A DNA stretch of 61,693 nt, counting the filler. It is 5 parts of 5 records of this genome, joined end to end, with 100 filler letters (N's around TTAATTAATTAA, not from the genome) between each part and the next. Parts side by side here need not be neighbours in the genome. Positions count along the whole stretch, not along the records: positions 23,626 to 32,089 come from SRR31147125_9280; 4 more parts are not named here. One strand, given 5' to 3'. The position numbers were made by a program, and so were the translations under genes. This document shows, one piece after another, positions 1 to 61,693 of this stretch. The notes below the pieces were generated by a model, which saw only the letters and a program-made list of their open reading frames with translations, was not told where the DNA came from and did not search any database. The first letter of the stretch is position 1. Every line of letters starts with the position of its first letter.

Positions 1-1192
1 AAACAACATCGCCAAGGTAACTGCCCTGTGCATCCATCAAAAACGGGTAGTAACTTATTGTTTCGCTATTTGTTTTGGTGAATAACCCTTCGATAATAGA
101 CCAGTCATTTGTATTCCACCAGTTATTGGAAAAATCATGTGTAGCAGATGGGTTAGTGTTTACAACAACATTTTTACCGCCATCCATCACTTCAAAGCTA
201 CAATCATGAACAGTTGATGAAACTGTATCCGTGGAACTTGCTCCAAGCACGATATTGAATCTGTTTTGGCTAAATATTGTATCTTCAACGCTTACATTCA
301 TATCACCCGTTGCATAAATAGCTGTTGTTCTCTCATCTGTAGAGTTTGAATTTGAGGAATGATAAAAATATGAATCTGAAATCTCTATGCTATCACATGA
401 TATTGCAACAACACCCACATCATTAATACTACTGTTATCACAACCATAATATTTTAGTCCAAAACTATTAGTAACAGCATCATCTTTTAAAACTTTTAGT
501 CTTGCATTGTTTTTTATTTGTATACCAGAAGCTAAATTATCTTCTAATACTAAATTTGTAAATTCAGAAAAAGTTGCAGAAGTTTCAACGTCTATATTGA
601 TTACAAACGGCAATGTTGGGCTTGAAGCACTTGGAATACTCGTGTTTTCAAGATTATTCATCGTAACGTTATAAATATCTAACGTCCCAGATTCAACACA
701 AATGCCATATAAGAAATCTTCGCCTTCAAAATCAAACGTAACGTTTTTTATTTCGCACGATGTACCAGAGACCAAACAAAAAGCATTATCCGTTCCTGCA
801 ACAAAACTTGCAGAAGGTTTTACTGTTGGTGCTGTATCATTAGCTGAATCAAAACCTATACAGTCAATTGCAGTTGTATAGTTTAAAACTAGATGATTAT
901 CAACCTCATAAACATTGTTTGTAGCATCTTGGTTAATAAGTATAATTGCATCAGTATTCGTCTTGGCAGCATCAATAGCTAAATCAAGATCATTAAATGC
1001 ATCCGTTCCAACAGTATATGAAGCACCATCATATATAACAGTTGTACCATTTGCCGAAGTTATTTCATTATCACAGATTATCTTATCACCCGTGGCAGAA
1101 GCAAATGCATATTTTGGCAATAACACCAAAAATAACGTTATGCAAAAAACCAAACTATATTTATATATTCTATTAATAATACTATGCTTCAT
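1..1192 (-). CDS. Secreted protein, probable right-handed beta-helix; 3' end runs off the window
   Basis: Not in the ORF track. I translated the minus strand from ATG 1192 (MKHSIINRIYKYSLVFCITLFLVLLPKYAFA, signal-peptide-like) and it stays open to position 1. It has I-x-N-x-T-F-type repeats and a DFSNNWW motif, with a purine-rich RBS upstream. Confidence 0.75.
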   Translation of the reverse strand, partial: MKHSIINRIYKYSLVFCITLFLVLLPKYAFASATGDKIICDNEITSANGTTVIYDGASYTVGTDAFNDLDLAIDAAKTNTDAIILINQDATNNVYEVDNHLVLNYTTAIDCIGFDSANDTAPTVKPSASFVAGTDNAFCLVSGTSCEIKNVTFDFEGEDFLYGICVESGTLDIYNVTMNNLENTSIPSASSPTLPFVINIDVETSATFSEFTNLVLEDNLASGIQIKNNARLKVLKDDAVTNSFGLKYYGCDNSSINDVGVVAISCDSIEISDSYFYHSSNSNSTDERTTAIYATGDMNVSVEDTIFSQNRFNIVLGASSTDTVSSTVHDCSFEVMDGGKNVVVNTNPSATHDFSNNWWNTNDWSIIEGLFTKTNSETISYYPFLMDAQGSYLGDVV

Positions 1193-1395
1193 ATTATCTA
1201 CCCCCTTAGTACATAAAAGCACACATATATTCAATTATACTTGTTTTAGTTTCAATAATCAACAAAATAATCCTTTTTTGATAGAACATATATGCTTATT
1301 AGGTTAATTTTTCTTATTAATTTAATATTTTGTTAAAAAACGCAGTTTGATTTTGACTTGAATAGTTAAAACATATATTATACATTGTATAAGGA

Positions 1396-2394
1396 GTGAT
1401 TTGTATCAAGAGATTATTATTAATTATACTTAGTTTGATTTTTATTTTATGTTTGAATACGCCAACTGCATATGCAGAAAATGATTATTGGCCCTATTCA
1501 ACAAATACATATAGTTATACCGATTCGGAGCTTGATTACCTTGCAAAAACCATTGACTGTGAAGCAAGAGGAGAAAGCCTGAAAGGTAAAATTGCTGTTG
1601 GTAATGTAATTATGAACAGAGTTTTTGTATACGATAGCAACATAGCAAGCATTGTTACTGCCGCTAACCAATTTGCTTATATAGCAGAAAGAACACCATC
1701 GGCGGAGTCTTACGAAGCAGCAAGAAGAGTTTTGGACAGCGAAGAATGGTTTGTACCACAGAATTGCTATTACTTTAAAACAACTCCTCCACCTAGTGGT
1801 GGTGCATCAACATGGAGTGGAGAATCGGACGACCCAATAAAATATTGGGGAAAACTCGGTAATCATTATTTTTATGTAAGAGATCTAAAAGGGCGATATA
1901 ACGGAGACGATGTTCCCGCACCTATGTTTGGACGAGAATATGACAGCCCAAGGCTTGGTATAAAACCTTCGGATGAAGTTATATACATACAGCAATTATT
2001 AGTGCAATGTGGTTTTTCAATAACACCAGATGGCTACTTTGGCGATAATACTCATAAAGCTATAAAAAAGTTTCAAGAGCAAACCAAGTTGGAGATTGAC
2101 GGTATCGTAGGTCAAAAAACACTTTCGGCATTAGAACAAGCTGTAGAAGATAATGCAGCCGCAGTTATATCTAATGATATTGACGAACCATCAGTTCATG
2201 TTAAAAAACTTTTAAACACTTTAAATTCTAAAAAGCTATTAAGAGACAGCATAGATAATCAAGTGATTATCAGTGTTACAAACTACAAAATAAATAATAT
2301 TTCAAACAGACTTAGAAACGACTTTGACATAAGCGTTGATATCATTGAGTATGATACCCAAACTGAAAGGCATTACCTTACTAGTGCCGAATAA
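1396..2394 (+). CDS. SleB/CwlJ-like cell wall hydrolase with peptidoglycan-binding domain
   Basis: Signal peptide; LAKTIDCEARGES..GKIAVGNVIMNRV...NQF...GNHYFY (Hydrolase_2); DGYFGDNT..AIKKFQ...L.IDGIVG (PG_binding_1); AAGGAG RBS. Confidence 0.85.
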   Translation: MICIKRLLLIILSLIFILCLNTPTAYAENDYWPYSTNTYSYTDSELDYLAKTIDCEARGESLKGKIAVGNVIMNRVFVYDSNIASIVTAANQFAYIAERTPSAESYEAARRVLDSEEWFVPQNCYYFKTTPPPSGGASTWSGESDDPIKYWGKLGNHYFYVRDLKGRYNGDDVPAPMFGREYDSPRLGIKPSDEVIYIQQLLVQCGFSITPDGYFGDNTHKAIKKFQEQTKLEIDGIVGQKTLSALEQAVEDNAAAVISNDIDEPSVHVKKLLNTLNSKKLLRDSIDNQVIISVTNYKINNISNRLRNDFDISVDIIEYDTQTERHYLTSAE

Positions 2395-2418
2395 TTATTT
2401 TCAAATTATAAAGCGCAA

Positions 2419-2460
2419 AAAACCTCTACTATCAATATCAAAAGCGATAATAGAGGTTTT
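2419..2460. terminator. Bidirectional intrinsic terminator
   Basis: AAAACCTCTACTATC...GATAATAGAGGTTTT hairpin between convergent genes. Confidence 0.7.
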
Positions 2461-2474
2461 GTATTTATCTCACT

Positions 2475-4139
2475 TTATCTTTTAAGCGCCGCACCCTTAT
2501 CAGCAGAAAGAGCATTCTTAGCATACCTTCCCATATATCCGCTTATATTCTTTGGCGGAAGTATCTCCATTGTTTTTTTGCGTTTTTCTATTTCTTCATC
2601 ATCAACTTTCAAGTTGATTTTATAACTATTGATATCAACCTCAATAACATCACCGTCTTTAACATAAGCAATAAGTCCGCCACTAGCAGCTTCTGGTGAA
2701 ATATGACCAATAGCCGCACCTCTTGTAGCTCCAGAGAATCTTCCATCCGTTATAAGCATGACATCTTTATCAAGACCCATTCCTGCTATTGCAGAAGTTG
2801 GCGATAACATCTCTCTCATTCCAGGTCCGCCAGAAGGTCCTTCGTATCTTATAACTACTACATCACCTTCAACTATCTTTCCACCCATAATAGCTTCTAT
2901 GGCATCCTCTTCACTGTTGTACACCTTAGCAACACAAGAATTTTTAAGCATAGATTCATCAACTGCGCTTCTTTTAACAACACATCCATTAGGTGCAATG
3001 TTACCAAATAATATAGCGAGTCCGCCAGTTTTTGAATAAGGTTCGTTTGCGCTTTTTATAACCTCATTATTTAAATTTTTTGCGGTAGCTAAATTCTCTT
3101 TAACCGTTTTCCCAGTAGCGGTGATCAAATCTTCATTAAGCAATCCTAAGCTCGCAACTTCTTTCATAACTGCGTATATACCACCAGCTGCATATAGATC
3201 TTGCATATGATGTCCTCCCGCTGGAGATAAGTGACAAAGATTCGGTGTTTTTTCGCTAATCTCGTTAACCATTTCTAGAGGAAAATCGACCCCTACCTCT
3301 CTTGCAATTGCAGGCAAGTGTAAAATTGTATTTGTAGAGCACCCAAGTGCCATATCCATCGTTACAGCATTTTCAAACGATGCTTCATTTACGATATCCA
3401 AAAACTTGGTATCGCTTTCAAACAATTCCATTATTCGCATACCCGCCGCTTTAGCCAGCCTTATTCTATTAGAATAAACCGCAGGAATAGTTCCATTACC
3501 AGGAAGAGCAACACCTAAAACCTCACATAAACAGTTCATTGAGTTTGCAGTAAACATACCAGAACAAGAACCACATGTAGGGCATGCGTTTTCTTCATAA
3601 TAATCTAAGCGCTGTTCGTCAATTTTTCCTGCGTTAAGCGACCCAACAGCTTCAAAAACGCTGTTAAGATCCAAGTATCTGCCAGTATCATCAGGAACAG
3701 AAAGCATAGGTCCGCCCGAAACAAAGATAGACGGCAAGTTTATTCTAGCCGCAGCCATAAGCATACCAGGAACAATCTTGTCGCAGTTTGGGATAAATAC
3801 CAAAGCATCAAAAGCATGTGCATACGCCATACACTCAACACTGTCAGCGATTATCTCTCTTGATGCAAGAGAATACTTCATACCTCTATGGCCCATTGCA
3901 ATACCGTCACAAACGCCTATCGTATTAAACTCAAGCGGAGTTCCTCCATTTGCTAATACACCATCTTTTACAGCTCTCGAAATCTGTAATAGATGAGTGT
4001 GACCTGGTACTATCTCATTATATGAGTTTACAATACCAATAAGTGGTTTTCTAAGCTGTTCGTTTGAAAGGCCGTTTGCTTTTAAAAGTGATCTATGCGG
4101 AGCTTTTGATGCTCCTTTTTTTACATTATCTGATATCAT
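2475..4139 (-). CDS. ilvD: Dihydroxy-acid dehydratase
   Basis: [37 protein letters not shown] and TDGRFSG motifs. Start moved to MISDNV (ATG 4139, AGGAG RBS). Confidence 0.96.
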
Positions 4140-4152
4140 TATTAAACTCCTA

Positions 4153-4422
4153 CTATTTATTATTTTCGTCTTGCGGTAAAAAGAACTCAAAAAGTTCCAC
4201 CTTATAAACATCCTCTAACTTATTCAGTTGTTTTACAATTTGGTCTTTAACATAATCATCTCCACTGATGACTAAGTACATAATATAATATCTACTGTCT
4301 TCTAAAGCACCAGATGATATAAAGCTTACATTAAAACCACGTTTAGATATTAATGCTGATATCCTTGTCAAAACCCCAGGATGATTATCAATAATTAGCG
4401 TCAGCGAAAATTGTTCAATCAT
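4153..4422 (-). CDS. ilvN: Acetolactate synthase small subunit (single ACT domain)
   Basis: [20 protein letters not shown]...[12 protein letters not shown]; directly upstream of ilvD; ATG 4422 after GGAG. Confidence 0.8.
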
Positions 4423-4520
4423 TATTATTTCTCCTATAAGTATGGTTAAATTATTTTCGCACATGAATCACGTATTGTCAATTAATTTGGAACTTGCATC
4501 ATAAAAAAGCATGGCTGTTT

Positions 4521-7500
4521 TTATACATTATTAATAGAATCGAAAAAGCTAATCTGGTTTTTAGTACTTAGCCCAGCTAAACACCCAAAACTATCCAAAG
4601 CGTCAATAACTGTTTTAGAAACCTTTGCTCTATTAACTATTTCCTCTTTGGATATATACTTTTTAACCAAGGATTCTTTTCGCAAGTTTTCAGCAGCATT
4701 TTCTCCAACTCCTGGTAGAGCGGCAAAAGGCATACGTATTCCATCCTCTTCTATAGTAAAATCCTTAGCTTCAGATTTTTCTAAATCCACTGGCAAAAAG
4801 CCTATACCTCTTTGATACATCTCGTATGCTAGCTCAAGGTTTGTAACCATAGCCGCTTCATTCGCAGTCGCTTCAAAGTTCTTTACTTTCTTATCAATCT
4901 CTTTTATATGCTTTTCAATGGCCTGCATTCCATCGACTACATAACTAGCATCAAAGTTTTTAGCCCTTATTGAAAAGTATGTTGCATAATAAGCCTTTGG
5001 ATAATGCACCTTATAATAGGCTATCCTAAGTGCCATAGTAACATAAGCTACAGCATGGGCTTTTGGAAACATATATGAAATCTTAATACAAGATTCTATA
5101 AACCAATCTGGCATTTTAGCTTCTCTCATGGCTTTTTCCATCTCAGGCTTTAAGCCCTTCCCTTTTCTTACATGCTCCATAGTAAAAAATGACAATTTAT
5201 GGTCAACTCCATACGCTACCATAGCGTTCATAATATCATCACGAGTAGCGATAACTTCTGACAGTGTACATGTTCCTTTTTTTATTAATAAATCCGCATT
5301 ACCCTGCCACACATCAGCACCATGCGAAAGACCCGATATTCTTATAAGTTCCGACATAGTCGTTGGTCTTGTTAGTGTCAAAACACCACGTACAAACTTT
5401 GTTCCAAATTCAGGAACACCGTAAGACCCAACTTCGGTATCCAATAGCTTATCATCCTGTAATCCCAAAGATTCAATAGTAGAAAAAAGCTTCATAGTCT
5501 TTTTCATCGCGAAGCGGTACAGATGTTGCATCAATACCCGTTAAATCCGAAAGTCTTTTCAACATAGTAGGGTCATCGTGACCTAATATATCTAGCTTAA
5601 CAAGCCTATCGTGAAGAGAATCAAAATCAAAGTGCGTTGTTGTTGATGTACTTTTCATATCATTTGCTGGTCTTTGAATTGGTGTATAATCATATACTTC
5701 TTTATCTTTAGGTACAACAACCAAGCCGCCAGGATGCTGGCCTGTTGTTTTTTTAACGCCTATAATGCCTTGCGCTATTCTTTTTATATCGGCATTAGGT
5801 CTTTTCAAACCATTTACATCCATATAGTTTTTAACATATCCAATAGCTGTCTTTTCTGCTATCGTAGATATTGTTCCTGCACGGAATACATAATCTCTTC
5901 CAAAATAATCAATGGTAAACTCATGAGCTTTTGCTTGATAATCACCAGAAAAGTTCAAATCAATATCAGGAACTTTATCTGCATTTAAACCAAGGAATGT
6001 TTCAAAAGGAATATCAAATCCATCTTTATAGTATTGTTCACCACAATTAGGGCAAATTTTATCTGGTAAATCTACTCCGCAGTCGTATTTATTTGTATCT
6101 ATATCAAAGTCAGAATGCTTACAGTTTTTGCACCTATAGTGGGCTGGTAGCGGATTAACTTCGGTAACACCAGTCATTGTTGCCGCAAGAGACGAACCAA
6201 CAGAACCTCTTGAACCAACGATAAATCCATTATCCAATGAATTTTTGATAAGGAAATGAGCGATATAATAAAGCACAGCAAACCCGTGTTTACATATAGA
6301 GTTCATCTCTTTATTAAGTCTGTTTTCAACTATCTCTGGCAACTTCTCTCCATACATCTCTTTAGCGGTTTTTCTTGCTACATCCCACAAAAGTTCATCG
6401 GCGTTTTCAATTTTAGGGAAAGATGTTTCTTTAGGTAAAAGCTCAAACTGCTCTGTCATCTCATATACTTTATTCGTATTTTCTACAACAACTTCATACG
6501 CAAGATCATCACCTAAATAACTAAATTCATCAAGCATCTCTCTTGTGTTTCTATAAAACAAAGGCGGTTGCAAGTGAGCATCACTAAACTTTTTCATAGT
6601 CATAAGAACTTCTCTGTGTATGCTGTCTCGCGCATCCAAAAAGTGAGCATCACAAGTTGCTACAGTAATTTTGCCTAAAGCCTTACCTACATCAATAATT
6701 CTTCTATTTATAGCTTCAAGCTCTTTTTTATCCTGCACCAAACCCTCACGAACTAAAAATTCATTATTCCCATTTGGTTGGACTTCAAGATAATCATAAA
6801 ACTGCATAATCTTTTTTAGTTGACTATCAGAACCGTCATGCAAAGCCGCTTTATAAACTTCACCTTGTTCACATGCAGCCCCAACTATCAAGCCTTCTCT
6901 ATGCTCTTCGATAAACGATTTTGGAATCCTTGGGCGCTTATAAAAATTATTGATATGAGAATGCGATACAATTTTATAAAGGTTTTTAAGACCCAATTTG
7001 TTTTTGCATAAAAGTATTACATGATAAGTCTTTTCATGCTTCTTTTGCAAATCACTTAAAAGCTTTTGATTGATTTCGTAAGTGCTGTTTACACCCTTTT
7101 CTTTCATCATTTTAATAAAATGTATAAAAACTTCTGCTGTAGCAACAGCATCGTTTAATGCTCTATGGTGTTCCAGCGGTATATTGAAATGTTTTGTTAC
7201 ATAAGCCAAACCATGTCTTTTATTTTGAGTAAGCAAAACCTGCGAAAGCGTTAGCGTATCTAAAACAGGATTTTCAGAAAAACTGATATTATTCCTTTTT
7301 CCTGCTGCTTTAAAAAACGACATATCAAATTTTGCATTGTGCGCAATAATACAATCATCACCCACAAAGTCTTTAAACATCTTTATAGCTTCGCCTTCTT
7401 TTGGTGCGCCTCTTACCATATCGGATGTAATACCAGTAATTTGCGTTATTTTGATCGATATTGGTCTTTCAGGGTCAACAAAAGTTGAAAATTTTTCTTT

Positions 7501-8883
7501 TACCTCTCCATCAACAACCCTAACCGCACCTATTTCAGTCATTACTTCAGTTGCTGGACTAAAGCCAGTTGTCTCAATATCCGCTACAACGTACGATCCA
7601 GATAAAGGAATATCACTATTGCCTCTATAGGCTTCCACGCTATCAATCGTCATATAAGCTTCCATACCATAGATTATATCTATGCCTTTTTTGCTGGCAT
7701 ATCCATCAGCTATTGGAAAAGCCTGCACCACACCGTGGTCTGTAATAGCAATAGCCTTATGTCCATATTCGCATGCTCTGTCTATTGCTTTTTTAATATT
7801 TATTGTCGCATCTTCCGCACTCATAACAGTATGCAAATGAAGCTCAACACGCTTGTTTGGTTCATCATCTGTTTTTGGTATTGGCTGTTTTTTCACCAAG
7901 CTTTTTGCCATTATACAAAAAGTATCTGAATACTTGTCTTTTTCTACTGCGCCTTCTATCTTATATAGGCCTTTTTTTATTTTATCTCCTTTTTGCTCAA
8001 AAACCTTTTCCGTCATAAACATCTTAGCCTGCATTGTCGATGTATAATCAGTTATCGTCATTATAATTAGCTTAGATTTGTTTTTACAAGTTATGATCTC
8101 AACATCAAAAACATCACCCTCAATAACAACACTTTTCATTTCTTCTTCGATATCAGCAATATCCGTAGCGTTATCTCTAATGTTTCTGCCAACAATAACT
8201 TCACTACTTGATATCTTTCGCTTTGGTTTAGATTTATTTTCTATAATCGGTTGAGTAGGTTCTGGCGGTAAAGGTATATCATTAGCTCCGTCTGGAATAT
8301 CACTCTCATTCTTAGAATTTTCTTTTGTACTTTGCTCATGCTTAACCACCAACGGTTCTACTATTGTAATATCAATCTCGTTATTGTGGTCAATATCTTC
8401 ATTTACTTTTAATGTAATAGCATAATGAATATCAAAATTAAACTGCAAAATCTCCTGTAAGTGTGCTTTTGCGCCTAACATTTCAAACATATCTTTTGCA
8501 TATTTTGTTTTAAAATCGATGCAATACTTTTCACCATCTAAATACGACTTTGCAGTTTGTAAAAAAGGCTTTAGTGCACTTGATTTGTTGCATAGTTTTT
8601 GGTTTATATATTTATACATATCCTCTTCACTTAAATCAAGGCTCGAATAATCAAAATAAATTAGAACGTTTGGATAGTCCTTAAATATCAAGTTGCATCT
8701 ACTATTTATCTTCATCTCCTGCATATGCGTCAACATTTTTTTGCACGCAAAAACAGCATAATAACTTGCGTCTTCTTTTCTATGAAATATTTCTTTTAAT
8801 TCAACTTCAGCAAGCGTTTTTTCGTCAAAACACTTAGCTGCTAATGCTTTAAACCTATTTTTTCGAATCTCTCCAGTGGTCAT
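4521..8883 (-). CDS. polC: DNA polymerase III PolC-type alpha subunit (split by a 1-nt indel near 5500)
   Basis: PHP (ELHLHT, AITDHG), exonuclease (DIETTG, HHRALND), GSRGSVGSS, PDIDLNFSG, KLDILGHDDPT, YMFPKAHA. The two ORFs join at a T5 run (5500-5504). Confidence 0.96.
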
Positions 8884-8895
8884 ACTTGCTCCATA

Positions 8896-9366
8896 CTATT
8901 TTTTTGATATCTCTTCTACAATGCATTTTGGTACAAAGTTTGAAACATCTCCGTTAAACCTTATCGCTTCACGTACCATGCTAGAACTTACAAAAGCATG
9001 AGCTGGGTCTGTCATTAAAAATACTGTTTCTAACTTCGAATACAACTTTTTGTTCATGCTCGCCATAGTAAGTTCAGTTTCGAAATCCACTTGATTCCTT
9101 AGGCCCCTTACAATAAGGTTACAGTCAGATTTTTTTGCATAATCTACGAGTAACCCTTCATATATATCGACTTCTACGTTTTTAAATTTATTTACGCTTT
9201 TTACAATAAACTCTTTGCGTTTTTCTAAAGAAAAAGTAGATTGTTTTTTGCTGTTTATCATAATACAAACAGTAACTTTGTCAAAAATCTCGCTTGCTCT
9301 TTTAATTATATCTAAATGTCCAATTGTAATAGGATCAAAACTTCCTGGATAAATGCATGCTCTCAT
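8896..9366 (-). CDS. coaD: Phosphopantetheine adenylyltransferase
   Basis: YPGSFDPITIGHLDII, RGLR, VSSSMVRE. Confidence 0.96.
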   Translation of the reverse strand: MRACIYPGSFDPITIGHLDIIKRASEIFDKVTVCIMINSKKQSTFSLEKRKEFIVKSVNKFKNVEVDIYEGLLVDYAKKSDCNLIVRGLRNQVDFETELTMASMNKKLYSKLETVFLMTDPAHAFVSSSMVREAIRFNGDVSNFVPKCIVEEISKK

Positions 9367-9908
9367 TATCTTTCACCTTTTCTATAGTATAAAACTTTTG
9401 TTTTACCGTAACTTTTTTCTCTTTCTAAATCATACCCATTACCAACATTTATATCAAAATCGCCATCCATCTCTATAACCATAATACCACCATCCGCTAG
9501 CATGTTATTATAGTGTATTAAATTTAGTGCAGTTTGATAATGTTCAGAACTATAAGGCGGGTCTAAAAAGATTATATCGTATTTATTACCCTTAAGTTGT
9601 TTTAATCCAACAGTAAAATCACATTCTTTTATCATGTAATCACAGTCCATACCAGATGTATTTGTCTCTATAGCACTTATTGCCCTTTTATCACTCTCGA
9701 TAAAATCACAATACTTTGCACCTCTGCTAAGTGCTTCTATTCCAAGAGCACCGCTTCCTGCAAATAAATCAAGTACATTAGCATCCGGTATCTCAAACTG
9801 AATCCTACCAAATATCGCTTCTTTAACTCTATCGGTTGTAGGTCTTGTACCAAGCCCCTGCGAACACACCAGCTTTCTTCCTCTATAATTTCCGCTTATA
9901 ATTCTCAT
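9366..9908 (-). CDS. rsmD: 16S rRNA m2G966 methyltransferase
   Basis: MRIISG..RGR, RPTTDRVKEA, LDLFAGSGALGIEALSRGA, DPPY; adjacent to coaD. Confidence 0.94.
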   Translation of the reverse strand: MRIISGNYRGRKLVCSQGLGTRPTTDRVKEAIFGRIQFEIPDANVLDLFAGSGALGIEALSRGAKYCDFIESDKRAISAIETNTSGMDCDYMIKECDFTVGLKQLKGNKYDIIFLDPPYSSEHYQTALNLIHYNNMLADGGIMVIEMDGDFDINVGNGYDLEREKSYGKTKVLYYRKGER

Positions 9909-10455
9909 TTTCTAATATCCTCTTATCGGTTAACAAAATATCAACAGGCACATCATATTTTTCACTGTATATATCATCAACTATTTGATAATCATATGCA
10001 ATACCCATCTTGATTGATTTTGGATATTTTTTTAAAAATCTATCATAATATCCGCCGCCATAGCCCAATCTATTGAGTTTAGTATCATAAGCTACAGCTG
10101 GGCATATAATCAAATCAATTTCTTTCGCAATAATCCCACTTGTTGGTTCATTTATTCCGTATGCGTTTTTTAAATACTCTCCAGTGTCCAAAACAGCTTG
10201 CATATCATTATTTGAAACTAAAACAGGCAGAAATGCTTGCCTGCCCGTTTTTTTTATATCATCTATAATATCATTTGTGTAGACTTCGTTGTTAATAGAA
10301 GCGTATATCATAATACTTCTTGCCTTTTTATATTCAAATGATTCAACAACTCTATCAAATATAATGTCAGACATTTTTTCAGCATCTTTAATATCCATAT
10401 TGTTGCGTTGAGTGATCATAGATTTTCTAAGTGCTTTTTTATCAAGGCTAACCAT
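9883..10455 (-). CDS. 5-formyltetrahydrofolate cyclo-ligase
   Basis: K..LRK N-terminus, GINEP, RLGYGGGYYDRFL. Confidence 0.92.
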   Translation of the reverse strand: MVSLDKKALRKSMITQRNNMDIKDAEKMSDIIFDRVVESFEYKKARSIMIYASINNEVYTNDIIDDIKKTGRQAFLPVLVSNNDMQAVLDTGEYLKNAYGINEPTSGIIAKEIDLIICPAVAYDTKLNRLGYGGGYYDRFLKKYPKSIKMGIAYDYQIVDDIYSEKYDVPVDILLTDKRILENENYKRKL

Positions 10456-11565
10456 TGATATATTCTCTTTTTAACCTAGTTGTAAAAGATAATAACACCT
10501 CATAACTAATTGTTCCGCACATATTTGCATAATCATCAGCAGTAATTGTAGCTTTTCCTTGCTTACCTATGATAATAGCTTCGTCGCCAATTTTTACATC
10601 GTCTATATCAGAAACATCCACCATAATCATATCCATACAAACCCTGCCAACGACTTTGGCTTTTTTACCATCAATCAATACGTATCCTTTGTTTGATAAA
10701 AGCCTGTTATAGCCATCGCCATAGCCTATTCCAACAGTAGCAATCTTCATCGGCTGTTTTGCAACAAAAGTTCTGCCATAGCTTACAGATTCACCAACAG
10801 AAATATGATTGATATTTACGACATGAGAGTAAACGCTCATAATGGGCCTTAGGTTAACACCGCTTGTTTTTTTGGCTGATGGATCATAGCCATATAGGGA
10901 TATCCCTGCACGCACAAAGTCAAAACTATACTCTGGCAAGTTAATGATACCGCCACTATTAGACGAATGAATAAGTGGGTTAAACCCTAAATCTTTAGCA
11001 ATGGAAATAAACTCATTAAACTTTGTTATCTGGCCTTCACTAAATATTTTATCCACTTCGTCAGAGACAGCAAAATGAGTAAACATCCCTTCAAAAACAA
11101 CTCTGTCGCACTCGATTATCGTTTCAAGAAGCTCTTTAAAGCTTTTTGTATCCTTAACACCAGTCCTATTCATACCTGTGTCTACCTTGATGTGCACAAA
11201 GGCCTCAAGGTCTTTTTCCTCTGCTTTTTTTGCAGCATTAAAATATGCTCTTTTAAAAACACAGCTTGCCTAACTTTAAAGTCAACCAATATATCAAGCG
11301 TATCAGAAAAAATCGGTCCAATAATTAATATCGGAGTATCAATATCCTCTTTTAAAATATCAATAGCTTCGTTAGCCGTTGCAAAACACAATAAATCCGC
11401 TCCGTATTTAATACACGCCTTAGAAACTTCCAAAGCTCCATGACCATAAGCATCAGCTTTTACAACTGCGGCAAACTTTGTATTTTGGGGCACATTTGCT
11501 TTTAAAGCATCAATATTATGCTTTAAGTTATTAAGGTCTACTATAATACCTGATCTTTTATCCAT
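10448..11565 (-). CDS. alr: Alanine racemase (split by a 1-nt indel near 11225-11231)
   Basis: AVVKADAYGHG in the first ORF; HIKVDTGMNRTG, GYGDG and GRVCMDM in the second; they join at a T7 run. Confidence 0.94.
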
Positions 11566-11568
11566 AAG

Positions 11569-12000
11569 CTATATATTATTTATTTCCTCACCTGGCATAA
11601 TTTCAATACCATTTTCACTCATTATTTCGATTGTTTTTTCAATCTCTTCAACCCTAAACAAAATAAGAGCACTTCCAGCTTTTGATCTTACAAAAGAGTA
11701 TAGATATTCTACTTGAATGCCTTCTTTTTCTAAAACATCCAACACTTCCGATAAACCGCCTGGTCTATCAGGGACAACAACTGCTAAAACTTCTGTAGTC
11801 TTTGCAGTGAAGCCAGCTTCTTTTATAGCTTTTAGCGCTAAATCTGTGTCCTTTACCAAGCATCTTAGTATGCCAAAATCAGTTGTATCAGCAATAGATA
11901 GCGCAACTAAGTCAATCCCACTAGAAGAAATCACCTTTGTAAGTTCTGCTAATCTTCCTTTTTTGTTTTCAATAAATACAGATATTTGCTTTAACATCAT
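11569..12000 (-). CDS. Tandem ACT-domain protein
   Basis: KQISVFIENKKGRL...IADTTDFGILR...PDRPGGL...VEYLY; this type usually sits next to phenylacetate-CoA ligase. Confidence 0.85.
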   Translation of the reverse strand: MMLKQISVFIENKKGRLAELTKVISSSGIDLVALSIADTTDFGILRCLVKDTDLALKAIKEAGFTAKTTEVLAVVVPDRPGGLSEVLDVLEKEGIQVEYLYSFVRSKAGSALILFRVEEIEKTIEIMSENGIEIMPGEEINNI

Positions 12001-12024
12001 AATAACACAACCTTTCAATCCTCA

Positions 12025-12740
12025 TTAAAATTTCCTATTATCAATAACTCTAACAGCTTTTCCTTCGCTTCTCTTAATCGTCTTTGATTCAACAAAAGTA
12101 AGAGCCACAGCTATTCCAAGTACAGACTGGATTTCATTTATTATCGTTTTCTTCAATTTTTCAATCTCTTTAACTTCATCAGAGAACATTTTATCAGAAA
12201 TCTCTACTTGAACCTCTAATGTATCAGCATTGTTTTTTCTGTCAACAACTATTTGATAATGAGGCTCTACATCATCAAATTTAACCAAAACAGACTCAAT
12301 TTGTGATGGGAATACATTTACCCCTCTGATAATAAGCATATCATCGCTTCTTCCCATAACTTTTTGCATACGTACCAAAGTTCTTCCGCAACCACACTTA
12401 CCATCATTAATCTCTGTTATATCTTTTGTTCTATATCTAAGTAGTGGAATACCTTCTTTTTCTATACAAGTAAATACAAGTTCTCCTTTAACTCCGTAAC
12501 CTAAAGATTCACAAGTATTAGCATCGATAATTTCTGGATAGAAATAATCTTCGTTAACATGCAAACCAGTTTTATATTCGCAATCGCATGAAACACCAGG
12601 TCCTACAATCTCTGAAAGACCATAAATATCTCTTGCCTTGATTCCAAGTCTCTCTTCAATCTGTTCTCTCATCTCTTCTGTCCAAGGTTCCGCACCCAAT
12701 ATTCCAGCCTCTAGCTTTAGCTTAGATCTATCAATGCCAA
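12025..12740 (-). CDS. paaK: Phenylacetate-CoA ligase family protein (5' part lost at the contig end)
   Basis: GAEPWTEEMR, YGLSE, PLLRYRTKD, GRSDDMLIIRGVNVFPSQIE, GKAVRVID. Confidence 0.88.
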
Positions 12741-12840
12741 NNNNNNNNNNNNNNNNNNNNNNNNNNNNNNNNNNNNNNNNNNNNTTAATTAATTAANNNN
12801 NNNNNNNNNNNNNNNNNNNNNNNNNNNNNNNNNNNNNNNN
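12741..12840. other. Artificial contig spacer
   Basis: N-run containing TTAATTAATTAA (stops in all frames). Confidence 0.99.
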
Positions 12841-12929
12841 AAACCTGCAACAGCAAAGTTTGGAAGAATTGAAAAACCGGCCGTTGCTGCCGCTGTACTC
12901 TTTATAAAATCTCTTCTAGTTTTAGTCAT
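12841..12929 (-). CDS. N-terminus of a Tat-exported protein (partial)
   Basis: MTKTRRDFIKSTAAATAGFSILPNFAVAG: twin-arginine signal, cut by the contig edge. Confidence 0.7.
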
Positions 12930-13204
12930 TGGTTTAGTTTTTAATTATGATTTGAATTATTTCTAATTTTTAAAGCGTTTTGTGCCGCGGAAGTTTGAGG
13001 AGGAGCAAAACAAATGCATAATACCGTAATTACAGTTTTAGTTGCAAGTTGGTTCATGATGTTATTAGTTTAAAATTACTACATCAAAATAAACTCAAAT
13101 ACGCACCTTTATCAACCACTTTTATGCAATTTTTATCTGTTATTTTGAATAGATTGTGTTAGAATGGATTAGTTTTGTGTTGAATAACAGATGTTGTATT
13201 ATTC

Positions 13205-14079
13205 ATGAAAACACTACTACAAAAATTACCGCTTGCCAAAGACAGCTCGTTTATTGCTCAGACTTACGAGACTCCGTACTTTGAAACACCTTATCATCAG
13301 CATAATGAGTACGAACTGATGTTGATAAAAAAAGGACATGGAACAGCCTTTGTTGGCGATTATATTGGAGAATATGGGGTGGGGGATGTGTATCTGCACG
13401 GAAATAACCTGGCTCACTGGTTCAGAAAAAGAATGAGGATATGATTGGCGCATCGATGGTGGTTCAGTTTAACGAAGAATTTTTGGGCTTAGGATTTTTC
13501 GATGTACCCGAAATGAAAGGAATCAGGCGAATACTTAACCAATCATCGCGAAGTATTTGCTGTAAAGGAAAACTTAGAGAAAGTATAGGCAAGCAATTAT
13601 TAAAAATTGAATATTTAAATGGTTTCGAAAAAGTGCTTAGCCTGTTAAGTATGTTACACGAGATTAGTTTATCGGATGAATATGAATTTGTGTCGGGAGT
13701 TGAAATCACCCATTCGGAGAAAGACCAAATGTTGATAAATAAGGTTTTTGAGTATAGCATGAATAATTTTAAGCGAAAAATTACGCTTGAAGAGGTGGCC
13801 CGATTAACCAACAAAAGTGTTTCGGCATTTAGCCATTATTTTAAAAAAGTTACCAAAACCAGCTATATTAGTTTCCTAACTCAAATTCGTATTTCTCATG
13901 CTTGCGAGTTGTTAAAGTCGACCAATATGTCGGTTACCGAAATTTGTTTTGAAAGTGGTTTTAACAACTGGGCAAATTTCAGCAAACATTTTAAAGAGCA
14001 ATGCAAAACGTCCCCATCGAAATATCGGGCTAGTCTGAATCAAAGGGAAAAGTATACATCCAATAAAAAAGAGGTTTAA
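13205..14079 (+). CDS. AraC-family regulator (cupin + HTH), split by an indel near 13426-13430
   Basis: YHQHNEYEL cupin; ITLEEVA..FSHYFKK..RISHACELL..ICFESGF..FSKHFK..SPSKYR. Confidence 0.9.
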
Positions 14080-14098
14080 AAATTTTAAACCTCTTTTT
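14066..14098. terminator. Bidirectional terminator
   Basis: AAAAAGAGGTTTAAAA/TTTTAAACCTCTTTTT inverted repeat between convergent genes. Confidence 0.7.
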
Positions 14099-14171
14099 CA
14101 AGTTCAGTAAAACACTGTGATTTTAAATTTAAAAAGCACACGTTCAAAACTGGATGAACAATAATTCGAAT

Positions 14172-15827
14172 TTATTTCTTCTTCCGAATTTCTGTTCGGC
14201 GTATTTTACCACTAATGGTTTTGGGCAGCGCTTCAACAAATTCAACAACACGTGGATATTTGTATGGAGCCGTAACTTTTTTTACATGATTCTGAATATC
14301 GGCGACCAATTCTTCAGAAGGAGTATAACCTTTGGTAAGCGTTACCGTTGCTTTAACAACTTGCCCGCGCACAGGATGCGGCACTCCGGTTATGGCACAT
14401 TCAAGAACAGCGGGGTGTGTAAGTAGCGCACTTTCCACCTCGAAAGGTCCAATTCTGTAACCCGAACTTTTTATAACATCGTCGGCCCTGCCAACAAACC
14501 AAAAGTAGCCATCTTCATCCATCCAGGCTGTGTCTCCGGTATGGTACATTCCATCGAACCAAACTCTTTCGGTAGCTTCTTTTGCCCGGTAATACCCAGG
14601 GAACATGCCAACGGGTATCGATTTTTCTGTTACAACAACTATCTCACCTTCTTCGCCAACATCTACCGGTTTATTGTCTTCATCTACCAAAAGTAATTTG
14701 TAGCCCGGAGCTGCTTTTCCCATTGAGCCCGGCTTTGGAGTTACATTGGGAAATGTGCCCGATATAACAGTAGCTTCAGTTTGTCCGTAAGCCTCGCAGA
14801 GTTCAATACCAGTGTATTCTTTAAATTTAGCAAATACCACTGGGCTTAAAGGCTCTCCGGCAACCGTACAATATTTTAATGTCGACAGGTCGTATTTATT
14901 TAAATCATCTTTAATAAGGAAGCGATAAATGGTTGGTGGTGCACAGAATGTTGTAATTCCATATTTCTCTATATCCAGTAAAACATCGGTTGGTGTAAAA
15001 GTGTCAAATTCCGAAACAAATACAGCACTGCCGCATAGCCACTGTCCGTAAATTTTTCCCCAAACAGCTTTTGCCCAGCCGGTATCGGCCAATGTATAGT
15101 GCAAACCACCATCAATTACTCTGTGCCAGTATTTTGCTGTTGTAATGTGCCCCAAAGGATAAGTAAAACAGTGTTCAACCATTTTTGGCTCTCCGGTTGT
15201 TCCCGATGTAAAATACAACAACATTGTATCGTCGTTTTCTATTTTATCATCTCCGGCAGGACATTCATATACCTCCGGCATATCTTTTATACCGTCGTGT
15301 AAATTAGACCAACCATCCTTATTCCCCTCGATAACAACACGTACTTCTAATGTGTCAGAATCATTTATTGTCTCATCAACCGCATCTAAAAGGCGCTCGT
15401 CGTTAACCGATACAATTGCCTTAATGCTGGCCTTTTCGTTACGGTAAAGAATATCTTTTTTGGTAAGCATGTGAGTGGCCGGAACTGCTATTGCACCAAT
15501 GCGATGCAAAGCAAGCAGACAGTACCAAAACTCGTAACGATTTTTCAGCATAACCATAACCGCATCGCCCTTGTTTATTCCGAGCGACTTAAAATAATGC
15601 GCCGTTTTGCTACTTGCCTTACTTAAATCGGAAAAGCTGAATCGTTTTATATTGTCATCCTGATCGTGCCAAACAAGGGCTTCTTTGTCGGGGAATTCAA
15701 GTGCAGCCCTGTCAACTATGTCGTAAACAAAGTTGAAATTCTGGGGTACCTCAAGTTCGTAATTGTTATAAAAATCTTCGTACGAAGTATATTCTCGAAA
15801 ATCTTTTATATAGTCTTTATAATACAT
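14172..15827 (-). CDS. AMP-forming short/medium-chain acyl-CoA synthetase
   Basis: YFTSGTTGEPK, YGQTE, YHTGD, GRADDVIKSSGYRIGPFEVE, PKTISGK. Confidence 0.92.
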   Translation of the reverse strand: MYYKDYIKDFREYTSYEDFYNNYELEVPQNFNFVYDIVDRAALEFPDKEALVWHDQDDNIKRFSFSDLSKASSKTAHYFKSLGINKGDAVMVMLKNRYEFWYCLLALHRIGAIAVPATHMLTKKDILYRNEKASIKAIVSVNDERLLDAVDETINDSDTLEVRVVIEGNKDGWSNLHDGIKDMPEVYECPAGDDKIENDDTMLLYFTSGTTGEPKMVEHCFTYPLGHITTAKYWHRVIDGGLHYTLADTGWAKAVWGKIYGQWLCGSAVFVSEFDTFTPTDVLLDIEKYGITTFCAPPTIYRFLIKDDLNKYDLSTLKYCTVAGEPLSPVVFAKFKEYTGIELCEAYGQTEATVISGTFPNVTPKPGSMGKAAPGYKLLLVDEDNKPVDVGEEGEIVVVTEKSIPVGMFPGYYRAKEATERVWFDGMYHTGDTAWMDEDGYFWFVGRADDVIKSSGYRIGPFEVESALLTHPAVLECAITGVPHPVRGQVVKATVTLTKGYTPSEELVADIQNHVKKVTAPYKYPRVVEFVEALPKTISGKIRRTEIRKKK

Positions 15828-15838
15828 GCGTTATTTCT

Positions 15839-16393
15839 TTATGCTATAATTATTGCTAAGAATTTAGCTTCTTTTCCATCCAATGCCTTCATCCCGTGTT
15901 TTTTGCTGCTGTGAAAATATAAGCAGTCGCCTTTTTCCAAAACAACTTCGTGGTTTTCAATTTTTACCATTAATTTGCCTTCAATAACATAGTTAATCTC
16001 CTGGCCTTTGTGGCTGTTTTGCACCAATTCATCGTTGTTGGGCGCAACTGTAACTAAAAATGGTTCGGCCTTTTTGTCTGAAAAATTGTAGGCCAAATTT
16101 GAATATTTGTATGGTTTCCTTCTCTCAACTTCCAGACCTTTGCCGGCTCTAACTATCGAGAAATCATGTAGCTTGGGTTCGTCGCCCGTTAGCAGTGCTA
16201 CCAACTCAACCTTAAAATAGTTTGCAAAATTATACAGGAATCCAATGGGGATGTCAACAGAACCTTTTTCGTAATTAATATAGGTTTCCTTGTCAATGCT
16301 TAGTTCATTGCAAATTGTTTCAACCGTACAATCGCAAATTTCACGCAATGTTTTCATGCGTGCTGCAATTGCTTTTATTTTTTCTTTATTCAT
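15839..16393 (-). CDS. XRE-family HTH + cupin regulator
   Basis: N-terminal HTH_3; C-terminal cupin (H.GQE..YV.EG...GD..YF.S..H); upstream of the synthetase. Confidence 0.88.
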   Translation of the reverse strand: MNKEKIKAIAARMKTLREICDCTVETICNELSIDKETYINYEKGSVDIPIGFLYNFANYFKVELVALLTGDEPKLHDFSIVRAGKGLEVERRKPYKYSNLAYNFSDKKAEPFLVTVAPNNDELVQNSHKGQEINYVIEGKLMVKIENHEVVLEKGDCLYFHSSKKHGMKALDGKEAKFLAIIIA

Positions 16394-16605
16394 GTTTTAT
16401 TCCTCCCGGTTTAATTCTTTTAATAAATGGTTTAGCTTCTCATTTAATTGAGCCTGCGCGAAATAAGTGGAAATTTTCTAATTATCGAAATATCGATGGA
16501 ATAAGTTTAAAATTCTAAGTATTATGCTGAATTTTGCAAATGTTTATTATAAAACAATGTTGCAGAGCCACGAATAATTATTTTGAATAGAACTCCGGTT
16601 AATAA

Positions 16606-16640
16606 AAATGGGCATTCCGCCCACTGACGAATGCCCATTT
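16606..16640 (-). terminator. Intrinsic terminator after the GH29 gene
   Basis: AAATGGGCATTC...GAATGCCCATTT stem. Confidence 0.65.
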
Positions 16641-16664
16641 GCATTTCTTTTTTTACTGATTTAA

Positions 16665-18175
16665 TTACTCCAATTCTAACTTTAAAACTGTAGCAATTGG
16701 ATTATATTCTACATCTGGCATATTAATCAGCAATGTTTGTGGTGTGAGTTTCCAATCGACATCAATATCCGCTCCCATCAGCTTAATATTTTTTATAGGC
16801 GAAGGAGGCTGGTTGCGATGAAAACCGCCGATTGCTCTCATTTTTATTTGTTTGCCCGCTTCGGGTACTCCCAAAAAGAAAACATACATCGATTTTTTAT
16901 CTTTGGCAACCGTGTAACGAACATCATTAGCACTGTATTTTACTTTAGCCGATTGCCCGTCGTGCGAGGCGTCGGAAGCGTTTGCTGTACCGTATCCAAA
17001 AATCTTAAACGGGCGTGTACCATAAACTGCTTCGCCATGAACTTTCATCCATGCTCCAATATCCTTTAAAATGTCGCGTTGCTCCCATTAATTACACCAT
17101 CGGCCCGGGGAGAAATATTAAGCAGAACTGTTCCGTTTTTACTCCACACATCAATCATATTGCGCACAACCAAAGCTGCATCTTTGTATTTTTCGCCCTC
17201 AACATACATCCAGCGTTTTTCGCTCAAGGTAATATCGGTCATCCATGGTAGCGGGTAAATATCACGGCGTCCTCCCTGTTCAAGGTCGTCAATTCCATAT
17301 TCCAGTGGAATATCCTGATGTTTGCTACAAACCACAACCTCCTGGTTATTTTCTAATCCGCTGTTAAAATGGAACGCAAGCATTTCATTTATTTTATCTT
17401 CAGGAATCATGTTTAACCACGAGTCGTACCAAAGAATATCAGGCTGGTATTTGTCCACCACTTCCACAACCTGGTCGAGCCAGTATTGATTAAAATCTTC
17501 TATATTTTCCCAGTTCCCAAACAGCTTTCTAAGTTTCGGGTCGGTTGTTGCTGTTGGTAAATCGGGGTGGTAAGGATAGTGGCTGTTAAAACCGTTTCGT
17601 TCCCAATATTCGGGAGTATTGGCATTTCGCTGACCATTTCGGGCGTGGTGAAAAGTAGCCAGCGTTTTGATGTCTCTTTTTTCCAGCGACTTAAATAATT
17701 CCCCAACAATATCGCGTTTTGGTCCCATGTCGGCGGCATTCCAAGTATTTACTTCACTATCCCACATGGCAAAACCATCGTGGTGTTGTGCAACCGGTCC
17801 TGCAAACTTAGCTCCTGTCATTTGAAACAGATCTGCCCAATCTTCTGCATCGAAATGTTCTGCAGTAAACATGGGTATAAAATCTTCGTAGCCAAACTCT
17901 TCAATTGGTCCAAAATTTTTCTCATGAAATTTATTCACATCGCTCCCTTTTAAGTACATGTTGCAAGGATACCAGGCACTTCCGTAGGCGGGAACACTGT
18001 ATGGCCCCCAATGGAAATACATACCCAGTTTAGCATCGGCAAACCATTCGGGCGCTGCTTCTTTTTTTGAGAGCGATTCGAAGGTTGGTTCGAAGTTCTC
18101 TGTTTTTTGTTCTTCTGTTTTGTTATTGCAAGCGAAAAAAGCTAGTGCAATAAATCCGATTAAAATAGTTCTCAT
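16665..18175 (-). CDS. GH29 alpha-L-fucosidase/alpha-L-galactosidase lipoprotein (split by an indel near 17085)
   Basis: FFAC lipobox; PEWF.DAKLG.Y.HWG, HHDGFAMWDS, PDILWYD, SKNG..LLNISP, GEAVYGTRP. One extra G at 17084-17086 joins the two ORFs. Confidence 0.9.
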
Positions 18176-18183
18176 TCTTAAAA

Positions 18184-19479
18184 TCATTTTCTAAGCTCTT
18201 TATTTTCCAATTGTATGCGTTCTTTTTGTTTTCCACTCAAACCATGTTTCCAATGAAACTCAGGACTGTGTTGGTAATAGTGTCCTTTCATTCCCTGGTC
18301 GTCAACGTCCTGACTTAAGTCACAATCGAAACGGGTAAGTATGGTGTGGTTCCAGTTTCCACCAGCGTTAATAAAGTGTGAGATTCCCCACGTAATTCCG
18401 CGCCCGTCTTTTGTGTCGGTAAAAGCATCGGGAACAAACGGACCGGCAGCAACGGGCAAAAGTTCGGTTATTGAAGCAATCTCAAAATTCACCCAGTCTT
18501 TGGCGTACTGAATGGTGTTGTGTTCCTGCCCATCGCGTTGAACAATTGCAGCAACTCCCTCTTTAAAGGGAAATAATGTGGTTTCGTGTCCTGAATTGAT
18601 TACAGGATTTAAAGGATGTTTCACGAAGGGACCAAGTGGATTTTCAGCAATTGCCAAACCTTGCATTCGAATTTTCGATGGATTTAACTCGGGGCGTTTG
18701 TCGAAATCGCCTTTGTAATAAAGATAAATTTTGCCATCGTGTACCAAAGGATATGGGTCGTGAATAGAGTATTGGTCCCACGAACCTTCCGGACCGTTTG
18801 GAATAACCACTTTGTTTGCATGTGTCCAGGGACCATCGGGTGAATAGGCATAAGCTACCGAAACCGGGCAAAAATCGCCACGTAAACCACTGGCTTCCAT
18901 AAATGCCTGGAAATATAAATAGTATTTGCCTTTAAATTTTAGAATGTCGGTTGTAGTAACCGAGCGCCAACCGGGTTGTGGTTTTGGAGGACGAGGCACT
19001 GCAATGCCCTGTTCTTCCCAGGTAAAGCCATCTTCGGAAGTGGCATACCAAATGTCGGCTAAATCCCAATCACTTGATGGAATCACATCAGTAGCTTCTT
19101 TTGCATTTTTCATTCCAACGGGTTTTACCGGTGATTTACGGCCAGTGTACCAAACATAGTACTTCCCATTTTCGAAAATTACTTTCGACGGGTCGCGACG
19201 AGTAATAGTACCGTCTCCACCGTTATAATCGAAACCCTTTAGTTTGGTGTATTTGAATTGCGTATATAATTCGGTCTGCTCTGGACGTAAATTTTCGTAT
19301 GCATCGTAGTTTCGCGCAACCGCAGCACTTAACGAACGGTCTGGCTTTTCGGCAGGTACAAAAAATGGGAATTCTTCGTTTGCTGTTTCTTTAGCTATAG
19401 TTGTTTCTTCTGTTTGTTTTTGTTGACAAAAGAAAAGAGTCAGGCTAAATGTTAGTAGTACTAATAAGTTTCTTTTCAT
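18184..19479 (-). CDS. GH117-family alpha-1,3-(3,6-anhydro)-L-galactosidase-like glycoside hydrolase
   Basis: LSAA..R, TRRDPS, WDLADIWYATSEDG, HDPYPLV, SGHET, QRDG, FVPDAF motifs typical of GH117. Confidence 0.85.
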   Translation of the reverse strand: MKRNLLVLLTFSLTLFFCQQKQTEETTIAKETANEEFPFFVPAEKPDRSLSAAVARNYDAYENLRPEQTELYTQFKYTKLKGFDYNGGDGTITRRDPSKVIFENGKYYVWYTGRKSPVKPVGMKNAKEATDVIPSSDWDLADIWYATSEDGFTWEEQGIAVPRPPKPQPGWRSVTTTDILKFKGKYYLYFQAFMEASGLRGDFCPVSVAYAYSPDGPWTHANKVVIPNGPEGSWDQYSIHDPYPLVHDGKIYLYYKGDFDKRPELNPSKIRMQGLAIAENPLGPFVKHPLNPVINSGHETTLFPFKEGVAAIVQRDGQEHNTIQYAKDWVNFEIASITELLPVAAGPFVPDAFTDTKDGRGITWGISHFINAGGNWNHTILTRFDCDLSQDVDDQGMKGHYYQHSPEFHWKHGLSGKQKERIQLENKELRK

Positions 19480-19510
19480 TTTATGTATTGTTTTATTTGT
19501 TTCTAATTTT

Positions 19511-19595
19511 TCAAACGCTGTCAGGTCTTTATAGACGCTGACAGGTTTTGCCTCAACGAACCCGTCAGCGTACTTGTTCCTGACGGCGTTAAAAA
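19511..19595. repeat. REP-like paired hairpins
   Basis: CTGTCAG...CTGACAG followed by CCGTCAG...CTGACGG; same GTCAG/CTGAC core as the REP-like hairpins in contig 3. Confidence 0.55.
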
Positions 19596-19605
19596 CACTT
19601 TTTAC

Positions 19606-20823
19606 TCATTCCTCCACCCTAAAAATATAAACCTGCCGACTTCCCGAATGTGTCGAATTAAATCCAATTAAATCGCCGTTTGGACTCCAGCGGCAATGAA
19701 TGTCGCAGCGCCAGCCCTGGTTAAATTCTTTAGGCTGAATAAATCTGCCAATGGGCAAAACAGCTTTAGTTTTCATATCCATCAGGTATATTTTTTGTTC
19801 CCTGTTTTTCGATGGGTAAGTATCCGTAATCATCCATTTCCCATTAGGTGAAAAAGTACCGTGACCATCGTAGTCAAGCAATCCCTTTCCAAGTCTTTTA
19901 AAATCGTTCTGTCCCACGGTGAAAAGGATATGTGCATGTTGTTTCGCATCATATTTTGCGGTAATCATCAATTCATCATCGTTTAGCCAGTCGAAATGCG
20001 AACCGCCCCAGCCATCGGGAAAACAACGTTGAATGTTTGTACCGTCGATATTACAGGTTAAAGCTGTTGTCTTCCAACTTGGCAATGTTCTGGCTAACCA
20101 AAATACTTTGCTTCCATCGCGGCTAATTAAGGTATGGTTGAAGTACACCAAATCTTCGGGCGTAAAATCGTGAATCACATCTTTTACTTGCTCTATGGTA
20201 ACAATGAGTTTTGATTTTCCGGTTTCTAAATTAAGCAGAAACAATCCATCGTTTTGTGGTAATTGAACATCTTTTTGCGGGTCTTGTCCCTCGCCACCGT
20301 AACCATAAGCTTTACGCGTAATACTTAACCTCGAAAAGTTAATACTAATTGCTTCTTTCCCGTTGGGCGCAACTGCACTAACGGGCATATCAAATACACG
20401 AATTTCTTTTTTTGTGTGCACATTCAGAATAACAGAAACATATTTGCCATCTCTCAAATCGTTGTAAATAATTAGCGAATCGGGCGAAGTTGCCAGCCAG
20501 TGTGCCATGCAGCCTTGCTGGAAATTCCAGGCTCTTGTTTTGGCAATTGGTTCGAATTTTTCAGTTTTAAGGTTTATCAATCCCAAAACAGCTTCATCTT
20601 TTTCCGTAGGAATCCGGTCTGTTACATCGGTTTCCAAAACCGTAACGTATTTCTGATTCTGGCTAAACGAATTAATGCCGTAGTAACTGGCAAAAAGGTG
20701 TTCTTTTCCGTTTTTAGTTATTTGAATTGGCTCACTGATTTTTGGAAATGAAACAAAGCCCTCCTTCTGATTACAGGAAAAAAGAAGAATAGCCGCAATT
20801 GTTATTAGAAATATGCTTTTCAT
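19606..20823 (-). CDS. Beta-propeller lipoprotein (TolB/oligogalacturonate lyase-like)
   Basis: LFSC lipobox; WNFQQG, FNH, SHFDW, DGHGTFSP, TDTYP, RCDIHCRWSP, RQVY. Confidence 0.7.
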   Translation of the reverse strand: MKSIFLITIAAILLFSCNQKEGFVSFPKISEPIQITKNGKEHLFASYYGINSFSQNQKYVTVLETDVTDRIPTEKDEAVLGLINLKTEKFEPIAKTRAWNFQQGCMAHWLATSPDSLIIYNDLRDGKYVSVILNVHTKKEIRVFDMPVSAVAPNGKEAISINFSRLSITRKAYGYGGEGQDPQKDVQLPQNDGLFLLNLETGKSKLIVTIEQVKDVIHDFTPEDLVYFNHTLISRDGSKVFWLARTLPSWKTTALTCNIDGTNIQRCFPDGWGGSHFDWLNDDELMITAKYDAKQHAHILFTVGQNDFKRLGKGLLDYDGHGTFSPNGKWMITDTYPSKNREQKIYLMDMKTKAVLPIGRFIQPKEFNQGWRCDIHCRWSPNGDLIGFNSTHSGSRQVYIFRVEE

Positions 20824-20857
20824 TATTAAGAATTTAGTTCAATACTAATATTTATCT

Positions 20858-20977
20858 GTTTAGAATTGAATTAGAATGTTCGAATTCGAGGCTTGTGAAG
20901 TCTTAGAAATATGAGTTTACTTTCGTAAATGAATATTTTTAAGACAAGCGTAACGAAGAAGTCGGACATTCTAAACA
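20858..20977. repeat. ~120-bp nested inverted-repeat element
   Basis: TTAGAATGTTCGAATTC / GAAGTCGGACATTCTAA (15/17), inner GTCTTAGAAATAT / ATATTTTTAAGAC (12/13), innermost GTTTAC-TTTC-GTAAAT. Confidence 0.6.
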
Positions 20978-20983
20978 ATTTGA

Positions 20984-23525
20984 TTAAAACTCAAATGTCA
21001 AATCAATCACAATAGGCTCGTCGTCGTTGCCAAAAATCATCTCCTCGTTACTGGTTGGGCCTTGTTCTCCAATATCTTTAAACTTGGTGCCAATTGGAGG
21101 AATGTTTTTTACAAACGAGATGTCGCCTTCGGGCCACTTTTTAACTGCTGAGCCCTTTAGTGCATCTGCCGGTTCGTCGGGAGTAAGCATGCGCAAAAAG
21201 GTGTGTGGAGTGTGACAATACACATTAAAACCATTGCCATTATTACCACGAATCTGCGCCCAATAAATGCTCGAAAAGTAGCCTTTAAACTCCGGGTATA
21301 CATATCCCGATTCTCCGGTAATGGTATTGTTGTAATCGTTTTTCCAAACTTTCAGTTTCGTACCTTTCATGCGGTTTCGCCATACGCGGTACGGGCCATC
21401 GCCTAACCATTTCATTCCGACCACTTCGCTCTCGGGAAATAAGAATGTAATTCCATAGAAATCCTTGATTTTACGTGTTCCTTTTATGCTGGTTTGCAAA
21501 TCAACCAAGCCGTTTGAATGAACTGTCCATTTTATGTAATCCTGTGTCATTTCTTCGTTGTCCTCCCAGTCCCAATATTTTTTCCTTGGCTCGTAAAGTG
21601 CAACTATTTCTACCTTATTTTCTGAAGTAGAAACAAATACAGTATCTAACTTCGATTTACTTCCCAAAAGGATCGGCCCTTTTGCCAATGGAATAGTAAT
21701 ACCTTCTTTTACAACCTTTTCAATTAAACCTGTTTTTGCTGAAAAAGTGAAATCCAAATTATGAGTAGAAACTTCAATTTTGGAAGCGTTGCTATTAACA
21801 TCAAGCTTTCCTTTTGCTGAATATTCAAGTTTGTTTTCATTAAAATTATCAGGAAGTTTAACAGGGTACGACCATGTGAAGATTTCCATTCCGTGTTTAT
21901 TCCATGCAGTTAAATAAAGGGCATCGGCATTTTTCCAGTTTTGTGGTAAATCTACTTTAAAAGAACCACGTTGACCTGGCTCAATTGCAGGCAGTGAAAC
22001 CGTACTTTCGTTGAGTATTTTTTCGGTGGTTGAGCCGGAGGGGCCATCGAATTGTACCCACTTTGCTTTCATTGTACAGGCATCCATGTTGGTGAAATGA
22101 TAGCGGTTTTCTACTTTAAAAACTCCATTGAAGCCATCGCGAATGTATCTGTCGTAAATAAAAACAGGCGACCACACTTCTTTTATGGTAAAGTAACTTC
22201 CTTCTTTTTCTCCATAAGGACCAACAATGCCATCGGGTGCATGATTCCCATCGGTATCTAAAATTCCTCCTTTGTCAGTCCTCACCACAGCTTCATCGGC
22301 AAAATCCCATAAAAAGCCACCCGCCGACAAGGGCATATTCCACATTACTTTCCAGTATTCATCCAGGCTGGCTCCGTGTCCGCCATCGTAAAGTCCGTGC
22401 ATAAATTCGGTGGGGAAGGAGATTTTATCTTTTACATAGCCATCGTAAGCCAATCCATGATACGGCAAATAGTGGAAGGTATTTGTTTTTCCATAAATGC
22501 CCCAGGGGTGAATCACCTCACGTTTTTGTATGTCCCATTTGGTATATTCATCGTCGAGCTCGTTGTTCCAACCCGTTTCGTTTCCGTTATCCCAAATTAC
22601 AATACCTGGGTGATTAACATCGCGAACCACTGCTTCCTTAACAATCTTTTTTCCAACCTCGGTGTCCAGGTAAGGTACGTGCCAGGTACAAACCTCGTCG
22701 AGCACAAACATTCCCAACGAATCGCAAACATCCAAAAAATGAACATCGGGAGGATAGTGCGACATGCGCACCGCGTTCATGTTCATGTCTTTCATTAGTT
22801 GTACATGCTCAATGCTCAGTGCTTTTGAGGTTGTGCGCCCTGAATTCGGGTAAAAACTGTGGCGATTAACTCCCTTAAATTTAATTTGCTGACCGTTTAC
22901 ATAAATCCCATCGCTTTCTCGTACTTCCACGGTTCTAAAACCAATACGCTGCTTCGCGGTGTGTAAGATTTCTCCTTTTTTGTCTAAAAGGCTAATTTGA
23001 AGTTCGTAAAGGTTTGGGCTTTCAGGATTCCATGTTTTTATGTTTGAAGCGGAAGTGGAAACAGACCATTTCCCATCTTCCTTTTTTAGTTTGTCAATGT
23101 TTAAGTCTTGAATTTTATTTCCAGAAACATCTGCCAGAACAAGTTTAGCATCTTCGGCTTTACCCGATGTGGTAAAAATGTCAGCCTTTATTGCTCCATT
23201 GGCTTGCGCATCAATTGCTACGCGATTAATATTTTCTACGGGAAGAATTTCGAGATAAACAGGACGAAAAATTCCTCCAAAAATCCAGAAGTCGGAATTT
23301 CGTTCGGCAGCGTTTATCGATGCATTGGCCGACATTTTATTCACTTTAACTTCCAACAGGTTTTCTTTGCCATATTTCAGCAATTTCGAAATGGAATATT
23401 TAAACTCGTAAAAAGCGCCCTGATGAATTTCTCCGGCCAGTTTACCGTTTATTTTTACCTCGCAATCGGTCATTACTCCTTCGAAAACAATTTTCACCTC
23501 CTTATTTTTCCAGTCGGCAGATACC
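20984..23525 (-). CDS. GH2 beta-galactosidase-like hydrolase (5' part lost at the contig end)
   Basis: GGIFRPV, KGVNRH, NAVRMSHYP, WDNGNE (acid/base), TEFMH (nucleophile), GGFLWDF. Confidence 0.92.
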
Positions 23526-23625
23526 NNNNNNNNNNNNNNNNNNNNNNNNNNNNNNNNNNNNNNNNNNNNTTAATTAATTAANNNNNNNNNNNNNNNNNNN
23601 NNNNNNNNNNNNNNNNNNNNNNNNN
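23526..23625. other. Artificial contig spacer
   Basis: N-run with TTAATTAATTAA. Confidence 0.99.
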
Positions 23626-24815
23626 ATCCGGAAAACCCCGATTGGGAAAATTATACCCCATCACATACAGGTTATATCGAGGATTGGGAAGCGCACCAGG
23701 AGGCCATTGAACAAGAAGTGGATACGATTTTTGACAGATTTAAAGACGAGTCGACAAAACTGATACTGCAACAAAACCACGATAAACTGCTTGCCCTGGC
23801 AACCGGAGTTTTCTTTGCCTGCGAAGATGCAGAAATTGACGACCCTTATGGCGATTATGAAGATATGAATGAAACGCTTTTGGAAACATTCCACGCCGCC
23901 CTTGCAGATGTAAACGAAAAAATAGAACAGTCGGTAATCCCGGGAAACATTAATGCCGCCATCGAATTATTTTTATCGTTTTGCAACCAAAGGCATCCTG
24001 CAGAGCCTAACTTCTTGCTACAACTTGAACCACTGCTAATTACTTTATCTGAAAAATCGACACAACCGGCTCAATTGCTTGAAACTATCGATGCCTCAAA
24101 AGTTAACAGGGCTCATGTACCACAGTTGGTTCTCTTACTGAATAAAAACAGTGGAAACCGTACAGAATGGCTCAAAAGTGCAGAAAACTACTATAAAACC
24201 AACATTAAAATTGCCAAACAACTAATTGACTACTATTTTGAAAATGACCAGGATAAATACCTGCAACGCGCCCACGAACTTTTTGAAACTGACAATACAT
24301 TTTGGGCCGGGTATCTGCAAAATTCAATCAGTTACGAACTCGATAAGCAACTTTACATCGATGTATTTTACGAACTCTGCACATACCAACACGATATCAG
24401 CTATTATCAAAAAATCAATAGCCTCCTACCCCCTGCTCAAAAAGAGAAGCTACTGGCAGAAATGAGCTGGAATGCACGTTTTACGGTTGAAATACTTACT
24501 ACTGAAAAACGGTACGGAGAAATAAAAGAGGTGGTAAACAAAAATATGAATTCGTGGGATTTTGTGCACCTTCTATCGCCCATCATCGGAATTTACCCCG
24601 AATTCTGTTTTAACGCAATAAAGCAGCAGGTAACCAACACCTTAAAAACAGAACGCGGACGAAGTGTTTACGAGCGAATTGTGGAGAAAATGCAGTTGGC
24701 AAAAAACATCCCCGGATTCGCCAGCCAAACCAACGAACTAATAATGCAGCTATATAACCACAAACCCAACCTGCCGGCGCTAAAAGATGAATTTAAAATT
24801 GGAGGCTTGGTATGA
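23626..24815 (+). CDS. Helical hypothetical protein (C-terminal part; resembles SWIM-finger-associated proteins)
   Basis: Long ORF that probably starts beyond the contig edge; ends R..Y......HKPNLPALKDEF. Confidence 0.55.
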
Positions 24816-24906
24816 GAAATGAAAAACGTACGTGTATTAGAATGTATAACTTGAAAGCCGACAGAGCCTGCTGGAACAGGAAATAAAAATTGATAAAACA
24901 ATATAT

Positions 24907-25040
24907 ATGAACAAAACAGACATTTCAATTTTAAAAGAACCTTTAAAGGTTACGGGGAAAGTGGTATTGGAAATTGAACCGTTGGCGCCTTTGTCAATGG
25001 TGAGTGATTTACCTGCTCTTTTTATAAATCATTAAAAAAT
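24907..25040 (+). pseudogene. cas5: Truncated, diverged cas5 5' fragment
   Basis: MNKTDISILKEPLKVTGKVVLEIEPLAPLSMVSDLP, then after a 1-nt shift SFYKSLK. It aligns with the intact Cas5 N-terminus MEKIDISILEKIPELTKRITIQIEPMAPLSMVSNLPGSFYKSLK. Confidence 0.85.
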
Positions 25041-25057
25041 TACATATAACTTATTTC

Positions 25058-25076
25058 AGTCAAATATAATTTGACT
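25058..25076. promoter_or_regulatory. Palindromic operator candidate upstream of the HTH gene
   Basis: AGTCAAAT-ATA-ATTTGACT, perfect 8-bp arms. Confidence 0.5.
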
Positions 25077-25114
25077 TTACGAACAGATTACTTTTTTATG
25101 TAGTCTAAAAATAA

Positions 25115-25122
25115 TAATTTTG
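25115..25122 (+). promoter_or_regulatory. Bacteroidota -7 promoter box for the HTH gene/cas operon
   Basis: TAATTTTG matches TAnnTTTG and ends 24 nt before ATG 25147. Confidence 0.6.
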
Positions 25123-25125
25123 TAT

Positions 25126-25150
25126 ATGTTATAAATAATAAGCTACATGG
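25126..25150 (-). promoter_or_regulatory. Predicted self-target (protospacer 25147-25126 plus 5' CCA PAM at 25150-25148)
   Basis: Minus strand reads CCA-TGTAGCTTATTATTTATAACAT, against spacer TGTAGATTATTTTTTAATAACAT. Confidence 0.7.
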
Positions 25151-25338
25151 CATGTAAATTGAAAACAATAGAAAAATATTACGAAATTCTTATAATATTA
25201 CGTTCTAAAAAGGTATCTGTTCGTGAGTTGATGAAAAAGATGTCAATGTCAAAAGAAGGGGTTTATACTTACCTGAGAACTATGCAGAAGTATGAACCTG
25301 GCCTACGAAATGAGAATAATAAATATTTTTTGCAATAA
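25147..25338 (+). CDS. Small basic winged-HTH protein (63 aa) at the head of the cas locus
   Basis: EILIILRSKKVSVRELMKKMSMSKEGVYTYLRTM fits an HTH_11-like pattern; preceded by a -7 box. Confidence 0.7.
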   Translation: MACKLKTIEKYYEILIILRSKKVSVRELMKKMSMSKEGVYTYLRTMQKYEPGLRNENNKYFLQ

Positions 25339-25414
25339 AAAAAGAGTCAATGTTATTAAAAAATAATCTACAATTTCAATTCCGAAAGGTGCGATTGAAT
25401 ATAACATTGACTCT
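25337..25414 (-). ncRNA. Predicted ~78-nt crRNA-like regulatory RNA (leader-repeat-spacer-U tract)
   Basis: Minus-strand TATCTTCG -7-like box at 25426-25419; 14-bp perfect inverted repeat (25401-25414 / 25343-25356); one repeat; ends in a U7 run. Confidence 0.65.
25373..25401 (-). CRISPR. Solitary CRISPR repeat (no array)
   Basis: Minus strand TATTCAATCGCACCTTTCGGAATTGAAAT, 29-30 nt, ending in the type I 8-nt handle ATTGAAAT; 80 nt upstream of cas6. I found no second copy. Confidence 0.8.
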
Positions 25415-25481
25415 ACCGCGAAGATAAGAATAAATAAACTTGAGAAAGAAATTATACAATTCACTAAAATAAATTTGGCTA

Positions 25482-26147
25482 ATGAGAATACATTTAAAAA
25501 TCGATTCTGATGGCACAGTTGTTCCATTTAACCACCAGAGGAAATTAACAGGAACCATTCACAAATGGATTGGATTAGAAAACATTGAACATGGAGAGAT
25601 TTCACTCTATTCATTTTCGATGTTAACAGGTGGAAAAAAGGATACATATGGAAAAGGGTTAAAATTTAACAATGGCTCATCTTTTTTTATTAGCGCCCAC
25701 AATCCAGCTCTAATTAAAACGATAATTGCGTCAGTACAATCAGATCAGGAAATGTTTGATGGCTTACGAGTAGTGGAAATTATAATACAAGAAGATCCAG
25801 ATCTGAGCCAAACAGATCGTTTTTTGGTTGCAAGTCCCATTTTTATAAAGCGCAAAGAAGGGGAAAGGGTTAAACATTATGCCTTTAACGATAATGGTGT
25901 TGCCGACTATTTAAAAGAAACACTTCTAACAAAAATGGAAAAAGTGGGATTACAAGACGATTCACTAACCATTGAATTCGATAAGGCATACCATAATGCA
26001 AAATGTAAAGTTATGCATTACAACGGTGTGAAAAACAAAGCCAATATATGCCCTGTGATTATCAAAGGAAAACCAGAAACAAAAGTGTTTGCCTGGAACG
26101 TAGGAATTGGTAACAGTACAGGAATTGGATTAGGTGCAATAAAATAA
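25482..26147 (+). CDS. cas6: CRISPR endoribonuclease Cas6
   Basis: H...SLYSFS, SPIFIK, C-terminal G-rich loop GIGNSTGIGLG. Confidence 0.93.
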   Translation: MRIHLKIDSDGTVVPFNHQRKLTGTIHKWIGLENIEHGEISLYSFSMLTGGKKDTYGKGLKFNNGSSFFISAHNPALIKTIIASVQSDQEMFDGLRVVEIIIQEDPDLSQTDRFLVASPIFIKRKEGERVKHYAFNDNGVADYLKETLLTKMEKVGLQDDSLTIEFDKAYHNAKCKVMHYNGVKNKANICPVIIKGKPETKVFAWNVGIGNSTGIGLGAIK

Positions 26148-26153
26148 ATAGTT

Positions 26154-26867
26154 ATGGAGAAAATAGATATCTCAATTCTTGAAAAAATACCTGAATTAAC
26201 AAAAAGGATAACAATTCAGATTGAGCCAATGGCGCCATTGTCGATGGTAAGTAATTTGCCTGGTTCATTTTATAAATCGTTGAAAAGCCCAAGTAAAAAG
26301 ATGTTATGTGGTTTATTTGAAAATATGTTGGGATGGCATTTTAGTTTTAATCATAGAACAGCAATCCAGAAAGAGATAATAAAGGCTCGACGTAAGCAAA
26401 AAGTAGAGTTTTCCAAACCACAAAAAGGCTCAACATATATCCCCCTTTTGATGGAGTATTTCGAAATTGATTTGGTAACAGTTCCAGAATACTTTATGTA
26501 TAATGATTTGTGGAGTAAAGCATATCGAAGAGCTGATGCAGATGTACATCCTAAAGGGACTCAAAATATTCACTATGATTTGATTTCGATTAAAAGAAAT
26601 AAACCACGAAATCCCCAAAAGCCCAAGCAAATTGCAAGTGCAGAATTATTAAAAATGTTTCTTGACGACCAAGGTAAGTTTCCTCTTTATTACTCTACTC
26701 CAACAATGCGAGAATACATAAAACATAATAAGCCAATTGAAATAGTATTAAAAATTGACAATAGCTTACTTTGTATGATTACCAAATACCTACAAACTCA
26801 AAATACAAGCTATTTGGGAAATAGTGAAGGATGGATAGACATTAAAATAAAAAGCAATGGAAATTAG
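26154..26867 (+). CDS. cas5: Cas5, PGING subtype (Cas5p)
   Basis: IEPMAPLSMVS..PGSFYKS...P...LCGLFENMLGWH; YYSTPT.RE; YLGNSEGW. Confidence 0.85.
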   Translation: MEKIDISILEKIPELTKRITIQIEPMAPLSMVSNLPGSFYKSLKSPSKKMLCGLFENMLGWHFSFNHRTAIQKEIIKARRKQKVEFSKPQKGSTYIPLLMEYFEIDLVTVPEYFMYNDLWSKAYRRADADVHPKGTQNIHYDLISIKRNKPRNPQKPKQIASAELLKMFLDDQGKFPLYYSTPTMREYIKHNKPIEIVLKIDNSLLCMITKYLQTQNTSYLGNSEGWIDIKIKSNGN

Positions 26868-28389
26868 ACTACACCCATATATTTGTTTTGGCCAAGCATT
26901 AGTAATAGTTGAGAATGGTGGTGATAAAAAGATGGAGATTACAACCAAAAATATTGCTGATGAGATTGTAATTGGACTTGCCTCTTTTAGGGTTCAACCA
27001 TGTGAATTATTTGAAGGCAAAGAAAAAATAAAATATCGATTTGGTCGAATTGAGAAAGGAAAAACAGAGGTTGGAATTTTCTTAGCCCCTAATATTATTT
27101 CAACTGATATGCTTGCAAAAAACACTTGGAAAGGAGCTTTACAGTTATATGAAAAATGTCAAGATAATCCACCCGAGAAAACAGAAAATGCAACAATGGC
27201 CTTGTCTCCCCTTTCGGGAGAATATTTATCATTTTCAACAAAGGGAGGAATTGGAAGGGGAAAACCCAAAAGCACAATTCTAGAAATGGCTCTCAGTATG
27301 GTCACCACTTTAACACCAAATAAACCATGCCTTCAAGATCGTGGAAATAACACATGCATAATACCGGATCTACCTCTTGATAAAATGATGGATTTCATTC
27401 GATTATTTAAAGATATGCTTCGTCATCAAACAGCTAATGATATTTATTATGGAAGAGTAAAAAAAGAGGAAAAAGGAAAAGGAGCAAATAAAAAAATAGA
27501 ATACAAACCTGTCAGACCGTTATTGTTTCAAGGGAATTTCCCAAATCCACCCAAAAGTACTACACTTGGAGCTGTGGCTTTGTTGGCAACAATTGGGGAA
27601 TTTTGTAAAAAAGAGGAATATTCACGACGAGCACAGGCAGTTATTGAAAGTCTAAAAGGAACAACCATTTACATGGTAAAGTATGGAGATGCAAAAACAT
27701 TTACGTTTAATCATTTTGTTATTGACCTTGCAAAAAATGGTAATCTACGGCGAGTAATCGACAGCCTATATTATTCTAAATTATACAACCAATCGCATCG
27801 CGATTATAAAAATACAGAATATCAGAAATTCGACCTATTCACCAGTCGCTTTCTTCAGCTATTTAATCGTGCTGCATTTAAAGATTTTCTTGCCTTCAGG
27901 GCAGAATATCCACAAGAAGTAAAATTATTATTTATAACATATTTCGAAAAAATGGAGAAAATAGATCCAAACATCGTAACCTCTGCCAGACATTTAGGTA
28001 GATGGCTTAACTTAGTTGCTTACCATACTGCAAAAAGGGAAATAAAAGATGGTACTCAAAATTATTGGGACAAACTAAGAGAACAAAAAGCAAAAGTTCT
28101 TGTAGAGCTGGAAAGTTCAAGTTTTTCAGCAAAATCGGGTGATGCAATGATCGCCCAAGTTGTTACCAGAGCAGGAAGACTTTCAGGAATGGATGCACCA
28201 AGTGAAGCAACTTTGTTTATGGAAAAAACTTCAAGTGGTGAACTCCCCCTTGACCAAGCAAGAAATTTAGTAATCGCATTTTCAAGACTGAAAAATGTGA
28301 AAGAAGAAAAAGTAGATGAAAGGACAACAGAAAGCTCAGTCGAAGAAAAAGCTCAGGAAATGGAAACCAATAATTATCAAGATTCATAA
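26857..28389 (+). CDS. cas8: Cas8 large subunit, PGING subtype (Csp2-like)
   Basis: 510 aa between cas5 and cas7; TTLTP.KP, IPDL, RP....GNFPN.P, FL..F....FKDFLAFRAEYP. Confidence 0.75.
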   Translation: MEIRLHPYICFGQALVIVENGGDKKMEITTKNIADEIVIGLASFRVQPCELFEGKEKIKYRFGRIEKGKTEVGIFLAPNIISTDMLAKNTWKGALQLYEKCQDNPPEKTENATMALSPLSGEYLSFSTKGGIGRGKPKSTILEMALSMVTTLTPNKPCLQDRGNNTCIIPDLPLDKMMDFIRLFKDMLRHQTANDIYYGRVKKEEKGKGANKKIEYKPVRPLLFQGNFPNPPKSTTLGAVALLATIGEFCKKEEYSRRAQAVIESLKGTTIYMVKYGDAKTFTFNHFVIDLAKNGNLRRVIDSLYYSKLYNQSHRDYKNTEYQKFDLFTSRFLQLFNRAAFKDFLAFRAEYPQEVKLLFITYFEKMEKIDPNIVTSARHLGRWLNLVAYHTAKREIKDGTQNYWDKLREQKAKVLVELESSSFSAKSGDAMIAQVVTRAGRLSGMDAPSEATLFMEKTSSGELPLDQARNLVIAFSRLKNVKEEKVDERTTESSVEEKAQEMETNNYQDS

Positions 28390-28407
28390 ATATAAAAACA
28401 TACAACC

Positions 28408-29325
28408 ATGAATATTAAAGGAATATTAGTTACAGCATTAGCTCCGTTCGAAAATCATATTGCAAATGGAGGAGAAAAATTACTAGGAAATGCATCATCA
28501 ATCAAAAGAAGACCCGACGGAAAAGTTTATGTTTCTGGCCAGATGCAACGACACGTCCTGTTTTCAGCAATCGATCGTTTAAACGAAATCGATGAGGACA
28601 AAGGAAACACTTTCGTTTCGAATGGCGATGGCATTAGTCCTTTTATTGAAAAAGACCTTCGTGCCGACATGGGCGGTTTTATGCATCCTAGCAAAGGAGA
28701 TTATTCAGGAAGAAGAACAGCTCCACTTTCTGTTACTCCAGCAGTTGCAACCGGTTTGAGTCAAGTTGGAAGAGATTTGTTAGTTAGGATAAAACTTGAT
28801 ACTAACGAAGACTCGAAAGATCAAGCTTTAGCAACCAAAGAGTTCAGCGAAACAGACATCATGCACATGAACTTCTTTTTAGATGTAAGTGCATTAAGTA
28901 TCTCAAAAGCATTTGAATATGAAGATGGCTTCAATATTGGCACCAAGTATTTCAAACATGCCAATAATCCTGAACGCAAACGCAGAGCCAAGTTATTCCT
29001 AAACGGTACTCGATATATGAATGACTATGCAAGTCAAGCTCGAAATGCGGTTAGTGGCGAACCCCAAAAAGTGTTAATCGTTTTTGATGAAGTAATGAGC
29101 CGAAAAGCTAGCCGTTATTTTGTGGCTGAAGAACAGGAACAAAATAATATTTTGGCAGAATTAGATGCCAAAGGTGCAAAGTATTTTATTGGAGATGACC
29201 AAACAGATAAGAGTGTACAGAAAGCATATGATGAAGCTTTAGCCTTTTTGGAAGCAAATGAATTGTATGACCCATCAAATGGTGACGATATAAAATCTTT
29301 TGCCGAAGCATTTGGTAATGAATAA
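28408..29325 (+). CDS. cas7: Cas7 backbone subunit, PGING subtype (Csp1-like)
   Basis: ANGGEKLLGNASSIK, YVSGQMQRH, DLRADMGGFM, RRTAPLSVT. Confidence 0.85.
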   Translation: MNIKGILVTALAPFENHIANGGEKLLGNASSIKRRPDGKVYVSGQMQRHVLFSAIDRLNEIDEDKGNTFVSNGDGISPFIEKDLRADMGGFMHPSKGDYSGRRTAPLSVTPAVATGLSQVGRDLLVRIKLDTNEDSKDQALATKEFSETDIMHMNFFLDVSALSISKAFEYEDGFNIGTKYFKHANNPERKRRAKLFLNGTRYMNDYASQARNAVSGEPQKVLIVFDEVMSRKASRYFVAEEQEQNNILAELDAKGAKYFIGDDQTDKSVQKAYDEALAFLEANELYDPSNGDDIKSFAEAFGNE

Positions 29326-31589
29326 AATTCAGAATAAAATATTGGCCAAGCCTTCTGGTATTTCGTTGGAAAAACACCATTCCAATGTAATGTCAGAAGG
29401 TGCTTATATTGAAGATTCCTTTCCTGTTGAATTTGAAAAATACCATAACTTTGTTGGAAAATCGTTGGCTAATCGACTGCAAATAGTTTGTAAGCATCAC
29501 GATGATGGAAAAAAGTCAACATCAAATGGCAAGAAGCTTGTCAAAGGGATTATCAAGCATATTTAGAGTGGAAAGAAATTCATCAAGGGACTTTTGTAGA
29601 ATACTCTAAACAGCAAAAAGAAGAAGCTGGTAAGAATATTCGGGTAGCAGCAACAAGACACGAATTATATTCAATTAAACAATTCGATATAGATAAAGCT
29701 CCTTCATATATTCTTACCGCAATAGCTGCACATCATGGAAAATTATCAGTAAAAGATGCTGAACGCTGGATTAAAGAGGGAGCAAAAAATTATTGGGACT
29801 TCTTCAACCAGCTCGACTATGATGTCAAGGATAATTTTTCATTTAAAGATGCCTTGTTAAAACAATATGAGCAAGCTGGCCCGCGTGGACTATTGCAGCT
29901 TGCTGATCACAGGGCAAGTGCTAAAGAAGATGGACAATCAGTTCCAGAAATAAAATCTTTTCGCTACCAATTTCCTCATCCATCAAAACGAGGAGTTCAA
30001 AAGATAATTGAAGAAAATTGGAACAACGACCTTCTTTTGGTTCGAGCTCCAACAGGTGCAGGTAAAACAGATGCTTCATTGCTATGGGCATCGTTACAAA
30101 TTGAAAACAAAAAAGCAGAACGATTAATAATTGCAATGCCAACACGTTTTACATCCAATGCGTTGGAGATAAACGTTGCTGAAACATTATCTGAAACGGG
30201 ACTTTATCATTCAAGTGCCTGGTTTAACAAATTCCAAACAAAAGTAAAAAGCAAAGAAGTGGAACATGCAGTTGCAAAGAAAAACCATGAATTTGCCCGT
30301 CTTTTATATACTCCAATAACTGTTTGTACTATTGATCATTTATTGATGTCGCTAACACTGATGCGAGAAGATCATCACCAAATAACATTTAACCTTGCAA
30401 ATTCATGCTTAGTAATCGATGAAGCCGACTTCTACGATGAATTTACACAAGCAAATATACAAACACTTTTAGTTGCATTAAAAGAATGGAACGTTCCTGT
30501 ACTTTTAATGAGTGCGTCTTTACCAGAATCAGTTGTTCCTTCTTATCAAGCATTAGGATATAATGTAGATCAAATATTAGAAGAAAAGTCGGATAACGAT
30601 AGAATTCGATTTAATATTGAATCAATAAATGAATACGAAGACTTAGTAGAAATAGAACCGCTTTTAGAAAAATGTATCGAAAAAGGAGCTGCAATTATCT
30701 ATGCCAATACGGTTGATAAGGCCATGTCGCTCTATGATTATTTCTGCGATAGAGATGTAAAAGCAATTGTTTATCATAGCCGATTCACGGAACCCGATAA
30801 AAAAGCGAAAGAAGATGAACTGATTGATTGCCTAGGGAAAAAAGCGTGGGAAAATAAAACGGCAAATGGAATTGCAATACTTACTCAGATTGGGGAAATG
30901 AGTATTAACATTAGTGCAGATCTAATGGTTTCTGAGATTTGTCCAATTGACCGATTGACACAACGTGCAGGCAGGTTATGTCGTTTTGAAATCAATGGCG
31001 AACGAAATGTTGGTGAATTGCATGTTATCATTCCGAAAAAAATGGAACTCTTTATCCAGCACCATACGGAACTTTTGATTTACATGAAAAGGCATGGCAA
31101 CCAATTAAACCATTAACGGACACGATTGAAAGAATAGAATTGAAAGACTATAGTGCCAATATGTTGGTGACGTTATTGAATGAAATCTATTCGCATGAAT
31201 CGGAATTTTCAGCAGTAGCTAAACGGAATGCAAATCAGCTAAAAGAATTGTTCATCTCCAATTGGCTAATAAATCCACTTTATAAAGTATCGGAAGAAGA
31301 TAACGATGGAAATAATTGGAGAAGTAGAAATATTCCGCCTCAGGATACCGTTTTTGTATCGTTGCCTGATAATAGATACTTCAATAATTATTTTGACTTC
31401 CAAGAATGGAAGCTATCTAATTCACTTGAAGTCCCTGTTTATTTGATAGAAAAATACATAAAAAAACACATTCTCGATTTTGAATCAATCTTTTTAAAAG
31501 ATGAAGAAGAAAAAATAATGGTTATCCGAGAAGGGTATTACAATTTTGAAAAAGGAGTATTTTTACCCGATGAGAGCAACTTCTTATAA
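29318..31589 (+). CDS. cas3: Cas3 HD nuclease-helicase (read in three pieces; indels at A-runs 29509-29514 and 31036-31042)
   Basis: HD part: LAKPSG.SLEKH, HHDDGK, RHE, AHHGK, LADHRAS. Helicase part: APTGAGKT, DEAD, MSAS, HSRF, QRAGRLCR. Adding one A to each run restores a single ORF. Confidence 0.92.
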
Positions 31590-31631
31590 TCTTCGTTCGA
31601 TCGCTAATGCCAACTTGTAAAAATTAAATTC

Positions 31632-31660
31632 ATCTCAGGGTTCCAAACCCTGTCAGAGGT
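31632..31660. repeat. REP-like palindrome (degenerate copy)
   Basis: ATCTCAGGGTTCCAAACCCTGTCAGAGGT, related to 32057-32089. Confidence 0.65.
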
Positions 31661-31685
31661 AAAAAACATACAACACCAAAACAAC

Positions 31686-32038
31686 ATGCCAACATTTGAG
31701 CACGACATATTTTACGACATCCACAAAATACCAATGAAGAAAAAGTGGAGCTCTTACGAGAAGCTAAAAACTTATCGTACCAGTTTTATATCGATAAACT
31801 TAATGCGAGTGAAAGTTTTGCACGTCAACCGGCAAATATCAGTTTTGATGATGTTTTGGAGCGTATAGATGAATCTACCCATTTTGTATTTATCCACCGC
31901 AAGGGGTATTCAAAACGGGAGCATCGCTTAGAAATTGGTTTCAGCACAATGGAAACCATCGACCACTTTTTGTTTATTTATGTTGATGAACTTAAAAAGC
32001 CATATTTTTTGGAGAAATATAATCTGGAAATAATGTAA
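31686..32038 (+). CDS. Hypothetical protein (~117 aa, split at an A-run near 31740)
   Basis: MPTFEHDIFYDIHKIPMKKK continues in another frame as VELLREAK...HFVFIHRKG...EIGFST..DHFLFIYV. Confidence 0.55.
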
Positions 32039-32056
32039 AACCTATTAAATAGCACC

Positions 32057-32089
32057 ACCTCTGACAGAGTTTGGAACTCTGTCAGAGGT
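32057..32089. repeat. REP-like palindrome at the contig end
   Basis: ACCTCTGACAGAGTT-TGG-AACTCTGTCAGAGGT, perfect 15-bp arms. Confidence 0.75.
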
Positions 32090-32189
32090 NNNNNNNNNNN
32101 NNNNNNNNNNNNNNNNNNNNNNNNNNNNNNNNNTTAATTAATTAANNNNNNNNNNNNNNNNNNNNNNNNNNNNNNNNNNNNNNNNNNNN
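32090..32189. other. Artificial contig spacer
   Basis: N-run with TTAATTAATTAA. Confidence 0.99.
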
Positions 32190-33193
32190 TGGCAATCTTA
32201 CGGACAAATAGTCCTGTTATGAAGGAGGTTTTTAATAAAGTAAGATCTGTTAGTCAGTCAAATAGCACTGTATTGTTAACCGGTGAAACAGGTACAGGAA
32301 AAGGTGTTATTGCTAATCTCATTCACCAACATAGTCAAAGGAGAGAGAATCAATTTATTAATATCCATTGTGGGGCGATTCCTGAAACACTTTTAGAGAG
32401 TGAACTGTTTGGCCATGAAAAAGGTGCCTTTACTGGTGCCGTACGGAGAAAACTGGGGAAATTTGAAATCGCTCAAGCAGGGACCATTTTTTTGGATGAG
32501 ATTGGTACAATAACTCATTCAATTCAGGTAAAATTATTGCAAGTACTACAAGAAAAGATATTTCAACGAGTTGGCGGAGAAGTGTCGATTGAAGCCGATG
32601 TCAGGATCATCGCCGCAACAAATGCCGATCTGAAGGATATGGTCAAAAATGGCACATTTCGTTCAGATCTTTATTATCGCTTAAATGTCTTTCCCATAGA
32701 AATACCGCCTTTGCGGGAACGAATTGCAGACATACCTTTACTTGTCGAGCAATTTATTAAAAAATTGAATCGATTTAACTCTAAAGATATTCGCGGAATA
32801 GACTCAGAAGTTTTACAGGCTTTACAAAATTATACCTGGCCAGGTAATATTCGCGAATTAGAAAATATCGTTGAAAGGGCCTATATTCTGGAAACATCAT
32901 CCATTCTGAGTCGAAATAGTTTTCCTCATGAATTATTTGATAATATGAATGAAGCGCATTTTCATCGTATTGATACCTCTTTGACTTTAGAGAAGGTACG
33001 TAATCAGGAGGTTGCACTCGTCGAGAAAAAATATTTACAAAAGCTACTCACGATTTATAAGGGCAAAATAAATGAAACGGCAAAAGCAGCTGGAGTTGGG
33101 GTTCGCCAGTTACACAAATTAATGAAAAAACATGGTATTCATAAGGAAGAATTCAAACAGTTTGGAAGTAAGAATGTAAAATCGGAACAATAA
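32190..33193 (+). CDS. Sigma54-dependent transcriptional activator (5' partial)
   Basis: [47 protein letters not shown]-terminal Fis-type HTH. Confidence 0.95.
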
Positions 33194-33383
33194 GTTCTGA
33201 TTTAATGTGATCGGAACTTTTAGTTCTGTTTTTTTGGAACCTTTGGGCCTATTAATCTAATTGAGATAAAAACAAAATATTAAGTAAGCCATCCTATTGT
33301 GATTCTTTCCATCTTTATCTTTCCTGATCTTACATCTGTTTTCAATGGTAAAAAACGATAAAAATCGGAATTTGTAATTCTGA
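33182..33383. promoter_or_regulatory. Three copies of the palindrome TCGGAAY-N5-RTTCTG (putative enhancer sites)
   Basis: 33182-33200 TCGGAACAATAAGTTCTGA; 33211-33229 TCGGAACTTTTAGTTCTGT; 33365-33383 TCGGAATTTGTAATTCTGA. Confidence 0.65.
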
Positions 33384-33438
33384 TATTATTAAAGTGGTGT
33401 TGTGTTGTAATTTATTTATAATCATAGGGTTGTATGTT

Positions 33439-33454
33439 TGGCATGTAATTTGTA
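33439..33454 (+). promoter_or_regulatory. Sigma54 -24/-12-like promoter
   Basis: TGGCATGTAATTTGTA (GG-N10-GT, a variant of GG-N10-GC), downstream of the palindromes. Confidence 0.5.
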
Positions 33455-33551
33455 TGTGATGTCATGAAGACCCGAATCATAGATATTAGCTTACAAATTA
33501 TTTTTTTATCAAGTGTATTAATTTGCAAAAAAAGCTGAAAAAGGAATCCCA

Positions 33552-33926
33552 ATGTCAAGAATATTAATTGTAACAACAGATTGCTCCTTCTCAAGCAGAT
33601 TAGCGTCTGCCTTGCGTTTACGTGGATATAGGGTTATGATACAGAATGATATGATTGATGGTATGCGGGAACTTTACTGGTTCGATGCAAAGCTGATTAT
33701 ATGCGAACTGCAATTGGAAAATTCTTTACAAAAAAGGGCCTGTTCTCTTCTTTTAAAAAGATTTAAAGGAATACCCTTAATCCTTGTTCAAAAAAACATG
33801 GAATCTGCCCAAGAACTGACGCAGGATGGTGTTGAGATTGTACAAAAATCCTCTTCCATTGAAGATTTTACTCGTAAGGTAGAAAATTTCATTGGAGCTC
33901 CATTATCACTATCAGATATCGCTTAA
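33552..33926 (+). CDS. Degenerate single-domain response-regulator receiver
   Basis: RILIV...L...GYRV....D.....EL.....LIICE: CheY-like pattern with Glu at the phosphoacceptor position. Confidence 0.6.
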   Translation: MSRILIVTTDCSFSSRLASALRLRGYRVMIQNDMIDGMRELYWFDAKLIICELQLENSLQKRACSLLLKRFKGIPLILVQKNMESAQELTQDGVEIVQKSSSIEDFTRKVENFIGAPLSLSDIA

Positions 33927-33966
33927 TCGATATGATTTTGCAATAATATTGCTACAGGTATATTTA

Positions 33967-34641
33967 TTGAACAATCCGCTTATTAAAATAAATGGCTTCA
34001 TCATGCCTATCGACTGGGATAGACATGGTAATACGACACAGGTATCGATTTTGACCGATACCTTTGAAAAGTATATTATTCATGAAACAAGTAAAAGAGG
34101 TGATTTATTGGAATTATTAGATCAACATGTGTGCGCAGAAGGTTTTCTTGCTGGAGAAGATATGAGTGGAAATAAAATACTTCATGTAAAAAAATTCATC
34201 TCATCGATGAATAATATTCGTGTTTTTAATGATAATTTTGAGGCTGTAAAATCCGGGAGTAAAGAAATGAGAGCAAAGCAGTTTAGGTTTTTTCTTGCGA
34301 TGTTTTTGACTACAAGTATTCTGTTTTTCATTGGAATTGATAATGGTGGGATATGTCAGGAAAAAGAAGAGACAATAACCGGAATTATAAATGCAATCGA
34401 GTGGGATGAAAAAGATAATGTAACGGCCGTAGCTATCATTGTCGTTGTTATCACAAACGATGAAGAGAGTGAAGATGATTATCGTGTTCTTAATAATGAA
34501 AAAGGTAAAGAACTGTTCAATTATGTTGACCAGGAAGTTGTGGCTACTGGAACGGTAAGTATGGATGAGGATGGAAATAAATCGATATCGATTTCAGAAT
34601 ATTCTGTAACCGAATCTGAAAAAGAAGGCGACCCTGAATAA
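33967..34641 (+). CDS. Two paralogous small OB-fold-like proteins (probably two genes; the second from ATG 34267 has a signal peptide)
   Basis: Both halves share G.I....WD...N...V.I...Y....K..EL....DQ.V.A.G......GNK.I. One extra A at 34188-34194 would end the first gene at KKIHLIDE*. Confidence 0.55.
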   Translation: MNNPLIKINGFIMPIDWDRHGNTTQVSILTDTFEKYIIHETSKRGDLLELLDQHVCAEGFLAGEDMSGNKILHVKKFISSMNNIRVFNDNFEAVKSGSKEMRAKQFRFFLAMFLTTSILFFIGIDNGGICQEKEETITGIINAIEWDEKDNVTAVAIIVVVITNDEESEDDYRVLNNEKGKELFNYVDQEVVATGTVSMDEDGNKSISISEYSVTESEKEGDPE

Positions 34642-34696
34642 AAAAAACGGATTGGAGGAAAATCCCATTTTAGAAAATTCCTCTTTATCCGTCAAG

Positions 34697-34727
34697 ACGT
34701 GGCCGGAAAGGGATTTCACGGCCACGT
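34697..34727 (+). terminator. GC-rich hairpin, possible terminator
   Basis: ACGTGGCCG...CGGCCACGT followed by TATTT. Confidence 0.5.
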
Positions 34728-34820
34728 TATTTGAATCAATGACTTGCTAACAAAATGGTCTATGATTTAAATGATGTTGTACTATTCAAAAGATATAAAA
34801 ATGTGAAAGGAACATGTAAA

Positions 34821-35255
34821 ATGTCAATCATAAGATGGAATCCAAGAACTTTATTTGACATGCGTGATGATATTGATCGCATGATGAGCCATTTTTTCCC
34901 ATCAGAAATGGTTGGTGCGGAAAGCAAATTATCTCCACCCATTAATGTTGAAGAGACAGATGATGAATTTATAGTGAGTATTGAGCTGCCAGGTATGAAA
35001 AAAGAGGATGTACAGATTTCTTTTCATGAAGGTGTGTTATCGATCGTAGGAGAAAAGAAAGCTGAAAAAGAATTTAAAGAAGGTAATTTTCACCGATTTG
35101 AACGAACCTATGGCACCTTCAATCGATCTTTTACTTTACCCCATACTGTTGTCGCGGATAAAATTGCAGCCAAAGTCAATAATGGGATTTTAACCATAAA
35201 TTTACCAAAAGTTGAAGAAGCAAAAGCGAAAAAGATTGAAGTTAAAGTGCAGTAA
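34821..35255 (+). CDS. Hsp20/alpha-crystallin small heat-shock protein
   Basis: P.NVEE....IELPG.KKEDV, RFERTYGTF.RSF.LP, NGILTI.LPK. Confidence 0.93.
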   Translation: MSIIRWNPRTLFDMRDDIDRMMSHFFPSEMVGAESKLSPPINVEETDDEFIVSIELPGMKKEDVQISFHEGVLSIVGEKKAEKEFKEGNFHRFERTYGTFNRSFTLPHTVVADKIAAKVNNGILTINLPKVEEAKAKKIEVKVQ

Positions 35256-35280
35256 TTTATCTAACCCAAAATCCTTCGAT

Positions 35281-35317
35281 AAAAAAGCAGGCCATTTTAT
35301 TGTGGCTTGCTTTTTTG
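35281..35317 (+). terminator. Intrinsic terminator
   Basis: AAAAAAGCAGGCCA...TGGCTTGCTTTTTT. Confidence 0.75.
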
Positions 35318-35436
35318 TATGATTTCACGAAGGCTTGCCAGGAAATTGGTTTCATTGGATTGAATAAAAAGAATACAAGAATCACAAGTATAACCAAATA
35401 GCGAACAATAAATAAAATTAATGAAATGACTTAACC

Positions 35437-36012
35437 ATGCAAAATAGTGACTTTTTAGTCTGGGTAATCTATCCCTTTCTCATTTTTTGTGCCAGAATTG
35501 TAGATGTGTCCATTGGCACCCTTCGAATTATTTTTATTTCAAAAGGTAAAAGATATCTAGCGCCCTTGTTTGGATTTGTTGAGGTATTACTCTGGCTCAT
35601 CGTCATTGGACATGTCGTTAAAAATCTGGACAACCCGATAAATTATATTGCTTATGCCTCAGGTTTTGCCACTGGTAATTTTTTTGGTATGTATTTAGAG
35701 AACAAGTTGGCTATGGGCGTTTCACTTATTCGAATTGTAACAGTAAAAGAAGGAGCTGAGCTCGTACAGCATCTGAGATCAATGGGGTTGACTGTGACCG
35801 ATATACAGGCAGAGGGAAACACTGGTCCTGTACAGGTCATATTTTCAATCATTAAACGGAAGGAAGTAAAAGCCATCATAAAGATCATTCATGATTTTAA
35901 TCCAAATGCCTTTTACACAATAGAAGACATTGGATTTGTAAGTAAAGACATATCACCAGTGATAAAACAGGCAAGCTATCGCAGAAAATTATTTCTGAAT
36001 GGCAGGAGATAA
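35437..36012 (+). CDS. UPF0316/DUF2179-type membrane protein
   Basis: ARIVDVSIGTLR, GFVEV..W, YASGFATGN, NPNAFYTIED. Confidence 0.85.
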   Translation: MQNSDFLVWVIYPFLIFCARIVDVSIGTLRIIFISKGKRYLAPLFGFVEVLLWLIVIGHVVKNLDNPINYIAYASGFATGNFFGMYLENKLAMGVSLIRIVTVKEGAELVQHLRSMGLTVTDIQAEGNTGPVQVIFSIIKRKEVKAIIKIIHDFNPNAFYTIEDIGFVSKDISPVIKQASYRRKLFLNGRR

Positions 36013-36065
36013 GCAGGATAAGAATATTTTATCGTACTATATGCATTTTAAAGGAGAAAGTAAGT

Positions 36066-37143
36066 TTGGAAGAATTGAGAAATTTATTAGATGGTGCGAC
36101 CGGTGAAATAGGTCAGGTATTTAAAGAGGTGGAATCTGTTCAGAAAATTGCCACAAACAAAAATTATCCAATTGAAAAACGACTGGAAGCTTATGAAGAC
36201 ATATTTGATTCGGAAGTAGGAGATACAGCACTTGTCAGGGCGCGAAATATTGAACGAGAGATCGGCATCCGTCAGATTTATCTGAAATTTGAGGGTGGGA
36301 ATCCAACTGGTACTCAGAAAGATCGTATTGCTTTTAGTCAGGCAATGGACGCCTTGCGTCGGGGATTTGATGCTATTACTATTGCGACCTGTGGTAATTA
36401 TGGTTCGGCAATCTCCATGGCCGCTTCCTTGGCAGGTCTAAAATGTATTATTTATATCCCGGATATTTATCATACCAATCGGATCAAAGAAATGACAGAC
36501 CTCGGGGCTGAAATCCAAAGGGTGCCCGGTGATTATGAGACGGCTGTCGATAAATCCCGCGAATTTGCTGAAAAAGCAGAAATATATGATGCAAATCCTG
36601 GAGGAGCCAACACAACACTGCAACTTTCTGCATACGGTGAAATCGCCTATGAAATTTATGATGAGTTACGAGATGCGCCATACGCCATATCGGTCCCGGT
36701 TTCAAACGGTACAACCCTGGCAGGTATTTATAAAGGATTCGTTAGTTTACATCGTCGTGGTAAAACATCCCGCATACCAAAATTTATCGCCGGATCAGCC
36801 TATAATAAAAATCCCATTGTGCAGGCCTTTATCAAAAACAAAGATCGGTGTGAAAATTTGATTCCTGAAAAAATTAAGGAGACAAAAATCAATGAGCCTC
36901 TGATAAACTGGCACTCTTTAGATGGTGACTATGCTCTTGAGGCCATAAGACATACAGATGGGTGGGCACATTATGCAACAGATAGAAAGATGATGTTTTA
37001 TGCCAAACTTTTACGGGAACGGGAGGGATTGAATGTGCTACCAGCATCTACAGCCGCACTGATTGCAATGATTGAATATCATCAAAAGATATCGCCGCCA
37101 AATGATCGTTACGTTGTTGTCTTAACCGGGGAGAAAATCATGA
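36066..37143 (+). CDS. PLP-dependent fold-type II enzyme (threonine synthase-like)
   Basis: LKFEGGNPTGTQKDR (PLP lysine), TCGNYG, PVSNGTT, VVVLTG. It probably ends LTGRKS* at 37143. Confidence 0.8.
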
Positions 37144-38231
37144 ATCCTTTAGATGGAAATGCTATTGTTTATTGTGAAGGGGCCTTCAACACGCCAAATG
37201 GAAAAACAGCACATGGATTGGTTCGCTTTACAAATCGTTATCAAATACTATCTGTTGTCGATTCCCGCTATGCCGGTCAGGATGCAGGCCAGGTGTTGGA
37301 TGGTAAAAAGAAAAATATTCCAGTTTACGCGTCAGTTATTGAAGCCATTGAAATGTCGAAGAAAAATGAATCCCCTGTAACACATTTTGTGGTGGGTTTG
37401 GCCCCTGATGGCGGCCGATTGAATAACACAGCTCGCGACGATGTGGCTGTCGCCATTAAATCCGGTTTGCATACGGATTGTGGGCTGCATGATTTTTTAG
37501 GTGACGATCCGTTTTTCCAAAAACTGGCCAGAGAAAAAAATGTCAGGTTGCGGGATGTACGCAAACCTCCTGAGAAAAGTCAGTTACACTTTTTTAGCGG
37601 CAAAATTGAAAAAGTCGATTGTACAAAAATTGTCGTGCTTGGTACGGATTCCGCCATTGGAAAACGAACAACTGCCTGGATTTTGGTGAATGCATTGAAA
37701 AAAGTCGGTCTGAATACTGTCATGATCGGCACTGGTCAGACAGCATGGATGCAGGGTGCGAAATACGGGATTATTCTGGATTCATTAATAAATGATTTTG
37801 TTTCCGGTGAAATAGAACATGCTGTGTGGAAAGCCTGGCAAAATGAAAAGCCGGATGTGATTATCCTGGAAGGTCAGGGAAGTCTGATGAATCCTGCTTA
37901 TCCAGGAGGATTTGAAATTCTTGCTGCTGGTCGACCAGATATGATCGTTTTGCAGCATGCTCCGGCCCGAAAAGAATATGATGGATTTCCAGGCTATAAA
38001 CTTCATCCTTTACCGAAACAAATTCAAGCAGTAGAATTATTATCGGAAAAACCTGTTGTGGCGATCACGATTAATCATGAAAATCTGGAACCCGATCTTG
38101 TTGCATCGATTTGTACAACGATTCAAAACACTCTTGACATTCCAACATGTGATGTCCTTTTGGATGGTGCATCCGGATTGGTAGAGGCCCTTTTACCTTA
38201 CATAAAAACGAGAAATATTAAGAGAAGATAA
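37140..38231 (+). CDS. DUF1611-family P-loop protein (DgcN N-acetyltransferase-like)
   Basis: GKTAHGL.R, GLHDFL.DD, DVRKP, GTDSAIGKRTT, TGQT, EGQGSL..PAY. Confidence 0.85.
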   Translation: MNPLDGNAIVYCEGAFNTPNGKTAHGLVRFTNRYQILSVVDSRYAGQDAGQVLDGKKKNIPVYASVIEAIEMSKKNESPVTHFVVGLAPDGGRLNNTARDDVAVAIKSGLHTDCGLHDFLGDDPFFQKLAREKNVRLRDVRKPPEKSQLHFFSGKIEKVDCTKIVVLGTDSAIGKRTTAWILVNALKKVGLNTVMIGTGQTAWMQGAKYGIILDSLINDFVSGEIEHAVWKAWQNEKPDVIILEGQGSLMNPAYPGGFEILAAGRPDMIVLQHAPARKEYDGFPGYKLHPLPKQIQAVELLSEKPVVAITINHENLEPDLVASICTTIQNTLDIPTCDVLLDGASGLVEALLPYIKTRNIKRR

Positions 38232-39876
38232 ATGAAGCTTCAAATTTTAAATAATAACAACAAACAACCTGTTGTAAACCATACCGAATCACTCAAAGTG
38301 TTAAAAGTTATCGACAAGCTTGAGGTTGGGCCTGTTAAAGTTGAGAAAAAAAGGTCAAGCGCCCTGTATACAGTCTGCCAGGGTGATAAAATTGAACAAA
38401 CAGATTTCATTTACAGTTTCGAAGAAAATGTTTTTCAGCCCGACAGGCCGGATTCTCAAAATCTGGCGAGTATGATGGCGGCACAGGTTGCAATCAATTA
38501 TGGACTTTTTTGTAAAAAGATTGTTTTTCGAGGTCTCTATAACGAACAGGATAAAAAGTTCATTAAGGAAGTCATGGAAAACACGGCACGCGAGATTTAT
38601 GTAAAGAAATTTCTAGAGCCGAATCCCTTTATAATTGGCGATGGTGCTGATCTGCCGGTCGTGCATTTGCGACAATATAATCAGGCTGTCATCGAATTCG
38701 AAGATATTTCTGAAAATAAACGTGTCAAATGGCATTTATGGGACATGGATAAGAACCGCCATGCTGTACTATCAAGCGGTGGAAAAGACAGTCTTTTGAG
38801 TTTTGGTTTGCTTGATGAACTGGAAAAGCCGGTTTTTCCAATTTTTATCAATGAATCAGGCCGTCACTGGTTCACAGCCTTGAATGCCTATCGTTATTTC
38901 AAAAAAATATTCCAAATACCAAAAGGGTTTGGACCAATTCTGATAGAGTCTTTAACTGGATGCTGCGACAGCTGCCTTTTATACGAAAAAACTATGCCAG
39001 CATTCGCTCGGATGAATATCCTATTAGACTTTGGACAGTTGCCGTATTCCTGTTCGGAGCCTTGCCTCTTTTACGAAAACACAAGATTGGCAGATTATTA
39101 ATAGGTGATGAATACGATACAACAGTTAAAGCCAACTTTCAAGGCATAATTCATTATGACGGATTATATGATCAAAGTCGATATTTTGATAATTATTTAT
39201 CGCGCTATTTTATGAAAAAAGGATGGTCAATCAGTCAGTTCTCAATTTTGCGAACACTTTCGGAAATGATGATTGAAAAAATATTGGTTGAACGGTATCC
39301 ACACTTACAAAAACAACAGATGTCGTGTCATGCTGCCTTGCAGGCAGGAGACAGGATATATCCTTGCGGAAAATGTGAAAAATGTCGGCGTATTGTAGCC
39401 ATGTTGACCGCTCTTGAAGCTAATCCTGAACAATGTGGCTATTCACAAGAACAGATTAAAAACTGTCTGGCTGCCATTTCTTCTAAAGGCATCCATCAGG
39501 AATCAGCAGGTGTAAAACAACTTTTTTATGATCCTGAATCAGGGTAAAATAGCTTTAACGGACACGAAAAAAAATCAAGCTAAAGAACATCCGGAAATTT
39601 TAAAGCTTCGTTTTGACCCTGAGCGCTCACCCTTTGAGACGTTTCCAAAAGATCTGCGTGAATCTTTATATGAAAAATTATTGAATCAGGCACATGGAGC
39701 TGTCAAGCGATTAAATAAAAAGTGGATAGATTTTGACCCTTTGCTCGATCCTGGGATGCATAATTCATACCCCTTTGAAATGGAATCGAATACATTGCCT
39801 TCTGATTCGGCAATGAATTCCTCTGTTTCTGAGCCAGCACTTCATTTATGGGGTGAATTGACATGGCCGCAAGCAG
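38232..39876 (+). CDS. PP-loop (SSGGKDS)/Cys-cluster protein, probably fused to a C-terminal creatininase-family domain (two indels; 3' partial)
   Basis: SSGGKDS, NESGRHW, SCH...PCGKCEKC. It ends ...WGELTWPQA, which resembles a creatininase N-terminus. Frames join at runs near 38901-38907 and 39522-39527. Confidence 0.65.
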
Positions 39877-39976
39877 NNNNNNNNNNNNNNNNNNNNNNNN
39901 NNNNNNNNNNNNNNNNNNNNTTAATTAATTAANNNNNNNNNNNNNNNNNNNNNNNNNNNNNNNNNNNNNNNNNNNN
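39877..39976. other. Artificial contig spacer
   Basis: N-run with TTAATTAATTAA. Confidence 0.99.
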
Positions 39977-40395
39977 TTTAGCTGAACTAACTACCTAATC
40001 ATTTTGCCTTTTATAATGACATTAACAATTTGTCTTTAATAACACCTGATTTTGCGAAAGTGGAGATTGTGCGTGTTGATGGAGATATGAGCGCCGGCAC
40101 TCGTATAGAATTACTTGTAAAAAAGCCGATTAAAAGCAAATGGGTGGTCCTTATTCAGGACCACCAACAGAACCGATATTTTATTGATATACAGGAAGAG
40201 GGACTATTCGCGTTTTGGCGACACCGGCATGAATTTAAACGCTGCCAGGAGGGTACGCGACTCGTAGACATGACAGAATACCAACTTCCATTATACCCTT
40301 TAAGCTGGCCTGTTCAAAACTGGATAGTAGAAAAACAATTAAAGAAAATGTTTTTTTACCGGCATAGCAAAACGCAACAACTCCTTGAAAAATAG
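39977..40395 (+). CDS. SRPBCC-family protein (5' partial)
   Basis: NL..ITP, F.D.Q..G.F.FW.H.H.F, MF.YRH. Confidence 0.75.
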
Positions 40396-40439
40396 AGTTT
40401 CGTCGGTTCGGCAGATTTATATTTTAACACGTTGGCTAA

Positions 40440-41999
40440 TTAATAGTTAAAATCACTGGATGTGTTGTCATATATTTGTATCCACCGTGTCCAATTGCTA
40501 TCATAAAGTTCGCCATAAGCTGTAGAATGAACCAGTTCCATTTCACCCATATCTCTTCGATCTGCGAAAACAAAATAGACTCCACCCTGGACTGAATAAT
40601 AATTCCATATTTCATAGGGTCGGGTGCCACTGGATTGTTGTTCTCTCTCAACTTCGTCCGGCTGGCCATATATTAAAAGAATTCGTCCCTGATCACTTCG
40701 ATACCCCTTTCGCATGGAACCTTTAAAATTTCTGTTTGCGTATTCAACGCGTCTCATGTAATCACGTTTGAATTCATTAATGGGCGTTTCCGGGGACTGG
40801 TCGCGTTTCACCCAAAATTCTTTTAAAAAATTTCTTTTACCGTCTTCATTTAATTTTTTGAACGATTTTTTCTCATCGCGGGTGGCTATATATTTAACAT
40901 AATCAAATTCTTTGTCCAATTCTTTTTTACCCATAACATCATATTTGGTGGCGTCTAACCCGGCACTTCCCATATCTGCCACCTGTTGCTGTCGTTGTTT
41001 TTGTTTCTCCAGAGCTTTGCCGCCCTCCTGATAATCAGCTTCTCTATATACGAAAAACCTTCTGCGAGATTCAGCTTTCTCACCGGTGCCCATATCTTCA
41101 ATTTCCATGACATACATATAAGGACCTGAAACAAGGGTGACGACGTTTATGCTATTGACTTCAACAGAGGATGCGCCAGGTTTTTTTCGGATTTTGGCAT
41201 TTGTTGATTTTGCGATTTGTCCATCACTGTCAATGATTTTATAGGAAATCTTGTATTGATTCTTCTCTTCATCTGCGTTTGGAGTCAGGTTGTATATCTC
41301 TGCATAACTATAAAGGATGGGTAAGCCAATCCCGTAAACCCGGTCCGGATTAGGTTGGATACGATAGCCGTTTTTAACATAAATACTTTTTGATGTATCC
41401 CGTTTGATATTACTTGCGATCTGGATATCGCTGGTAACGAGAGAAGGTTTTGAAAAGTCATTTATAACGGCAATTCCCTTAAGAGTTGTTTCCTTTTTTG
41501 AATTAAGGTCCTGCAGTATAATTTGAATGTCATATTGACCGTATTGGGGAATAAAGTGATTTTTGGCAAAAATTCTTTGATTTTGGCTTATAGCACCAAG
41601 ACTGTCAGCTGTATTAATGTTTTTCCATTTTTTTGAATAATAAACCGAATCATTTTTTGAAAGTTGAACATCCGTCAAAAAATCAGCTTTAAATTTACCC
41701 TCAAATGGTACATATTCGAGCTGATCTCTGTATACTGCGATCAAAATTTCCATATAAGCGAGACTGTCTGAATAACGGAAACAATTATAGTCAACTGAAA
41801 ATGAAATCTTATCTTTTTGTGCTTTTTCCCGTGACATGACAGAGTCTGTCTCACCTGTCGTTTCCTCTTGCGAAATAGTGGTATCTGTTTCATTATTCGG
41901 GATTTCTTGTGATACAACAGATCCTGGTAAAAGAAACAGAGAAAAGATAAATAGTCCCAACAGGAAAGCATGTATTGTACTAAGGAAATAACTTTTCAT
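40440..41999 (-). CDS. GWxTD-domain secreted protein
   Basis: Signal peptide; FW..RD.SP.TP.NE....Y..RV.YAN..F...GYRSDQGRI...YG.PD, EIW.Y. Confidence 0.82.
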   Translation of the reverse strand: MKSYFLSTIHAFLLGLFIFSLFLLPGSVVSQEIPNNETDTTISQEETTGETDSVMSREKAQKDKISFSVDYNCFRYSDSLAYMEILIAVYRDQLEYVPFEGKFKADFLTDVQLSKNDSVYYSKKWKNINTADSLGAISQNQRIFAKNHFIPQYGQYDIQIILQDLNSKKETTLKGIAVINDFSKPSLVTSDIQIASNIKRDTSKSIYVKNGYRIQPNPDRVYGIGLPILYSYAEIYNLTPNADEEKNQYKISYKIIDSDGQIAKSTNAKIRKKPGASSVEVNSINVVTLVSGPYMYVMEIEDMGTGEKAESRRRFFVYREADYQEGGKALEKQKQRQQQVADMGSAGLDATKYDVMGKKELDKEFDYVKYIATRDEKKSFKKLNEDGKRNFLKEFWVKRDQSPETPINEFKRDYMRRVEYANRNFKGSMRKGYRSDQGRILLIYGQPDEVEREQQSSGTRPYEIWNYYSVQGGVYFVFADRRDMGEMELVHSTAYGELYDSNWTRWIQIYDNTSSDFNY

Positions 42000-42015
42000 A
42001 GCGATACTCCTGTTT

Positions 42016-45000
42016 TTAATTTTTGGTAACCTCTGCATCAGTAGTAATATTGTCAAATGTTTCAGAATCGAATTTTACAGAGACGAGTTTTGATACTCCT
42101 TCTTCAGCCATGGTTACACCATAAATCTGATCCGAAGCTCTCATGGTAAGCTTGTTATGTGTCACAACAAGGAATTGAGTGTTATCTGAAAACTCTTTCA
42201 GAGCTTTGGTAAATCGTTTTGTATTCTGATCATCCAGAGGTGCGTCAACTTCATCAAAAATACAAAAAGGACTGGGCTTGACAAGATAAATGGCAAATAG
42301 AATGGATATCGCTGTTAAAGATTTTTCGCCACCAGACATAAGTTGCAAAGAAGAGAGTCGTTTTCCACCGGGCGTAGCAAAAATATCAATATCGGATTCG
42401 AGAGGATCATTATGATCTCTGAGAACGATACTGGCTCGGCCACCTTCAAAAAATGTTGTAAAGACCTTTGTAAAATTAGCCTGTACTTGTTCAAACGTTT
42501 CTAAAAATTGTTGTTTTGCCGTATTATTTATGATATTAATTGTATCTGTAAGGTTCTTTTTTGCTTGTAATAAATCATCTTTTTGCGCCTGGAGGAAATC
42601 GAGCCGTTCTTTTTCCTGTTCATATTCTTTCAATGCTAATAGATTAACCGGCCCCAGGCTTTTCATCCTGCCGCGAAATTTTTCTATTCGATTATGGGTT
42701 TCTTCCAGATTAAAATCTTTGTCAATCGGTTCACGTTTCAGGTCGTGCTCAAATTCTTCAAGCATGCGATGTTGCATGTTTTCAAGACGAAGTTTTAATT
42801 CAGAAACTCTTAGCTGGATTTGATGTACGGATTCTGAAAGCTCATCGGATTTGCTTCTGGCGGCTCGGATCTGTTTTTCCTGATCTGCAATTTGAGTGTT
42901 GGCATCGTATTGTTGCTCTTCCAACTCATCCAGTTGCGACTGAGCGATATCCAGTTTTTTCTTAATTTCTGCTATTTGATCAGTATAAGCCTTGTTCACT
43001 TCCGAGAGTTCGGTAATCTCTTCACGTGCATTGTTTGATTCTTTTTCGCGAAAGGTGATGAGATTTTCTGTTTCTGTGATCTGTTGTTTTACGGAATCGG
43101 ATTCTCTTTTTAGAGACTGGTAATCACTTTGAAGTCGTGCAACTTTAACATTAATGGCCTGAACTTTTGTACTGAATTCGTTAACCTGCTGCTCTGCCTT
43201 GGCTAGCTCTTGTGTATTAAGGCTGGATTGTTCAGACAATTGACGGCGTTTCGTTTGCAGATCCTCGGTTCCAAAAGTTTGAACCTCTAAATTACGACCT
43301 AACAGATCCATTTTTTCTAACAGGGTTTTTCTTTCAATATCATGTTTTTCCCTGGTCTCTGTAAGGGTTTGTTCCTCGAATTTTAATTTACCGATCTCAA
43401 TTTTTACCAGGGCCCCTTTTTCTTCCAATTCTTTTGTTTCTTTGGAAAGACGTTCCAGTTCCCGTTTCAGTTCTTCAGAGGCTGTTTCTTTATCAATTAT
43501 TTTTTCCTGTCGATCCTCAGAAATCTGCTGGAGTTGTTCAATCTCATTTAGCAGAGTTTTAAGTTGTTCCTGGCGACCAACAAAGTCTGATTGACGTTTG
43601 CTCTGACTTCCTCCGCGTAACAGCCCCCAGTGACCGAGAACTTCGCCATTGAGAGTAACGATGTTTATGTGTTGATCTTTAACGGTATCGAACAAACGAT
43701 GCGCTGTTTGTAAATCCTGGACAATTAAAAATGAACCCAGTAGTCCGTTAATGATTGGTTTTAATTTTTCTTCATTTCGTACCAGTTCATTTGCCCATCC
43801 CACAACACCTAAATCCTGAACAACCGGATGTTTATGAGATTGAAAGACGACCTGTTTTAGCGGTAAAAAGCTGACCAGGCCTTTCTTTTCCTGTTTCAGT
43901 AAGCCCATACCGGAATATGCAGAATCTTTATCTTCCACAACCAGGTAGGTTGCCGCTTCTCCAAGAGCTGCGGCGATTGCGGGTCGATATTGTTGTTGAA
44001 CAAGAATCAGGTTTGCCAGCGGGCCAAGAGATTTAAAAGAATCATTTTTGAGCGATGCCAAATATCGTACGCCTGAAGGATAATCTTCGTAATTCTCTAT
44101 TAATCTTTTCAGCAGGTCGGCCTGATTTTCCAAATTATCAATTCGATTTTGATCCTGCAGGTCAGCTTTTTGTAGACTCTCTAATGATCTTTTGGTGATA
44201 TCGAGCTCTTTTTCTTTTTTATCCAAAAGTTCAATTTTTTCATCCAGGTCGTCCAGCAGGTTCTGTTCTTTTTCCTCAGCCTCGGAGAGTCTTTTTTCAA
44301 GACTGACCCACCGTTCTTTATTTTTAGTGTCGTCCTCTTCCAGCTGTTTAATACGTTGACTCAAACCGTCATTTGTGGCTTTGAGGCGTTCTCCCTCGTT
44401 CTGTTTAAGGCTCAACTCTTCGGTAATACTTAAGAGGTTTGCTTCAATTTCCCTGGCTTGGGTACGTTTTTTTTCATAAGCAGAGCGCTCTTCCTGATAC
44501 AAAGAGTTTAGTGATTCGAATTCACTTTTTTTAGCTGTTAAATCTGTTTCAGCCTTTTGGTAGGTTGCTTGCATGGATTCGAGTTGTTCTTTTAATTTGA
44601 CTAATCTTTTGGTGAATCCATCCTTTTCAAGTCCATAGCGGACCGTTGTTTCTTCTAACGAACGAATACGTTCACTGTTAACCAGTATTCGTTCTTCAAA
44701 TTTTTGCACCTCATGTTTGAAATCGTTCACTTTGGATTGTTCAGTAGAAATACCCTTTTCCAGGCTGAGCAATTTAGCACGAGTGGCTTCATAATCAGAG
44801 TCACGTTGTGCCAGGTTTGATGAAGCACATTCTCGTTCATCAGTTATCAGGTTCATTTGAGTTTCGAGGGGTTCGAGCTCATCGAGAATTTTAGCATATT
44901 GGTATGAAGCCAGCTTTATTTCCGAGTTTTTTAATTCCTGACTTAAATTTTGGAATCGTCTGGCTTTATCCACCTGTCTTTTCAAAGAACGGACAGATTT

Positions 45001-45597
45001 ATCAACTTCAGAAATAATATCTTCAACGCGGATCAGATCCTTCTCAGTTGCTTCGAGTTTGCGGAATGTTGCTTTTCGTCTTAATTTATATTTGGTAATA
45101 CCTGCCGCTTCTTCGAAAATTTTTCTACGCTCATCCTCTTTTCCGTTCAGAATACGCTCTACCTGAGGCAATTCAATCACGGAATAGGTTCCCGGACCAA
45201 CTCCTGTATCCATAAATAGATCCGTTATATCCTTTAAACGGCACTGTTTACCGTTCATCAGATAGTGACTTTCGCCGGATCTGAATAGACGCCTTGTTAT
45301 AACGATTTCGGCATAGTCGACAGGAAGGATGTTTTTATTATTTTCTATTTTCAGGGATACTTCCGCCATACCAACGGCTTTGGCACTGGCAGAGCCGCTG
45401 AAAATGACATTTTCCATTTTTTCACTTCGCAACGCGCCGCTTTTTTGTTCCCCCATAACCCATCGGATGGAATCGACGATATTACTTTTACCGCATCCGT
45501 TTGGACCAACTATGCCAGTAATACCCCCACGAAACAATACATTTGTTTTTTTAGCAAATGACTTGAAACCAACAATATTTAATTCAGATAAATACAC
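42016..45597 (-). CDS. smc: Chromosome segregation protein SMC
   Basis: GFKSF, GPNGCGKSN, long coiled coils with a hinge, MSGGEK, FDEVDAPLD, VTH. Confidence 0.97.
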   Translation of the reverse strand: MYLSELNIVGFKSFAKKTNVLFRGGITGIVGPNGCGKSNIVDSIRWVMGEQKSGALRSEKMENVIFSGSASAKAVGMAEVSLKIENNKNILPVDYAEIVITRRLFRSGESHYLMNGKQCRLKDITDLFMDTGVGPGTYSVIELPQVERILNGKEDERRKIFEEAAGITKYKLRRKATFRKLEATEKDLIRVEDIISEVDKSVRSLKRQVDKARRFQNLSQELKNSEIKLASYQYAKILDELEPLETQMNLITDERECASSNLAQRDSDYEATRAKLLSLEKGISTEQSKVNDFKHEVQKFEERILVNSERIRSLEETTVRYGLEKDGFTKRLVKLKEQLESMQATYQKAETDLTAKKSEFESLNSLYQEERSAYEKKRTQAREIEANLLSITEELSLKQNEGERLKATNDGLSQRIKQLEEDDTKNKERWVSLEKRLSEAEEKEQNLLDDLDEKIELLDKKEKELDITKRSLESLQKADLQDQNRIDNLENQADLLKRLIENYEDYPSGVRYLASLKNDSFKSLGPLANLILVQQQYRPAIAAALGEAATYLVVEDKDSAYSGMGLLKQEKKGLVSFLPLKQVVFQSHKHPVVQDLGVVGWANELVRNEEKLKPIINGLLGSFLIVQDLQTAHRLFDTVKDQHINIVTLNGEVLGHWGLLRGGSQSKRQSDFVGRQEQLKTLLNEIEQLQQISEDRQEKIIDKETASEELKRELERLSKETKELEEKGALVKIEIGKLKFEEQTLTETREKHDIERKTLLEKMDLLGRNLEVQTFGTEDLQTKRRQLSEQSSLNTQELAKAEQQVNEFSTKVQAINVKVARLQSDYQSLKRESDSVKQQITETENLITFREKESNNAREEITELSEVNKAYTDQIAEIKKKLDIAQSQLDELEEQQYDANTQIADQEKQIRAARSKSDELSESVHQIQLRVSELKLRLENMQHRMLEEFEHDLKREPIDKDFNLEETHNRIEKFRGRMKSLGPVNLLALKEYEQEKERLDFLQAQKDDLLQAKKNLTDTINIINNTAKQQFLETFEQVQANFTKVFTTFFEGGRASIVLRDHNDPLESDIDIFATPGGKRLSSLQLMSGGEKSLTAISILFAIYLVKPSPFCIFDEVDAPLDDQNTKRFTKALKEFSDNTQFLVVTHNKLTMRASDQIYGVTMAEEGVSKLVSVKFDSETFDNITTDAEVTKN

Positions 45598-45732
45598 AGT
45601 ATAGACATCTTTTAGTTTATGAACAAATTCAATTCAGTTATAGCTTGAAAAGATACCACGCCTTTCATCAAAAGTCAAGCGATATTTCACGATAGTTATG
45701 GCTTTGTTAGTTGTTAATAATTAATCATTTGA

Positions 45733-48263
45733 TCATATGGGCCATTTAATGTATCTGGCATAATAATCCACAAATGCCAGTAGAGATTTAGAATGTTCCA
45801 AATAAAGGCCAAAACTAAAGCCAAATACAAGCAAAACAGCAAAAAATAGTATTATTGTAGAAAACGTGCTTGATTGCAGGATGACTTTAGCGCCGCGTAT
45901 ACTACGCCCCAGAAACCAAAGTAACAGAGCACTCAGAAATAAAATGGAGGGTAGAATAAAAGTTTGTTTATTTAGTAAATGAAACATAATTATTGCCAAA
46001 GGCAATGCAAAAATGAAATTGGCTGGTACCCAAAAAATAAATGTGACAATTTTTGATAGTTTTAAAAATCGTTTTTGAATAATAACAATCAGCTTGAACA
46101 GGAGGATATGCAAAATCATTGTAAAAAGTATCAGAAAACTGATTGTCATTATTAACACGATAGGGTGCCAGATAATCCAGATAATCCGATATTTCGTAAC
46201 AGGATCTGTAAAAATCCATGTCAATATCGTGTCAAACAGAGTGAATGTCCGAAAGTGGTAAATAAAGCTTGACAGGATAAGAGAAACCGTCAATATCGCA
46301 GTCACGCCAACGGCTCCTGTTAAAAAAGGATTAACCCATCTGTTCTCAACCAGATCTGTATAGAAACCATGCGGGAACATAAAGATGCGCCGGAGATGCC
46401 CTCTGAGTCGCCGATCGCTCTTTAATAGAGTAAGAAAAAGTAAAAATAACGTTAAACCAAACAACTGAAATGTAATGGGTTGTTGATCTAAATCAACAGG
46501 GGGCAAAATTTCAGGAAAAGGTTTTTTGCTAAAGGCTGCCTGAATAATTCCAAAGGCGGGTCTCTTTCTATTTTCCATATCCAGAAGCCCGGCCAGATAA
46601 AGAGTGGGGTTTTTTCTAATGCCCCAATATGTATGGGGCGTCTCGCTTTTCCAGTCCCGTAATGGGCTGTAGATAAAGGCTGAAGAATCCGTGTCTGACA
46701 ATTGTCGAACTGCCGTTTTTAAGCTTTGAGCCTGGTTCCTTTCTGCCAGCGTATAATCTTTATCGAACCTGTGCAAAGGGGATGTTAATTGATAGAGTGT
46801 CGGCAGGTGGTTTTTGCTTAAAGGATTTTTCATTTCCAGGAGATTAACATCGAGTATCTGAAAATCTATTGGCAGAGATTGTTCCTGATTTGCAAAGCTC
46901 TTTACTCCTGCATATAGAGGTCGGTTGTCATTTTTTTCGCCTGATCGGATAATTTTTGTAAAAAAGTTATGGTTTTCTCGTCAGACACGTCAAAACCTGT
47001 TCCAAGTCCCCAGGCTAACACAGAAGGATGAACTTTGAATTGTTTTATAAATTCAGAGAGAACCTTTAAAGCATTCCGGGAAAAATCTAAATTACCTAAT
47101 AAATCGGGAGGAACATTTATAACAGGAATTTCGATCAAAGTCCTTAATCCCAGACTATCGCATGAATCCAGTAAATACTCGGGCGGCCATTCCGATATAA
47201 TTCGAACTGTATTTGCGTTTAATTCACGGATTGTTTTTAAATCCTGGTCGATTTGTTTTTTTAGAGAGGCGTTGTCAAGTTGATGTAATGTTATATCATC
47301 GATCCATTCAACAGCTTTTATGGATGTAAAGTGAAAGTCAGATTTTGAATCTTTTGATTGTGGAAGGAGTTGAGTCAAATCGAGCGGAATGTCAGCTTGT
47401 TGGATAATCTCGTTAGTATTAAATAATGTCAGTTTTAAATGATAGATAGAAGGTAAACCGTCCTCCCGGATGTAAGATTGTTTGATCGGAACCGGAAATT
47501 TAAAGAGATTGTTTTCGTCAATATGACCTTTTATGTTTTTCCACGATTGGCTCCAGACAGGTTTTTTTTCACTGTCTTTATATAGGATAGCAGTATAATG
47601 AAGTGGGTTCTTGCGAGTTGATTTGTCTTTTATATTGCTGTCTTGTTCTAAAATAAAAGAGTTGAGAACGTTAAAATGAGTTGAATCTTTTTGCGCTCCA
47701 AAAACATGCAAAAAACCGATCCCCGGTGTATTAAATGCTGTTAAAAATATATCGCGATGGATGCCGCAGCCGGAGATTGGAAGTCCATTTCTGCTCACCT
47801 TCAGGGGAACGGTATTTTTATAATTGAGGTGATTATCCAGCTGGATGATTAATTCATTTTGTTGATTTATAAGAATGTTATCCCTGTTCAAATCAACATA
47901 AAATGCCGCAGCCGTGGAATGACTTGTTAGTCTCTTGCCATTTAAAAACAGGCTACATGCGCCATTAATACTTTTAAAATATAATTGATAGGTGTGTGCC
48001 GTAAAACCTGAATCTGGTTTGAAAAATTTACGAAAAATAAACGTCCCTTGTTTTCCAAGGTGAGATGGTATATTGATTTGAGACCATGTTTTTTCGTTAC
48101 TTTCCTTATATTCCCACTTGCCAGACAAGTCCATCGTCTGATGATTTTTAACAGAGTGTTTTACATCAACGATATTATAGTCATATGTAATTTCGGCTAA
48201 TACATTATGAAAAAGGCAGGCGAAAAAAATGAAAAACGCAAATACAGTCAGATTTTTACTCAT
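45733..48263 (-). CDS. GH2-like sugar-binding/TIM-barrel protein with C-terminal membrane domain (split near 46931-46937)
   Basis: DLSGKW, GIHRDI, NANTVR, HPSVLAWGLG (no NE acid/base), GL.D..R.., then about six TM helices. Confidence 0.65.
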
Positions 48264-48363
48264 TGTAGAAATGTGCTTCCCGGAAAAAAAGTGATTTGTT
48301 TGCAAGGTTATTTATTATCCGCATCCGTGCAGATTCGATTGCCTGTGGCTGGCTTTTAGTCAT

Positions 48364-48948
48364 TTATACATTCTGATGTTTTTTCTTTGATCTCAGCACA
48401 ACACTGCTAAAAATGAATAATCCAGCAATATAAAGAGTCACTCCAAAACTCAATTGGAGAAAATCAGCATAGGTGGGATTCATTTTTAGAGACGACTGGG
48501 ATGGATTGTCCGGATTATAATGAACCCGGATCTCGAGTCCGGAATTATATTTTTTGACAAGCTTTTCAGCTGCGTCACGTCTGTTTATTCTGCCACCAAA
48601 TCCGGGCATATTCAAAAAGGAGCGAGCTGTAAATGTCTTCCCATCTACATGATACTCGTAAAAGATTTCAGGATGAAATGCCCGGTCTCCAACGACTTTG
48701 GAGGACGTTATTCTTCCAATTGTTGTAGGCCAGTTTTTGTTGTGATAGATATTCGTCACATCATTGGATTTGATAACAATCACTATACCACCGGCTATCA
48801 CTAACACTAATGAAAAGCCTGAAAGAAGGGCTCGTGTTTTGTTTTTTTCAGGCGCTATCTTCAAGTTGAACAAAATCCGAGTGAAAAGAACAGCGATACT
48901 TATTGTCAGTAAAAGTCCTAAAGCCAGCATAAGCTTGACTCCTGTCAA
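48364..48948 (-). CDS. DUF3592-like membrane protein
   Basis: WP.T.G.I..S, YEYHVDG, VHYNPDNP..S.L. Confidence 0.75.
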   Translation of the reverse strand: MTGVKLMLALGLLLTISIAVLFTRILFNLKIAPEKNKTRALLSGFSLVLVIAGGIVIVIKSNDVTNIYHNKNWPTTIGRITSSKVVGDRAFHPEIFYEYHVDGKTFTARSFLNMPGFGGRINRRDAAEKLVKKYNSGLEIRVHYNPDNPSQSSLKMNPTYADFLQLSFGVTLYIAGLFIFSSVVLRSKKKHQNV

Positions 48949-49607
48949 GTAACAAGAGATGATAGATGACTTGTTTCACCCCAACTTGCTAAAGTCCACT
49001 GATTATTTTGGATGAAAAAACGATTTATCCCACAATTTTCGTGTCTAAGCTTTATGCGGGAAGTCATTGGGATATTGAAAGCATATTTAAAAAAATCATA
49101 CAAGATGCCGCCATGAGTTATAATCAGGATTTTCTGAGCGTGATGTTTAGCAAGAACATCATCAATAAACTGAGAAACCCGGTAGAATTTTTGTCTTTTG
49201 CTTTCACCGTTTGGAATAACAAAATCCGGATCACCATTTTGGAAAGATTCAGCCTCTCTGGCATATTTAATGCTAATTTTATCCCAACTCAAACCCTGGA
49301 ATATGCCAAAATTCATTTCTCGAATACGACTGTCGAGATGAACTTCCTGCCCGACTTTGTTTGAGATCTTTTGAGCGGTTTGACTCGCTCTTTTCAAGTC
49401 ACTGCTATAAATAACATTTATAGTTTCACGATTTATTCTTTTAGCCGTTAATTCGGCCTGTTTATGACCCACTTCATTCAGCGTTACATCTAAATGTCCC
49501 TGAAATAAGCGATTCGCATTATGGTCTGTTTCGCCGTGTCTGATAATTAAAAGTTCCGTAGGTTGGTTGTTACCGTTGTTACCGCTGTTACCGTTGTTGC
49601 CAGCTAT
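48945..49607 (-). CDS. Histidine phosphatase (phosphoglycerate mutase-like); real start lies upstream of the tracked ORF
   Basis: RHGET is in frame upstream of 49472; SSDLKRA.QTA, REMNFG, THGG. AAGGAGG sits 6 nt before an ATA codon at 49607. Confidence 0.88.
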   Translation of the reverse strand: MAGNNGNSGNNGNNQPTELLIIRHGETDHNANRLFQGHLDVTLNEVGHKQAELTAKRINRETINVIYSSDLKRASQTAQKISNKVGQEVHLDSRIREMNFGIFQGLSWDKISIKYAREAESFQNGDPDFVIPNGESKRQKFYRVSQFIDDVLAKHHAQKILIITHGGILYDFFKYAFNIPMTSRIKLRHENCGINRFFIQNNQWTLASWGETSHLSSLVT

Positions 49608-49810
49608 AATTGACCTCCTTTTCTGATTTATTACTAAGTTAAGATAATTGCTGCATCAATTCAATAAAAAAGTCGAAGGAATAGGCCCTGAGATTGGAAC
49701 ATTTATGCACATTAGATTGTCTGTTACAATAAAATCTTCTTTTATTTTTACGAAATAATTCTTGATTATAGAGTGTATAATACTGTTGACATTAAACTTT
49801 GAGGGGTAAT

Positions 49811-50776
49811 ATGAAAAAATGTGCATGGGGATTAATTGGTTGTGGAGATATTTCTCAAAAACGAGTTGCTCCGGCAATCAGAGATTTGAAAAATTGTGAT
49901 TTTATCGCTGTGAACAGAGCGAATTACCACCTGGCCGACGCTTTTGCCAAAGAATTCGGTGCAAAAAAGTCCTATAAAACCTGGCCGGAATTGATAAAGG
50001 ATGATGAAATAGAGGCTATTTATATTGCCACTCCTGTGTTTTTACATGCCGAGCAAACGATTATGGCGGCTGAAGCTGGCAAGCATGTCTTGTGTGAGAA
50101 ACCGATGGCATTGAACGTCCCGGAATGTGATAAAATGATTGACGCGTGCAAAGCAAATAATGTCAAATTGGGAATCGCATATTACCGTCACTTTTATCCA
50201 ATAATTGATCGGATAAAAGAGTTACTTAAAGCAGGCGAAATCGGAGATATTGTTCTGGCGCAAATAAACGCCTTTGAATGGTTTGACCGCACTCCAGGTG
50301 AACCGCGATCCTGGTTGCTCGATAAAAAAATGGCTGGTGGTGGCCCTATGATGGATTTTGGTTGTCATAGAATTGAAGTGTTTATGAACATTCTGGGTTC
50401 CATAAGCAAGACATACGGTCATACAAGTCTTAATCATTTTCAACGCAATGTTGAGGATACTGCATTTGCTCATTTTGAATTTGAAAGCGGTGCTCAGGCT
50501 ATCCTTTCCGTAACACAGGCAGCCATGGACTCTATGGATACATTGGATGTCTTTGGCACAAAAGGCTCATTACATATTCCGGTGCTTAATGAAGGCACAA
50601 TGATTGTCAAAACAACAAATGGACAATGGGAGGAAAAATGTCCACCTCACACAAATTTCCATCAACCTCTGATTGATGATTTTAGCACATCTGTGTTGAA
50701 TGGAAAGGAGCCAAAAGTTAATGGTCAGATTGGCAAAGAAGTGAATGAGATTCTGGAACAAATATATGTAGAATAA
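49811..50776 (+). CDS. Gfo/Idh/MocA oxidoreductase
   Basis: GLIGCG, YIATP..LH, GKHVLCEKP, GGGPMMDFGCH. Confidence 0.92.
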   Translation: MKKCAWGLIGCGDISQKRVAPAIRDLKNCDFIAVNRANYHLADAFAKEFGAKKSYKTWPELIKDDEIEAIYIATPVFLHAEQTIMAAEAGKHVLCEKPMALNVPECDKMIDACKANNVKLGIAYYRHFYPIIDRIKELLKAGEIGDIVLAQINAFEWFDRTPGEPRSWLLDKKMAGGGPMMDFGCHRIEVFMNILGSISKTYGHTSLNHFQRNVEDTAFAHFEFESGAQAILSVTQAAMDSMDTLDVFGTKGSLHIPVLNEGTMIVKTTNGQWEEKCPPHTNFHQPLIDDFSTSVLNGKEPKVNGQIGKEVNEILEQIYVE

Positions 50777-50820
50777 TGGCATAACTCGGTTACTTGAGTT
50801 CAACTAGCAAGGGGTAAAAA

Positions 50821-52185
50821 ATGGCCGTAAAAAAAGATTTTGAATGGAAATGTTATCCACAGGCTGAAAAAGTTCTATTGCAATGGTTACAAACCGCATG
50901 TCAAAATAATCCGGCTATTTTTAAATTAGAACGGGAGCTGCAAGAGGTCACAAGCACACGGCTTTTTGATTGGATCGATCATTTTATTATTCCCTTTTCA
51001 GATAATGTTCAAAATCAACTTCAGGAACTCGGTTTCGCGCAGGAAAAAGGTCATGATGTGGGACGCGTTTATTATCATCCTGGTGCACTGTTCCCGCGGG
51101 TTTTAATGACCAATAATGAGTTAACATCGTATTTGGGGATTACCATAAAAGTAGACCGTATTGCTGATTTTTTAATGATGCACAACCTTTCCTTACCGAT
51201 TGAGGGGACTGTTTTCAGTGGTTATCGGAGATGTCGTGTCAATATAGAAAACAAAACGGAATTCATTATTATTGAGCGGCGGGGAACAAGGACACTTGAG
51301 CCTACCTTTGTATCAACGGATCAAACAGATAGCTATTTAAGGGCGATGGAACTATGGCAGACACGGCCACGTGATTTGACCAGCGACGATGAGGCGATGA
51401 ATCAAACATTGACTGTGGCAGAAGAAATTGTGGATCTGCTTGGTAAGGAGATGGCTGCCAGTGTTGTCCTGGAGTGTGAACGCAAATTTTGGCAAGTTCG
51501 AAATGTGGCCGGACACATTCAAAAAGGACGGCAGGATCGCGTTGGAATGGGATGGGCCAACCATGATCATTATACTTTTAGAAGTTCCAGGTTTCTTTTT
51601 CCGCGTCTGGTTCAGTTATTTGAAATTCTTGGATTTTATTGCCGGGAAAAGTTTTATGCGGGTGAACAAGCCGGGTGGGGCGCACAAGTTATGGAGAACA
51701 GTCAGAGCGGGCATGTTCTTTTTCTGGACCTTGATCTTACTTCCGCGGAATTGGAAATTGATTTTGCGCATCAATCACTACAATCTTTAAATAAAGTGGG
51801 AACAGTTGGACTCTGGTGTGCTTTACACGGAGATTCAATTTTGCAGGCAGGCATGCATCACCTTGAAGCTCAATTTGATTTCGATAATCTTGTAAAGAGT
51901 CTGAAACGCTATGGTGTTGAGACCATGGAGCCTTTTAGTCAATTTTCTTATTTGAAACAAGCTTTTACCAAAGGCGAATTGTGGCTTGTTCGGGCAAATC
52001 GGATTGATTCCCTTTTGCGTAAGGGAATCATCACTAAAAAAGAAGCGGATATATTTAAAAGCCGTGGTGCCATCGGCAGCCACATGGAAAATTTACAAAG
52101 GCGTGAAGGCTTTAAAGGTTTTAATCAGCTCAACGTCAGTAAGATTATTAAAAAGACAGATCCACGAAAAGCCACTTTAACCTGA
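50821..52185 (+). CDS. Uncharacterised protein, possibly a VOC-fold metalloenzyme
   Basis: DWIDH, GWANHDHYTFRSSR, GMHHLEAQF, HMENLQR: His/His/Glu candidates for metal binding. Confidence 0.5.
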   Translation: MAVKKDFEWKCYPQAEKVLLQWLQTACQNNPAIFKLERELQEVTSTRLFDWIDHFIIPFSDNVQNQLQELGFAQEKGHDVGRVYYHPGALFPRVLMTNNELTSYLGITIKVDRIADFLMMHNLSLPIEGTVFSGYRRCRVNIENKTEFIIIERRGTRTLEPTFVSTDQTDSYLRAMELWQTRPRDLTSDDEAMNQTLTVAEEIVDLLGKEMAASVVLECERKFWQVRNVAGHIQKGRQDRVGMGWANHDHYTFRSSRFLFPRLVQLFEILGFYCREKFYAGEQAGWGAQVMENSQSGHVLFLDLDLTSAELEIDFAHQSLQSLNKVGTVGLWCALHGDSILQAGMHHLEAQFDFDNLVKSLKRYGVETMEPFSQFSYLKQAFTKGELWLVRANRIDSLLRKGIITKKEADIFKSRGAIGSHMENLQRREGFKGFNQLNVSKIIKKTDPRKATLT

Positions 52186-52237
52186 TGCCTGAGTTTTGAG
52201 TTGTCTGAAATTTGTATTTAATTTAAAATGAAAAAAA

Positions 52238-53038
52238 TTATCGTTCGTATAACGAAACACTGCCATTTACTGTACTAAGACTAATGGTATTTCCCCCACC
52301 TCTTATTTGACCCTGAACATTTTTTGAATTCCAGGTCCCATTTATCTCAAGGGGAAAGTCTGTCCGGATTCCGCCATTAACAGTGGTTGCATCTATATCA
52401 GCATTTATGTCATCAGGAAGATAGAGCTTAATACTGCCATTCGTCGTTCGCAATGAAACATTATGGGCAAAACGGGATTCGCTCATTTCAAAAACAACAC
52501 CACCATTTGTTGTTTTGGCCTCAATAGGTCCGATTATTTCTTCAAGGATTATTTTGCCGTTGGTCGTTTGCAGATCCGCTTCGCCTTCAATATTAATCAC
52601 TTCGATATTTCCATTGACCGTCATACATTCAAGGTTTGATTTATAGGGCACTTTGATCCAGTATTCAATATTGACCTTATTTTTATGTGATCCAAAAATC
52701 CAGTCAAAAAAACCACTATTGCCAGGTGATTTTGAATAGTTTGAATGAATGAATAATTTATCACCTTTTTTCTTTACAAAAATGTCAATTTTATCCAGGA
52801 TTTTTTCTAAATCTCTGCTATTTCTTGATTTAACCTCAATGTCGGCAAATACTTCCACAGATTCTTCATCCCAGGATTCGACATAAATAGTGCCGTTTAT
52901 ATTATCGATTTTTATGTGCCCATTTTGAGTGAATTCATATTCATGCTCGAATTCTTTTGAACCTGTTCCCGCTGACAAAAGAGCAGCAGAGATCAAGAAA
53001 CAGAATGTAGCAACATTTATCAAGGTTTTGAATCGCAA
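52238..53038 (-). CDS. DUF4097-type beta-strand-repeat secreted protein
   Basis: Repeated T(T/V)NG.I motifs; signal peptide; AGGAGG RBS before TTG. Confidence 0.8.
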   Translation of the reverse strand: MRFKTLINVATFCFLISAALLSAGTGSKEFEHEYEFTQNGHIKIDNINGTIYVESWDEESVEVFADIEVKSRNSRDLEKILDKIDIFVKKKGDKLFIHSNYSKSPGNSGFFDWIFGSHKNKVNIEYWIKVPYKSNLECMTVNGNIEVINIEGEADLQTTNGKIILEEIIGPIEAKTTNGGVVFEMSESRFAHNVSLRTTNGSIKLYLPDDINADIDATTVNGGIRTDFPLEINGTWNSKNVQGQIRGGGNTISLSTVNGSVSLYER

Positions 53039-53365
53039 AAAATGCCTCCTGTGAGTTTTAATTATTATGCCGAATTAATCGATTTTTTAACAAATGAGAG
53101 TGATTTTTAAAAAAAACATTTTATCGCTCGTGACTATCATCTTTATATATTATTAACGAGTGAAATTAAAAAAAGTTACTTGAAATAATTTAAATAATAA
53201 TTAATATTTATATGAATCCTGTCCATTGTAGAAACTTTTTAAAGAGGAAAAGTATAAAAGTTAATAAAAAAATTGACATTTTCGTTAAAAATGTTTTTAT
53301 CTTATTTAACTCTTTGCATGGACCATTAATTCATAAGAATTTTTAACTTAAAATTTGTAAAAAAC

Positions 53366-55291
53366 ATGATTAAAAATATTCTGTTTGATTTTGAAAATAT
53401 AATCGTTAATGTACATGGAACGGATCTTTTAATAAATAATGTGCTTTCCCGGCTATCCCCGGAGAAACGACAAGAATATAACAATAAATTAAAAAAGTTT
53501 AAAGTCAATGATCAGGTTGACAGTTTTCAGCAATTTTTAGATGTGGTTAAAGTGTGTCAAAGTGACGTAAAGGCAACTGGTCAAAAAATGTTCGATTTAA
53601 TTGATCCCAATGTGAAGGAAACAATTTTTATTTTAAAAGACCAGGGATGCAAAATTTTTGTTTTTAGTAGTAGCTTCAAAGATGTTATTAGACCAGTTAC
53701 AGACGCATTAAAGTTAAACGAGGAAAATGTTTTTGCGAACGAATTACTTTATGATGGAGAATATGTAAGCGGCATAAATAAAACGAATCCTCTCAAATTT
53801 AGTCTTGGAAACATAGTGGTTGTTGAAAAGCTGAAAAACGAGGGACGGTTACTGGGCAGCACAGCGGTTGTTGGTAATAGAGAGGCGGATCTTACATTAC
53901 GCAAAAATGATATAGTGGATATGTTTGTATATTTTACGAATTCCACTATGGATAAAAATATTTTCCAGCAAGCTGATTTTTATGTGGAACGTATCGAACA
54001 ACTTTTATTATTATTTAGCTCGGAAGAAAAGCTGGCTAATAAAAAACTTTTTACATTTAGTGTCCCATCAGATGAGGAACCGAATGCGAAACAGTCCAGG
54101 ATATTGTTACTGGAAAACGTACATAAAAAAGCAATCAAACAACTGCAACAAAGTGGTTTTGATGTTTTATTATTAAAAAGTGCGCTTGATGAAGATGATC
54201 TTTGTCGTGAAGCGCAAAATGCAAGAGCGTTGGGCATTCGTTCAAAGACACATGTGACCGCCCACGTCATTAAAAATTTAAAGAATTTATGGACAATAGG
54301 TGCCTATTGTATCGGTACCAATCAAATAGATCTGGAAGCCGCTGCAGAGGCTGGAATTCCTGTTTTTAATGCGCCTTATAGTAATACTCGTAGTGTTGCT
54401 GAATTGGTTGTTGGAGAAACCATTATGTTGATGCGACGGGTGTTTGAAAAAAGTAGTGCTGCACATCAGGGAAAATGGCAAAAATCCGCTGCAGGCAGCT
54501 CTGAAGTGCGGGGAAAAACAATCGGTATTATCGGATATGGGCATATTGGATCCCAGGTATCGGTTTTGCTTGAACATATGGGCATGACAGTGATTTATTA
54601 TGACATTGTTGATAAATTACCCCTTGGAAATGCAGAGTCGGTTGCAAGTTTGTATGATTTATTGGAAAGAGCGGATATTATCACATTACATGTTCCGGAT
54701 ACAATTGATACGCGAGGCATGATAGGAGAAACGGAGATAAGACGAATGAAAAGAGGTGCCTATCTCATTAATTCGAGTCGTGGAAAAGTAGTGAATCTTT
54801 TTGAATTAAAGAGGGCCCTAGAAGATGGTCACCTTGCTGGTGCTGCTGTAGATGTTTTTCCTGATGAACCCAATAGACCAGAAGATGTTTTTCAGTCTCC
54901 TTTACAGAATAGTTCCAATGTTATCCTGACCCCCCACATTGGCGGGAGTACGAAGGAAGCGCAGGAAAATATTGCCGGTTATGTCAGTTACAAACTGGAA
55001 AAATATTTAACAACAGGTTCTACAAAGGGTTCGATCAATTTTCCTGAAATTGATATGCCACGAGTGGCTGGAATGCACCGAATCCTTCATATACATCGAA
55101 ATGTTCCCGGGGTCCTGGCAAAAATTAATAGTGTTTTTGCCAGGCGACAAATTAATGTGGAAGCACAAACATTGCAAACCAAAGGTAAAATCGGTTACCT
55201 GATAGTGGATGTAGAACAGGCCAGGTCGGAACAGGTACTGTATTTGATGCAGCATATAACCGAAACAATTCGTGCGCGACGAATTGTTTAA
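53366..55291 (+). CDS. serA: D-3-phosphoglycerate dehydrogenase with an N-terminal HAD (SerB-like) domain
   Basis: LGIRSKT, CIGTNQ, NAPYSNTRSVAEL, GIIGYGHIG, LTPHIGGST.EAQ, ACT (H.NVPGVL). The first ~220 aa are HAD-like. Confidence 0.9.
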   Translation: MIKNILFDFENIIVNVHGTDLLINNVLSRLSPEKRQEYNNKLKKFKVNDQVDSFQQFLDVVKVCQSDVKATGQKMFDLIDPNVKETIFILKDQGCKIFVFSSSFKDVIRPVTDALKLNEENVFANELLYDGEYVSGINKTNPLKFSLGNIVVVEKLKNEGRLLGSTAVVGNREADLTLRKNDIVDMFVYFTNSTMDKNIFQQADFYVERIEQLLLLFSSEEKLANKKLFTFSVPSDEEPNAKQSRILLLENVHKKAIKQLQQSGFDVLLLKSALDEDDLCREAQNARALGIRSKTHVTAHVIKNLKNLWTIGAYCIGTNQIDLEAAAEAGIPVFNAPYSNTRSVAELVVGETIMLMRRVFEKSSAAHQGKWQKSAAGSSEVRGKTIGIIGYGHIGSQVSVLLEHMGMTVIYYDIVDKLPLGNAESVASLYDLLERADIITLHVPDTIDTRGMIGETEIRRMKRGAYLINSSRGKVVNLFELKRALEDGHLAGAAVDVFPDEPNRPEDVFQSPLQNSSNVILTPHIGGSTKEAQENIAGYVSYKLEKYLTTGSTKGSINFPEIDMPRVAGMHRILHIHRNVPGVLAKINSVFARRQINVEAQTLQTKGKIGYLIVDVEQARSEQVLYLMQHITETIRARRIV

Positions 55292-55393
55292 TGAGACATG
55301 CGTTGATAAATGGTAAGATCATTTCAGGAATCGACAAGGATAAAGTTTTAATGAGATTTTTGTTTCATGATATTTTTTCTGCCCGAAAGCCGT

Positions 55394-55906
55394 CTAGGTG
55401 TTTATTTTCAATATTGCAATAAATTCTCCTGTTATGGGAAATGTTTTTTCCGATGTGGGGTGAAAGAGTTTTCCTTTAAAATAGCCCTCAATTTCATTGT
55501 TTGAAACTTTGGTGATAAAGAGCTCTCCTGTCGAATTGAGCGGGGTTGTTTTCGGCCCGAGTGTGAGGGCCATCACCTCCAGGGGAAACATTTTGCCTTG
55601 CCAGGTTTTTAAATCGCTTTCTTTGTGATCAATGCTGATGATTAATTGCGGATATTTGTCAGAACCAATTTGATAATTGTAGAGTTGTAGATTGTCGTTT
55701 TCAAAGATATCACCGCGGGGTGTAAACTGGGCGACAAAATAGTTGTCGTGCATGGATTTCTCTTCCATCGTAAAGCGTAACATACCTCCATTCGGTTCTC
55801 TGTCTGTTCTATCGGAGGTGGAGGATGTTTGATTTTGTTCGTTATTTTTATTACAGCCCAGGAAAACAGAGAATATTAAAAAAAGTAAAAATGTCTTTTT
55901 TATCAT
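55394..55906 (-). CDS. Hypothetical lipoprotein
   Basis: MIKKTFLLFLIFSVFLGC lipobox. Confidence 0.7.
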   Translation of the reverse strand: MIKKTFLLFLIFSVFLGCNKNNEQNQTSSTSDRTDREPNGGMLRFTMEEKSMHDNYFVAQFTPRGDIFENDNLQLYNYQIGSDKYPQLIISIDHKESDLKTWQGKMFPLEVMALTLGPKTTPLNSTGELFITKVSNNEIEGYFKGKLFHPTSEKTFPITGEFIAILKINT

Positions 55907-56113
55907 GAAATTTTCCTTTAACTTGATCCTTATAGATAAAATGTGAATGAAAATGCCGTAGCCCGGAAAGAGGATAGTTTTGTCCCTTGAGTTAAGCACC
56001 AGGTTGTTTTGTTAGATAAATGATCTGAATGAAAATGAGACCAATTCTGTTACAAATTTAATTATTTATTTGTATCAAACAACAATTATTAATAAAAAAA
56101 CGGGAGCCACGTT

Positions 56114-57361
56114 TTGGACAACATAAATTATACATGCCTGCAACGGTTTTTGAAATATGTTACTTTTGATACACAATCCTCCGAGGAGTCAGATACTTTT
56201 CCATCAACATCAAAACAAATAGTTTTGGGTGAATATCTGGTTGACGAGTTAAAAGAAATCGGTCTTGAGGACGCAACAATAAATGAATTGGGCTATGTAA
56301 ATGCAACACTTCCCTCTAATGTTGATTATAACGTACCGGTTATTGGCTTAATTGCTCATATGGATACGTCTCCGGATGTTTCTGGTAAAGATGTCAAAGC
56401 ACAAATCCATAAAAATTACCAAGGTGGGGATATCACTATTTCTGAAAAAGATGGCGTAATACTAAAGGCTGACGAAAATCCTGCTCTTACTAGCCAGATA
56501 GGGCATGATATCATCACAGCCAGCGGGACCACTCTTTTAGGTGCGGATAACAAGGCGGGTATTGCCGAAATATTTGATGCTTTGTTTTATTTGACTCAAC
56601 ATCTTGAAATAAAACATGGTACCATCAAGGTGGCTGTTACTCCGGATGAAGAAGTGGGAAGAGGTGCAGATCATTTTGATGTTAAGGAATTTGCAGCAGA
56701 CTATGCTTACACAATTGACGGTGAAACGCTTGGCGAAGTTGAGGACGAGACATTTTGCGCTGATTCCGTGACCATTAAAATTTCAGGCGTTAATGTTCAT
56801 CCCGGATACGCCAAAAATAAACTCATTAATGCCATTAAAATAGCAGCAGAGATTATTGATCAATTGCCCAAAGATCGTCTTTCTCCGGAAACAACAGAAA
56901 AACGTGAAGGTTATGTTCATCCGCACGGTTTATCAGGTAATGTTGAAGAAGCTCTCATTAAATTCCTGATCCGTGATTTCACTGTCGATGGTTTAAAAGA
57001 GAAAGAAATCCTGCTGCAAGAGCTTTCTGAAAATGTTGTAAAAAAATACCCAAAGGCAAAGCTGGATTTTAAAGTAAGTGAATCCTATCGCAATATGAAA
57101 TATGAATTGGATAAAGATCCAAAGGTTGTCGAGTATGCTATTGAAGCTGTGAAAAAAACAGGCATTGAACCGATTAAAAATATCATTCGCGGCGGCACAG
57201 ATGGCGCAAGACTCTCTTTTGAAGGATTGTTAACTCCAAATGTTTTTACCGGGGGCCATAATTTTCATTCCAAAGAGGAGTGGATCTCCATTCAGGATAT
57301 GCAAAATGCGGTAAATGTAATCGTTAATTTAATTCGGGTTTGGGAAGAAAAGAGTCGCTAG
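56114..57361 (+). CDS. pepT: Peptidase T (M20B tripeptidase)
   Basis: RFLKYV..DTQS, AHMDTS, LGADNKAG, PDEEVG, HPG.AK, RGGTDG, HNFHS. Confidence 0.95.
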   Translation: MDNINYTCLQRFLKYVTFDTQSSEESDTFPSTSKQIVLGEYLVDELKEIGLEDATINELGYVNATLPSNVDYNVPVIGLIAHMDTSPDVSGKDVKAQIHKNYQGGDITISEKDGVILKADENPALTSQIGHDIITASGTTLLGADNKAGIAEIFDALFYLTQHLEIKHGTIKVAVTPDEEVGRGADHFDVKEFAADYAYTIDGETLGEVEDETFCADSVTIKISGVNVHPGYAKNKLINAIKIAAEIIDQLPKDRLSPETTEKREGYVHPHGLSGNVEEALIKFLIRDFTVDGLKEKEILLQELSENVVKKYPKAKLDFKVSESYRNMKYELDKDPKVVEYAIEAVKKTGIEPIKNIIRGGTDGARLSFEGLLTPNVFTGGHNFHSKEEWISIQDMQNAVNVIVNLIRVWEEKSR

Positions 57362-57414
57362 AAAGTTTTATCATGTCGACAGAGCTGACACAGGATTGAA
57401 AAGCGAGGAAAAGT

Positions 57415-57684
57415 ATGAAATTGAGCAAGTTAACGTTAACGCATTATATTTTTCTTGGGGTACTGGCGGGAGCTCTCATTGGTGAAAACATACTTCCTTT
57501 AGCAGATCCTTTGGCAAATATTTTTCCAAGATTACTTAGAATGGCCATCATGTCTTTGATTGTGGTTTCCATTATGTCCGGTGTGCTGAGTATCGGAACG
57601 GGTAAGGGATTGGGAAGCATGGGGCTGAAAACGTTTCTTTACTATATAACGACCAAAAACCCATTGTTCCACCCGACCGCCTAA
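57415..57684 (+). pseudogene. 5' fragment of a dicarboxylate/amino acid:cation symporter
   Basis: IF.RLLRMAI.SLIV.SI.SG......LGSMG.KT..YY.TT matches a DAACS N-terminus; homology stops at the attC-like element. Confidence 0.75.
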
Positions 57685-57786
57685 AGCAGTTGTTTTTTTT
57701 GGAGTTTGGAGATGTTAAAAAAGTATAAATCTAAATTGTTATTTAGTGCTATTAATTCGGCGGTGGGTGAACATTAGCCGTTATAA
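57654..57786 (+). mobile_element. Integron attC-like recombination site
   Basis: AAC-CCATT-GTTCCACCCGACCGCC ... GGCGGTGGGTGAAC-ATTAGCC-GTTATAA: imperfect inverted repeat with two unpaired bases and AAC/GTT cores. Confidence 0.6.
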
Positions 57787-57895
57787 TCATTAATTAAAAT
57801 ATCAAATAAAATATGAGTACCGCCTTTGTGGTTAATTTTAAATCGCGGCCTCGTCACGTTAAGATAAAGCTAATTTTAAAGAGGTATTATTAAAA

Positions 57896-59548
57896 ATGAA
57901 ATCACCAACATCATCGACTCATGCTGCTGATTCAACTCCACCTATCGGAAGTAACAGAGGTCATCGATCGATTTTTATCGGTATTGTAATAGCTATTTTC
58001 CTTGGTTTTTTTATAGGAGGATTGTTACCCAATTTTGCTATAAAACTTACGATTCTCGGAGAGATTTTTTTAAATTCTCTAATGATGATTGTCGTACCGC
58101 TCGTCATCTTTTCAATGATTGTTGGAATTACAGGGCTGGGTGATATCCGTAATCTCGGCTCGATCGGTTGGCGGACTGTTGTCTATTATATGGTGACTAC
58201 TGGTATTTCTGTACTTATTGGTATTATTCTAGTTAATATAATCCAACCTGGTAAAGGTATCTCCCACGGTGAGGAACACATTGATTTTAACTATACTATT
58301 AGTGGTGAGAATAAGCGTACGGTTACTTTAACAAACGGAAAATGGGATAAGATACAATATAATGAAAAATATATTCTTGTTTTATCGGATCAAAACGCAC
58401 AAGGTCTTATTGAATCCATATCAGAAAATTCAGCAACAGTAATACTTTGGGAGCCACACAAAGCAACTGACGTATTCTATATTACTTCAGACAATGGCAC
58501 CAGATTACCATTTCGCCGAATAGAAGGCCAACTTGTTTCTGCCGAACCGAAAATTGATCCGACAGGTACTGGCGTAAAGATAGATTTACCTGTGGCCCAA
58601 ACACTACGTGGGAAAGAGGGGAGAGGAGTTGGTAGTACATTAAGGGAAGTTTTAGTTGGCGATAAGGAGGTTGGCAAAGAAGGTATGATTCCTCGTAACA
58701 TTTTTAATGCAATGGTGCGGATGGATATCCTCCCTTTGATTATCTTTGCACTGCTAATTGGTGCTGCATTATCCGTACTTGGTGCACGAGGACGTACTGC
58801 AATTGAAGTAATTTCAATACTTAACGATGCGATCATGTGTCTTATCCACTGGATTATGGTTGTTGCTCCAATTGGTATCTTCGGCCTCATAGCAGCACGG
58901 ATTGGTCAGGCTGGAGGATTTAGTGGCTTTTTACCAGAATTATTTGCATTAGGTAAATATAGTTTCACTGTTTTATTGGGAATTACTATACATGGTTTTA
59001 TTGTATTACCACTCATTTTATTACTAATCGGAAAGAGGAATCCGCGAACTTATGTAACCGGTGTAGGTTCAGCTTTGTTAAATGCCTTTTCCACAGCGTC
59101 GAGTTCTGCAACTTTACCGTTAACAATGGAAGGTGTAGAAAAGGAAAATGGTATTTCCAATAGAACTGCCAGTTTTGTTCTTCCCCTTGGAGCAACTATC
59201 AATATGGATGGTACAGCACTGTACGAAGCTGTTGCAGCGATGTTCATTGCTCAGGTCTATGGTATTTATATGGGACCAGTGCAACAGACTGTTATTTTTC
59301 TAACAGCCACTCTTGCTGCTATTGGGGCCGCTGGTATTCCCGAAGCAGGACTTGTTACAATGGTGATCGTATTAAGAGCTGTTGGCTTACCACTAGAAGG
59401 AGTCGGTCTTATCTTAACAATTGATTGGCTTCTCGATCGTTTCCGTACGTCACTTAATGTTTGGGGGGATAGTGTCGGAGCCGGTGTTATTGAAACGTTG
59501 GAAATGAAAGGGCAACTGGATACAACCGAAATAAAAAACTCTAAATAA
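57896..59548 (+). CDS. Dicarboxylate/amino acid:cation symporter (DAACS/GltP family)
   Basis: FSTASSSATLP, LPLGATINMDGTALYE, GAAGIP.AG, DRFRT..NV.GD. Confidence 0.93.
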   Translation: MKSPTSSTHAADSTPPIGSNRGHRSIFIGIVIAIFLGFFIGGLLPNFAIKLTILGEIFLNSLMMIVVPLVIFSMIVGITGLGDIRNLGSIGWRTVVYYMVTTGISVLIGIILVNIIQPGKGISHGEEHIDFNYTISGENKRTVTLTNGKWDKIQYNEKYILVLSDQNAQGLIESISENSATVILWEPHKATDVFYITSDNGTRLPFRRIEGQLVSAEPKIDPTGTGVKIDLPVAQTLRGKEGRGVGSTLREVLVGDKEVGKEGMIPRNIFNAMVRMDILPLIIFALLIGAALSVLGARGRTAIEVISILNDAIMCLIHWIMVVAPIGIFGLIAARIGQAGGFSGFLPELFALGKYSFTVLLGITIHGFIVLPLILLLIGKRNPRTYVTGVGSALLNAFSTASSSATLPLTMEGVEKENGISNRTASFVLPLGATINMDGTALYEAVAAMFIAQVYGIYMGPVQQTVIFLTATLAAIGAAGIPEAGLVTMVIVLRAVGLPLEGVGLILTIDWLLDRFRTSLNVWGDSVGAGVIETLEMKGQLDTTEIKNSK

Positions 59549-59666
59549 ACTCTGTACAAACATGAAAAGGTCTAAATTCCTGATATTCACGAATTAGTAT
59601 CTGAACGTCCGGTGTCCCGGCAGAAAAATCAGAATAGTAAAACATATATACAGAGGTAATTTTAAA

Positions 59667-59702
59667 AAAACGGTTTCATTAATAATAAAATGAAACCGTT
59701 TT
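59667..59702. terminator. Bidirectional terminator
   Basis: AAACGGTTTCATT-AATAATAA-AATGAAACCGTTT between convergent genes. Confidence 0.75.
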
Positions 59703-59789
59703 TAAAACAGGATAGTATGTTTAATTTTACAGAATCTGTTTAGAGTATTAACCAGATGTGAATATATTAAACATCCGTTATTTATGTTT

Positions 59790-61582
59790 TCAATGCGCCA
59801 GCTTTCTGCGCTTTATTTCTTTATTATAAGTGTCAATTACATCTTCATGGCTTAACATACCTAAAATTTGGCTTTCATCCCTTATATCCACCACTGGAAT
59901 TTGGCTGTATTCGAATTCTATAAATTTCTTGAGTGCACTGCGAAGACTTTCAGATGGGGTTACGGTCACCGGGTTTGACATGAGGTCTTTTGCTATCAAC
60001 AATTTATTCATTTCATCTTCAAACAAGACCGAGCGCGCAATCCGAAGGGATATAATACCAATAATATTTTCTTCTTTGTCAACGACTGGGAAAAAATCAT
60101 CAATCCCTTCTGATACGATATCTTGAAACTCCTGTAACGGCGTGTCCTCCTTTAAAGTGGGAACGGATGTTTTACGTTTGTAAGCTTTATCCACAACCAG
60201 TGTGTCTAACACATCCACAGTAAAATCACTCATATGGGCAGGAGAATCTGCCATTCTATTTACTTGTTTTTCATACAGAGAGAACCGGGAATTCACCACA
60301 TAAGCCGTAGCACATGCAAGCATCATGGGAACCAGGAGCTGGTAACCTCCGGTCATTTCACTGACCATGATCATGGCTGAAATAGGTACTCTGGCAGCGC
60401 CACCAAAAAGGCCCCCATACCAACCAACACAAAGCTTGTCGGATTTTCAATAACGCCGGGGAAAAGCAGATCTGCAATTTGTCCAAATGCCCCTCCCAAC
60501 ATACCACCGATAAAAAGAGATGGCGCGAAAACACCTCCACTTCCACCGGAACTGATAGTAAATGACGTGGCAAATATTTTTAATACAACAGCAACAAGCA
60601 TAAATTGAATGGTTAAAGAACCATTCATGGCCTGTTGCAGATAGCCATATCCGGAGGCTAGTGCGTGTGGTGCAAAGATTCCAACAACACCGATCATTAA
60701 ACCGCCAATAGCTGGCCGATAATGAGGTTTCATTGGTAATTTATGGAAAAAGTGATCTCTCAGGCCGTAAAATATTTTTATATAGCCCACAGACGCATAA
60801 GCGCAAATCAATCCCAGGGCAGCATAAAAGAGCAATTCTACGGGATTGTGGTATTCAAAAACAGGTGTTTTGAATAACATGCCCCAGCCGAAAAAAGAAG
60901 CAAAAATAGAATAGGCAACGATAGATGAGACCAATGCCGGTATGAGCGCTTTTGATTCAAAGTCTCTTTTATAAAGAACTTCTATTGAAAAGAGCGCACC
61001 ACCGAGCGGGGACCTGAATATTGCGCCAATTCCACCTGCCGCACCGGAAACAACCAGTATTCTTCTCTCGTCATCTGATAACTTTAATAAGGATGCCAGG
61101 TAGGAACCAAATCCTGCTCCTATTTGAGCAATGGGTCCTTCACGACCAGCGCTGCCTCCGGATCCAATTGTGATGATAGAGGTGATCGCCTTAATAAAGG
61201 GGACTCGTTTTCGCACCAGGCCGCGCTTGTGGTGAAAAGCTTCTATAACAGCATCTGTTCCGTGCCCTTCAGCTTCGGGTGCAAGAGAAAAAACAATTAT
61301 ACCTGAAATCAAACCACCAATGGCTGGTACCAGCCATATTAACCACCACCTGATGGCATTTTCGTTCACTTCAAATCCGCTTAATTCGCCTGCAGGTTCC
61401 GGAGGAATATAGTTGCATAAAATGTGTAAACAGACATGCGACATCCAGTTGAGTAATGTGAAAAAAAGAATGGCGCCAACCCCTGCAACGACACCAACAA
61501 GAATACTGGAAATAAATAATCGACCAACCGAGTGATTGGCGTATTTATTGAAAAGTTGTCGTATTTTTTGATTAGAGCTCAT
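59790..61582 (-). CDS. CLC chloride channel/antiporter with C-terminal CBS pair (split near 60405-60409)
   Basis: GHGTD, GSAGREGP, GGSGGVFAP, tandem CBS domains. One extra T restores GAFFGGAARVP. Confidence 0.92.
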
Positions 61583-61693
61583 AGTATACGGTTTGCTGCT
61601 AATTTAAAGGATTGGTATAAAATATTTTTAGAGATAAAAGACTGGTTTGTGTGAGTTATCTGGCTTTTTTTTACGAGTGTGGATTGCGCAAAA

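Follow-up and report, generated by a model that had tools for sequence, protein, structure and literature searches.

A solitary CRISPR repeat ahead of a type I-PGING cas locus: a predicted crRNA-like RNA directed at the start of a helix-turn-helix gene

The stretch of DNA analysed here (the window, 61,693 bp) carries, ahead of the cas6 gene of a type I-PGING cas locus, a single CRISPR repeat followed by a sequence that matches the start of a neighbouring helix-turn-helix (HTH) gene. The element is most probably a crRNA-like RNA gene of the CreR/CreA type serving the adjacent type I-PGING system, with a predicted layout of promoter, repeat, guide of 16–17 nt and terminator. The parts of the putative gene, and of the site that it would address, are as follows:

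25418–25425, minus strand: −7 promoter box TATCTTCG of the small RNA gene, near the TAnnTTTG consensus
25401–25414, minus strand: 5′ arm of the stem, forming the small RNA leader, from a perfect 14-bp inverted repeat (I5)
25373–25401, minus strand: psi-R, the solitary CRISPR repeat, identified by its single copy and the repeat-family profile
25380–25373, minus strand: predicted 5′ handle ATTGAAAT, the last 8 nt of psi-R, identical to the family consensus
5′ of base 25380, minus strand: predicted Cas6 cut, placed by the handle
25357–25372, minus strand: guide part of psi-S, positions 1–16
25337–25356, minus strand: 3′ arm of the stem (25343–25356) and T run (25337–25343), a terminator-like RNA end
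25132–25147, minus strand: target (protospacer-like site), matched by the guide at 14/16
25148–25150, minus strand: PAM CCA, the 5′ flank of the target, overlapping HTH codons 1–2
25115–25122, plus strand: TAATTTTG, a match to TAnnTTTG, candidate −7 box of the HTH (possibly operon) promoter
25147–25338, plus strand: 63-aa HTH gene, the proposed regulated gene, with a sub-threshold HTH_11 match

The repeat is 29 nt long (TATTCAATCGCACCTTTCGGAATTGAAAT, 25401–25373 on the minus strand) and occurs once in the 61,693-bp window, even with three mismatches allowed; a CRISPR array, taken as at least three regularly spaced repeats with unique spacers, is absent from these 61.7 kb. The TATCTTCG box lies 54 nt ahead of the guide start and has a C in place of a T of TAnnTTTG, which is the consensus of the Bacteroidota −7 promoter box; an exact box occupies the equivalent place, at −53, in the related locus L054. 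The perfect 14-bp inverted repeat (25343–25356 and 25401–25414) encloses repeat and guide and is followed, on the minus strand, by seven T residues. This inverted repeat and its T run had been absent from the earlier note. The predicted RNA fold of the stem has a free energy of −19.8 kcal/mol (z = −3.6), with 0 of 200 shuffles equally stable, and its terminator loop is 44 nt long and structured; a simple terminator scan, which covers loops of 3–8 only, did not call it, and no Rfam family matched between 23000 and 33000 at E up to 1. A search for RNA runs containing 24800–26200 listed none. The possibility that the 14-bp arms are the ends of a repeated mobile element was rejected, the window containing the two arms only. 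From the handle to the T run the distance is about 37 nt, an ordinary spacer length (34–37 nt in 56 related arrays). Behind the spacer-like part, where a second repeat-like sequence (psi-R2) would usually follow, the window has none; the stem and T run take its place.

By sequence, the 29-nt element genuinely belongs to the repeat family of the type I-B and I-PGING arrays of relatives. An nhmmer profile built from 26 array repeats gives it 19 bits, and it conforms to the pattern CTnnnAATCGnACCnnnnnGGAATTGAAAY, common to 26 arrays among 80 cas6 loci on the cas strand; the same repeat is found in 27 arrays of I-PGING loci.

The sequence directly after the repeat, TGTAGATTATTTTTTA, aligns to 25147–25132 of the minus strand with 14 of 16 bases identical, positions 6 and 12 being the only mismatches, and with a seed identical at 10/10. 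This target falls between the −7 box and the HTH start codon and spans the predicted initially transcribed region through the A of the ATG (25147). After a 1-nt bulge a TAACAT extension also pairs; it sits within the 14-bp stem, and the pairing conserved in relatives ends at position 17. The sequence statements of the earlier note, which had described the repeat, the TAATTTTG box, the target with its two mismatches, the CCA flank and the extension, all hold.

Over both strands of the window, the 16-mer finds one site only with at most two mismatches, and one CC-flanked site only has the full seed; no second target lies between the RNA gene and cas6, and viral contigs yielded 0 matches to the guide. 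The earlier note had called the match AT-rich and proposed a shuffle check. When 20,000 replicas were generated from the 411 nt upstream with a first-order Markov model, 0.73% contained a site with at most two mismatches and 0.015% such a site with a CC flank. The guide/target match is not chance. These figures bear on the reading in which a former array has decayed or been rearranged until only this repeat was left, functionless, its match to the HTH start being an AT-rich coincidence. Rearrangement has left signs, namely a 5′ stub of cas5p at 24909–25040 and the lack of an array and adaptation genes nearby, and the guide itself is a low-complexity, T-rich sequence; yet PAM, seed rule and the 6/12 pattern are satisfied simultaneously, the repeat is flanked by a promoter-like box and by the stem and T run, and the design recurs in 12 other loci. 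Such a remnant is very unlikely.

That recurrence was found in related loci, many of which come from metagenome bins. A solitary repeat or a bare 8-nt handle stands beside cas6 in 12 other loci, each with its own guide, whose positions 1–17 match a same-strand site close by. Within 2.5 kb of cas6 in 81 sources there are 45 GAATTGAA[AG]N anchors, 12 of which have a 14–15/15 match at no more than 600 nt on the same strand, all 12 with a flank of CCA or CCT, and the remaining 33 score at most 12; a thirteenth element (L139) came from 288 anchors in 80 I-PGING metagenome loci. Given a background of 3.9 × 10−4 per anchor for such a match with a CC flank (277,120 anchors), about 0.02 recurrences would be expected against the 12 found. 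The initial detection criterion ignored positions 6, 12 and 18 and so favours a periodic pattern, a bias removed by a position-blind scan of 754 solitary anchors. That scan returned 21 anchors with at least 14/17 matches; the CC flank is present in exactly the 13 elements, whereas the other 8 lack CC and have scattered mismatches.

Across the 13 pairs, the matches at successive positions from the first to the eighteenth number 13, 13, 13, 13, 13, 5, 13, 13, 11, 13, 13, 2, 9, 12, 13, 13, 12 and 5, and then fall to background. Mismatches make up 19 of 26 comparisons at positions 6 and 12 and 8 of 195 at the other positions up to 17. The 13 guides are mutually unrelated, except for the orthologous pair L011/L038. 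The drift with a conserved CCN PAM that the earlier note had suggested looking for in related loci is thus present, mainly at positions 6 and 12 and in different guide/target pairs. Of the 12 other elements, 11 are preceded by an exact TAnnTTTG box and followed by a strong hairpin, and the 5′ part of a second repeat is kept in L071, L062, L011, L038, L079 and L139. The window is the sole case among the 13 in which the target is downstream of the RNA gene (at +225), past the convergent gene; in the other 12 it lies 57–248 nt upstream. In L139, the other I-PGING locus with cas6 and an element, the PAM likewise adjoins the first gene at its start codon. Searches of 160 cas loci and of metagenome contigs found no close relative in which HTH gene, repeat and cas6 are arranged as in the window.

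Periodicity and flank also weigh on the idea that the two similar stretches are protein-binding sites (HTH operators or shared promoter elements) unrelated to Cascade. Operators would not mismatch exactly at positions 6 and 12 counted from the CRISPR handle and have no need for a one-sided CCW flank, and related loci without the HTH gene retain the guide/target design. Even with the imperfect inverted and direct repeats of the HTH promoter region (D1, I7) and the ATGTTAT/ATAACAT motif near both guide and target sites, we consider this highly improbable.

The flank is CCA in eight and CCT in five of the 13 elements. Ordinary spacers of the repeat family agree: among the viral-contig matches of 10 distinct L141 spacers and one L003 spacer, CC occupies positions −3 and −2 in 22 of 25 non-spurious variants. 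For the type I-B system of B. fragilis, which has the same repeat family, the PAM is given, in the opposite orientation, as a G at both the second and the third downstream position (PMC9367070), and for the Porphyromonas ‘I-C’ system as CCN (PMC8482600). The PAM of the repeat family, as read from the arrays of relatives and the literature and not from the host’s own array, is CCN, in line with the earlier note. The L077 and L141 arrays had no protospacer match in the phage collection, the L153 and L146 spacers had 0 matches in viral contigs, and 1,303 spacers had no protospacer among 160 loci; against the window, these spacers gave one 18-nt partial match, taken as chance.

The cas genes lie to the right of the RNA gene:

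25482–26147, plus strand: cas6 (TIGR01877, 80.7 bits against a cut-off of 58.65)
26154–29325, plus strand: cas5p, csp2 (cas8c) and csp1 (cas7), the type I-PGING Cascade (TIGR03488, TIGR03487, TIGR03489)
29300–31589, plus strand: cas3, in three frames in the window, collinear with residues 11–761 of the 761-aa Cas3 of L077

Cas5p, Csp2 and Csp1 score 268.9, 632.9 and 545.2 bits against NCBIfam cut-offs of 100, 461.75 and 340.65, respectively, and the Cas3 core scores 317.7 bits; the three subunits above their cut-offs, together with Cas3, constitute a type I-PGING effector module. The cas3 frame shifts fall at an A6 run and an A7 run, and a Logan contig of run X1 has one extra A at each. The reading of cas3 as a decayed pseudogene was rejected on the position of the shifts in A runs and on this independent contig. 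The window, reaching 25–30 kb to each side, contains no cas1, cas2, cas4 or CRISPR array.

The HTH protein has 2–4 relatives in collections of 5.8 and 1.84 billion proteins, with identities of 48–73% and equal length; the relatives are few but of the same length, which argues that the 63-aa open reading frame is a real gene. Its predicted model is all-helical (pLDDT 75), and a fold search found no match at E up to 0.001, the best weak rows being HTH domains. The gene is absent from all 160 related cas loci, and of 278 pattern matches in metagenome contigs and 160 in viral contigs, 0 were confirmed as relatives. WYL regulators stand ahead of cas6 in L001, L003 and L011. An origin of the HTH protein as a recently truncated WYL regulator was rejected, with 24% identity over about 40 residues and no WYL remnant downstream. 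Between 24816 and 25482 the plus strand has two TAnnTTTG boxes only, TAATTTTG and one that adjoins the cas6 ATG; because TAnnTTTG is not enriched across the window, the TAATTTTG box is weak on its own. As the second box adjoins the cas6 ATG and no plus-strand terminator follows the HTH gene, the HTH promoter probably feeds cas6–cas5p–csp2–csp1–cas3, and the HTH gene would then head the cas operon.

We propose that the minus strand is transcribed from near 25412, at the weak TAnnTTTG-like box, into an RNA that would comprise a single intact CRISPR repeat followed by some 30 nt of spacer-like sequence and would end at the stem and U7. Cas6 would cut 8 nt ahead of the spacer-like part, leaving a 5′ end at 25380, and the product of about 45 nt would enter the Cascade of Cas5p, Csp2 and Csp1. 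The CCA PAM at 25150–25148 would be recognised by this complex, and guide positions 1–16 would pair with the plus strand at 25132–25147, positions 6 and 12 probably corresponding to flipped-out bases. Pairing would halt after about 17 nt, against the 34–37 nt of related-array spacers, so that the R-loop would stay incomplete, Cas3 would not be licensed and nothing would be cut; an intact target beside an apparently intact cas3 gene is compatible with such repression without cleavage. Once bound, the complex would lie over the HTH start codon and the ~20 bases transcribed first, barring RNA polymerase. If the HTH promoter does feed the cas genes, Cascade would repress the operon that encodes it, a negative feedback that would ease once crRNAs or inhibitors draw the complex off. 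The earlier note had put forward a guide, processed by Cas6 and matching only in part, that brings Cascade to the HTH start, and the proposal fits every sequence test.

The RNA gene lies antisense between HTH gene and cas6, and its RNA could thus pair along its whole length with any mRNA that reads through. The solitary repeat could on this ground be taken to work as RNA only, as a Cas6-titrating decoy or as a cis-antisense RNA to HTH–cas6 read-through, with no DNA targeting. This is scarcely credible, for it leaves unexplained why 13 loci conserve a partial match to a DNA site that has a PAM beside it; in 12 of these loci the RNA gene is not antisense to an operon transcript.

The same RNA mechanism might instead belong to a CreTA/CrePA-like addiction or anti-anti-CRISPR device, in which the HTH protein is harmful or growth-arresting, Cascade and the RNA keep its gene silent, and losing or inhibiting Cascade is punished. 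Three families of small open reading frames (50–88 aa), in nine loci, occur only alongside a crRNA-like element and directly behind its target, which is the layout of a CreTA cassette; the HTH gene, a near-orphan absent from the related cas loci, resembles cargo; and protein toxins under CreA control are known, CreP being one (bioRxiv 10.1101/2024.01.05.574328). However, nothing about the HTH protein points to toxicity, its only family signals being weak HTH domains, and the search of viral contigs found no relative. Its gene is convergent with the RNA gene, whereas the described CreTA modules are divergent, and a place ahead of cas6 suits a regulator or a first operon gene equally well. We hold an addiction device to be distinctly unlikely.

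The crRNA-like RNA gene read as a member of the CreR/CreA type would extend crRNA-like self-regulation to Bacteroidota systems with one Cas6/repeat family across types I-B and I-PGING. It would also place an HTH protein, not an effector gene, under predicted Cascade control, which could connect CRISPR status to other genes. The 13 guide/target pairs amount to a natural experiment on Cascade rules, with pairing needed at positions 1–5, 7–11 and 13–17, a CCW flank and no constraint at 6 and 12, and these rules can guide the design of CRISPR interference that uses the endogenous Cascades of Bacteroidales from the gut and the environment. The small open reading frames of related loci are candidates for new Cascade-repressed toxins. 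A further reading, rather unlikely, is that the system has been domesticated: if the rest of the genome likewise lacked an array of this repeat family, the crRNA-like RNA would be the sole guide of Cascade, which would act as a self-contained, RNA-guided repressor of a near-orphan HTH gene outside immunity. The HTH protein would in that case either regulate a regulon of its own or arrest growth and so render the cell Cascade-dependent, and the three small-ORF families of Bacteroidota type I-B loci would be a new Cascade-repressed gene set.

Natural partial-match guides that turn the Cas9 nuclease into a transcriptional repressor are known in scaRNA and long tracrRNA, which differ from the present element in being type II, with a single-protein effector and another RNA scaffold. 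The earlier note knew of no description of this layout for a Bacteroidota PGING system. The CreR/CreA kind has been known since 2021–2023, and to it the window adds a new member, unusual in its single repeat, convergent layout and HTH target. A cognate repeat-derived sequence with its 5′ handle is kept, the complementarity to a promoter site beside the cas locus is partial and PAM-proximal, and the target is flanked by the PAM of the system, as taken from related arrays and the literature. The psi-R2 of such elements is missing; it is usual and not required, because a single-repeat CreR has been described for type V-A.

CreR of types I-B, I-E and V-A is described as a degenerate mini-CRISPR in a cas intergenic region, with 10–15 or more PAM-proximal nucleotides common to its spacer-like part and a PAM-flanked site in a cas promoter, where the effector, bound but not cleaving, turns down expression of the genes that encode it (Liu et al., bioRxiv 10.1101/2023.03.10.532045). 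The window shares with CreR, as described there, the repeat and the partial PAM-proximal match to a PAM-flanked promoter site at the cas locus. It differs in that the RNA has one full repeat with no second and ends by a stem and T run, in that an HTH gene ahead of cas6 is targeted at its start, rather than a cas8/casA promoter, and in that the RNA gene and the gene it would regulate converge, within a Bacteroidota-type I-PGING system; ‘Bacteroid’ and ‘Porphyromonas’ have 0 occurrences in the main text of that work. Standalone repeat units and regulatory mini-arrays, with repeat-like sequences enriched near type I-B cas6 (27% of untranslated regions), with putative targets in the cas6 promoter that have a proper PAM and seed match, and with cargo genes as further possible targets, have been reported by Shmakov et al. 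(bioRxiv 10.1101/2023.03.03.530964, PMC10120712). Their typical unit has two repeat-like sequences, against one in the window, and the examples named are Clostridium perfringens and Fusobacterium rather than a Bacteroidota-type system; the main text of PMC10120712 has 0 occurrences of ‘Bacteroid’, ‘PGING’ and ‘HTH’.

CreTA/CrePA modules combine a crRNA-like antitoxin RNA, CreA, with a Cascade-repressed toxin (bioRxiv 10.1101/2024.01.05.574328). Like them, the window has, in a cassette among cas genes, a crRNA-like RNA and an adjacent small gene whose promoter is silenced through Cascade, here by prediction. Unlike the HTH protein, which gives no sign of toxicity, the toxins known from that description are small RNAs or a KilAC-domain protein, and the modules described are divergent, with two psi-repeats. 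The CreR of type V-A, which is placed upstream of the effector promoter and ends in a rho-independent terminator, resembles the present element in its make-up, with a single repeat-like unit, a spacer-like part and a terminator (bioRxiv 10.1101/2024.10.29.618823). It serves the class 2 effector Cas12a, with another handle and a TTTA PAM, whereas the window RNA would serve a type I Cascade, and the terminator stem of the window RNA would pair its own 5′ leader with the distal spacer-like sequence.

The solitary repeat lies between a short helix-turn-helix (HTH) gene and cas6, on the strand opposite to both.

24909–25040: 5′ stub of another, diverged cas5p, immediately before the HTH promoter; ~70% nucleotide identity to 26154–26285, with one 1-nt deletion
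25115–25122, plus strand: TAATTTTG, candidate promoter box of the HTH gene
25147–25338, plus strand: 63-aa HTH ORF, 143 nt in front of cas6
25401–25373, minus strand: solitary 29-nt repeat ending ATTGAAAT (sequence reading)
25482–26147, plus strand: cas6, type I-PGING effector operon
26154–26867, plus strand: cas5p
26857–28389, plus strand: csp2/cas8c
28408–29325, plus strand: csp1/cas7
about 29300–31589, plus strand: cas3

Aligned with the minus strand of 25147–25132, the 16 nt following the repeat (the guide) are identical at 14 positions, the mismatches being positions 6 and 12. The matched site has CCA as its 5′ flank, TAACAT agrees past a one-base bulge, and the ATG of the HTH gene begins at base 25147. 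All sequence statements of the earlier note proved right when re-read in the window, and its observation of a guide-like match at the start of the HTH gene is confirmed. In window-wide scans of both strands, the target is the sole site with at most two mismatches to the 16-mer and the sole CC-flanked full-seed site. The chance of such a match, which the earlier note had proposed to estimate, is low: among 20,000 first-order Markov replicas modelled on the neighbouring 411 nt, 0.73% held a comparable site and 0.015% one with a CC flank.

Compared with the arrays of related loci, the window sequence is a genuine CRISPR repeat. Eighty loci encoding relatives of the window Cas6 were gathered, and the arrays of 26 of them have the common consensus CTnnnAATCGnACCnnnnnGGAATTGAAAY, always on the cas strand; the window repeat scores 19 bits against the profile built from these array repeats. 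Most of this Cas6-derived set has the effector order cas6-cas5-cas3-cas8-cas7. The same repeat occurs in 27 arrays of the 80 I-PGING loci collected via Csp1, so that one Cas6/repeat family serves both effector types. The repeat listed for Bacteroides fragilis type I-B is the reverse complement of a family member (PMC9367070, Table 1).

Solitary minus-strand repeats adjoin cas6 in several of the related loci, and in each the best local match of the post-repeat sequence lies on the same strand, ~60–250 nt away, flanked by CCA or CCT and mismatched at positions 6, 12 and 18. Matches were scored out of 15 (positions 1–17 minus 6 and 12) within 600 nt of the anchor. Forty-five GAATTGAA[AG]N anchors lie within 2.5 kb of cas6 (81 sources); 12 score 14–15, all with a CCA or CCT flank, and the remaining 33 score 12 at most. 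One further element, in locus L139, was found among 288 non-array anchors of the 80 I-PGING metagenome loci. The background rate of a CC-flanked match of this kind, measured at 277,120 arbitrary anchors placed in those regions, is 3.9e-4. Because this criterion ignored positions 6 and 12, the scan was redone on simple identity across 17 positions, whatever the flank. This unbiased scan gave 21 of 754 solitary anchors reaching 14/17, of which the 13 carrying CCA (8) or CCT (5) are exactly the previously found set; the other eight have different flanks and scattered mismatches, some of them in degenerate arrays.

Across the 13 pairs, the numbers of matches at positions 1 to 18 are 13, 13, 13, 13, 13, 5, 13, 13, 11, 13, 13, 2, 9, 12, 13, 13, 12 and 5, and thereafter at background level. 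Drift confined to positions 6, 12 and 18, as the earlier note had envisaged, thus holds in the main (19 of 26 mismatched at 6 and 12) but not strictly, as 8 of 195 of the other comparisons within positions 1–17 also mismatch. The 13 guides are without sequence kinship, the orthologous pair L011/L038 excepted, so the matches inside individual loci reflect a pairing that has been maintained rather than common descent; the proposed conservation of pairing in related loci is borne out with different guides. An origin of the matches by duplication is excluded, because positions 6 and 12 would then match like their neighbours, whereas they match at roughly the rate of unrelated AT-rich sequence.

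The elements are also organized like genes. TAnnTTTG is the Bacteroidota −7 promoter consensus. A single box is weak proof, because the motif is not enriched across the window (62 observed, ~80 expected); the argument for it is recurrence at a fixed place, an exact box being found upstream in 11 of the 12 related elements. It precedes the guide by 43–54 nt in full-repeat elements and by 23–28 nt in three elements that have an 8-nt handle and no full repeat:

L011:9666–9700, minus strand: handle-only element
L038:9664–9700, minus strand: handle-only element
L139:3451–3480, minus strand: handle-only element

At this shorter distance the RNA would start at the handle, and a 5′-end Cas6 cut may be dispensable. 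In the window, the box TATCTTCG at −54 has one mismatch to the consensus and occupies the place of the exact box in L054. A strong hairpin, in most cases with a T run after it, lies downstream in all 12 related elements, at −19 to −31 kcal/mol for 11 of them. Its window counterpart, missing from the earlier note, is a 14-bp perfect inverted repeat (arms 25343–25356 and 25401–25414) that surrounds repeat and guide and is followed on the minus strand by seven T; as RNA it reaches −19.8 kcal/mol (z = −3.6), with none of 200 shuffles as stable. The handle-to-T-run distance is ~37 nt; in 56 related arrays, ordinary spacers measure 34–37 nt. Six of the 12 (L071, L062, L011, L038, L079 and L139) retain a 5′ portion of a second repeat after the guide; no such remnant was found in the window or in the other six elements.

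The targets are placed as follows.

L047, L049, L052: PAM ends 7–11 nt upstream of the TAnnTTTG box of the next plus-strand gene; the site covers the −33 region
L036, L054, L058: PAM ends 21–30 nt upstream of the TAnnTTTG box of the next plus-strand gene
L071 and window: site directly downstream of the box, across the transcription start; in the window the PAM overlaps the HTH ATG
L139, apart from the window the one I-PGING locus that has both cas6 and an element: PAM one base from the cas6 ATG

In 12 elements the protospacer and the regulated gene are on opposite strands, the PAM being the part closest to the gene; the exception is L079, in which the RNA gene is directed towards cas6 and the site is at its own promoter. 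Target placement is one difference between the window element and all 12 others. Past the convergent HTH gene, its target stands at +225, downstream of the RNA gene; the other 12 have theirs upstream of their RNA genes, in the interval separating divergent promoters. Three families of small ORFs (50–88 aa) occur only in element-bearing loci, directly behind the target, and have no Pfam or PADLOC match:

Family 1: L047:979–1197, L049:10865–11086, L052:10891–11109, L036:10882–11097
Family 2: L054:9727–9879, L058:11382–11576
Family 3: L011:9784–10050; also in L038 and L034

These are candidate Cascade-repressed (CreT/CreP-like) genes of Bacteroidota type I-B loci.

The PAM was obtained from array spacers. 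In the gut I-PGING locus L141, a single spacer gave matches in 11 viral contigs (L161–L171), with which all 1,303 spacers were then compared. Protospacers were recovered for ten distinct spacers of L141 (array at L141:11828–13860), all in one viral contig family, and for one of L003 (four mismatches). Directly 5′ of 25 non-spurious protospacer variants stand CCA (17), CCG (4) and CCT (1); the three exceptions are CAA variants of one protospacer, at which a fourth contig has CCA, a possible PAM escape. G at downstream positions 2 and 3, in the opposite orientation, is given for B. fragilis I-B (PMC9367070), and CCN for Porphyromonas ‘I-C’ (PMC8482600, Table 1), in agreement with these flanks. 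At the family level, array PAMs are thus of the CCN type that the earlier note had assumed.

In the proposed mechanism, minus-strand transcription would begin near 25412 and Cas6 cleavage would produce a 5′ end at 25380. The RNA would be loaded into Cas5p–Csp2–Csp1, which would recognize the CCA PAM, and ~16 nt of guide would pair with plus-strand 25132–25147. Cascade flips out every sixth base, and short R-loops do not recruit Cas3. The incomplete R-loop would leave Cas3 unlicensed and block RNA polymerase at the HTH start. Control of the cas operon as well depends on HTH–cas6 co-transcription. The T run of the stem is on the minus strand only, a terminator scan found no plus-strand terminator between HTH and cas6, and the only other plus-strand box (25470–25477) stops 4 nt short of the cas6 ATG, which together make read-through from the HTH promoter into cas6 plausible.

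The HTH protein has weak, sub-threshold similarity to HTH_11, the N-terminal domain of WYL regulators. Regulators of this kind, of ~300 aa and named by N-terminal sequence pattern, lie directly upstream of cas6 in three loci, with 24% identity to the HTH protein:

L001:286–1182: HTH-WYL-like regulator
L003:1271–2188: HTH-WYL-like regulator
L011:8250–9167: HTH-WYL-like regulator

They occupy the same position before cas6 as the window’s HTH gene. Searches found two relatives with 70–71% identity among 5.8 billion proteins and four matches, two of them equal-length small proteins, among 1.84 billion representatives; this conservation argues that the ORF is a real gene. Its structure model is all-helical (pLDDT 75), with no significant match in a fold search. 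The gene was found in none of the 160 related loci and not in viral contigs. Besides the contig that covers cas3 (below), sequencing run X1 has one that is 95–99% like 24956–25366 (stub end, HTH promoter, HTH gene and left stem arm); the sequence on either side is unlike, and the right-hand break falls within the spacer-like part. Possible readings are a strain variant or an HTH cassette present a second time but lacking the repeat.

In 77 of the 80 I-PGING loci, cas5p is the first gene and no cas6 of the window’s family precedes it. Together with the cas5p stub, this suggests that the HTH gene, RNA gene and cas6 were added as a block ahead of an older operon starting with cas5p. The window holds no CRISPR array and no homologues of the cas4, cas1 and cas2 that follow cas3 in L077. 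Its cas3 is collinear with intact relatives yet lies in three frames, shifting at an A6 run (29509–29514) and an A7 run (31036–31042). Run X1 may be the source sample, so its DNA may not be independent; over 24800–31700 one of its Logan contigs differs only by an extra A at each of the two runs of A. The gene cas3 is therefore probably intact, the breaks being probably homopolymer errors or recent slippage. By eye, the ORF at 32219–33193 resembles a sigma-54-dependent activator (AAA+ core, GAFTGA-type motif, C-terminal HTH), lacking an N-terminal receiver or sensor domain.

The interpretation of the element as a putative crRNA-like regulatory RNA, put forward in the earlier note, is supported by strong comparative evidence from the 13 guide/target pairs, their CCA/CCT flanks and mismatches mainly at positions 6 and 12. 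CreR is described in I-B, I-E and V-A, and creA-like elements are predicted for I-C, I-D, I-F and I-U (bioRxiv 10.1101/2023.03.10.532045); repeat-like sequences are enriched near cas6 of I-B and target the cas6 promoter and also cargo genes (bioRxiv 10.1101/2023.03.03.530964), and CreA controls protein toxins (bioRxiv 10.1101/2024.01.05.574328). In the crRNA-like RNA literature, the main texts searched name neither Bacteroidota or Porphyromonas nor PGING, and they mention no HTH gene as a target; supplementary tables may differ. The single repeat with a terminator is shared with V-A, for which a CreR of this build has been described (bioRxiv 10.1101/2024.10.29.618823). The kind of element is therefore already known and the window’s element is a probable further case, whose unusual details, as read from its sequence, are the single repeat, the leader-to-guide terminator stem, the convergent orientation of the RNA and HTH genes, and the fact that the predicted direct target is an orphan HTH gene.

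Follow-up and report, generated by a model that had tools for sequence, protein, structure and literature searches.

A gene for a 63-residue helix-turn-helix (HTH) protein, directly ahead of a cas operon, is supported in silico as the proximal target of a Cascade autorepression circuit of the CreR/CreA type. The gene lies within a stretch of 61,693 nucleotides (the window). Between it and cas6 stands a single CRISPR repeat, and the bases that follow this repeat match the 5' end of the HTH gene beside a CCA. We consider it on balance probable that Cascade, together with an antisense RNA derived from the repeat, represses the HTH gene and, by read-through, the cas operon, and that the HTH protein is a DNA-binding regulator. 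The circuit itself appears to be of a known kind; what differs is that its first repressed product would be a bare winged-HTH protein of a new and tiny family.

The HTH gene and the cas operon

The window consists of separate draft contigs chained by runs of N around TTAATTAATTAA (at 23526-23626, 32090-32190 and 39877-39977), and the HTH ORF and the cas operon share one contig of 8463 bp, at window positions 23627-32089 (Table 1). By its profile matches, the cas gene set on this contig is that of a type I-PGING system; no cas4, cas1, cas2 or CRISPR array was found on the same 8463 bp. Contigs from Logan, an independent assembly of the probable source run, carry one extra A at 29508, at 31035 and at 31739, and because the breaks in the cas3 frame coincide with these one-base differences in A-runs, they are most likely homopolymer errors rather than decay. 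The Logan contigs do not cover 25042-25324 and have loose ends at 24896, 24956 and 25366, so that the assembly of the HTH stretch has no second witness. A scan of 24600-25800 against Rfam returned no match at E ≤ 1.

Table 1. Coordinates of the features in the window, in order of position.
Feature	Position	Strand	Description
N-terminal fragment of a second, diverged cas5p	24907..25035	+	42 aa; TIGR03488 positions 2-36, E 5.7e-6
Perfect palindrome	25057..25075	.	AGTCAAAT-ATA-ATTTGACT; precedes the HTH promoter motif; speculative candidate operator
TAnnTTTG match	25115..25122	+	TAATTTTG; 25 nt before the ATG; consensus match only
Predicted Cascade target (protospacer)	25132..25147	-	TGTAGCTTATTATTTA; ends on the A of the ORF's ATG
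CCA at the PAM position	25148..25150	-	plus strand TGG: TG of the ATG and the next G
Stand-alone winged-HTH-like ORF (P0001)	25147..25338	+	63 aa, ATG to TAA; predicted first cistron before cas6
Inverted repeat, left arm	25343..25356	.	on the minus strand, pseudo-spacer positions 17-30, then six consecutive T
Pseudo-spacer (psi-S), first 16 nt	25357..25372	-	TGTAGATTATTTTTTA; adjoins the 3' end of the minus-strand repeat
Single CRISPR repeat unit (psi-R)	25373..25400	-	ATTCAATCGCACCTTTCGGAATTGAAAT; both conserved cores perfect
Inverted repeat, right arm	25401..25414	.	the arms enclose exactly the repeat and the 16-nt pseudo-spacer (44 nt)
cas6	25482..26147	+	TIGR01877 E 2e-22; Cas_Cas6_C
cas5p (type I-PGING)	26154..26867	+	TIGR03488 E 3.4e-80
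cas8c/csp2	26857..28389	+	TIGR03487 E 3.3e-190
cas7/csp1	28408..29325	+	TIGR03489 E 3.7e-164
cas3	29300..31589	+	NCBIfam; several frames in the window

The first-pass annotation had described the ORF as small, very basic and co-oriented with cas6, and so we find it: the protein has a pI of 9.79, with 14 K+R against 6 D+E, and both genes are on the plus strand. It had also noted the absence of a sensor domain, which agrees with a protein that ends at residue 63; because just 143 bp separate its stop codon from the start of cas6 at 25482, and these are taken up by the repeat unit, the protein has no second domain. The call of an HTH fold stood in part. An alignment of the family to the N-terminal domains of WYL-type regulators by hhalign reached a probability of 85%, whereas the Pfam model HTH_11 (PF08279) matched residues 13-48 at E 2.7e-4 and 21.2 bits, under its 25-bit cut-off, and the best Foldseek matches of the predicted structure, the winged-HTH regulators IclR, NiaR/TM1602 and BirA, had E-values of about 2 and are not significant.

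The other libraries gave weak matches of the same type. In PADLOC, a cas-associated WYL model matched the protein at E 6e-3 and its homologue P0002 at E 1e-3, and the HTH part of a CARF-HTH model also matched weakly; matches in PHROGs were confined to E 0.03-0.08. A language-model search, which we use as a lead only, placed nearest to the protein clusters of 62-66-aa HTH_11 proteins, mostly viral, together with one Bacteroidota cluster. The AlphaFold model, built from a four-sequence alignment, is all-helical (helices 2-19, 25-32, 36-49 and 52-62) with a mean pLDDT of 74.7 and a poorly defined C-terminus; in the last block, where a beta wing would be expected, pLDDT is 63 and then 47. The library support for an HTH protein is thus sub-threshold but coherent.

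Although the exact sequence is absent from the protein collection searched, three homologues were found among about 15 billion proteins, with lengths of 60-63 aa and identities of 48-73%: P0002 (63 aa, about 71%), P0003 (60 aa, 70%) and P0004 (63 aa, 48%). They match over their full length at E 5.6e-18, 7.4e-16 and 2.9e-13, and the four sequences align end to end, with a shared start and end and 24 invariant columns. The search combined a word-indexed pass over 5.8 billion cluster representatives, which gave no longer protein at E ≤ 0.1, with a full HMMER pass over 1.84 billion representatives, whose two other matches are long proteins built of repeated HTH modules. Conservation of length and termini down to 48% identity points to a maintained small protein rather than a chance ORF or a one-off truncation, and 25147-25338 looks like a real but very rare gene.

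Its distribution is extremely narrow. No locus encoding the homologues was found when the protein was compared with genome contigs, the family alignment with metagenome and viral contigs, and P0004 with metagenome contigs. The family is absent from all 80 related I-PGING loci, which were fetched with Cas7 and searched by tblastn at E ≤ 0.01, and it is therefore not a general component of these systems. Nor was it found in 839 genomes from the order and families of the closest relatives, in which the best matches (E 4e-6 to 3e-4) are mostly N-termini of proteins of ~300 aa that resemble WYL regulators by their N-terminal sequence alone; the remaining matches are one IclR-type regulator, a 102-aa HTH protein, a 384-aa protein and a 92-aa HTH ORF. 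Searches of phage and plasmid collections by tblastn gave no match to the protein.

The solitary repeat and its predicted target

We located the repeat by a pattern of two conserved cores. In 50 arrays from related systems the repeats read, on the cas strand, ...AATCGCACC-(3-7 nt)-GGAATTGAAA followed by C or T. The copy in the window has both cores intact, but on the minus strand, and is 28-29 nt long against a consensus of 30 nt in the relatives. When the window repeat was compared by BLAST with the arrays of L023, L029, L031, L034, L042 and L058, the orientation was reversed in every case. No clear second repeat core was found in the window, which thus holds one copy only. As the contig has no CRISPR array of its own, the identity of the solitary repeat with the cognate repeat is taken from the relatives. 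Given its position on the minus strand, any guide RNA transcribed from it would run antisense to the HTH-cas6 unit.

The arms that flank the repeat and pseudo-spacer are 14 nt long and 100% complementary, and the resulting hairpin is stable on both strands, with a folding energy of -25.3 kcal/mol and a z-score of -5.7 on the plus strand. It had been noted before that no plus-strand U-tract follows this hairpin; the plus strand indeed continues as ACCGCGAAG, and a terminator scan gave 0 terminator-like sites. Read on the minus strand, the hairpin precedes a run of 6 T, a feature missing from the first-pass annotation, and the two together look like a terminator for a minus-strand RNA. A search for a minus-strand promoter of such an RNA gave no TAnnTTTG match in 25415-25560.

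The first 16 bases of the pseudo-spacer match positions 25132-25147. In the R-loops of type I systems every sixth base is flipped out, and here all 14 non-sixth positions agree, the mismatches falling solely at positions 6 and 12. A match of 14/14 did not arise in dinucleotide-preserving shuffles of the contig (0/300) or of the local sequence (0/3000 and 0/1000). Within the 61.7-kb window this is the sole non-self site with at least 12/14 agreement and the sole CCN-flanked site with a seed agreement of at least 9/10. The proposal that the HTH gene is an output controlled by Cascade is thus supported in silico, by a CCA-flanked match at the 5' end of the ORF; the two forms in which it had been put, toxin or regulator, were not separated by the computation.

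The target begins 10 nt after the TAATTTTG box, a match to TAnnTTTG, which we take to be the Bacteroidetes -7 promoter motif. Such a match is weak evidence by itself, and over the window the motif shows no enrichment (62 found against 80 expected). Another short motif, AGTCAAW, occurs four times in 25058-25412, with no enrichment over the window as a whole (25 found against 25.9 expected).

A reading of the repeat on the plus strand was rejected. In that orientation the match of the "spacer" is the other arm of the inverted repeat (14 nt), with TTA at the place of the PAM, and we set it aside because all related arrays read in the opposite direction and the analogous pairs described below use CCN.

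Recurrence in related loci and known Cascade-regulated systems

The same rule recurs at the cas promoters of five related loci (L043, L059, L060, L062 and L063), whose pseudo-spacers are unrelated: the minus strand carries the repeat as well as the target, and CCN flanks the target. In L060 (CCA) all 14 non-sixth positions agree, the match is contiguous over 16/16, and no shuffle among 1000 reaches it. Agreement is 13/14 in both L059 (CCT; 1/1000 shuffles) and L062 (CCG; 2/1000). The matches in L043 (CCA, first 14 bases contiguous; 100/1000) and L063 (CCA; 70/1000), with 12/14 each, are weak on score alone. In L037 the repeat lies at the end of the contig and no target was found. Most other matches of at least 13/14 in the triad scan of all loci were set aside, being palindromes or REP-like repeats that lacked a repeat core.

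At the PAM position, then, the window has CCA and all five analogous pairs have CCN. With the dinucleotide CC at about 0.03 in these regions by frequency, its presence in 6/6 pairs is far from chance. External support for a CCN PAM is thin. Spacers of L031, L049, L078 and L029 gave one protospacer in the phage collection, with CCT at the PAM position and four mismatches at the seed end. For Porphyromonas gingivalis W83, the available portion of the literature reports an NGG PAM for one array, which it does not specify (NGG is CCN on the other strand), and P. gingivalis spacer studies, as far as their accessible text goes, report no detectable PAM.

The five relatives share a geometry in which the repeat unit lies upstream of the Cascade genes and the target lies between the repeat and cas5p. 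In three of them (L059, L062 and L063) the repeat unit is within the spacer between cas6 and cas5p. The target is located 17-33 nt before a TAnnTTTG box preceding cas5p in L043, L062 and L063, and 14 nt before the cas5p ATG in L060. The window is unlike these relatives: its target lies past the pseudo-spacer, from which the HTH ORF separates it, and follows the -7 box instead of preceding it.

In the available text of the CreR preprint, Cascade is shown to repress its own expression through partial matches of 15 nt; CreR autorepression is given for types I-B, I-E and V-A, and creA-like elements are mentioned for I-B, I-C, I-D, I-E, I-F and I-U (bioRxiv 2023.03.10.532045). The accessible part of Shmakov et al. 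describes mini-arrays and single repeat units, with repeat-like units enriched around cas6, including upstream of it, in I-B, and cargo genes of I-D loci that include transcriptional regulators (bioRxiv 2023.03.03.530964). In so far as the text of these two accounts is available, and supplementary listings aside, type I-PGING is not named in them. Our locus resembles CreR/CreA in having a repeat-derived element inside the cas locus, next to cas6, with a PAM-proximal partial match to a PAM-flanked, promoter-proximal site. It differs from CreR/CreA mini-arrays in its single repeat with no recognisable second, which places it in the class of single repeat units, and it differs further in that a perfect 14-bp hairpin, with a T-run after it, encloses the repeat and the 16-nt seed. 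The guide would also be antisense within the regulated unit, between the HTH gene and cas6 and downstream of its target, and this target would be not the stretch ahead of a cas gene but the start codon and 5'UTR of a gene for a small HTH protein.

A second relevant system is CrePA of the Acinetobacter type I-F locus, in which, according to the accessible text of the CrePA preprint, CreP is a 103-aa toxin of the KilAC type, repressed by Cascade and with toxicity shown. That text describes CreP as a single domain cut from longer phage proteins associated with DNA binding, and the CreA match as partial and 19 nt long. The likeness lies in a small single-domain gene of the cas locus whose promoter region is matched by a crRNA-like RNA, the domain being seemingly excised from longer DNA-associated proteins. 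The difference is that CreP is a toxic KilAC protein, whereas the protein in the window is a predicted winged-HTH protein with no similarity to KilAC.

The anti-CRISPR-associated (Aca) repressors, which we take to be small HTH proteins linked to CRISPR biology, are a further point of comparison. In contrast to these, the gene in the window has no adjoining acr-like gene, no mobile-element context and no phage or plasmid homologue.

Regulator, toxin or remnant

The nearest relatives of the HTH protein are the DNA-binding domains of WYL-type regulators. A gene for an HTH_11/WYL/WCX-type regulator of ~250-340 aa lies directly upstream of the first cas gene, and in the same orientation, in 9 of the 59 related loci that have at least 1.5 kb of sequence upstream of this gene (L010, L014, L033, L042, L045, L053, L058, L065 and L080). 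The hhalign alignment of the four-member family to the N-terminal domains of eight of these regulators (E 5.8e-6) pairs residues 9-62 with 8-63 over 54 columns at 15% identity. Hence the protein shares with them an N-terminal winged-HTH domain, and its gene shares their place and orientation relative to the cas operon, but it lacks the WYL and WCX domains and its sequence identity to them is low. Without WYL and WCX it has no ligand-sensing or dimerisation module. From this comparison, we regard the protein as the stand-alone counterpart of the N-terminal winged-HTH domain of WYL-type regulators. The concern had been raised that homologues might prove to be only decayed N-termini of WYL regulators unlinked to cas loci; the protein is related to such N-termini, and the regulators concerned are linked to cas genes.

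In the reading that we favour, the HTH gene would be the first gene of a unit running into cas6-cas5p-csp2-csp1-cas3. Cas6 would cut the minus-strand RNA at the repeat, giving a 5' handle ATTGAAAT that starts 8 nt inside the repeat, and the product would be loaded into Cascade. The first 16 spacer bases would then pair with the 5' end of the HTH gene, just downstream of the -7-like box and beside the CCA PAM, and the bound Cascade would block transcription of this gene. With a match that is only partial, Cascade would bind without cleavage by Cas3, and, since the plus strand has no terminator, it would probably also stop read-through into the cas operon. A TAAATTTG box 5 nt before cas6 could be a promoter of cas6's own, which would speak against this explanation. 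Scarcity of Cascade, its dilution by real crRNAs or its inhibition would, following the logic of CreR/CreA, derepress both the HTH gene and the cas genes, and the HTH protein would act as a transcription factor, forming a second layer. We infer here the expression and processing of the RNA, the binding of Cascade, the repression, the co-transcription with cas6 and the existence of a DNA target for the protein. That the protein is a transcription factor rather than a toxin is most likely, because it equals the DNA-binding domain of regulators that occupy the same slot in 9/59 loci and because it shows no likeness to known toxins.

A broader role is conceivable, though we think it rather unlikely. 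The protein may be a Cascade-gated relay, a bare DNA-binding domain that takes its sole input from whether Cascade with the crRNA-like RNA occupies its promoter. Inhibition of Cascade by anti-CRISPRs, or its titration, would then release a protein that arrests the cell or switches other promoters on or off, for example those that WYL-type regulators of defence islands normally occupy.

It is unlikely, by a shade more, that the protein is a toxin in the manner of CreP, that is, a harmful DNA-binding domain silenced by Cascade with the crRNA-like RNA and set free by the loss or inhibition of Cascade, as addiction or as a defence against anti-CRISPRs. The accessible CrePA account offers a published precedent. 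The 5' end of the gene is the predicted Cascade target, and the HTH gene and the repeat unit face each other in a compact, convergent arrangement reminiscent of a toxin-antitoxin module; the very basic character of the protein and its mostly viral language-model neighbours, the latter as a lead only, are also in keeping with this reading. Against it, searches of Pfam, NCBIfam, PHROGs and PADLOC matched the protein to neither KilAC nor any other toxin family, its closest kin are DNA-binding domains of regulators, and it has no catalytic or membrane feature. The lack of homologues in the phage and plasmid collections and of conservation in the 80 related loci likewise counts against a toxin.

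In another explanation, with which the rarity of the family agrees, the gene is a functionless or nearly functionless remnant of a WYL-type regulator of which just the first domain is left, and the promoter of the cas operon is the sole place where the crRNA-like RNA has a role. In addition to the WYL regulators in the same slot, this is favoured by L053, in which a 57-aa HTH ORF (E 1.2e-10 against the N-domain profile) and a 246-aa remainder together make up a split WYL gene; such a split shows a way in which a stand-alone HTH gene can arise. The cassette also stands at what we take to be a recombination scar. The cas5p fragment upstream has 84% nucleotide identity over 49 nt, with a 1-nt gap, to the 5' end of the resident cas5p (26230-26278), it matches the cas5p 5' ends of many relatives, and the HTH cassette starts just past it. 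It is preceded by a 395-aa gene of unknown family, and in L020 cas5p directly follows this 395-aa gene. The second cas5p 5' end and the arrangement in L020 indicate that the segment from the HTH gene through the repeat to cas6, perhaps the whole operon, arrived by recombination within cas5p. The picture of such regions as a "hotspot of gene shuffling" in the available text of Shmakov et al. (bioRxiv 2023.03.03.530964) fits this origin. However, three homologues with start, end and length unchanged down to 48% identity are not what a one-off truncation would leave, the 143 bp before cas6 have no room for a WYL remnant, and the kinship to WYL N-terminal domains is distant; the lack of space and the distant similarity together indicate that the gene is not a fresh truncation. 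We therefore regard a remnant as distinctly unlikely.

Two explanations deny a guide-target pair or a gene. The similar segments of 16-23 nt at 25125-25147 and 25349-25372 might be two copies of a protein operator or promoter element, possibly recognised by the HTH protein itself; their similarity runs six bases further after a 1-nt offset, as in a duplication, and AGTCAAW half-sites cluster around the HTH gene. This is very improbable, as one of the segments directly adjoins the final base of a perfect repeat and the other adjoins CCA, positions 6 and 12 are precisely the mismatched ones, and five other loci with unrelated pseudo-spacers follow the same rule of repeat, match and CCN. That 25147-25338 is no gene at all but a chance ORF in AT-rich intergenic DNA, as might be supposed from its shortness, its 33% G+C and the missing exact sequence in the protein collection, has hardly any probability left in view of its full-length homologues.

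The repression of own promoters or of attached toxins by crRNA-like RNAs is a recent discovery, made mainly in types I-B, I-E, I-F and V-A, and the locus would extend this principle of Cascade self-repression to the type I-PGING systems of Bacteroidota. Across six independent guide-target pairs, a CCN PAM is internally consistent. The first repressed product would be a dedicated DNA-binding protein, not a cas gene or an RNA toxin, which makes the locus a compact and testable case. Should the HTH protein be a mere passenger of the operon, the locus would still be a clean new example of CreR-type autorepression. If it is a relay, the status of the CRISPR system would be coupled to a wider response, and if it is either a relay or a toxin, it would show that regulator domains can be recruited as outputs of CRISPR status sensing.

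Predicted autoregulators in related I-PGING loci

Five of the related type I-PGING loci that we used for comparison, with hosts in Saprospiraceae and Spirosoma, carry a single repeat unit in inverted orientation whose pseudo-spacer matches a CCN-flanked site before cas5p. We predict that these units are five further CreR-type autoregulators in I-PGING, in which a repeat-derived guide RNA would direct Cascade onto its own cas promoter, and the recurrence of CCN beside the matched sites implies a CCN PAM for the subtype.

Features in the window and in related I-PGING loci
Feature	Sequence	Coordinates	Remark
395-aa protein gene	window	23628-24815	open at contig start
N-terminal fragment (42 aa) of second, diverged cas5p	window	24907-25035	shortly before HTH cassette
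Perfect palindrome AGTCAAAT-ATA-ATTTGACT	window	25057-25075	~40 nt upstream of -7-like box of HTH gene
Inverted repeat unit with CCN-flanked match	L043	5144-5173/6197-6215	
Inverted repeat unit with CCN-flanked match	L059	7398-7405/7499-7517	
Inverted repeat unit with CCN-flanked match	L060	631-660/702-720	
Inverted repeat unit with CCN-flanked match	L062	7245-7274/7452-7470	
Inverted repeat unit with CCN-flanked match	L063	7041-7070/7126-7144	

Surroundings of the HTH cassette and assembly of the window

The 395-aa protein has no family in Pfam, NCBIfam or PADLOC, and its homologues (23-35% identity) lie within or beside the I-PGING loci L020, L036 and L022; its gene is a recurrent cargo gene of such loci. 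The cas5p fragment that follows it in the window is a recombination scar, and in L020 cas5p stands directly after the homologue of the 395-aa gene.

The AGTCAAT half-site of the palindrome is found again in both arms of the hairpin at 25343-25414, between the HTH ORF and cas6, and the palindrome is possibly an operator. Separately, 25079-25096, upstream of the HTH promoter, and 25207-25224, codons 21-26 of the ORF, form the two arms of an inverted repeat of 18 nt with 89% complementarity.

The linkers at 23526-23626, 32090-32190 and 39877-39977 are N runs around TTAATTAATTAA; they join draft contigs into the pseudo-molecule that makes up the window, so that genes flanking a linker are not genomic neighbours. 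The contigs that Logan gives for what is probably the source run part from the window at 24896, 24956 and 25366, and none of them covers 25042-25324, which suggests either strain variation around the cassette or an assembly that branched there at a repeat. They also have a single extra A at each of 29508, 31035 and 31739, and the apparent frameshifts in cas3 and the small ORF pair at 31686-32038 thus probably reflect errors at homopolymers in the deposited assembly.

Hairpin repeats and WYL regulators beside cas genes

Around the end of the cas contig lie GC-rich hairpin repeats of the CAGGGTTCCAAACCCTGTCAGAGGT type (31636-31660 and 32057-32081). Repeats of a similar kind, CTGACAGG, adjoin cas6 or cas5p in L006 (6835-7455) and L007 (6537-6736), together with a 206-aa ORF; no Pfam family was found for this ORF, which on visual inspection resembles a Y1 (REP-associated) transposase.

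A gene for a ~120-aa protein that, judged by eye, resembles a HIRAN domain comes after a WYL-type regulator gene in L010 (5625-6904) and L083 (377-1671), and in L010 the pair directly precedes cas6. The WYL regulator of L053 (6564-7471) is in two pieces, a 57-aa HTH ORF and a 246-aa remainder, owing to a frameshift or assembly error, and it exemplifies a route by which HTH-only ORFs can arise.

Follow-up and report, generated by a model that had tools for sequence, protein, structure and literature searches.

A solitary CRISPR repeat enclosed by a leader-guide stem as a candidate crRNA-like regulator of a type I-PGING CRISPR-Cas system

The cas locus and the anatomy of the element

The window analysed here, a stretch of 61,693 nucleotides of which five parts are joined by filler, carries a complete type I-PGING effector operon on its plus strand (25482-29325). 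The type I-B PGING set, consisting of Cas5p, Cas8c/Csp2 and Cas7/Csp1 together with Cas6 and Cas3, was recognised by NCBIfam equivalogs that each scored above their cut-off (Table 1). The cas-bearing contig measures 8.5 kb and is joined to the other parts of the window via N-linkers, so the missing array and the missing cas1/2/4 genes are uninformative. In the contigs of the probable source DNA run, 29508 and 31035 are each followed by an additional A; these bases lie in the two frame overlaps of cas3, and frame arithmetic therefore places the three cas3 pieces in one frame. The "split" in cas3 is probably an assembly error, the gene being intact in the organism, and to judge from the sequence the short contig probably carries an I-PGING system that is intact and competent for interference, not a decayed, array-less one. 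A reading as a decayed locus, based on the three-frame cas3 and the absent array and cas1/2/4, was dropped given the contig linkers and the extra A's. One low-depth contig of the source run diverges from the window at 25366, within the element described below. Of the sequencing runs listed as containing the stretch, none is an RNA run.

Upstream of cas6 lies a small ORF whose product gave a match to Pfam HTH_11 (E 2.7e-4) below the cut-off, as well as weak WYL/CARF-HTH matches, and for which a search of 5.8 billion proteins gave 2 homologs (71% and 70% identity). Since a perfect -7 box precedes cas6 at 25470-25477, a separate leaderless start is predicted for this gene, which may be served by a promoter of its own, arranged back to back with that of the small RNA proposed here. 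The consensus (TAnnTTTG) and the position of the Bacteroidetes sigma-A -7 box are as given in PMC9723704, the box being placed at -12 to -5 for the prediction of +1. Across the window this motif is not enriched (62 found vs 80 expected), so that only its positions beside elements and genes carry weight.

Between the small ORF and cas6 we observed a perfect inverted repeat of 14 bp, formed by AGAGTCAATGTTAT (25343-25356) and ATAACATTGACTCT (25401-25414), which are 100% complementary and stand 44 nt apart. On the minus strand, its arms enclose a single repeat-like unit (psiR) and a guide, with a -7-like box ahead of the 5' arm and a T-run behind the 3' arm; the box is imperfect and ends 4 nt before the arm. 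The sequence statements of a preliminary description of this DNA, namely perfect arms, a box on the minus strand and U7 after the 3' arm, all hold. The stem is AU-rich, with 4/14 G-C pairs.

The repeat unit lies 67 nt from cas6 and shares a common core of 20 positions (AATCGCACC....GGAATTGAAAT) with arrays in 87 genome stretches and with those of I-PGING relatives; the comparison was made with these arrays, the organism's own array being absent from the window because the contig ends. The CRISPR repeat of the preliminary description is thus a genuine I-B-type unit on the minus strand, and it is solitary: a 23-mer search of the window allowing up to 3 mismatches returned 1 match and hence no second repeat, and covariance model R1 found no nearby second unit, in contrast to L076, L079, L084 and L088, where a degenerate second repeat is visible. 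At the place where a second repeat would be, the stem and U7 are found, as had been proposed. The distance from the repeat end through the end of T7 is 37 nt, and the spacers of the relatives' arrays measure ~35-38 nt; this agrees with the normal crRNA size claimed beforehand, and an RNA ending ~36-37 nt past the repeat would have a guide of normal spacer length. A Cas6 cut between 25381 and 25380 would leave an 8-nt handle.

Table 1. Features of the cas locus and of the stem-closed element (positions along the window)
Feature	Position	Strand	Basis or remark
-7 box, perfect, TAATTTTG	25115-25122	+	predicted +1 = 25127
Predicted Cascade target with PAM-side triplet	25132-25150	-	protospacer 25147 to 25132 (TGTAGCTTATTATTTA); CCA at 25150-25148
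63-aa ORF	25147-25338	+	weak winged-helix/HTH similarity; gene whose start the guide matches
T7 / U7 run right after 3' arm	25336-25342	-	presumed termination site
3' arm of closing stem = pseudo-spacer positions 17-30 (AUAACAUUGACUCU)	25343-25356	-	inverted repeat, fold
Guide, pseudo-spacer positions 1-16 (TGTAGATTATTTTTTA)	25357-25372	-	unpaired in predicted fold
Solitary 28-nt repeat-like unit (psiR), ATTCAATCGCACCTTTCGGAATTGAAAT, end ATTGAAAT (putative 8-nt handle)	25373-25400	-	single copy; core common to relatives' array repeats
5' arm of closing stem = leader (AGAGUCAAUGUUAU)	25401-25414	-	predicted first transcribed base 25414
CGGT between -7-like box and 5' arm		-	direct reading of the sequence
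-7-like box, TATCTTCG	25419-25426	-	5/6 match to Bacteroidetes sigma-A consensus TAnnTTTG; predicted +1 = 25414
-7 box, perfect, TAAATTTG	25470-25477	+	predicted +1 = 25482 = A of cas6 ATG
cas6	25482-26147	+	NCBIfam TIGR01877 2e-22; PADLOC Cas6b 4.4e-91
cas5p	26154-26867	+	NCBIfam TIGR03488 3.4e-80
cas8c/csp2	26857-28389	+	NCBIfam TIGR03487 3.3e-190
cas7/csp1	28408-29325	+	NCBIfam TIGR03489 3.7e-164
cas3, three frames in window	29294-31589	+	Cas3' core 9.9e-95

Fold, guide match and analogous elements

Perfect inverted repeats of at least 14 bp with a loop of 3-100 nt occur 4 times as distinct cases in the window, compared with a mean of 0.055 in 200 first-order Markov surrogates of the window, 9/200 of which contained any. 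Among the window's four perfect hairpins, only the repeat at 25343-25414 has a large loop, those of the other three measuring 3-10 nt. For the minus-strand RNA of 91 nt the predicted folding energy is -22.6 kcal/mol, compared to -11.9 +/- 2.6 for shuffles (z -4.16; 0/200 as good), with stem pair probabilities of 0.75-1.0. The folding check suggested beforehand thus supports a stem in the minus-strand RNA and is silent on the strand: the plus-strand RNA is at least as stable (-23.0 kcal/mol, z -5.43), and the window's stem carries no strand information because all of its pairs are perfect Watson-Crick pairs. Set against 1462 ordinary array units, the window's best duplex between leader and downstream sequence (-20.3) ranks at the 2.6th percentile by energy, which is unusual, not extreme. 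While the RNA is still being made, its 5' arm is predicted to be nearly free (-3.2 to -3.9 kcal/mol) and therefore able to close once the 3' arm emerges, and the stem is predicted to retain -14.9 kcal/mol even with the repeat held unpaired. As in an intrinsic terminator, a stable stem is followed directly by a U-run on the transcribed strand (14 bp and U7, minus strand); the short loop and G+C-rich stem of canonical terminators are absent, and a consensus terminator scan (loop 3-8, at least 3 G-C pairs) gave 0 sites in 24700-25700. The element may thus be terminator-like in action, but it is not a canonical terminator.

Positions 1-16 of the guide correspond to 25132-25147 except at 6 and 12, and no complementarity extends past position 16. 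If these two mismatched positions are left free, this is the sole match in the window besides the guide itself, 0.10 being expected at <=1 mismatch. Target and PAM together occupy +5 to +23 of the predicted promoter of the small HTH gene, the ATG of which is at +20; no plus-strand terminator follows this ORF, so that read-through into cas6 is plausible. Another palindrome of the window lies near the target (25079-25096/25207-25224). The earlier assignment of the stem to spacer positions 17-30, with positions 1-16 unpaired and target-matching, is borne out by these data. Two functions that had been ascribed to the stem fared less well: positions 1-16 are unpaired in the loop, which speaks against a guide kept masked until Cas6 cleaves, and limiting the R-loop so that Cas3 is not triggered is unneeded, the stem being superfluous for this purpose because past position 16 the target is not complementary to the guide.

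Our searches recovered no homolog of the window's element. A search based on Cas6 yielded 9 loci in genome contigs and 11 in metagenome contigs, all at <=69% identity, and the element was absent from all 16 of these 20 in which at least 176 nt upstream of cas6 could be examined; L002, L008, L026 and L031, where the upstream part of cas6 is missing, stand outside this count. Exact DNA patterns of the element gave only chance matches in coding sequences among the genome contigs (L010, L019, L020) and no match in viral contigs. With covariance model R1 we obtained 0/5 genomes and then 1/151 (G138), followed by 0 true matches in a run on 151 genomes; the two matches of that last run were rejected, L040 as an ordinary terminator and L041 as weak and unrelated. 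Model R2 returned only G138 itself in 22 genomes, plus a match in G318 of 30.8 bits, at an array-level score; G321 itself with array-level matches in 4 genomes; G321 itself and G344 in 151 genomes; only G138 or G321 itself in two more runs at 151 genomes each; G344 itself in a run on 1 genome; and 0/151 in each of two runs on largely one same sample.

The same layout, a -7 box, 5' arm, repeat, 13-18 free guide nucleotides, 3' arm and U-rich tail, recurs at three other Bacteroidota I-B loci, in G138 (L042; L096 is the same element), G344 (L141) and G321 (L069), of which L069 and L096 were recovered by a repeat-only pattern that demanded no structure. Their stems range from 13-bp to 17-bp, and their loops are similar to the window's. 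The G138 element has a 17-bp stem and the tail UUUUUAUUU, that of G344 the arms AAAAGCAGUAUUUC/GAUAUACUGCUUUU, and that of G321 the arms GCGCUCAUUUUGC/GCAGAUUGGGCGU and the tail UAUUUUAUU; a T-rich run follows the 3' arm in the window and in G138 (8/9 T), and the arm of G344 ends in U4-5. Arm sequences are unrelated among the window, the G138/G344 pair and G321. Across the four elements the unpaired guide measures 16, 18, 18 and 13 nt, the target-matching length being 16-17 nt where it is known, and the gap from the 5' arm to the shared repeat core is 4 (window), 12, 11 and 7 nt. In the three analogues the repeat-sense strand is favoured by 8.2, 3.0 and 6.4 kcal/mol (G138, G344, G321), because of G.U pairs. 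Furthermore, each analogue has a single perfect TAnnTTTG within 280 nt on the strand of the element, and 2, 2 and 8 nt (G138, G344, G321) separate the end of this box from the 5' arm that follows, a placement with a chance of ~0.012 for each analogue.

The elements of G138 and G344 are homologous, and compensatory change is observed between them: in a structure-independent MAFFT alignment of the two sequences, 9/14 stem pairs are invariant and 3 consecutive pairs have changed on both sides. In this comparison 93% of cells pair, compared with 39-46% when the partners are slid; the shuffle control (59/500) is weak because it rests on two sequences, and a pair count over three sequences drew on a model-fitted alignment. 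The co-variation of the arms, which the preliminary description had named as a check, thus comes out favourably in analogous elements elsewhere, and in these only, because the searches recovered no homolog for the element in the window. Guide and target co-vary as well. Each of the two genomes has, between element and cas8, a site to which its guide corresponds except at positions 6, 12 and 18. At positions 3, 5 and 17 the two genomes are not alike in either guide or target, yet within each genome guide and target agree. Both elements lie between cas6 and cas8, with targets upstream of cas8 or of a small ORF and cas8; no perfect -7 box was found between element and cas8 in either. The small ORFs at the targets are not homologous, and G344 is without one. 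A palindrome of 16 bp is present at the G138 target. For the L069 guide, no target was found in the 8 kb searched with every sixth position free. The PAM-side flanks are CCA in the window, TCA in G138 and TTA in G344, a consistent YYA. CCN/TCA/TTA-type PAMs are known from bacterial I-B systems. The same every-sixth mismatch pattern is found in a validated I-F1 regulatory mini-array, and every sixth nucleotide has no base-pairing role, as Shmakov et al. state with reference to I-F1 work.

Proposed mechanism and competing readings

From the sequence, we consider it probable, with moderate confidence, that the inverted repeat forms the stem closing a ~80-nt, independently transcribed minus-strand RNA, a single-repeat crRNA-like regulator of the CreR/crlRNA class belonging to the adjacent I-PGING system. 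Two marks of this class are present: the repeat-like unit is ectopic, beside the cas locus and outside an array, and the PAM-proximal part of the guide matches a predicted promoter region in the locus; a second repeat about one spacer length downstream, which would mark a two-repeat mini-array, is absent. The stem together with the U-run most likely serves as an intrinsic terminator in place of the second repeat.

The transcription, termination, Cas6 processing and repression that we infer would run as follows. Transcription would start at or beside the first base of the 5' arm (25414), a position supported by the perfect boxes that closely precede the arm in the three analogues; the window's own box matches at 5/6. 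RNA polymerase would pass one repeat-like unit and then the 16-nt guide, and would stop within U7 once the 3' arm pairs back to the leader; the stem and U-run would in this way set the crRNA 3' end ~36-37 nt after the repeat, a role that normally falls to the second repeat. Cas6 would cut 8 nt before the repeat end, and Cascade carrying the small RNA would bind the CCA-flanked site at the start of the HTH gene and block transcription, without cleavage because complementarity stops at position 16. A read-through HTH-cas transcript is a possible further product under such repression.

The same RNA could be read differently, with the stem acting mainly after the Cas6 cut. The leader fragment would then stay on positions 17-30 and, carrying the first ~20 nt of the repeat, would provide the Cas6-bound 3' handle, so that a single repeat would supply both handles in a split, circularly permuted crRNA. 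The stem might also, or instead, keep the distal guide double-stranded and so allow a short R-loop only. The Cas7 backbone of Cascade would not be expected to accommodate a duplex, which counts against this possibility, as does the variable arm-to-core gap, which argues against a precise handle geometry, and its basis is purely structural. The cleavage products are predicted to remain duplexed at -20.9 kcal/mol, the guide fragment alone being unstructured (-0.8), the window's 5' arm abuts the 5' boundary of the repeat, and the unpaired guide length tracks the target match where targets are known; the R-loop, however, is already limited by a target match that ends at position 16-17, and the U-rich tails fit termination, not tethering. 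A tether would be advantageous, since in the account of PMC8501985 two-handle CreA is far more abundant than one-handle CreA and a better repressor, the Cas6-bound 3' handle nucleating Cascade. On balance we regard this reading as unlikely. The further proposal that such a split crRNA, with a 16-nt guide and a protruding helix, would let Cascade bind without ever forming a full R-loop or recruiting Cas3 seems unlikely to us; were it true, a regulation-only effector would be hard-wired by RNA topology, not by mismatches alone. We would similarly give little credence to an addiction module, in which the same RNA would be a CreA-type antitoxin and the 63-aa ORF a Cascade-repressed toxic or growth-arresting guard of the locus. 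The target does lie on the start of this small ORF rather than on any cas promoter that can be recognised, a separate promoter may serve cas6, the ORF is rare, and Cascade-repressed protein toxins are on record (10.1101/2024.01.05.574328). However, the ORF product resembles a small winged-helix DNA-binding protein, if by weak matches, and matched no toxin family; the targets in G138 and G344 are at the CreR-type position; and read-through from the ORF into cas6 is plausible, given that no plus-strand terminator follows it.

Other readings dispense with the small RNA altogether. The hairpin might process, stabilise or attenuate the HTH-cas6 read-through transcript on the plus strand, the repeat core being incidental or a decayed remnant, as the better plus-strand fold and the intergenic position between co-oriented genes would allow; yet the U-run is on the minus strand and none follows the stem on the plus strand, the three analogues fold better in the repeat sense because of G.U pairs, the perfect -7 boxes point in the repeat-sense direction, and the guide-target matches with their every-sixth mismatches would be left unexplained, making this explanation very unlikely. 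Still more improbable, in our view, is that the arms act as DNA, either as half-sites for a protein such as the HTH protein or as a recombination or cruciform site, with no RNA structure involved. A DNA-binding-like ORF adjoins the element and the palindromes near the targets in the window and G138 would be in keeping with this, but the operators of a homologous regulator are expected to be conserved, whereas the arms are unrelated among the window, G138/G344 and G321 and the small ORFs are not homologous, and absent in G344; a half-site spacing of 44 bp would be unusual, and the G.U pairs and compensatory changes indicate pairing in RNA. That the structure arose by chance, or is a decaying and functionless remnant of an array end, we find scarcely credible. 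Many standalone repeat units look spurious in the account of Shmakov et al., and the window's own element is without a homolog in our searches; against this, the perfect 14-bp inverted repeat and the guide-target match are each expected far less than once per window (0.055 and 0.10 times), a promoter-like box, stem, spacer-length spacing and U-run coincide, and the architecture recurs at other loci.

Significance and comparison with known systems

Regulatory crRNA-like RNAs have only recently entered CRISPR biology. The preferred reading, a terminator-closed single-repeat regulator, bears on how crRNA-like RNAs acquire their 3' ends, which for regulatory RNAs without a second repeat have been described case by case only. 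The compact gene design of box, 5' arm, repeat, guide, 3' arm and U-tail recurs in Bacteroidota I-B loci, with arms that co-vary and a normal crRNA length. It would provide an annotation signature for single-repeat regulators that two-repeat searches overlook, as well as a minimal natural scaffold for Cascade-based repression, and it raises the question of whether the cut-off leader substitutes for the absent 3' handle, which governs the abundance and potency of such RNAs.

The CreR/crlRNA mini-CRISPRs (10.1101/2023.03.10.532045; 10.1101/2023.03.03.530964) resemble the present element in having, as reported, an ectopic repeat unit inside the cas locus and a guide that matches, in its PAM-proximal part, a promoter region close by, with mismatches falling at every sixth position. 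The same survey literature reports repeat-like sequences enriched near cas6 in I-B loci, and the Haloarcula hispanica module lies between cas6 and cas8, the place where the elements of G138 and G344 are also found. Most type I CreR described there have two (degenerate) repeats, whereas here one repeat is present and the 3' end would be set by the stem between the leader and positions 17-30; also unlike the described CreR, the present element belongs to an I-PGING variant in a Bacteroidota-like genome, and its target is at a small HTH gene instead of a recognised cas8 promoter.

Closer in build is the one-psiR creA of H. hispanica (PMC8501985), which, as there described, likewise has a single repeat unit, leaves only the 5' handle in the mature RNA, and ends its spacer with a terminator in place of a second repeat; it represses through partial complementarity with a type I-B Cascade, as we would predict here. 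It differs in having a plain T-rich archaeal terminator without a hairpin and in repressing the RNA toxin CreT, and the available account describes no leader-spacer pairing that we could find, unlike the window's element. The type V-A CreR of Ruminococcus and the phage-borne CracrVA1 (10.1101/2024.10.29.618823) share with it a single psiR and psiS followed by a rho-independent terminator and are reported as complete small guide-RNA genes that repress a cas promoter. They differ in using Cas12a and short guides, with a hairpin and consecutive thymines and, in the account available, no enclosure of the repeat that we found described; in the window, a Cas6 cut would separate the arms because they flank the repeat on both sides.

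The intrinsic terminators and terminator-ended sRNAs reported for Bacteroidetes (PMC7366714) are comparable in that a stable stem is followed at once by a U-run and that the intergenic sRNA gene extends from promoter to terminator; typical terminators have a loop of a few nucleotides, whereas the window's AU-rich stem encloses 44 nt. In the literature on crRNA-like regulators we found no description of a leader/spacer stem enclosing the repeat, although the supplementary sequence figures of these papers could show one. The combination of a single repeat with a terminator has thus already been published, and what is new, in the scope of the literature searched, is a recurring stem between the leader and the distal guide that encloses the repeat.

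The element in the window

Our preliminary description placed a perfect inverted repeat around the CRISPR repeat, with a minus-strand box just before its 5′ arm and a U7 run at the end of its 3′ arm. The inverted-repeat search of the window bore this out, since the arms, 14 nt each, show perfect complementarity and lie 44 nt apart, and both the box and the U-run were read where they had been described. The window holds 4 distinct perfect inverted repeats of at least 14 bp with a loop of 3-100 nt, compared with 0.055 expected from 200 Markov surrogates; the remaining three have loops of 3-10 nt and resemble ordinary terminators. The proposed fold was also reproduced, with the minus-strand RNA at -22.6 kcal/mol (z -4.16) and stem pair probabilities of 0.75-1.0. 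However, the plus strand folds at -23.0 kcal/mol (z -5.43), so that the window stem alone is uninformative on strand. The terminator geometry is non-canonical and the promoter box is imperfect.

Features of the element in the window
Feature	Position	Strand	Sequence
Promoter-like box	25426-25419	minus	TATCTTCG, then CGGT
5′ arm	25414-25401	minus	AGAGTCAATGTTAT
28-nt repeat unit	25400-25373	minus	ATTCAATCGCACCTTTCGGAATTGAAAT
Guide	25372-25357	minus	TGTAGATTATTTTTTA
3′ arm	25356-25343	minus	ATAACATTGACTCT
U-run	25342-25336	minus	TTTTTTT, directly after the 3′ arm

Judged by its sequence, the 28-nt unit inside the stem is a genuine repeat of I-B type. I-PGING relatives (I-PGING being a type I-B variant) have arrays with CTCTTAATCGCACCATATTGGAATTGAAAT and similar repeats and with spacers of ~35-38 nt. 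In a pattern scan, the core AATCGCACC-N4-GGAATTGAAAT was found in 87 sequence stretches from the genome collection, most of them Bacteroidota arrays, and a single time in the window. A contig of low depth from the probable source run tracks the window to 25366, a position inside the element that separates 3′ arm from repeat, before continuing into unlike sequence; it may represent a strain variant that lacks the repeat, or else a branch in the assembly.

The target-matching segment had been put at the first 16 spacer positions, and this held: the 16 nt that follow the repeat match the stretch from 25147 to 25132, mismatching only at positions 6 and 12. With these positions freed, nothing in the window other than the guide itself and the 25132-25147 site matches exactly, and 0.10 matches would be expected in the window at ≤1 mismatch. 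The same mismatch pattern occurs in an experimentally validated I-F1 mini-array described by Shmakov et al., who cite I-F1 work in which every sixth nucleotide adds no base pairing (10.1101/2023.03.03.530964). The PAM-side triplet of the target is CCA. The predicted target lies at the start of a 63-aa ORF (the HTH ORF) with weak winged-helix similarity and two homologs of ~70% identity. A perfect sigma-A -7 box (TAATTTTG, 25115-25122, plus strand), a box positioned at -12 to -5 according to PMC9723704, predicts a +1 at 25127, relative to which the target and PAM span +5 to +23 and the ATG falls at +20. A second inverted repeat, whose 18-nt arms (25079-25096 / 25207-25224) are 89% complementary and separated by 110 nt, flanks a region that comprises the predicted HTH promoter and Cascade target together with the HTH ORF's first 60 nt.

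The cas locus and artefacts of the record

Downstream of the element, the plus strand carries the I-PGING effector operon cas6, cas5p, cas8c/csp2 and cas7/csp1, followed by cas3. Directly upstream of the HTH gene is a 365-aa ORF (23718-24815), which Pfam, NCBIfam and PADLOC assign to no family and whose only similarity is over 27 residues, to sequence upstream of cas6 in loci L005 and L029. The window consists of contigs joined into a pseudomolecule by four N44-TTAATTAATTAA-N44 linkers (12741-12840, 23526-23625, 32090-32189 and 39877-39976), and genes are severed at the joins, such as a glycosyl hydrolase ending at 23497 and a sigma-54 activator starting at 32219. Since the contig with the cas locus (8464 bp, 23626-32089) stops ~500 nt past cas3, the absent array and cas1/2/4 are uninformative. 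In the window, cas3 is spread over three reading frames. Contigs of the single run in which this DNA was found, probably its source, have an additional A after 29508 and after 31035, within both cas3 frame overlaps, and a further one at 31739; by frame arithmetic, those in the overlaps bring the cas3 pieces into one frame. The three-frame cas3 is thus probably a homopolymer error of assembly, and Cas3 is probably intact here. A decayed locus was rejected, as the decay-like features are artefacts of the record (the contig end and the A's probably missing from cas3).

In the window, the repressed unit could be a read-through HTH-cas transcript, making this autorepression; no terminator was found on the plus strand from the HTH ORF to cas6. 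Alternatively, only the HTH gene may be controlled, since a perfect -7 box (TAAATTTG, 25470-25477) predicts a +1 at 25482, the first base (A) of the cas6 start codon, which would make the cas6 mRNA leaderless. This box is divergent from the small RNA's promoter-like box, 44 nt away. The HTH ORF could also be a guarded toxin.

Elements with the same architecture

Direct homologs of the window element were absent from all 16 examinable Cas6-relative loci (20 fetched), and exact DNA patterns from it gave chance matches only. A covariance model of stem and repeat returned one element among a sample of 151 genomes, in the Bacteroidota genome G138. A repeat-core pattern scan, independent of this model, gave 38 repeat copies in loci with ≤2 exact matches; leaving out contig-edge solitary units (L107 and L111) and units with a neighbouring repeat, there were 11 solitary units. 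Two of these have a strong leader-to-distal-spacer duplex, in G138 (L096, -27.9 kcal/mol) and in G321 (L069, -27.5 kcal/mol), energies exceeded by only 0.07% of 1462 array units; the window duplex, at -20.3 kcal/mol, is at the 2.6th percentile of array units. Four (L076, L079, L084 and L088) are conventional two-repeat mini-arrays, in which an exact repeat is followed, at a distance of roughly one spacer, by a second one that is degenerate or truncated; their hosts are Paludibacter, a Clostridiaceae MAG, a Dysgonomonadaceae MAG and Emticicia. The solitary repeat of an Anaerorudis cellulosivorans contig (L072, repeat at 2826), at which no -7 box or T-rich tail was found, has an 11-bp helix of leader with spacer positions 22-32 and may represent another version of the closed design. 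The other four (L055, L083, L091 and L113) do not fit either class clearly. A three-sequence model led to a fourth element, in G344.

Architecture and gene order of the four elements
Element	-7 box	Box end to 5′ arm	Free guide	3′ arm ends at guide position	Gene order
Window	5 of 6 consensus positions	4 nt	16 nt	30	
G138	perfect	2 nt	18 nt	30	cas6, element, target, 74-aa ORF, cas8b-like gene, cas7 (Cst2), cas5b, cas3, cas4, cas1b, cas2, array
G344	perfect	2 nt	18 nt	32	cas6, element, target, 646-aa ORF, cas7, cas5h, cas3
G321	perfect	8 nt	13 nt	26	element divergent from 688-aa ORF, then cas7, cas5b, 3′-open ORF in cas3 position

All four elements adjoin type I-B effector genes and have a U-rich tail after the 3′ arm, and the arm sequences are unrelated between the window, G138/G344 and G321. 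In G138, G344 and G321, the element strand has no other perfect TAnnTTTG box within 280 nt (chance ~0.012 each). The free guide of G138 drops to 13 nt should five extra inner pairs form. The 646-aa and 688-aa ORFs are cas8b by position only, with no family hits. No target was found for the G321 guide in the 8 kb examined, and in G138 and G344 no perfect -7 box was found between the element and cas8. In G138, a 16-bp palindrome (L042 8857-8872 / 8878-8893; 94% complementary, halves 5 nt apart) overlaps the Cascade target that precedes the 74-aa ORF and cas8b, and resembles the operator of a dimeric regulator that would share this site.

The case for covariation is one homologous pair, G138 and G344, with 81% column identity in a MAFFT alignment. 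Their Cas6 proteins are only 36% identical, their Cas7/Cas5 subfamilies differ and their cas8b-position proteins have no detectable similarity; the small-RNA elements and targets are far more alike than the neighbouring proteins. Either transfer of the guide-target module among I-B loci or unusually strong constraint may account for this. Covariation of the arms, proposed as a check, was seen in this pair; no homolog of the window's own element was found among the loci searched. In the sequence-based alignment, three consecutive pairs changed on both sides (U-A to A-U, G-C to A-U and U-A to G-C), 9 of the 14 are invariant and two are unpaired in one sequence. Pairing is seen in 93% of cells, compared with 39-46% with slid partners, and a shuffle control gave 59/500, which is weak with two rows only. 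The three-sequence model-fitted alignment, which leans towards structure, has both-side changes in 8 of 14 pairs. G.U pairs favour the repeat-sense strand by 8.2 (G138), 3.0 (G344) and 6.4 kcal/mol (G321); in the window, the antisense strand folds better by 3.2 kcal/mol. At the sequence level, guide and target also co-vary between G138 (guide TAGTATATCTATTTGTT, target TAGTAGATCTAATTGTT, PAM-side triplet TCA) and G344 (guide TAATTGATCTATTTGTA, target TAATTAATCTAATTGTA, TTA): each guide difference, at positions 3, 5 and 17, has its counterpart in the target, and guide-target mismatches are confined to positions 6, 12 and 18.

Proposed mechanism and known systems

The simplest reading that would fit all the parts is a promoter-to-terminator small RNA gene, whose RNA would start at the base of the stem and end within the U-run after it. 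While the RNA is still being made, its 5′ arm is predicted to be almost free (-3.2 to -3.9 kcal/mol), and would therefore be able to snap shut once the 3′ arm emerges. We infer the following rationale for this design: the RNA would have to end about one spacer length past the repeat and yet keep 16-18 guide nucleotides free; the ~14 nt that remain would not accommodate a local, AU-rich terminator hairpin, and the leader would solve this problem of space by lending the 5′ arm.

Since Cas3 is probably intact here, binding would need to be restrained from leading to cleavage. The stem had been suggested to limit the R-loop so that Cas3 is not triggered; however, by analogy with CreA/CreR, in which binding without cleavage through partial complementarity has been described (PMC8501985), the lack of complementarity beyond position 16-17 would already be enough. 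Cas6 cleavage would put the two arms on separate fragments, predicted to be annealed at -20.9 kcal/mol, after which Cascade assembly would displace the leader, or the leader would remain. The boldest reading, that the leader remains annealed and supplies the repeat's 5′ part, normally the Cas6-bound 3′ handle, we consider unlikely; this handle is reported to affect how abundant and how potent such RNAs are (PMC8501985).

The class of RNA, which includes CreR, crlRNA and standalone repeat units, is already established. Haloarcula hispanica creA likewise consists of one repeat and a terminator, in its case a T-rich stretch (PMC8501985), as does V-A CreR/Cracr, whose rho-independent terminator is a hairpin followed by consecutive thymines (10.1101/2024.10.29.618823). 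In the passages of the CreR/crlRNA literature consulted, we found no description of a leader/distal-guide stem enclosing the repeat. With the RNA class and the one-repeat-plus-terminator arrangement known, the novelty of the present element would thus lie in its enclosing stem.
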